Source: a virus | Lineage: Duplodnaviria > Caudoviricetes | IMG/VR virus record: IMGVR_UViG_3300051212_000147 | Location: 1 to 24,632 of that record | Length of the DNA: 24,632 nt | Direction: 5' to 3' (one strand) | Shown here: positions 1-24,632 of the stretch, piece after piece | Position numbering within the stretch: position 1 is the first letter of the stretch | Layout of the letters: each line of letters starts with the position of its first letter | The notes under the pieces: generated by a model | What the model was told of the DNA's origin: nothing | Databases searched by the model: none | What the model saw: the letters and a program-made list of their open reading frames with translations, nothing else | Made by a program: the position numbers and the translations under genes

Positions 1-1200
1 GAACCTACAGCAACCTTAAATTTACCGCAGATGAATCTGGTTCTGGAACAATCACTGTTACTGGAACAGCAATTGAATCACAGACAGATATTGCTCTACC
101 AGGCACTGGTTCTCTATTCGGATTTGGCGGTTCCGCCGAATCGATTGGTGTCAACCCACCAGACAATACAACTTTATTTGTTGCATCTGGAACTTATAGC
201 AACCTCAAGTTCACTGCAGTTGAATCTGGTTCAGGAACAATCACTGTTACTGGAACAGCAATTCAGAAGATTACAAATGACTACGTTGGTCTAGCAACGT
301 TAGAAATTTCTACATCAACGACAGAATCTCAAACCAATATTGCTCTACCAGGCACTGGTTCTCTGTTTGGATTTGGTGGTTCATCAGAATCTACTGGAGT
401 CAACCCACCAGACAACACAACTCTATTTGTTGCATCTGGAACTTACAGCAATCTCAAAGCAGTTAAGGATTACGAAGGTTCTGGTGACATATTTGCTATT
501 TCTGGTTCTGCTTCAAGTGTTTCGTTCAACCCACCAGATATTACAACTTTATTTGATATTGCTGGAACTGCAACAGAATCTCAAACAAATATTGCTCTAC
601 CAGGCTCTGGTTCTATCGGAACTCTATCTGGTGGAGCAGAAAGAGTTACCTTTAATCCACCAGAAGATACACAACTCTTCAGTGTCGCTGGTGCTTATAG
701 CAACTTCGCATTTGTTGTTAGAGAAATTGCATCTGGAAACACCACAATTTCTGGAACTGCAATTGAGAAGCATACTGATGTTGCATCTGGTTCAGGAACA
801 ACTACTCTATCAGGAACTGCAACAGAATCTCAGACAGATACTGCACTTCCTGGTTCTGGTTCTCTATTCACTGCATCTGGTTCCGCCGAAGCATTCGGCG
901 TTAATCCACCCGAAGATACTGCACTATTTGCAGTTGATGTCACATATAGTGACTTCAAGGTAGTCAAGAGTTACGTTGGTTCTGGCGAATTCTCTGCTCT
1001 ATCGGGTGCAGTTGTTGTTGCAACCATCAGTGAAATTGGAGTTGGATTGTTTGATGTTGGCAACACTGCTACAGAAAGCACAACATACAAATCAATTGAT
1101 GGTTCTGGAACTCTCTTCACATTATCAGAAGCAACTGAAAGCACAACGGTCAACCCTCCAGAAGATACTGCTCTATTTGGTATTTCTGGAAATGCTACCG
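1..1200 (+). repeat. Intragenic degenerate tandem repeats
   Basis: The 30-mer ggaacaatcactgttactggaacagcaatt is identical at 45-74 and 234-263, and the 28-mer atattgctctaccaggcactggttctct is identical at 88-115 and 337-364. The protein motif NPP(D/E)xTxLF occurs six times. Confidence 0.9.
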
Positions 1201-1595
1201 AAAAATCGGCATTACTATATTATGGCGGTGAAATGGTTATCATCGGTTCGGGTGATTCAATCTTCGCTAGAGCACTTGTTCCTCAGCAAGGTAGTGGAGA
1301 AATATTTGTTGAGGGAGATTCTGTTGACAAGTGGGAAAAACTTTTCAGAGCACAGGGTTCTGGTTCTCTATATGGATTCTCTGGTGCTGCAGAAACTACA
1401 ACAAATGTTCCTCCACAAGACACTTATGTTGAAGGAGAGACAGGAGTTCCTGATAGAGAATTCTTATTCTTTGTTCATGGTTCCTCAAGAATTAAACGTT
1501 CAATTACATCAGATAATACTATTGTAATAAATACATCAGGAACTGGAGTTATTGGCACCGAGCTCCCAGAAAGAGTATTTGTGACAATTATCTAA
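1..1595 (+). CDS. 5'-truncated repeat-rich (Gly/Ser/Thr) putative virion structural/fibre protein, at least 530 aa in the window
   Basis: By manual translation, frame 3 is open from nt 3 (TYSNLKFTADESGSGTITVTGTAIESQTDIALPGTGSLFGFGG...) to TAA at 1593-1595. The listed 1047..1595 ORF is only its C-terminal part. It has recurrent GSG and NPPxxTxLF motifs and lies just upstream of the fibre/neck cluster. Confidence 0.8.
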   Translation, partial: TYSNLKFTADESGSGTITVTGTAIESQTDIALPGTGSLFGFGGSAESIGVNPPDNTTLFVASGTYSNLKFTAVESGSGTITVTGTAIQKITNDYVGLATLEISTSTTESQTNIALPGTGSLFGFGGSSESTGVNPPDNTTLFVASGTYSNLKAVKDYEGSGDIFAISGSASSVSFNPPDITTLFDIAGTATESQTNIALPGSGSIGTLSGGAERVTFNPPEDTQLFSVAGAYSNFAFVVREIASGNTTISGTAIEKHTDVASGSGTTTLSGTATESQTDTALPGSGSLFTASGSAEAFGVNPPEDTALFAVDVTYSDFKVVKSYVGSGEFSALSGAVVVATISEIGVGLFDVGNTATESTTYKSIDGSGTLFTLSEATESTTVNPPEDTALFGISGNATEKSALLYYGGEMVIIGSGDSIFARALVPQQGSGEIFVEGDSVDKWEKLFRAQGSGSLYGFSGAAETTTNVPPQDTYVEGETGVPDREFLFFVHGSSRIKRSITSDNTIVINTSGTGVIGTELPERVFVTII

Positions 1596-1598
1596 TTC

Positions 1599-1606
1599 TA
1601 TAAATA
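1599..1606 (+). promoter_or_regulatory. T4-type (gp55) late promoter TATAAATA
   Basis: Exact T4 late consensus in the intergenic gap, followed by SD GAGG and ATG at 1643. Confidence 0.85.
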
Positions 1607-1642
1607 TAAGAAGCAAGAATGTAATTTAGAGGAAATTTCTCA

Positions 1643-4600
1643 ATGGCAAGAAAAGTTCATTTAGACACTGGTTATATCTTTGTTCCATCAGCGAACAGAA
1701 TTACTATTGATAAGGCCATTCCCCGTGAAAAGCTTTTATTAATCACAAACCTAAACACAAATACGGTAGTTTTCAATTTCTCTGATCCTAACCTAAGGGT
1801 TGCTTCTTATACAAGAACAAGAGATACTCAAATTGCTGTTACTGGAACTCCAGGTTCAACTTCGGTAACCAACCTATGGCCACAGGTTACCCCAGTTGTT
1901 GGTCAAAGAATTACTGGTTATGGTATCCCAGCAAATACATATATTACTGCTGTATCAGGAACTACACTAACATTAAGTGCAGCAACGACAGCTGATCCAT
2001 ATTTAAATGCTCATACACCAGCAACAATTTTTGGAACTATTATTGTTCTAAATTACAATACCGCTGGAATGAATGCATCTGATAAACTTCAGATTTTTGT
2101 AGATGAGTATGAAGAGACCATTAGACCTGCAGAGGTTTTAATGGACCCAGTATCGAAGATGAGAGTTTCTACTCCACAGGCTCTTATCGATACTGACTTT
2201 GAATATGGTCTCCAACCAACTAAGTGGGAATCACTTCAGACGATTGCAAACAGACCTTCTTTCTTCACAAACGCAACTACTCCAGTTGTATTTTTTGAAG
2301 CAAACACTGTTAACACATCACGTACTGTTACAGTAAGAGCAAGAACTCAAATTACAGGAACAATTACTTCCACAACTGCTGGAACTGCAGTAACTGGTAC
2401 TGGAACGTTATTTACTTCACAAACAAAAGTTGGTAGTATTCTTTACGATAACACAGGAGCATTAATTGGTGCAGTTGCTTCTATCACCAATGACACATCA
2501 TTAACTTTAAAGAGAAATGGTGTAACTGCAACAACAAACGGAAATGGTTTTGTGTCTGGTCAGCGTTTCTTTGATAATGGCGCTCCTGGATCAGGAATTT
2601 TCAGCCCAACAGGAAACCTTGCTGCTGTAACTGGAGGAGCTACTACTGTAACTGCTGGTAACTCAGCAACAAGATTTTTATCTGAAGTAAGAGTTGGAGA
2701 TAGATTATACAATGAAACTGGAGCATTTATTGGCACTGTTACTGCTATCGCTTCCGATAGCTCTCTATCAATCACTGCTGCTTCTAACGCTGTATCGGCA
2801 AATACTATATTTTATCTATCACAGTATACTCCTGGAAACCCAATTTTTAGTCAGTATTTAACTAATAGTGATGCAAATGGTTCTTTCCTAATCAACGGAA
2901 CAAACTCTGGTTCTGCTACTCCAACGCTAGCACAATCTGTTGATTTCACATATGATATGGAAGCAGCAGCAACATCCACTGGAAACATTTTAGATTCACC
3001 AAACTCATACATCTATCCTGGTTACTTCTATAGTGGTCAACAAATCGGTGGATCGACACAAGTAACATTTGCTACAGATGCTGCTGCAACTAACTCAACT
3101 ATCACTGTAACTACTGGAGCACCACATGGTCTACAACCTGGATGCCCAATCTTTGTTGTAAATACAAACACAACTGCAGCAAATGGTAACTGGTATGTTG
3201 CAAGAGTTACTTCACCAACTGCATTTGAATATGTAACTCAAGCAACAGTTGGAACTGCACCAACTGGAGGTCAAGTATATACCAGACCTGTTGGAGGAAC
3301 ACTACACAGACCATTTGATGGTGGTCTAAAGATTTCTACTGGAACAAACTCACCTTTCGCAGCATTAATTAGACAGTCAAGAAGATACTTCCGTTACCAA
3401 TCTGGTAAGGGTATGCAGTTTAGCACAGGTACGATTCTAAGACCTTCGCTATCTGTAGATAGTTTAGTTTCTAACGGAACTACAGTTCTAGTCACTTGCA
3501 AAGAACCTCACTTCCTATATCCTGGCGCTCAAGTGTCAGTTTCTGGTGCTACTTCAACTAGCGGTAGTTTTAACGGAACTTTTGCAGTTCTTGCTGAAGG
3601 TCTATCAAATACTACATTCCGTTATACACCAACCTCTGCTCCAACATCTCAAACTGCTGGTGGATTCCCAATTAACATTGCTGTCACTAACTGGACAAAT
3701 GCTAACACTCGTCTTGGTATGTTTGACAATCAAAACGGTTTCTACTTCCGTTTTGATGGTTCTACACTATATACTTGCCGTCGTTCTTCTATCGATCAAT
3801 TGGCAGGAACTGTTCGAGTTACCAACGGAAGTGGAACTGTTACTGGATTAAATACTCGTTTTACTTCTCAACTAAAACCAGGAAATAATGTTGTTATTCG
3901 CGGACAGACGTACTTCATAACTGGTATCACATCAGATACCGCAATGACAATTGCACCAGAATACAGAGGAACAACTATTGCTTCGCCATCATCTGCGTTT
4001 ATCAGTAAGACAATTGATTATGAAGTTCCTTCAACTGATTGGAATATTGATACATGTGATGGCAATGGTCCTTCTGGTTTCAACTTAGACCTAACCAGAA
4101 TGCAGATGTTCTACATCGACTATTCATGGTATGGTGCTGGTGCTATTCGTTTTGGTTTCAAAGACCAGCGTGGCGAAGTAATTTACTGCCATAGAATTAC
4201 TCACGCTAATACCAGAACAGAAGCATACATGAGATCTGGTAACATGCCAGCTCGTTATCAGACAGATACGATTCCATACGGAACTATTCTGTCAGCAACA
4301 CTTTCTTCGGCAACTACCACTGGAGGAACAATTTCTGTTCAAGATACCACTGGATTCCCATCATCTGGTTATGCTTGGATTGTTCCACCTACTGGTCTTC
4401 CTGAATTAATTTCATATAGCAGTAAAACAGCAACATCATTAACAATTGCATCACGAACTCTTGCTGGTGCTTCTCTAGCAAGTTCAACGACTACTGCTGG
4501 TAGTAACGCGGTAACTGTTTCATCTAGTGCTGCCATTGGGCTTTACATGCATGTTCATGGTCCTGGTATTCCAGTAGGAACATATGTAGTTGGAATTAGT

Positions 4601-5356
4601 GGAACAACTGTTTATTTAAGTAATAATGCTACCGCATCCGCATCAGGAACTGCAACTCTTGTCTTCAAAGCAGCAGGTGCTACTGCCGCACAAACGTTTA
4701 CTTTCTCGGCAAGTACCCCAATTGCAGTTTATTCATACGGTCCAACCTTTGCTCCAAACATCAGTCACTGGGGTTCATCTGTAATCATGGATGGTAGATA
4801 TGACGATGATAAATCGCTCATCTTTACCGCTGGTATGCAGACAGCTTTGGCAATTACATCTGGTAACACTAATGCTCTGGTTAGCATTCGTGTTGCTCCA
4901 TCGGTAGATTCTGGAAACGTTGGTCTTTTAGGTCTCAAGGAACTTATTAACAGAATGCAATTAACTCTCGCTTCTGTTGGTTGTTCTGCTGACGGAAGAT
5001 TCCTAATTGATGTTAGATTGAATGGTCAAGTTTCTGGCGGAACATGGCAGAACTTTGGTGGATCATCACTTGCACAAGTGTGCTTCCACGCTACTGGTAC
5101 TTCAATTTCTGGTGGAGAATCTATTTACTCATTCTTCAGCAATAGCACGGGTGGAGCGCAGTTTACTGTTACCACAGCAGACCTCGCAAAAGCAAGAGAT
5201 TTGGGCAACTGTATTTTAGGTGGCGGAACATCTTCAAACGTAGCACAAACACTATTCCCAGACGGTCCTGATATGATTACAATCGTTGCTAGAAACATTG
5301 ATTCTGGTTCTAAGTCCATCAACGCTCGTATTTCTTGGACTGAGGCACAGGCATAA
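1643..5356 (+). CDS. 1237-aa modular tail fibre/appendage-like structural protein
   Basis: Thr/Gly/Ser-rich with repeated small beta modules (GTVxxTxGxxxVTG..FTS; TVTT..PHGL..G; GxGIP..TY..SGTT..LS). It has an aromatic-rich core (RQSRRYFRYQSGKG, WNIDTCDGNGPSG, IDYSWYGAG), a late promoter upstream, and lies directly before g13. Confidence 0.75.
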   Translation: MARKVHLDTGYIFVPSANRITIDKAIPREKLLLITNLNTNTVVFNFSDPNLRVASYTRTRDTQIAVTGTPGSTSVTNLWPQVTPVVGQRITGYGIPANTYITAVSGTTLTLSAATTADPYLNAHTPATIFGTIIVLNYNTAGMNASDKLQIFVDEYEETIRPAEVLMDPVSKMRVSTPQALIDTDFEYGLQPTKWESLQTIANRPSFFTNATTPVVFFEANTVNTSRTVTVRARTQITGTITSTTAGTAVTGTGTLFTSQTKVGSILYDNTGALIGAVASITNDTSLTLKRNGVTATTNGNGFVSGQRFFDNGAPGSGIFSPTGNLAAVTGGATTVTAGNSATRFLSEVRVGDRLYNETGAFIGTVTAIASDSSLSITAASNAVSANTIFYLSQYTPGNPIFSQYLTNSDANGSFLINGTNSGSATPTLAQSVDFTYDMEAAATSTGNILDSPNSYIYPGYFYSGQQIGGSTQVTFATDAAATNSTITVTTGAPHGLQPGCPIFVVNTNTTAANGNWYVARVTSPTAFEYVTQATVGTAPTGGQVYTRPVGGTLHRPFDGGLKISTGTNSPFAALIRQSRRYFRYQSGKGMQFSTGTILRPSLSVDSLVSNGTTVLVTCKEPHFLYPGAQVSVSGATSTSGSFNGTFAVLAEGLSNTTFRYTPTSAPTSQTAGGFPINIAVTNWTNANTRLGMFDNQNGFYFRFDGSTLYTCRRSSIDQLAGTVRVTNGSGTVTGLNTRFTSQLKPGNNVVIRGQTYFITGITSDTAMTIAPEYRGTTIASPSSAFISKTIDYEVPSTDWNIDTCDGNGPSGFNLDLTRMQMFYIDYSWYGAGAIRFGFKDQRGEVIYCHRITHANTRTEAYMRSGNMPARYQTDTIPYGTILSATLSSATTTGGTISVQDTTGFPSSGYAWIVPPTGLPELISYSSKTATSLTIASRTLAGASLASSTTTAGSNAVTVSSSAAIGLYMHVHGPGIPVGTYVVGISGTTVYLSNNATASASGTATLVFKAAGATAAQTFTFSASTPIAVYSYGPTFAPNISHWGSSVIMDGRYDDDKSLIFTAGMQTALAITSGNTNALVSIRVAPSVDSGNVGLLGLKELINRMQLTLASVGCSADGRFLIDVRLNGQVSGGTWQNFGGSSLAQVCFHATGTSISGGESIYSFFSNSTGGAQFTVTTADLAKARDLGNCILGGGTSSNVAQTLFPDGPDMITIVARNIDSGSKSINARISWTEAQA

Positions 5357-5360
5357 TCTT

Positions 5361-5385
5361 TATAAATACAACCTAATTATAAATA
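5361..5385 (+). promoter_or_regulatory. Two tandem late promoters TATAAATA (5361-5368 and 5378-5385)
   Basis: Two exact consensus matches, offset by 17 nt, upstream of g13. Confidence 0.8.
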
Positions 5386-5412
5386 CCTCTAGGAAACTAG
5401 GGGTATTTTTTT
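5381..5412 (+). terminator. Intrinsic terminator-like hairpin after the fibre gene, overlapping the g13 promoter and RBS
   Basis: aaatacctctag-GAAA-ctaggggtattt stem (one G-U pair) with a GNRA loop, running into a T7 tract at 5406-5412. Confidence 0.8.
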
Positions 5413-6219
5413 ATGGCTAAACCCGCTACGAGGGAAGAACTAAAAGAATACTGTCTCAGAAAATTGGGTGCTCCCGTTCTAGAAATTAACGTAGATGACG
5501 ACCAGATTGAAGATGCTCTAGACGATACATTTCAATTTTTCCAAGAACGTCATTTCGATGGCATGGAAAAGATGCACCTCAAGCATGTATTAACTGAGGC
5601 AGAAGTCAACAGGTTCAAAACAAACAATATCACACATACAGCTCCCAACGGTGACGTGTGGACAGAGCGTGGTAACTACATCGAACTTCCCGACCACATT
5701 ATTGGTGTGGAAAAAATCTTTGGTGTAACGTCAAGCAGCATTCGTGGAGACCTATTTGGTATTGAATATCAAATTTTCCTCAACGACCTCTATGCTTTTG
5801 GTTCAATTGACATTCTAAACTACTACATGGTTAAGAGTTATATCGAAACTCTTGACATGGTTCTGAATACTGGTTCACTCATTCAATTTAGATTTACCAA
5901 GCGTAATGGTAAACTCTACATTGACTACGACCCAGCGATGTTAACAAAGAATAAGATTCTAATTATTGAGTGCTACCGCGCTCTCAATCCACAAGACCTT
6001 CCAAAAATTTATAATGACTTCTGGGTAAAGCGTTATGCTACCGCTGCTATCAAAAAGCAGTGGGGTCAGAATCTAATCAAATTTAATAACGTTCAGTTGC
6101 CTGGTGGCGTTCAAATCAACGGGCGTCAAATTTATGAGGATGCAATTAGAGAAATTGATGATATTGAATCTAAGATTATCTCGGATTACGAACTCCCACC
6201 ACTAGACATGATTGGTTGA
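5413..6219 (+). CDS. gp13: Neck protein gp13
   Basis: N-terminal REELKEYCLRKLGAPVLEINVDDDQ and C-terminal KKQWGQNLIKF..QLPGGV..NG motifs; first gene of the g13-g15 block. Confidence 0.95.
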   Translation: MAKPATREELKEYCLRKLGAPVLEINVDDDQIEDALDDTFQFFQERHFDGMEKMHLKHVLTEAEVNRFKTNNITHTAPNGDVWTERGNYIELPDHIIGVEKIFGVTSSSIRGDLFGIEYQIFLNDLYAFGSIDILNYYMVKSYIETLDMVLNTGSLIQFRFTKRNGKLYIDYDPAMLTKNKILIIECYRALNPQDLPKIYNDFWVKRYATAAIKKQWGQNLIKFNNVQLPGGVQINGRQIYEDAIREIDDIESKIISDYELPPLDMIG

Positions 6220-6220
6220 T

Positions 6221-7135
6221 ATGGCAAAAAGCGTACACTTTCCACAATACGGTGGAGTCAATACAGAGCAAGGATTAGTTCAAGATTTGGTTGACGAACA
6301 AATCAAATTGTTTGGTATGGATGTATTCTATCTACCAAGACAACTTTTGATAGATAGAACTTTAAATGATATTGTGCTATCAAGATTTAAACAGCATTAT
6401 ATGATTGAAATGATGTTGATTAATACTGAAGGATTTGGTGGTGCTAGTGCTGTTGCAATGTCTAAGTTTGGTTTAGCATTGACAGATGAAATGACTCTTG
6501 CTGTTTCCAAAAGAAGATGGCAATCATTTGTTTCTACAAAGATACAATTGAAAGTTCCCACTAGACCGAATGAAGGTGATTTAATTTATGTTCCAATGAC
6601 AAAGAACACTTACGAAATTAAGTTTGTAGAAAGAGAAGTTCCATTTTATCAATTAGGTAAAAATTATATTTACTCTATGAACTGCGAACTCATGCAACAT
6701 GCAAACACTGAATTTGATACTGGAATTAGTGAGCTTGATAATCTCGATCAAGAATCATATGGATTCTGGATTACTCTTGCAGAAGGAGGAACTGGGTCAT
6801 ACATAGAAGGAGAACAAGTATCTCAAACGTATACACCAAACAACGTCAGTGCTCCTGTTACTATTAATGCTACTGTTGCTGACTGGCATCCATTAGACAG
6901 AAAAGTAAAATTAGTTTATTTGAATGGTGCTGGAGATATTCAATCTGGTATTCCTTTGATTGGTGAAGATAGTGGAGCAAGTTGGATTCCTGATACTTTC
7001 TCTACACTTGATATAGATATTAAAAATAATGAAAACAATCAAAATAAATACTTTGAAGATAATGCCGATGATATAATTGACTTTACAGAAGGCAATCCAT
7101 TTGGCGAATTTGGAAATATGGGAGATGAATTCTAA
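6221..7135 (+). CDS. gp14: Neck protein gp14
   Basis: EQxLVQDLVDEQIKLFGMDVFYLPR, RPNEGDLIYVP, PFYQLGK and DFTEGNPFG motifs. ATG 6221 just after the g13 stop is preferred over the TTG at 6212. Confidence 0.95.
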   Translation: MAKSVHFPQYGGVNTEQGLVQDLVDEQIKLFGMDVFYLPRQLLIDRTLNDIVLSRFKQHYMIEMMLINTEGFGGASAVAMSKFGLALTDEMTLAVSKRRWQSFVSTKIQLKVPTRPNEGDLIYVPMTKNTYEIKFVEREVPFYQLGKNYIYSMNCELMQHANTEFDTGISELDNLDQESYGFWITLAEGGTGSYIEGEQVSQTYTPNNVSAPVTINATVADWHPLDRKVKLVYLNGAGDIQSGIPLIGEDSGASWIPDTFSTLDIDIKNNENNQNKYFEDNADDIIDFTEGNPFGEFGNMGDEF

Positions 7136-7932
7136 TGTTAGGTAATCATTTTTATCACGGTATTATAAGAAAAACTGTGATTGGGTTTGGAACTTTATTT
7201 AACAATATTCAAATTGTAACAAAAGACCCAGAAACTGGAGCAGTTATTCGCAAAGAAAAAGTTCCCATTGCGTATGGGCCAAAGTCAAAGTTTCTTGCTC
7301 GTCTAGAACAAGACCCATCCACAGAAAAGAAAGTAAGTATCACGATGCCTCGTCTCTCATTTGAGATGACTAATCTAACTTACGACCCTTCAAGAAAGGG
7401 AAGCCCCATTCAGAAGTATATGAAAACTGATAGTGGAGAGAGTGTAAAAACTCAATACATGCCAGTTCCATATAATATTAATTTTGAATTAGGTATTCTT
7501 GCAATCTCTCAAGACGACGCCCTACAGATTCTTGAGCAAATCATACCATACTTCCAACCAAATTTCAACATCACAATGGAACTCATTCCAGACATGGATG
7601 AGAAAAAAGATATTCCATTTGTATTAAATGGTATTGATTATGAAGATGATTATGAAGATGACATGCTTCGCCGCAGAAGTATCACATATACTTTGACGTT
7701 TACAGCAAAGACATATCTCTACGGTCCTGTAACTCAGAGCGAGATTATTCGTAAGGCAACTGTTTACGAAAGGCTTGGTGACCTACAACAAAGCAGAAGA
7801 GTTTTACGTTATGACGTATCCGCACAGGCGCTTGAAGATATGGATAATGATGGAGATATCGATAGCACGGATAATTCATTACTGATGCCAGATGATGACT
7901 TTGGATTCAATGAGGGTATTACATTACTATGA
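7135..7932 (+). CDS. gp15: Tail sheath stabiliser / tail terminator gp15
   Basis: FYHxIIRKTVIGFGTLFNNI, VPIAYGPKxKFLARL, MPVPYNI and QILEQIIPYFQP motifs; TAATG overlap with g14. Confidence 0.95.
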   Translation: MLGNHFYHGIIRKTVIGFGTLFNNIQIVTKDPETGAVIRKEKVPIAYGPKSKFLARLEQDPSTEKKVSITMPRLSFEMTNLTYDPSRKGSPIQKYMKTDSGESVKTQYMPVPYNINFELGILAISQDDALQILEQIIPYFQPNFNITMELIPDMDEKKDIPFVLNGIDYEDDYEDDMLRRRSITYTLTFTAKTYLYGPVTQSEIIRKATVYERLGDLQQSRRVLRYDVSAQALEDMDNDGDIDSTDNSLLMPDDDFGFNEGITLL

Positions 7933-8342
7933 GTGAATTTGAAAAGAACATGGAAGATATCTTTGATATCAGTATAGAACCAATTGAAAAACAAACTGAA
8001 ATGATTACGCAAGAGAATAACGAAATCACGGTTGATGCCAACAAAGATTATGAATATACCAGAGGGGAGTTATACAGGCTCATCTCACAGGGTCAGGAGG
8101 CGGTGCAAGGTGCCTTAGAGGTTGCTCAGGAGTCAGGGCACCCTAGAGCATATGAAGTCGCTGTGAACGCTATGAAGCAGGTCTCAGACATGACCGATAA
8201 ACTGATTGACTTGCAGCAGAAGATGAAGAATCTCGGCAAGGAAGATAAGAAGTCATCACCAACGACTGTAAACAACACAATGTTTATTGGCACCACTGCT
8301 GATTTACAGAAGATGATTAAAGACGCCGCTAAGAATAAATAG
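7929..8342 (+). CDS. gp16: Terminase small subunit gp16
   Basis: DYEYTRGELY, HPRAYEV and NNTMFIGTTADLQKM motifs; ATGA overlap with g15. Confidence 0.93.
   Translation: MSEFEKNMEDIFDISIEPIEKQTEMITQENNEITVDANKDYEYTRGELYRLISQGQEAVQGALEVAQESGHPRAYEVAVNAMKQVSDMTDKLIDLQQKMKNLGKEDKKSSPTTVNNTMFIGTTADLQKMIKDAAKNK
8334..8341 (+). promoter_or_regulatory. Late promoter variant AATAAATA
   Basis: Overlaps the g16 stop and lies 20 nt before ATG 8362. Confidence 0.6.
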
Positions 8343-8361
8343 AAAATAAACGGAAAAGACA

Positions 8362-8631
8362 ATGAGAATTAAACTATTAGGAACTGCTGTAACCCTCTCA
8401 ACTACACCAAACGTAGTTGGTTCAACTGCTGTTGATATTCTACTTGTTCACGATGCTGGTGGTAATACTGGAAGAACAATCACGCTTTATGAAAATGATG
8501 GAACTACTGTAGTTGGTTCTTTCTACTCCAATCCTGGCACAGAGATTGTTATTCATAAAAAAGCAAATCAAAAATTATCAGTTGATACTGGAACTGATGT
8601 AAGGGCTACGCCGATTGGTTATTTCTCATGA
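8362..8631 (+). CDS. 89-aa beta-rich hypothetical protein, possibly a small virion protein
   Basis: Late promoter and GGA SD upstream; alternating hydrophobic/Thr pattern; ATGA overlap with the next ORF. Confidence 0.75.
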   Translation: MRIKLLGTAVTLSTTPNVVGSTAVDILLVHDAGGNTGRTITLYENDGTTVVGSFYSNPGTEIVIHKKANQKLSVDTGTDVRATPIGYFS

Positions 8632-9098
8632 AAAAGAAAGTTCCTACAGAGAAAGAAATCGCCAAAGAGCATGGTGTGTCAGTCGATTATGTTATCAGAC
8701 AGGCAGAGATTGGTTCTACTATTGAACGCGAACATGTAACTACACACGAAGAGGCATACAATATTGCTCTTCAACATATTATGGAGTTTCCAGATTACTA
8801 TAAGCATTTACTACCCATGGAAGACAAGCTAAAAAAAGAGTGGAAGAAAAAGAAAACCGTCAAAGAAATGTGGGCAATCTGTGAGAATCATGTTGCAGTT
8901 GCTATGGGTAGAGAGATTGATGATGAAGGCGGAATGATTATGAGTCAACTAGATACTATCGAAGATGCAGTCAACCGTCTTCGCTTAGTTGTTAGAAATC
9001 CAAAGATGCAACTACCTGGATGGGTTCAATCTAAAGTAACACTTGCCGCTGATTATATTGACACTGCTGCTGACTACATGACAAGTAAGACAGAGTAA
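8628..9098 (+). CDS. 156-aa two-domain hypothetical protein (DUF5661-like N-terminal half)
   Basis: IEREH..IALQHIMEFPDYY resembles the recalled DUF5661 pattern. The C-terminal half DEGGMIMSQL..WVQSKVTLAADY resembles a helical module recalled from T4-like phage hypotheticals. Confidence 0.7.
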   Translation: MKKKVPTEKEIAKEHGVSVDYVIRQAEIGSTIEREHVTTHEEAYNIALQHIMEFPDYYKHLLPMEDKLKKEWKKKKTVKEMWAICENHVAVAMGREIDDEGGMIMSQLDTIEDAVNRLRLVVRNPKMQLPGWVQSKVTLAADYIDTAADYMTSKTE

Positions 9099-9116
9099 TT
9101 GTGTGTAAATTGTAAC

Positions 9117-9144
9117 TTGACGATACAACATTTACCTATATAAT
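9117..9144 (+). promoter_or_regulatory. Putative sigma70-type promoter TTGACG-N16-TATAAT
   Basis: -35 at 9117-9122 and -10 at 9139-9144 in a 72-nt intergenic gap. The spacer is 16 nt, one short of optimal. Confidence 0.5.
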
Positions 9145-9170
9145 AGCATTACCGTCTCAAGGTAAGACAC

Positions 9171-9404
9171 ATGGATACTAAAACCTGCCCTAAGTGTGGG
9201 GCTTGCTGGATTGGTGGACAGCACTATTGGGTTGGCACAAATAAAAAGGGTAATGAAACTGAACTCGCTTCTTTAGTTTGTGACAAGTTTGGAGATGACA
9301 CCTGTATCAATCCAGCACAAGGAACCACCAAAGGCGATGGGTGGGAAAAAAGATTAAATAGTATGGACGATATAGAAAAGGATATTAGAAGAGCAAATGA
9401 GTGA
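9171..9404 (+). CDS. 77-aa Cys-rich hypothetical protein
   Basis: CPKCGACW..GQHYW..C..CINP pattern; AAGGT SD; overlaps the g17 start. Confidence 0.8.
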   Translation: MDTKTCPKCGACWIGGQHYWVGTNKKGNETELASLVCDKFGDDTCINPAQGTTKGDGWEKRLNSMDDIEKDIRRANE

Positions 9405-11058
9405 TGCAGTATATCTTGGTAATCCCAATTTAAAGAAAGCTAATACCGCTATTAGTTTTACAAAGGAACAAGTTGAAGAATTTATCAAATGCAAAGATGA
9501 CCCCGTTTACTTTGCAAGAAACTATGTGAAGATTATTTCTCTTGATGAAGGTCTTGTTCCTTTTGAGATGTATGATTTCCAAGAGAAACTCATTACTAAC
9601 TTCCACGAAAATAGATTTAATATTGCTAAACTTCCCAGACAGACAGGAAAATCTACAACAGTTATTTCCTATCTGTTGCATTATGCTGTCTTCAACGACA
9701 ACATCAAAATTGCTATTCTAGCAAACAAAGCAGAAACGTCAAGAGAACTTCTGTCTCGTTTGCAGCTGGCATATGAAAACTTACCTAAGTGGATGCAGCA
9801 AGGCGTCATAGGATGGAACAAAGGTTCACTTGAACTAGATAACGGTTCCAAGATTATCGCTGCTTCCACCTCATCATCCGCCGTGCGAGGAAACTCTTTT
9901 AACATCATCTTCCTTGACGAGTTTGCGTTCGTTCCTAACCACATGGCAGAGCAGTTTTTCAGCTCTGTGTATCCTACTATCTCATCTGGTAAGACAACCA
10001 AAGTTATTATTATCTCTACCCCACAGGGTATGAATATGTTCTACAAGCTCTGGCATGATGCAGAGCGTGGTAGAAACGGTTATGTGCCTCTGGAAGTACA
10101 TTGGAGTCAAGTTCCTGGCAGAGATGAGAAGTGGAAAGAAGAGACCATCAGGAACACCTCTGAGAGGCAGTTCACTCAGGAATTTGAGTGTGAATTCCTA
10201 GGTTCGGTTGATACTCTTATCTCTGCGGCTAAGTTGCGTTCAATGGTTTTTGAAGACCCCATTCAAGATAATGGTAAAGGATTGAAAGTATACGAGGAAG
10301 CAAAACCAGACCGCGACTATATCATGACGGTTGACGTATCCCGTGGAACCAACAATGATTACTCCGCTTTTGTCGTATTTGATATTACTACACTACCTTG
10401 GAAGATAGTTGCTAAGTATCGAAACAACGAAATCAAACCAATCCTATTCCCCAACATTATTGAACAGGTCGGCAAGAACTACAACAAAGCATATATCCTA
10501 GCAGAAGTCAATGACATTGGAGAACAGGTTACTAATATTCTTCACTATGATTTGGAGTATCCAAACATTCTTATGTGTGCTATGAGAGGTCGCGCTGGTC
10601 AGATTGTAGGTCAGGGATTCTCTGGCACCAAATCTCAACTTGGTCTAAAGATGTCAAAGGTGACTAAGAAGGTTGGATGCTCTAATTTAAAAACACTGAT
10701 TGAGGATGACAAACTTCTAATCTCTGATTACGAAATTATCAGTGAACTCACTACATTCATTCAGAAAAATCAATCGTTTGAAGCTGACGATGGATATAAC
10801 GATGACCTTGTGATGTGTCTAGTTCTATTCTCGTGGTTGGCGGTTCAACCCTATTTCAGGGAGATGACTGATAATGATGTTCGCAAGCGTATCTACGAAG
10901 AACAAAAAAATCAAATTGAACAAGACATGGCACCATTTGGATTTATATCAGATGGATTAGATGAAGAAGAAAGAATTATTGATGAAGATGGAAATGTTTG
11001 GTATATGGATGGTTATGGAAATCCTTATGCAGACGTAGAATACATGTTAGGTTTCTAA
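9397..11058 (+). CDS. gp17: Terminase large subunit gp17
   Basis: YLGNPNLK, Walker A PRQTGKST, Walker B IIFLDEFAF, STPQG, nuclease VDVSRG and DDLVM motifs. No intein or intron-sized insert. Confidence 0.98.
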   Translation: MSDAVYLGNPNLKKANTAISFTKEQVEEFIKCKDDPVYFARNYVKIISLDEGLVPFEMYDFQEKLITNFHENRFNIAKLPRQTGKSTTVISYLLHYAVFNDNIKIAILANKAETSRELLSRLQLAYENLPKWMQQGVIGWNKGSLELDNGSKIIAASTSSSAVRGNSFNIIFLDEFAFVPNHMAEQFFSSVYPTISSGKTTKVIIISTPQGMNMFYKLWHDAERGRNGYVPLEVHWSQVPGRDEKWKEETIRNTSERQFTQEFECEFLGSVDTLISAAKLRSMVFEDPIQDNGKGLKVYEEAKPDRDYIMTVDVSRGTNNDYSAFVVFDITTLPWKIVAKYRNNEIKPILFPNIIEQVGKNYNKAYILAEVNDIGEQVTNILHYDLEYPNILMCAMRGRAGQIVGQGFSGTKSQLGLKMSKVTKKVGCSNLKTLIEDDKLLISDYEIISELTTFIQKNQSFEADDGYNDDLVMCLVLFSWLAVQPYFREMTDNDVRKRIYEEQKNQIEQDMAPFGFISDGLDEEERIIDEDGNVWYMDGYGNPYADVEYMLGF

Positions 11059-11285
11059 TGGATATCGAAGATGAGTTTTCTTTAGACCACTTACTTTTCA
11101 AAGAAAGACAATGTAGGGTTTGTGGAGAAACCAAAGACCTCATGACAGATTTCTATGTGGTTCGTAAACATAAAAAATACTTAGCATCTTCATATTCATA
11201 CGAGTGCAAACAATGCACAGTAAAAAGAATTCAGTCAAATAGAACACTAAAAAATTCTGATGTGTGGCAGTATCCTGACTGGTAA
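11058..11285 (+). CDS. 75-aa zinc-finger protein (CxxC...CxxC, C-terminal YPDW)
   Basis: ATG at 11058 overlaps the g17 stop (TAATG) and is preferred over the listed 10998 start. Sequence CRVCGETKDLMTDFY...YECKQC. Confidence 0.8.
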   Translation: MDIEDEFSLDHLLFKERQCRVCGETKDLMTDFYVVRKHKKYLASSYSYECKQCTVKRIQSNRTLKNSDVWQYPDW

Positions 11286-11325
11286 TGTGTTCATGCATTG
11301 TTTCCCCATTTGAAGTAATCATTTT

Positions 11326-11333
11326 CATAAATA
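11326..11333 (+). promoter_or_regulatory. Late promoter variant CATAAATA
   Basis: Intergenic, upstream of the g18 SD GAGGA. Confidence 0.7.
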
Positions 11334-11374
11334 TTTGTAGTTAAAAATGAACTATCTTTCACGAGGAAACAAAC

Positions 11375-13591
11375 ATGGCAGGTCAAGTATCACCTGGAAT
11401 TGTTCTAAGAGAACGTGATCTAACTACTCAAACTATTGTAAATACCCAAGCAAATACAGCAGCTTTAGTAGGTAGTTTTGCAAAAGGTCCAGTAGGAACA
11501 ATTACTAGCGTAACAACAGAAAAAGAATTATATGAATATTTTGGTGCTCCAACAAATAATAATTATGAAGATTGGTTTAGTGCATCAACATTCCTTTCAT
11601 ATGGTGGACAACTTCAAGTTGTGAGAATTGAAGATGCTGCTTTAAAAAATGCAGTTACTGATGCTGGATCTTCATCTTCAAATGCAACAAAATTATATGT
11701 TGTTTCATCATCCTCATTTGCTGTGAATGATTTGGTAAAAGTTGGTTCAGAATATTTTCTAGTAACTGCTGTTACAAATACCGCTGGAGAAAAAAGTTTA
11801 ACAGTAACTAGACAACAACTAGGTTCAGCAGCTGGCAACTATGCTAGTGGTGCTGCTGTTACTAAATGGACCAAAGCAGAAAGTGCTACAGTATCTGCAA
11901 TTATCGAGCAAAATGCATCACCAGAATTAACTGCAGTAGAAACAACAATTTCAGTTGATACGATTGCTGGATTTACTGTCAACTCATACGCAGTTATCAA
12001 GAGAAGTCCATCTGGTGGAACTACTGGAGTAACTTCAGAAACAGTAAAAATTGTTTCTATTGATTCGGAATCAAAAGTTATTACGGTAGAAAGAGGTCAA
12101 CTAGGTTCAACCGCTATTGCTTTTGATGATGATCAAGATGCTGGTTCTGGCGAATTAGGAGTTCCAACTCTAGAATTGAGACAGTTGGATTTTGCAACTG
12201 CAACTCCTGCTGTATCTTCAGCACTATCTGCTGCATATCCAGTAGTAACAGTAACAGGAATTATTGCTCCATTGATTAAAAATAAAGATAATTTTGAATC
12301 AAATTATTCTAGTTATACTTGGAAATTTGCTGCAAGAACTGCAGGTGAATGGGCAAATAATTACCAAGTAGCTTGGGTAGACGGTTCTACATCATCAAAT
12401 GCTTATTCGACTTTAACTATCACTGGTGTCGCTGGAACTACTCAGTGGAGTACAATCGCAGCAAAACCAAATGGAGCATCTGATTTGCACATTGTTGTTC
12501 TAGATAATTCTGGAAATATTGTAGAAACTTTCTTATACGTTTCTTCACTTGCTTCTTCAACTGATGAGCAAGGATCTTCAAATTATTATGTTAATGTTAT
12601 TAACGCTCGTTCTTCTTACATTTATGCTGGAGCTGCTGGGTTAACTGGTGGTAATGGTATTCTTACTTTGTCTGCAGGATCAAACGCTTGGACAACTAAT
12701 GTTGCAAACATTAACAATTCATATGATCTGTTTGCTGATACCGAAGAGATTGAAATTGATTTTGTCTTAGTTGGTGGAAGTTTATCTGATAAAACTGATC
12801 AAATTTCTAAAGCACAAAAAGCAGTAGGTCTTGCTTCTAGCAGAAAAGATTGCGTTGCTTTTGTTTCTCCACATAAAGGATTTATTGCACTGTCTTCTCC
12901 ATCTGCACAAAGAGATGAAATTGTTTCTTTCTTTGATGCTATTGCTTCAACTTCATACGCTGTTTTAGATAGTGGTTACAAATATATCTACGATAGATTT
13001 AATGATGTATATCGTTATGTTCCTTGCAATGCTGACGTTGCTGGACTATGTGTACAAACATCTTCCAATTTGGAAGATTGGTTCTCTCCAGCTGGACTAA
13101 GTAGAGGAAATTTAAAGAACGTAGTTAAATTAGCATACGTTCCATCTAAGACAGATAGAGATAAACTCTATTTAAAGAGAATCAATCCAATCACTTCATT
13201 CCCTGGTTCTGGAGTAGTTCTTTTTGGTGATAAAACAGCTCTCTCAACTCCAAGTGCATTCGACAGAATTAATGTTCGTCGTCTTTTCCTAACTGTGGAG
13301 AAAAGAATTGCTTCATTAGCAAAGAGTGTTTTATTTGAATTAAATGATGTAACCACAAGATCATCTTTTGCTGCTTCAGCTGCTTCTTATCTTGCTGAGG
13401 TAAAAGCAAAAAGAGGTGTTACGGATTATTTGGTTGTTTGCGACGAAACAAATAATACCGCTGATGTTATTGATAGAAATGAATTTGTCGCAGAAATTTA
13501 TCTTAAGCCTGCTAGATCAATTAATTACGTCACTATTACGTTTGTTGCCACAAGATCTGGTGTTAGCTTCAATGAAGTAACTGGTCGTTGA
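11375..13591 (+). CDS. gp18: Tail sheath protein gp18
   Basis: SPGIVLRERDLT, FLSYGGQLQVVR, RKDCVAFVSP, WFSPAG..RG, FGDKT, FDRINVRRLF and IYLKPARSIN motifs. Confidence 0.97.
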   Translation: MAGQVSPGIVLRERDLTTQTIVNTQANTAALVGSFAKGPVGTITSVTTEKELYEYFGAPTNNNYEDWFSASTFLSYGGQLQVVRIEDAALKNAVTDAGSSSSNATKLYVVSSSSFAVNDLVKVGSEYFLVTAVTNTAGEKSLTVTRQQLGSAAGNYASGAAVTKWTKAESATVSAIIEQNASPELTAVETTISVDTIAGFTVNSYAVIKRSPSGGTTGVTSETVKIVSIDSESKVITVERGQLGSTAIAFDDDQDAGSGELGVPTLELRQLDFATATPAVSSALSAAYPVVTVTGIIAPLIKNKDNFESNYSSYTWKFAARTAGEWANNYQVAWVDGSTSSNAYSTLTITGVAGTTQWSTIAAKPNGASDLHIVVLDNSGNIVETFLYVSSLASSTDEQGSSNYYVNVINARSSYIYAGAAGLTGGNGILTLSAGSNAWTTNVANINNSYDLFADTEEIEIDFVLVGGSLSDKTDQISKAQKAVGLASSRKDCVAFVSPHKGFIALSSPSAQRDEIVSFFDAIASTSYAVLDSGYKYIYDRFNDVYRYVPCNADVAGLCVQTSSNLEDWFSPAGLSRGNLKNVVKLAYVPSKTDRDKLYLKRINPITSFPGSGVVLFGDKTALSTPSAFDRINVRRLFLTVEKRIASLAKSVLFELNDVTTRSSFAASAASYLAEVKAKRGVTDYLVVCDETNNTADVIDRNEFVAEIYLKPARSINYVTITFVATRSGVSFNEVTGR

Positions 13592-13624
13592 TTTTTTTAA
13601 AAATAAAACAGGAGAGTACCCAAA

Positions 13625-14221
13625 ATGGCAAACAGCAACGTTAGAGATTTCTTAGGTAAAGTTAATCAAGGAGTGAGACCTAATCTATTTTATGTTAATA
13701 TTCAATTCCCAGATCAATTAGAAGATAAGTTAGTAGGTGATGATATCGAATTAACAAATCTTCTATGCAAATCAGCAGCACTTCCAGCATCTAACTTAGG
13801 TGTTATTGAAGTTCCTTTTAGAGGAAGAACGGTAAAAATTGCTGGAGACAGAACATTTGATACATGGACAGCAACCTTTATCAATGATAAAGATTTTAAA
13901 ATTCGTGGTGTTATGGAGCGTTGGATGAGAGCAATTAATGCTCATGAAGCCAACACTGCAGAACAATGGACCCCACAAACAAGTGATGGTTACACTGCTG
14001 ATATTGTCGTCCATCAATTAGAGAGAAGAGATATTACTGATGATCCAGGTGGTCATATCATGAGATCTTATAAATTTGTACAATGTTTCCCAACTAACGT
14101 TTCTCAGATTGATCTTGCTTATGATAGCAACGATCAGATTGAGGACTTCACAGTTGAGTTCCAACTTCAATATTGGACAGCAGGAAATAACGCACCTGAT
14201 TACAACAATCTTATTGCTTGA
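13625..14221 (+). CDS. gp19: Tail tube protein gp19
   Basis: RPNLF, LCKSAALPAS, VPFRGRTVKIAGDRTFDTW and IEDFTVEFQLQYW motifs. Confidence 0.97.
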   Translation: MANSNVRDFLGKVNQGVRPNLFYVNIQFPDQLEDKLVGDDIELTNLLCKSAALPASNLGVIEVPFRGRTVKIAGDRTFDTWTATFINDKDFKIRGVMERWMRAINAHEANTAEQWTPQTSDGYTADIVVHQLERRDITDDPGGHIMRSYKFVQCFPTNVSQIDLAYDSNDQIEDFTVEFQLQYWTAGNNAPDYNNLIA

Positions 14222-14227
14222 TAAATA
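14220..14227 (+). promoter_or_regulatory. Late promoter variant GATAAATA
   Basis: Overlaps the g19 stop, upstream of g20. Confidence 0.65.
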
Positions 14228-14254
14228 TATCATAGTCAGTGAGACACTTTAAAC

Positions 14255-15883
14255 ATGAGTCAATTATTTGGATTCTCAATTAAATCTAAACAGGAGGAAT
14301 TGAAGGGGCAATCCCCAATTCCTCCTTCAGCGGATGACGCAGTAACCACCGTAGCTGGTGGTTATTTTGGTTCATATGTAGATATCGATGGCGTAGCAAG
14401 AAATGAGTTTGACCTCATCAAACGCTACCGTGATATGTCTATGCATCCAGAGGTTGATTCTGCTATTGATGAAATTGTTAACGAAGCAATTAACTCTAGT
14501 TTAGATGATACTCCAGTTCAAATTGAATTATCAAATTTAGAAGTAAGCGAATCAATCAAAAAGAAAATTCGTGAAGAGTTTCAATACATACTTCGTCTTC
14601 TTAAATTTGATACTAGAGCACATGAAATTTTTAGAACTTGGTATATTGATGGTCGCATATACTACCATAAAGTTATCAATCTTGCTAATCCTAAAGCAGG
14701 TATTACTGAACTCAGATACATCGACCCACTGAAAATTAAGAAGGTCAGAGTTCAAAATAAAGACCCAAGATTATCACAAGTATTATCTGCGAATACTGCA
14801 GACCCCTCAAATGCTTTAGCATATGACTTTGGAAATTATGTAGAGTACTACATGTATAATCCAAAGGGATTCATCAGTTCAACCTTCGATGTCAACAACG
14901 CAACGAGTGGCGTCAAGATTGCGAACGATGCTATCACATATGTAACCTCCAGTATTCAAGATCTTAACAAAAAGATGGTCTTGAGTTTTCTACACAAAGC
15001 AATCAAATCACTTAACCAGCTTCGCATGATTGAAGATGCACTGGTTATCTATCGTTTGTCACGCGCACCAGAAAGAAGAATTTTCTACATCGACGTAGGT
15101 AATCTTCCTAAGGTAAAAGCAGAGCAATACCTTCGTGAAGTTATGGCTCGCTATCGTAACAAACTTGTGTACGATGCACAAACTGGTGAAATCCGCGACG
15201 ACAAAAAGCATATGAGTATGCTTGAAGATTTCTGGCTCCCTCGTCGTGAAGGTGGCAGAGGAACTGAAATCACAACTCTGCCTGGTGGTCAAAATCTGGG
15301 TGAACTCAAAGATGTCGAATACTTTAAAAAGAAACTATACAACTCTCTCAACCTTCCACCTTCACGTCTAGATGATGCAAACCAAGGATTCTCACTTGGT
15401 CGTTCATCCGAAATCCTTCGTGATGAACTTAAATTTGCTAAATGGATTGGTCGTCTTCGCAAAAAATTTAGCGCACTATTCCACGACATTCTCAAAACTC
15501 AACTCATTTTAAAAGGTGTTATTGCACCTGAAGATTGGGAAGAGATGCAAGAGCATATTCAATACGACTATCAATTTGATAATCATTTTGAAGAACTTAA
15601 GCAAGCAGAACTAATGGGCAATCGCCTACAAGTTGCAACTGCACTTGACCCTTTCCTCGGAAAGTATTATTCAATTGAGTATGTTAGAAAGCAAGTTCTT
15701 ATGCAGAACGATGCTGAGTATGAAGAAATCTCTATGCAAATGGAGAATGAGATTGCGGAAGGTAAGATTCCTGATCCTGTTCATACCAACCTAATGAATG
15801 CAGCAACTCTGGAAGTAGGAGCAATGCCTCCACCACCACCAGCACCTGCTGCTGCACCTAAACCTAAAACATCAGAAAAATAA
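14255..15883 (+). CDS. gp20: Portal vertex protein gp20
   Basis: QLFGFSI, IYRLSRAPERRIFYIDVGNLPK and EDFWLPRREGGRGTEITTLPGG motifs. Confidence 0.98.
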   Translation: MSQLFGFSIKSKQEELKGQSPIPPSADDAVTTVAGGYFGSYVDIDGVARNEFDLIKRYRDMSMHPEVDSAIDEIVNEAINSSLDDTPVQIELSNLEVSESIKKKIREEFQYILRLLKFDTRAHEIFRTWYIDGRIYYHKVINLANPKAGITELRYIDPLKIKKVRVQNKDPRLSQVLSANTADPSNALAYDFGNYVEYYMYNPKGFISSTFDVNNATSGVKIANDAITYVTSSIQDLNKKMVLSFLHKAIKSLNQLRMIEDALVIYRLSRAPERRIFYIDVGNLPKVKAEQYLREVMARYRNKLVYDAQTGEIRDDKKHMSMLEDFWLPRREGGRGTEITTLPGGQNLGELKDVEYFKKKLYNSLNLPPSRLDDANQGFSLGRSSEILRDELKFAKWIGRLRKKFSALFHDILKTQLILKGVIAPEDWEEMQEHIQYDYQFDNHFEELKQAELMGNRLQVATALDPFLGKYYSIEYVRKQVLMQNDAEYEEISMQMENEIAEGKIPDPVHTNLMNAATLEVGAMPPPPPAPAAAPKPKTSEK

Positions 15884-15886
15884 ATA
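15879..15886 (+). promoter_or_regulatory. Late promoter variant AATAAATA
   Basis: Overlaps the g20 stop, upstream of the 66-aa ORF. Confidence 0.65.
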
Positions 15887-15906
15887 ATTTATTATAGGTA
15901 AATCAA

Positions 15907-16107
15907 ATGGATACTATTGAAGTTGTCAATGCCGTTCGTGACGGCAATAGAGTTCAAGCACTCGACAAAATTGCTGACCTCCTCTATGGAAAAGCAGCAG
16001 AAGCAATGAAAGATTACAAGCAGGTTGTTGCACAATCTTTTTTCGATGAACCAGAAACTCCTGAACAGGAGGTAGAAGAAACCCCAGCAGAGGAACCAGA
16101 ACAATGA
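15907..16107 (+). CDS. Small acidic prohead core protein (gp67-like)
   Basis: Lies between g20 and g21, with a helical N-terminus, a Glu/Pro-rich tail and an AGGT SD. Confidence 0.7.
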   Translation: MDTIEVVNAVRDGNRVQALDKIADLLYGKAAEAMKDYKQVVAQSFFDEPETPEQEVEETPAEEPEQ

Positions 16108-16748
16108 AACTAATCACCGAAGCAATTGAGGATATTCAAATCCTCGAAGAAGAAACCAACGGTAAAAAAAATCTTTACATTGAAGGTGTATTCCTTCAGG
16201 GTGATATTAAAAACCGCAACGGTCGTGTATATCCATTTGGCGTTCTAGAACGTGAAGTTGGTAGATACACTGAGCAGTATGTAAATGTTGGTCGTGCTCT
16301 CGGTGAACTAGGTCATCCTGATGGTCCTACTGTTAACTTAGATCGTGTGTCGCATAAAATTGTTTCTCTCAAAGCAGAGGGTTCTAATTTTATTGGTAAA
16401 GCACAGATTCTAAATACACCTATGGGAAACATTGCTAAGTCACTTCTGGAGTCAGGAGTTAAGCTTGGTGTTTCTTCTAGAGGCATGGGTTCTATCGAAG
16501 AGAAGAACGGTGCCAATTATGTTCGTGATGATTTTATGCTCGCAACTGCTGCTGACATTGTAGCAGATCCCTCCGCACCTGACGCATTTGTGAATGGAAT
16601 CATGGAAGGAAAAGAGTGGGTATGGGAAAATGGCATTATTAAGGAAGTTAATATTGCTAAATACCAAAGATATATTTCTGAATCCACCAGAAAAAATCTT
16701 GAGGAGAGGTCGTTGAAAGCTTTCAACCATTTCTTACAAAGTTTGTAA
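16104..16748 (+). CDS. gp21: Prohead protease gp21
   Basis: MKLITE, KNRNGRVYP, ALGELGHP, LGVSSRGMGS and DIVADPSAPDAFV motifs. Confidence 0.97.
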   Translation: MKLITEAIEDIQILEEETNGKKNLYIEGVFLQGDIKNRNGRVYPFGVLEREVGRYTEQYVNVGRALGELGHPDGPTVNLDRVSHKIVSLKAEGSNFIGKAQILNTPMGNIAKSLLESGVKLGVSSRGMGSIEEKNGANYVRDDFMLATAADIVADPSAPDAFVNGIMEGKEWVWENGIIKEVNIAKYQRYISESTRKNLEERSLKAFNHFLQSL

Positions 16749-16751
16749 TTT

Positions 16752-16759
16752 AATAAATA
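16752..16759 (+). promoter_or_regulatory. Late promoter variant AATAAATA
   Basis: Intergenic g21-g22, upstream of SD GAGGA. Confidence 0.7.
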
Positions 16760-16801
16760 ATCATAGAATAAACATATAGTAAGTATTACGAGGAATCTCA
16801 A

Positions 16802-17932
16802 ATGTCAGATAACTTAAACGAAAAGTTTGAGGAGCTTGTAACTGAGTCAGATGTAATGACGAGTGCGCTCTCTCCCGCTATTGTTCCTGGACAATCATCT
16901 GGTATCGGTCAATACATGCATCCAGTAACTGGTCAAGTAAGTGACGCGCAAACTCGCGGCGGTCATAAAGATTCAGGTTTTGAACTACCTACCTCTCTTG
17001 CTCCTGGGCAGTCAGAGGAAGATAATGGTGGTTCAGATTTTGAATCACCAGAAGGTGAGGATAATCCTGGAGCAAAGGCTGCTAAGCATAATAGCAAAGT
17101 TAGCGATGAGCAAACTCGCGGCAAGCACCAAGATTCAGGTTTCTCGGTTAAGTCATCTGGGTATGGCGTTGAGAATGGTCCTAACAATACAAAAGTATTT
17201 GGTATGGAAGCAATCAACTATTCCGCTGCGGAAGATGTTGCTGCCCTTACCGAAGGCGAAGAGTTCTCTGAAGATTTCAAAGCAAAGGCAACTACAATTT
17301 TTGAAGCGGCTGTTAAGTCACGTATCGAAGAGCAAGTAAATGCTATTGCTGGTCAACTTCAAGAGCAATTCTCTGTCAAACTCCAAGAGGAGATTGCTGC
17401 ACTTGCAGAGAAAGTTGATGAAACACTCAACTATGCAATCACCACTTGGGTAGAAGAGAACCAAGTTGCACTCGATGCAGGTCTCAAGCTTGAGATCGCT
17501 GAAGAGTTCATGGGTGGTCTCAAAAAAGTTTTTGAAGAAAACTACCTCGACCTTCCATCTGAGAAGGTAGATGTTGTGGCAACCATGACCGAGGAGCTTT
17601 GTGAAATGGAAGGTCGTCTCAACGAACAGGTTGAGCGTAACATTGATCTTAATAATAAACTCGCTGGTTATCAAAAGCAAGTTATCCTTTCTCAAATGAG
17701 CGAGGGTCTTGTTGATACCCAAAGAGAAAAACTTGCTTCTCTTGCAGAAGGAGTTGAGTTTGTTTCGGAAGAAGATTTCCGCAATAAAGTTTCAACACTC
17801 ATCGGAAGTTATTTCCCTAAGCATGTAGTTAACGAGCAAGTAACACCTGAGGTCTCGGGCGAGCAATCATCGGAAGAAGTATCACCAGTAATGGCTGCAT
17901 ACCTTCAGGCGATTTCCCGCTGGAGCAACTGA
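16802..17932 (+). CDS. gp22: Prohead core scaffold protein gp22
   Basis: SEDFKAKATTIFEAAV and EKLASLAEGVEF motifs; coiled-coil acidic composition; directly before g23. Confidence 0.93.
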   Translation: MSDNLNEKFEELVTESDVMTSALSPAIVPGQSSGIGQYMHPVTGQVSDAQTRGGHKDSGFELPTSLAPGQSEEDNGGSDFESPEGEDNPGAKAAKHNSKVSDEQTRGKHQDSGFSVKSSGYGVENGPNNTKVFGMEAINYSAAEDVAALTEGEEFSEDFKAKATTIFEAAVKSRIEEQVNAIAGQLQEQFSVKLQEEIAALAEKVDETLNYAITTWVEENQVALDAGLKLEIAEEFMGGLKKVFEENYLDLPSEKVDVVATMTEELCEMEGRLNEQVERNIDLNNKLAGYQKQVILSQMSEGLVDTQREKLASLAEGVEFVSEEDFRNKVSTLIGSYFPKHVVNEQVTPEVSGEQSSEEVSPVMAAYLQAISRWSN

Positions 17933-17936
17933 TTAT

Positions 17937-17944
17937 AATAAATA
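17937..17944 (+). promoter_or_regulatory. Late promoter variant AATAAATA
   Basis: Intergenic g22-g23, upstream of SD GGAG. Confidence 0.75.
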
Positions 17945-17979
17945 ATTTTAACCCCAATCACTCAACGGAGTAAAAGCAA

Positions 17980-19395
17980 ATGTCAAGTACACGACTTTTG
18001 CAGGAAAAGTGGGCACCTGTTCTCGGTCATAAAGACCTTCCTGAAATTAAGGACGCATATCGCAGACAGGTTGTTGCTACCCTGCTAGAAAACCAAGAGC
18101 GTGCAATCCGCGAAGAGCATGGAATGCTCAACGAAGTTGCCGTCAACTCACTCGGCGCTGGAACCATCTCACCTGCTGGTTCAGCTCTATCATCGACCAA
18201 CACTGCTGGTCTTGCTGGTTTCGATCCTATCCTAATCAGCCTAATCCGCCGTTCAATGCCTAACCTTGTCGCTTATGACATCGCTGGCGTTCAACCAATG
18301 AGCGGTCCTACTGGTCTTATCTTCGCAATGCGTGCTCGTTACGAAGCTCAGAACGGTGCTGAGGCACTATACTATGAGCCAGACGAAGCATTCTCTGCTG
18401 GTTCAGATGCTTCACAAGGCGCTTACAGCGTTCGCAACGCTTCTGGTGTTGGTGGTGATGCAGAAGGCAACAACCCTGCAGTTCTTAACGACGGTTCACC
18501 TGGCACTTATGAAGTTGCTCGCGGCATGTCTCGTGAAACTTCTGAAATTCTAGGCGAAGCTGGTACACTCTTCCGCGAGATGTCATTCAGCATCGAGAAG
18601 ACCTCGGTGACTGCTAAGACACGCGCTCTCAAGGCAGAATACACCCTAGAACTAGCACAAGACCTCAAGGCAATCCATGGTCTTGATGCTGAGCAAGAGC
18701 TCGCCAACCTACTCTCAAGCGAAATCCTCGCTGAGATTAACCGTGAAATCATCCGTACCGTTTACACTGTTGCACTTCCTGGTGCTCAGAACGACGTTGC
18801 AACTCAGGGCACTTTCGACCTTGACATTGATTCAAACGGTCGTTGGATGGCAGAGAAGTTCAAGGGTCTCCTATTCCAGATTCAGCGTGATGCCAACGCA
18901 ATCGGTCAACTAACCCGTAGAGGTAAGGGCAACTTCATGATCTGCTCTGCAGACGTTGCTTCCGCTATGTCAATGGCTGGTATGCTTGACTACGCTCCTG
19001 CTCTCAACACTTCACTCAACGTTGATGACACTGGTAACGTATTTGCTGGTGTTCTCCAGGGTGGTATCCGTGTTTACATCGATCCATTCGGTGCTCCTAT
19101 CTATAGTCAGTCACAAGCTGCTAAGCACTACTACGTCATGGGTTATAAGGGCACATCACCTTATGATGCTGGTCTCTTCTATTGCCCATACGTTCCTCTC
19201 CAAATGGTTCGTAGTATCAACCCTGATACCTTCCAACCTAAGATTGGATTCAAGACCCGTTACGGCATGGTCAGCAACCCATTCGTTTCGACAACGAACG
19301 TTAATGGTATCGCTGGTGCTACTCCAGACGGTTCAGCTCTTACTCCTAATACTAACCAGTATTACAGAAGAGTTAAGGTTATCAACCTCACCTGA
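17980..19395 (+). CDS. gp23: Major capsid protein gp23
   Basis: EKWAPVL, GVQPMSGPTGLIFAMR, ELAQDLKAIHGLDAE, FYCPYVPL and FQPKIGFKTRYG motifs. Confidence 0.99.
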   Translation: MSSTRLLQEKWAPVLGHKDLPEIKDAYRRQVVATLLENQERAIREEHGMLNEVAVNSLGAGTISPAGSALSSTNTAGLAGFDPILISLIRRSMPNLVAYDIAGVQPMSGPTGLIFAMRARYEAQNGAEALYYEPDEAFSAGSDASQGAYSVRNASGVGGDAEGNNPAVLNDGSPGTYEVARGMSRETSEILGEAGTLFREMSFSIEKTSVTAKTRALKAEYTLELAQDLKAIHGLDAEQELANLLSSEILAEINREIIRTVYTVALPGAQNDVATQGTFDLDIDSNGRWMAEKFKGLLFQIQRDANAIGQLTRRGKGNFMICSADVASAMSMAGMLDYAPALNTSLNVDDTGNVFAGVLQGGIRVYIDPFGAPIYSQSQAAKHYYVMGYKGTSPYDAGLFYCPYVPLQMVRSINPDTFQPKIGFKTRYGMVSNPFVSTTNVNGIAGATPDGSALTPNTNQYYRRVKVINLT

Positions 19396-19412
19396 TTCTC
19401 AGGTCATTTCTC

Positions 19413-19437
19413 AAGACCCCTTCGGGGGTCTTTTTTT
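19413..19437 (+). terminator. Rho-independent terminator with c(UUCG)g tetraloop
   Basis: aagacccc-TTCG-ggggtctt, with a T7 tract at 19431-19437, directly after g23. Confidence 0.95.
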
Positions 19438-19442
19438 ATGCA

Positions 19443-19450
19443 AATAAATA
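19443..19450 (+). promoter_or_regulatory. Late promoter variant AATAAATA
   Basis: Immediately after the g23 terminator and before the g3 SD AAGGA. Confidence 0.7.
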
Positions 19451-19468
19451 GAGAAAAAGGATACAGTC

Positions 19469-19981
19469 ATGGCAGCAAAATGGTATGATGACCAACCAAA
19501 GAATAGAAATTTTTTGGCACCTAACGGTTTTAAACTTGATTTAGATATATTTGCTGGCATAGATTTTTATTGCCAGAGAGCATCTATTCCAGATATTAAT
19601 GTTCCAAATGCAATTGTTCCAACTCCTTTTAGACCTATTCCAATCGTATCTTCTGGTGGTTTGTCTTATGGTGATTTGAGAGTTACATTTATTATTGATG
19701 AAGACATGACCAATTATATTAATGTTTGGAATTGGATTCAAAAAAATAATTTGGGAGAAGGATTTGATGATTCGGAACCACAATATTCAGATGGCAGATT
19801 ATTAATTTTAAATAGTAATTTTAAAGAAAACATTATTGTTAATTTTGAACAATTATTTCCAGTAGATTTAACTGAAGTATCTTTTGATGTTGGAGATACC
19901 GAAGTTGAATATTTAACAGCGGACGTAACATTTAAATTTGTGCGCTATACTTTTAATAACAAACGAATGAAGAAACTATGA
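19469..19981 (+). CDS. gp3: Tail tube terminator / completion protein gp3
   Basis: NRNFLAPNGF, YGDLRVTFIIDEDMTNY, LFPVDL and YLTADVTFKF motifs; post-g23 position typical of cyanomyoviruses. Confidence 0.88.
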   Translation: MAAKWYDDQPKNRNFLAPNGFKLDLDIFAGIDFYCQRASIPDINVPNAIVPTPFRPIPIVSSGGLSYGDLRVTFIIDEDMTNYINVWNWIQKNNLGEGFDDSEPQYSDGRLLILNSNFKENIIVNFEQLFPVDLTEVSFDVGDTEVEYLTADVTFKFVRYTFNNKRMKKL

Positions 19982-20454
19982 AATTTGATGACTTGAGAAC
20001 ACTCTTTAATCATGTTAAATCAGAATGGCAAGAAGATTCACATATCGACTTCCAGTTTAAAAACAAACAATACTCAGCAGACCTAGCACAAATCTCGCTA
20101 GACATCCCTTACCAGCACAATAAATATTTAAACTTCTACAACGATTTCTCTACGGAGAAGACAGCACTGGAATTTCAGTATCGTATGAAGTTAAAAGAAA
20201 AAAGAGAATATTATCAAGGCGAAGCCGATCCTGAAGTTTACAAAGAAAAACCTTTTGGGCAATCCATAAAAACATCCGAGAAGATGAAAGTATATCTAGA
20301 AGCGGATGAGGATTTGATTAACATTGAGATGAAAATAGAGTTTATTAATAAGGCACTTTTCTTTTTGGATAATGTTCTTAAAATGATTTCCAATAGAAGT
20401 TTCCAAATTAAAAACGCTATCGAGTGGGAGAAATTTATTAACGGTAGCACCTAA
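19978..20454 (+). CDS. uvsY: Recombination mediator UvsY
   Basis: IPYQHNKYL, EYYQGEADPEVY and RSFQIKNAIEWEKF motifs. Confidence 0.9.
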   Translation: MKFDDLRTLFNHVKSEWQEDSHIDFQFKNKQYSADLAQISLDIPYQHNKYLNFYNDFSTEKTALEFQYRMKLKEKREYYQGEADPEVYKEKPFGQSIKTSEKMKVYLEADEDLINIEMKIEFINKALFFLDNVLKMISNRSFQIKNAIEWEKFINGST

Positions 20455-21932
20455 TGACAAATCTGGCAGTTGCAAAAAAGAACAACATTTATCTGACTAT
20501 CAAAGCAGAACCTCATGTTCATTACGAATTAGCAGATTACTTTACGTTCGACATTCCTAATGCCAAGTTTATGCCACAGTATAGAAGTGGTATGTGGGAT
20601 GGCAAGATTAGATTGTATTCACCAGGAACAGGTGAACTATATTGTGGTTTAATCTCACACCTGAAAGAATGGTGTGATATCAAAAACTATTCTATTTCAT
20701 ACGAACCCAATAAGTTCTACGGAGATGTAGAAGAAAAGAACGACCAGATTACCTTAGAAGGTGTCAAAGGATTCATGGCGGCTGTGTGTCCGAATCATAA
20801 CCCAAGAGATTATCAAGTGCAAGCAGTATACGAAGCACTTCTAAATAACCGCAGGTTACTTTTGTCGCCTACTGCATCAGGTAAATCCCTGATGATCTAC
20901 TCTTTGGTTAGGTATTACTATGCCTCAGAATACAAAAAGACGGGTAAGAAAACGCTCATTATTGTTCCTACCACTTCGCTTGTTGAGCAAATGTATAATG
21001 ATTTTGCCGACTATGGTTGGGATACTGATAGCTACTGTCATAGAATATATGGTGGAAAAGATAAAAACGTAGAGAAAGCAGTTATCATTTCCACTTGGCA
21101 ATCTATCTACAAGTTTCCTAAACGTTGGTTTGATGACTTTTCCTGTGTCATCGGTGATGAAGCACACCTATTCAAATCCAAATCACTCACTGGCATCATG
21201 ACTAAACTACATGAAGCTAAGTATAGGTTTGGTTTCACTGGAACACTGGATGGTTCTGCTACTCACAAGTGGGTGCTAGAAGGATTGTTTGGTGAGTGTA
21301 AGCATGTTACCAAGACAGAGAAGCTTATTAAGGAAGGTCATCTATCTGATTTCAGAATCAAAGTTCTTTTGCTGAAGCATGAGAGAATGGAGTTCTTTGA
21401 TTATCAAGGAGAGATTGATGCAATTGTTGACAATCCAAAACGTAATCGTCTAATTAAAAATCTTGTGCGTGACTTAGAAGGAAACTCCCTAGTTTTATTC
21501 AACTATGTGGAGCGTCATGGAGTGCCACTTTACGAGGCAATAAATAGTATTGTCGAAGAAGGTCGTAAAGTTTTTCTGGTCTATGGTGGTGTAGATACAG
21601 AGGAACGCGAAGAGATTAGACGCATCACTGAAACTGAAAACAACGCAGTGATTGTTGCTTCATACGGAACATTCAGCACTGGCATCAACATTCGTAATCT
21701 ACACAATGTTGTATTTGCTTCACCATCAAAATCAAGAGTAAGAAACTTACAATCTATCGGTCGTGTATTGCGTAAGGGCAATAATAAAACTTACGCTACT
21801 CTTTATGACATTGCCGATGAGTATTGCAGAACACCACAGAAAAATTATACGCTGAAACATTTAGATGAGCGTTTGAAAATATATGAAGAAGAAAAGTTTA
21901 ATGTAGAAATCATCAAACTCGATTTAAAATAA
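20454..21932 (+). CDS. uvsW: SF2 helicase UvsW
   Basis: WDGKIRL, PRDYQ, SPTASGKS, GDEAH, GFTGT, STGINI and QSIGRVLR motifs. Confidence 0.97.
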   Translation: MTNLAVAKKNNIYLTIKAEPHVHYELADYFTFDIPNAKFMPQYRSGMWDGKIRLYSPGTGELYCGLISHLKEWCDIKNYSISYEPNKFYGDVEEKNDQITLEGVKGFMAAVCPNHNPRDYQVQAVYEALLNNRRLLLSPTASGKSLMIYSLVRYYYASEYKKTGKKTLIIVPTTSLVEQMYNDFADYGWDTDSYCHRIYGGKDKNVEKAVIISTWQSIYKFPKRWFDDFSCVIGDEAHLFKSKSLTGIMTKLHEAKYRFGFTGTLDGSATHKWVLEGLFGECKHVTKTEKLIKEGHLSDFRIKVLLLKHERMEFFDYQGEIDAIVDNPKRNRLIKNLVRDLEGNSLVLFNYVERHGVPLYEAINSIVEEGRKVFLVYGGVDTEEREEIRRITETENNAVIVASYGTFSTGINIRNLHNVVFASPSKSRVRNLQSIGRVLRKGNNKTYATLYDIADEYCRTPQKNYTLKHLDERLKIYEEEKFNVEIIKLDLK

Positions 21933-21933
21933 T

Positions 21934-22353
21934 ATGGAAGAAGAATTTTATGCAACTATTAAATTAACTTCTGGCGAAGAGATTGTAGCTAAAGTTAGTT
22001 ACGATCCAAATGATGATGTTATTGTAGTTTTAGAACCTCGTTTAGTTGAAAAGGTTGAGGAAAGAAAAAATAATTTAATCTATGAAGGTATTGTATTTGA
22101 TGATTGGATTAATGCAACGTATGAAGATATGTTTATTATTCCTCGTTGTCAAATTATTACTATGACGGAACTTGATTCTAAGATTGCATCTTGTTATGAA
22201 GAACATCTAGAAGACAAATCAAAATATAAAAAAAGAAATTCCCCTAAACCTAAATCAAATAATAAAAGACAAAACCCTAGAAGCCATGAAGGTTATCTAG
22301 GGTCTATTAAAGAAGCTAAGAAGTTATTAGAAGAGATATATAATAAATCTTGA
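21934..22353 (+). CDS. 139-aa hypothetical protein with putative Sm-like N-terminal fold
   Basis: IKLTSGEEIVAKV...VIVVLEPRLV...FIIPRCQIITM resembles the Sm1/Sm2 strand pattern; it has a basic linker and sits between uvsW and g55. The fold call is an inference. Confidence 0.7.
   Translation: MEEEFYATIKLTSGEEIVAKVSYDPNDDVIVVLEPRLVEKVEERKNNLIYEGIVFDDWINATYEDMFIIPRCQIITMTELDSKIASCYEEHLEDKSKYKKRNSPKPKSNNKRQNPRSHEGYLGSIKEAKKLLEEIYNKS
22264..22303 (-). terminator. Putative minus-strand intrinsic terminator
   Basis: Perfect 8-bp inverted repeat accctaga (22274-22281) / tctagggt (22296-22303). On the minus strand it is followed by tttgtctttt. Confidence 0.45.
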
Positions 22354-22363
22354 AGGCGCAACA
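22264..22363 (-). ncRNA. Predicted ~100-nt antisense small RNA
   Basis: Bounded by a perfect sigma70 promoter and a hairpin/U-tract, with no SD-led ORF inside. Existence is inferred. Confidence 0.4.
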
Positions 22364-22368
22364 TTGCT

Positions 22369-22397
22369 ATTATATACGGATTTAAGAGTTGTGTCAA
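22369..22397 (-). promoter_or_regulatory. Perfect-consensus sigma70 promoter on the minus strand (TTGACA-N17-TATAAT)
   Basis: tgtcaa at 22392-22397 (rc TTGACA), 17-nt spacer 22375-22391, attata at 22369-22374 (rc TATAAT). Confidence 0.8.
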
Positions 22398-22402
22398 GCC
22401 CC

Positions 22403-22431
22403 TTTACAATTCTCGTTGGGTATGTTACAAT
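22403..22431 (+). promoter_or_regulatory. sigma70-type early/middle promoter for g55 (TTTACA-N17-TACAAT, extended -10 TG)
   Basis: -35 at 22403-22408, TG at 22423-22424, -10 at 22426-22431. Confidence 0.75.
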
Positions 22432-22454
22432 ACAAACACCAACGGATATAAACC

Positions 22455-22970
22455 ATGTTAACAGTCGAAAAGCCGATGGGTAGACGAACTACAAAAGAAA
22501 ATTACGTCAACAACCGAGAGTTCCTCGATGCCCTGATGGTGTATCGACAGCAGGTTGCTGCTGCTAAAGAAGCAGGTCTATCCAAACCTAAAGTTCCTAA
22601 TTATATTGGAGAGTGTTTTCTTAAAATTGCTACACACCTATCATACAAACCTAACTTTGTCAACTACATGTTTAGGGAAGATATGATTTGTGATGGTATT
22701 GAAAATTGTCTGCAGTATATTGATAACTTTAATCCAGAGAAATCAACCAATCCATTTGCTTACTTCACTCAGATTATCTATTATGCTTTCTTGCGTAGGA
22801 TTCAACGTGAGAAAAAACAACTAGAAATCAAATCCAAGATTCTTGAACGGTCAGGATATGATGAAGTTTTGCATACAGATAGTTACAGTGGTGACATGAT
22901 AGGATATAATAGCAGCAGTGCTGACATGAACAGCATCAAAGAAAACCTTGAAATGCGAAGCAAGCGATGA
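22455..22970 (+). CDS. gp55: Late-transcription sigma factor gp55
   Basis: YVNNREFL, YIGECFLKIA, NFVNYMFREDMICDGIENC and NPFAYFTQIIYYAFLRRI motifs. Alternative start at 22476. Confidence 0.96.
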   Translation: MLTVEKPMGRRTTKENYVNNREFLDALMVYRQQVAAAKEAGLSKPKVPNYIGECFLKIATHLSYKPNFVNYMFREDMICDGIENCLQYIDNFNPEKSTNPFAYFTQIIYYAFLRRIQREKKQLEIKSKILERSGYDEVLHTDSYSGDMIGYNSSSADMNSIKENLEMRSKR

Positions 22971-24016
22971 CAGTAGCTCTTATTACCGACCAGCATTTAG
23001 ACGGGAGAAAAGGTAGTGTTGCGTTCTGGGAATACTTCAAAAAATTCTACGACGACATCTTTTTCCCAACACTGGAGAGACATGGAATCAAAACTGTTAT
23101 TGACCTCGGTGATACGTTTGATAATCGTAAGGGGATTGATTTCAATGTTTGGAACCGTGTGCGTAGTTATTATTTTCAACGCCTTGAAGATATGGGTATC
23201 TTCGTTCACATGATTCTTGGCAATCACTGCACCTACTATAAGAATACGAACGAGATTAACTCACCCGAACTTCTACTCAAGGACTTTAGCAACATCGAAA
23301 TCTACTCTCGCCCAGAGACAGTAATGATTGATGGTGCTAAGATTCTGATGTTGCCTTGGATTAACTCTTCTAACTACGAAGAGACAATGCGTTGGATTAA
23401 TGATACCAGTGCTGAGATTGCTATGGGTCATCTTGAACTATCTGGTTTTGAAGTAACTCCTGGCAATAAACAGGAGCATGGAATGGACCCTTCCATATTC
23501 AAAAAGTTTAAACAAGTATTCTCTGGTCACTATCATCACAAATCATCCAGAGGTAACATCACTTACCTGGGCAACCCTTACCAGATGTTCTGGAACGATT
23601 ATAAAGACGAGCGAGGATTTCATCTCTATGAACCGACAACAAATAAACTCAAGCGGGTCAAGAACCCTTATGAGATTTTCCAGAAAATCTATTATAATGA
23701 TTCTACTGGTTCTCATCTCAGCTTCAATACCAGTGAGTGTGCAAATTCTTTTGTCAAGATTATCGTAGAAGATAAAAAAGATTATACTGAGTTTGAAAAG
23801 TTTGTTGATTCTGTCTTTGCAACTCAACCACATGATGTAAAGATTATTGAAACTCTTGTCAACGATGCGTTTGTTGAAGATGATGAGAATGCAGAAATTA
23901 AAGATACTCTTACACTTCTTAATGAATATATTGATGAGGTAGAGATTGCCGTAGACAAAGCAAAGTTGAAGAGTGTAATGAAGTCACTATATATTGAGAG
24001 TTGTGAGGTAGTGTAA
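22967..24016 (+). CDS. gp47: Recombination endonuclease subunit gp47 (Mre11/SbcD-like)
   Basis: Phosphoesterase motifs TDQH, LGDTFD, GNH, GHLE and SGHYH. Confidence 0.96.
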   Translation: MTVALITDQHLDGRKGSVAFWEYFKKFYDDIFFPTLERHGIKTVIDLGDTFDNRKGIDFNVWNRVRSYYFQRLEDMGIFVHMILGNHCTYYKNTNEINSPELLLKDFSNIEIYSRPETVMIDGAKILMLPWINSSNYEETMRWINDTSAEIAMGHLELSGFEVTPGNKQEHGMDPSIFKKFKQVFSGHYHHKSSRGNITYLGNPYQMFWNDYKDERGFHLYEPTTNKLKRVKNPYEIFQKIYYNDSTGSHLSFNTSECANSFVKIIVEDKKDYTEFEKFVDSVFATQPHDVKIIETLVNDAFVEDDENAEIKDTLTLLNEYIDEVEIAVDKAKLKSVMKSLYIESCEVV

Positions 24017-24304
24017 ATGTTTCTAATCACTCTTGCTGAACATACTGATGGTGTGTACTCAGTCGTTGACGGTGAGGGTGACCATGTGATATACTTCTTT
24101 AGAGACGAAGACGATGCCGAAAGGTATCTCGGATTACTGGAAGCAAATGACGAAAGTGATTCGTTACCTCCTCTCACTACTCACGAAATAGACCTACGGG
24201 CTGGTGTTGGGATGTGTGAGTTGCGAGGTATGAAATACGTTATCGTTGAACCTGACGACATTATTGTTCCCCCTAGATCTTATGATAATTTTCAAGACGA
24301 TTAA
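24017..24304 (+). CDS. 95-aa DUF3110-like hypothetical protein
   Basis: GVYSV..VIYFFRDEDDAERYLGLLEA resembles the recalled cyanobacterial DUF3110 pattern (F-x-x-E-D-D-A-x-R-Y-x-x-L-L-E-A). Confidence 0.65.
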   Translation: MFLITLAEHTDGVYSVVDGEGDHVIYFFRDEDDAERYLGLLEANDESDSLPPLTTHEIDLRAGVGMCELRGMKYVIVEPDDIIVPPRSYDNFQDD

Positions 24305-24632
24305 ATGGAAAAATTTTCTTTCTACTGGTGCTCAGTTTACTGAAGTATCTCTTACTGATGCGAAAAGTAGTTTGATTGTGGGAACTAATGGTGCTGGAAA
24401 GTCAACCATTCTGGATGCTCTCACTTTCTCTTTGTTTGGCAAACCATTTAGAAAGATTAACAAACCACAACTTCTCAACTCAATCAATCAGAGTGATTGT
24501 GTTGTGGAAGTTAACTTTGATATTGGTAATAATAAATACAAAGTGATTCGTGGTATCAAACCAGCGAAGTTTGAAATCTATCAGAATGGTGCTCTACTTA
24601 ACCAAGATTCTTCTGCTGTAGACCAGCAGAAA
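24282..24632 (+). CDS. gp46: Recombination ATPase subunit gp46 (Rad50/SbcC-like), 3'-truncated
   Basis: Not in the ORF track. ATG 24282 gives MIIFKTIKWKNFLSTG..., Walker A GTNGAGKST and LFGKPFRKINKPQL; the frame is open to the window end. Confidence 0.95.
   Translation, partial: MIIFKTIKWKNFLSTGAQFTEVSLTDAKSSLIVGTNGAGKSTILDALTFSLFGKPFRKINKPQLLNSINQSDCVVEVNFDIGNNKYKVIRGIKPAKFEIYQNGALLNQDSSAVDQQK

Follow-up and report, generated by a model that had tools for sequence, protein, structure and literature searches.

The T4-like viruses related to the phages of cyanobacteria and of SAR11 almost all appear to keep a strong host-type promoter that points backwards and has no gene behind it. Judged by comparison of sequences, the element is a real and strongly selected regulatory element, and it is wider and differently built than was proposed by the sequence-only reading of the window, i.e., of the whole analysed stretch of 24,632 nucleotides. 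The feature that is conserved is a short palindrome centred on TGT that covers the predicted start, and not the stem further downstream. This palindrome, the extra copies of the element in the same genomes, the forward promoter with its coupling to g55, and a position resembling that of the T4 origin oriF were all missed by the sequence-only reading.

A backward promoter at the end of the uvsW operon

The window comes from the genome of a T4-like cyanophage, in which the genes named by PHROGs follow one another on the plus strand as major head protein, tail tube, UvsY, UvsW-type helicase, a small core gene, gp55, and gp47, with all the long core ORFs on this strand. The gene names proposed earlier hold, for g55 and uvsW by PHROGs and for the Sm-like gene by its match to PF16243 (Table 1). 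Against PDB sequences, the Sm-like protein gave a single unrelated weak match only. The predicted backward start lies 9 nt from the stop codon of the Sm-like gene and ~430 nt from the end of uvsW, and the element occupies part of the 101-bp gap that separates this stop (22353) from the start of g55 (22455), together with the sequence immediately preceding this gap. The terminator scan of the window listed no plus-strand terminator between the Sm-like gene and g55; a strong intrinsic terminator is found at 19413-19432, 3' of the major head gene. Late-promoter-like NTAAATA sites are located at 19444, 19808, 20120, 20841, and 21540 of the window.

Table 1. Positions of the genes and elements discussed, numbered along the window
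Feature	Position	Strand	Remarks
Tail-tube-like gene (g3 of the sequence-only reading) and uvsY	19469..20454	+	PHROGs; upstream members of the same gene run
uvsW helicase gene	20454..21932	+	PHROGs
Sm-like protein gene, 139 aa	21934..22353	+	PF16243, Sm_like, E 6.5e-10
Hairpin and U-rich run	22264..22305	-	Lies within the coding sequence of the Sm-like gene; may be a terminator, for this subclade alone
Conserved -6..+14 element over the predicted start	22349..22368	-	Predicted +1 is the G at 22362
Core palindrome GCAA-CA-TTGC	22358-22367		Over the predicted start; TGT centre family-wide
Backward sigma70-type promoter	22369..22397	-	-35 TTGACA at 22397-22392, 17-bp spacer, -10 TATAAT at 22374-22369
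Forward sigma70-type g55 promoter	22403..22431	+	TTTACA-N17-TACAAT, TG extension
g55 late sigma factor gene	22455..22970	+	PHROGs; first gene of the replication module

The 12/12 consensus promoter that had been noticed on the minus strand is real, and it is the sole exact match to TTGACA-N17-TATAAT in the window, where 0.07 matches are expected by chance and at least one occurs in 6 of 100 shuffles. In line with the claim that this promoter serves no minus-strand gene, no ORF of conserved length lies behind it. There is no ATG in +1..+60 of 43 of the 57 cyanophage-like loci, and a hidden peptide gene was rejected because no conserved ORF is found downstream of the promoter.

Conservation was followed in cyanophage-like loci (80 g55 loci and the window, 75 distinct) and in pelagiphage-like loci (80 fetched with the gp55 of HTVC008M, 71 distinct). 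All 75 distinct cyanophage-like loci have the backward promoter with at least 10 of the 12 consensus bases and with a 17-bp spacer, which bears out the expectation that the spacing upstream of g55 would be conserved in relatives. The -35 is TTGACA in 74 of the 75 and the -10 is TAnnnT in all of them, with the first T, the A, and the last T invariant and the middle variable; the element is thus conserved as a sigma70-type promoter, with its -35 TTGACA, its -10 TAnnnT, and a spacer within 16-18 bp. The promoter is also present in 50/50 distinct loci fetched through the Sm-like gene, and in ten named cyanophages, Syn9, P-SSM2, S-CRM01, and the pelagiphage HTVC008M. Its predicted minus-strand start falls at ~123,698 in Syn9 (NC_008296.2) and at ~84,439 in S-PM2 (NC_006820.1), and the predicted plus-strand starts of the extra copies in these two phages fall at ~52,776 and ~162,772. 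For the pelagiphage-like loci, 69/71 reached at least 10/12 within 350 bp before inspection, and the element was found in 70/71 after it: in the two low-scoring loci it lies further out, the high score of L304 was spurious, with no element within 1.7 kb, and in L324 it had been misplaced by the automatic scoring. At the same threshold, a control stretch inside g55 gave 1/75 and 1/71. Conservation in 75/75 and 70/71 loci implies that the backward promoter is under selection.

In the ACG-2014f record W04, four copies of the element (at 107,062, 150,761, 213,669, and 38,929) all have TTGCCA in place of TTGACA as the -35, a lineage-wide shift. A general phage promoter architecture was rejected, given that the back-to-back pair is the sole strong one in 4/4 long records, and at other late-gene ends in the long records the element is absent, with S-SRM01 as the one exception. 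Pseudomonas phage pf16 was set aside as a carrier of the element, since its genes are ordered differently and the closest promoter on its minus strand drives ORFs of that strand. The common cyanophage version of the motif matched 15 times in bacterial and archaeal genomes, and none of these was titled Synechococcus or Prochlorococcus.

The comparison of unusual loci suggests that the element goes with the 3' end of the operon of uvsW and the Sm-like gene rather than with g55. Of 17 loci with odd spacing that were inspected, 12 have an additional ORF that separates the element from g55; in these 12, the element keeps its place directly after the Sm-like stop, g55 is served by a promoter of its own, and in four of them another ORF separates uvsW from the Sm-like gene. 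In S-CRM01, the Sm-like gene and the element are seemingly separated by a short ORF, which makes the operon end the anchor. An ORF inserted between uvsW and the Sm-like gene in L325, L336, L341, and L343 has 153-159 aa and is methyltransferase-like by eye, and three of these loci have a 12/12 forward promoter at the uvsW end or at the start of the insert. In G003, uvsW is seemingly split by a frame change at ~115,726-115,730, which may be a sequencing error.

In the window, the -35 elements of the forward and backward promoters are 5 bp apart and the predicted starts ~76 bp apart, so that the reverse start falls within -80..+20 of the forward start, as in the PR/PRM type of arrangement (PMC3167631). 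The gap between the two -35 elements is 2-9 bp in 51/58 cyanophage-like loci, and the seven longer gaps show no helical phase. Among the pelagiphage-like loci, gaps of 10-70 bp are in a 10.7-bp phase in 47/48 loci (R 0.74 at 10.7 bp; 0.63 on unique values), clustering at 13-14, 22-25, 32-37, 43-47, and 55-58 bp. In 20/68 pelagiphage-like loci, the closest strong forward promoter is found at a distance of 71-301 bp; six pelagiphage-like loci have no forward partner, and 21 cyanophage-like loci have none at 10/12.

The start palindrome and the extra copies

Directly 3' of the -10, an inverted repeat surrounds a TGT whose G is 7-8 nt from the -10, at the expected +1. In the window the core reads GCAA-TG-TTGC on the minus strand, and it is less symmetric in the nearest relatives of the window. 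TGT is found at the predicted start in 56/57 cyanophage-like and 53/57 pelagiphage-like distinct motifs, compared with 0/64 and 0/50 of the forward g55 promoters used as control. The arms form at least four pairs in 41/57 and 36/57 motifs versus 17/64 and 11/50 controls, and fewer than four in 16/57 and 21/57. When arms were swapped between loci, the observed pairing was reached in 0/2000 cases in each set, a result that is inflated by relatedness. The arms are highly varied (AGGC/GCCT, CCGG/CCGG, ACCC/GGGT, AGACT/AGTCT, GGTCT/AGACC, AACGG/CCGTT, AACAG/CTGTT, and, in S-CRM01, CTTAG/CTAAG). On the non-template strand, the non-Watson-Crick pairs are T-G/G-T in 29 cases and A-C in none, with 24 of the 29 coming from the cyanophage-like loci, among which one motif type prevails.

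These properties point to an operator-like, co-evolving palindrome at the predicted start. Given that the 5' arm precedes the predicted +1, the repeat would function at the DNA level, either as an operator or as a hairpin, and not as RNA. The arms differ between fairly close relatives yet remain complementary, which would be in keeping with an operator and equally with a DNA hairpin. The search for a factor that reads the palindrome found none. The Sm-like protein was rejected as the reader of the motif, since it shows no specific covariation with it (partial rho 0.05-0.13, no better than g55, with 90/123 loci parsable).

Extra copies were searched for in ten long records by ranking promoter-like sites by their likeness to the motif of the same record. 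A second copy was found in 5/10, matching at 16-18 of 20 bases in four and at 13/20 in one, and each extra copy is closest to the copy of its own genome; in the five records without a second copy, the best site matches at 9-11 of 20 bases. When all viral contigs were searched with the pattern of the window's lineage, irrespective of gene context, the 55 matches fell into just two settings: 29 are at uvsW/g55, and the other 26 directly follow a gp5-like baseplate gene and fire in sense into a small gene. Seven of these 26 sites were mis-called by the ORF finder, and the three distinct ones have the same upstream gene; S-PM2 has a comparable site. The pelagiphage-type pattern gave 31/31 matches at uvsW/g55 over the viral contigs. 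In other lineages the copies precede small genes that are unrelated between lineages, two of which resemble cp12 and cpeT, and S-SRM01 has a second antisense, back-to-back copy.

In 14 genomes, the likeness of copies within a genome compared with that between genomes was 0.96 versus 0.62 for -6..-1, 0.71 versus 0.52 for +1..+14, 0.48 versus 0.39 for the spacer, and 0.39 versus 0.35 beyond +15. The P values of this comparison are inflated, given that the copies were picked partly by resemblance and other hits were left out, and for this reason the ranking in the ten records is the fair test. The likeness of copies within a genome suggests a lineage-specific reader. Copies can also arise by recombination, and L430 has a tandem duplicate.

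The duplication in L430 (1400-1900) spans ~269 bp and includes the whole backward promoter and the region of the end of the Sm-like gene. An A-tract-rich stretch precedes the second copy in several genomes and is missing in others; between the gp5-like gene and the second copy it covers ~75 bp (L089 2660-2737, L105 ~17,920-17,995, and L284). The distance between copies is 78,284 bp in G001 (19,711 and 97,995), 78,263 bp in G002 (84,474 and 162,737), and 91 kb in G004, and the similarity of G001 and G002 is possibly due to chance. Perfect DnaA boxes of cyanobacterial type occur in pairs or triplets in L214 (Syn9 52,565-52,597), L268, L270, L281, and L282, and also in G002 (19,231-19,256) and S-CAM3 (61,244-61,270); in five related phages, DnaA boxes precede an extra copy by 136-227 bp.

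Possible roles of the element

Any role has to be read from what was observed, namely the conservation, the position, the covariation of the palindrome, the extra co-evolving copies, and the spacing. The reading that we favour, with a probability that falls somewhat short of even, is that a backward promoter gated by a phage factor brakes late expression, by antisense transcription or collision and by competition with the g55 promoter. Host RNA polymerase would fire the backward promoter early, and antisense transcription would run through, probably being cut at ~100 nt only in the subclade of the window, and would collide or pair with the Sm-like and uvsW transcripts. Polymerase at the backward promoter would compete with the g55 promoter ~76 bp away. 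Later, a lineage-specific phage factor would close the backward promoter by binding the start palindrome, and the sense copies, which drive small accessory genes, would be shut by the same factor.

There are precedents for parts of this scheme: a forward promoter is activated when a reverse promoter that overlaps it is repressed (PMC3167631), antisense interference by as_nblA stops leaky expression in a cyanobacterium (PMC13283749), and T4 keeps UvsW, which unwinds origin R-loops, for late times (PMC3016281). The sequence-only reading had suggested that read-through antisense to uvsW, uvsY, and g3 could silence premature late expression. An anti-late role fits a promoter that is conserved, gene-less, and fixed to where the operon of uvsW and the Sm-like gene ends; a brake may not be needed, given that late promoters require gp55 anyway.

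A brake and a replication origin are not mutually exclusive. In the latter case, the main rival to the brake, the element would be the counterpart of T4 oriF, which we consider rather unlikely, the sequence tests having given a mixed picture: the backward transcript would stay as an R-loop and prime replication, the palindrome would fold in the displaced strand and keep the bubble open, and the extra copies would be extra origins that UvsW shuts off late. The position resembles that of oriF, a promoter past uvsW that fires towards this gene; in T4, the annotated oriF is found on the minus strand, 881 bp beyond the uvsW stop, and is directed back at uvsW, and the distance here is ~430 nt. According to PMC3016281, T4 origins consist of a promoter and an A+T-rich stretch, have no common motif, and are often also gene promoters. 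The region +20..+90 has 69% A+T versus 64% for the loci, and its median instability percentile is 0.089, similar to the 0.07-0.12 of T4 oriF, with 25/75 loci in the top 5%. Nonetheless, this A+T-rich zone is coding and is not on average the least stable part of the loci.

With standard energy tables, the RNA:DNA hybrid is weaker than the duplex over +26..+100 in 57/57 and 56/56 loci, by a sequence proxy, and in the window also over +1..+25, which argues against a stable R-loop. The bias of palindrome mispairs towards T-G/G-T on the non-template strand counts in favour of an origin, as does the finding that the genes behind the sense copies are unrelated between lineages; the 16/57 and 21/57 motifs with fewer than four pairs count against it. 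Perfect DnaA boxes, scored with the general consensus, number five in 4/75 loci versus 0.6 expected, and 17 near 6/20 extra copies versus 1.6, five of these six being one related site. Against this, there is no DnaA box near the element of the window, and none in the named cyanophage loci (0/10) or in the pelagiphage-like loci (0/57). Moreover, codon-position skew does not switch sign at the element in ten records, bar one local change. GTCGAC did not cluster in the window or in the pelagiphage-like loci (0/80), and no consistent enrichment of palindromes was found within 5 kb of the element in ten records. The literature search found no paper mapping a cyanomyovirus replication origin. A still more specific proposal, which we regard as unlikely, is that the promoter and the TGT palindrome form the universal replication origin of aquatic T4-like phages, with a primer made by host RNA polymerase, a hairpin in the displaced strand, arms read by a phage initiator, secondary origins, and firing coupled to g55.

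It is also conceivable, with a low probability in our judgement, that the RNA is a by-product and that the backward promoter serves only to tune or insulate the one of g55, through supercoiling, shared A/T-rich upstream DNA, or a head-on stop of late read-through, with the copies alike through recombination. In line with this, the two promoters are spaced tightly or in phase and have A/T-rich DNA between them, and back-to-back promoters can stimulate each other via supercoiling, although in that system the coupling is independent of phasing (PMC5175336). Against this reading, the element remains with the Sm-like gene when it is apart from g55. Promoter cassettes do recombine in T4-type phages (PMC2839356), and L430 has its duplicate; however, the copies match at -6..+14 and hardly in the spacer or beyond +15, unlike what plain copying would give.

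The sequence-only reading had placed a ~100-nt non-coding RNA at the centre, defined by an 8-bp perfect stem and a U-rich tract downstream of the promoter. Both are present: the stem is formed by 22274-22281 and 22296-22303, extends to 10 bp on the minus strand with G-U pairs, and is followed on that strand by a U-rich run that ends near 22264. The whole 103-nt candidate folds modestly (z -1.61, with 15/200 shuffles as good). The hairpin alone, cut out post hoc, has a z of -3.44 on the minus strand and -3.86 on the plus strand, and since it folds well on both, the strand is not picked. Covariation of the stem was seen among close relatives of the window and not family-wide: in 16 of them, the stem is 83.5% paired and the covariation score is 0.238 (0/500 shuffles), with four doubly changed pairs, a number that is not significant (78/500 shuffles) in rows that are related. 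Constraint from the protein was assessed with 40 synonymous-codon shuffles per locus in 118 distinct of 124 loci. The hairpin goes beyond these shuffles in 8/24 loci of the window's group and in 8/94 others.

Terminator-like sites within 200 nt were found at scattered positions in 15/57 cyanophage-like loci (control 5) and 8/56 pelagiphage-like loci (control 12), and in the window one lies at +87..+91. Rfam gave no match, its three weak hits being far below gathering scores. A defined, structured RNA of ~100 nt is therefore not supported for the family as a whole, since neither hairpin nor terminator is family-wide; with a local stem and scattered terminators, such an RNA is plausible for the subclade and is not what is conserved. 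Like CfrI, the predicted transcript would be antisense without an ORF of its own, and a conserved 3' end or terminator as in a CfrI-like RNA was not found in the two sets (15/57 versus 5; 8/56 versus 12). We give a low probability to the reading in which an RNA of ~100 nt ending at the hairpin would pair with the end of the Sm-like mRNA or act in trans with the Sm-like protein. The stem covariation of the subclade, the terminator-like site of the window, the Sm-fold protein next door, and the antisense RNA CfrI known in S-PM2 (PMC2984593) speak for it; the few loci that exceed synonymous shuffles, the non-significant number of doubly changed pairs in related rows, the lack of a family-wide terminator and of an Rfam match, and a hairpin equally stable on the mRNA strand speak against it. 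A functionless promoter-like sequence arisen by chance, which the perfect matches in 6/100 window shuffles would allow, is practically refuted by conservation with promoter-type constraint in 75/75 and 70/71 loci.

Relation to known systems and significance

T4 oriF (ori uvsY; NC_000866.4, 115,321) shares with the element a promoter past the uvsW stop that fires back at uvsW, and moderately A+T-rich DNA downstream (PMC3016281). It differs in that the T4 promoter is MotA-dependent and drives uvsY, whereas here a consensus sigma70 site is gene-less, uvsY precedes uvsW on the strand opposite to the promoter, and the predicted start is covered by a palindrome with a TGT centre. Cyanomyoviruses have no motA according to PMC2984593. 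In lambda PR/PRM and aroP P1/P3, as here, a reverse promoter lies within 80 bp of the forward start and a protein closing one promoter could open the other (PMC3167631); the difference is that here the reverse promoter is gene-less and persists when uncoupled from the forward one.

CfrI of S-PM2 (PMC2984593, PMC5931967) and as_nblA of Nostoc (PMC13283749) are non-coding transcripts against the 3' part of a gene, as is predicted here. In contrast to them, the element occupies another locus, is much more widely conserved, and has no conserved RNA structure or end, and its start carries a conserved DNA-level element. The PeSL cassettes of RB49 and phi1 (PMC2839356) are likewise a repeated sigma70 promoter with an inverted repeat in T4-type phages. 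Here, however, there are 1-4 copies, one of them fixed in the core genome and antisense, the arms have 3-5 bp with no G/C terminator stem, and the core copy has no start codon behind it. The G/C stem-loop terminator, the many copies in hyperplastic regions, and the ribosome site with start codon that characterize PeSL were not found.

In the full-text literature covered (including PMC9964418, PMC9004378, and PMC3710371), no description of the backward element was found. The Syn9 transcriptome has reportedly been described by Doron et al. 2016, and the start-site tables of that study and of Stazic et al. 2016 may list the transcript of the element. Antisense transcription has been seen in Kyanoviridae (PMC10976474), and cyanomyoviruses are described as being without the MotA/AsiA switch of T4, with their early and middle transcription control called unclear (PMC2984593).

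What emerges is one short element in one fixed place in nearly every genome examined, from at least two host groups, and this element must serve one of two jobs, the control of transcription or the origin of replication. If it were an origin, the back-to-back geometry would tie origin firing to the synthesis of the late sigma factor. Given that the element is located exactly in the cultured phages Syn9, S-PM2, S-RIM2, and HTVC008M, and that its palindrome can be mutated, the questions of transcription control and of the replication origin in these phages become directly testable.
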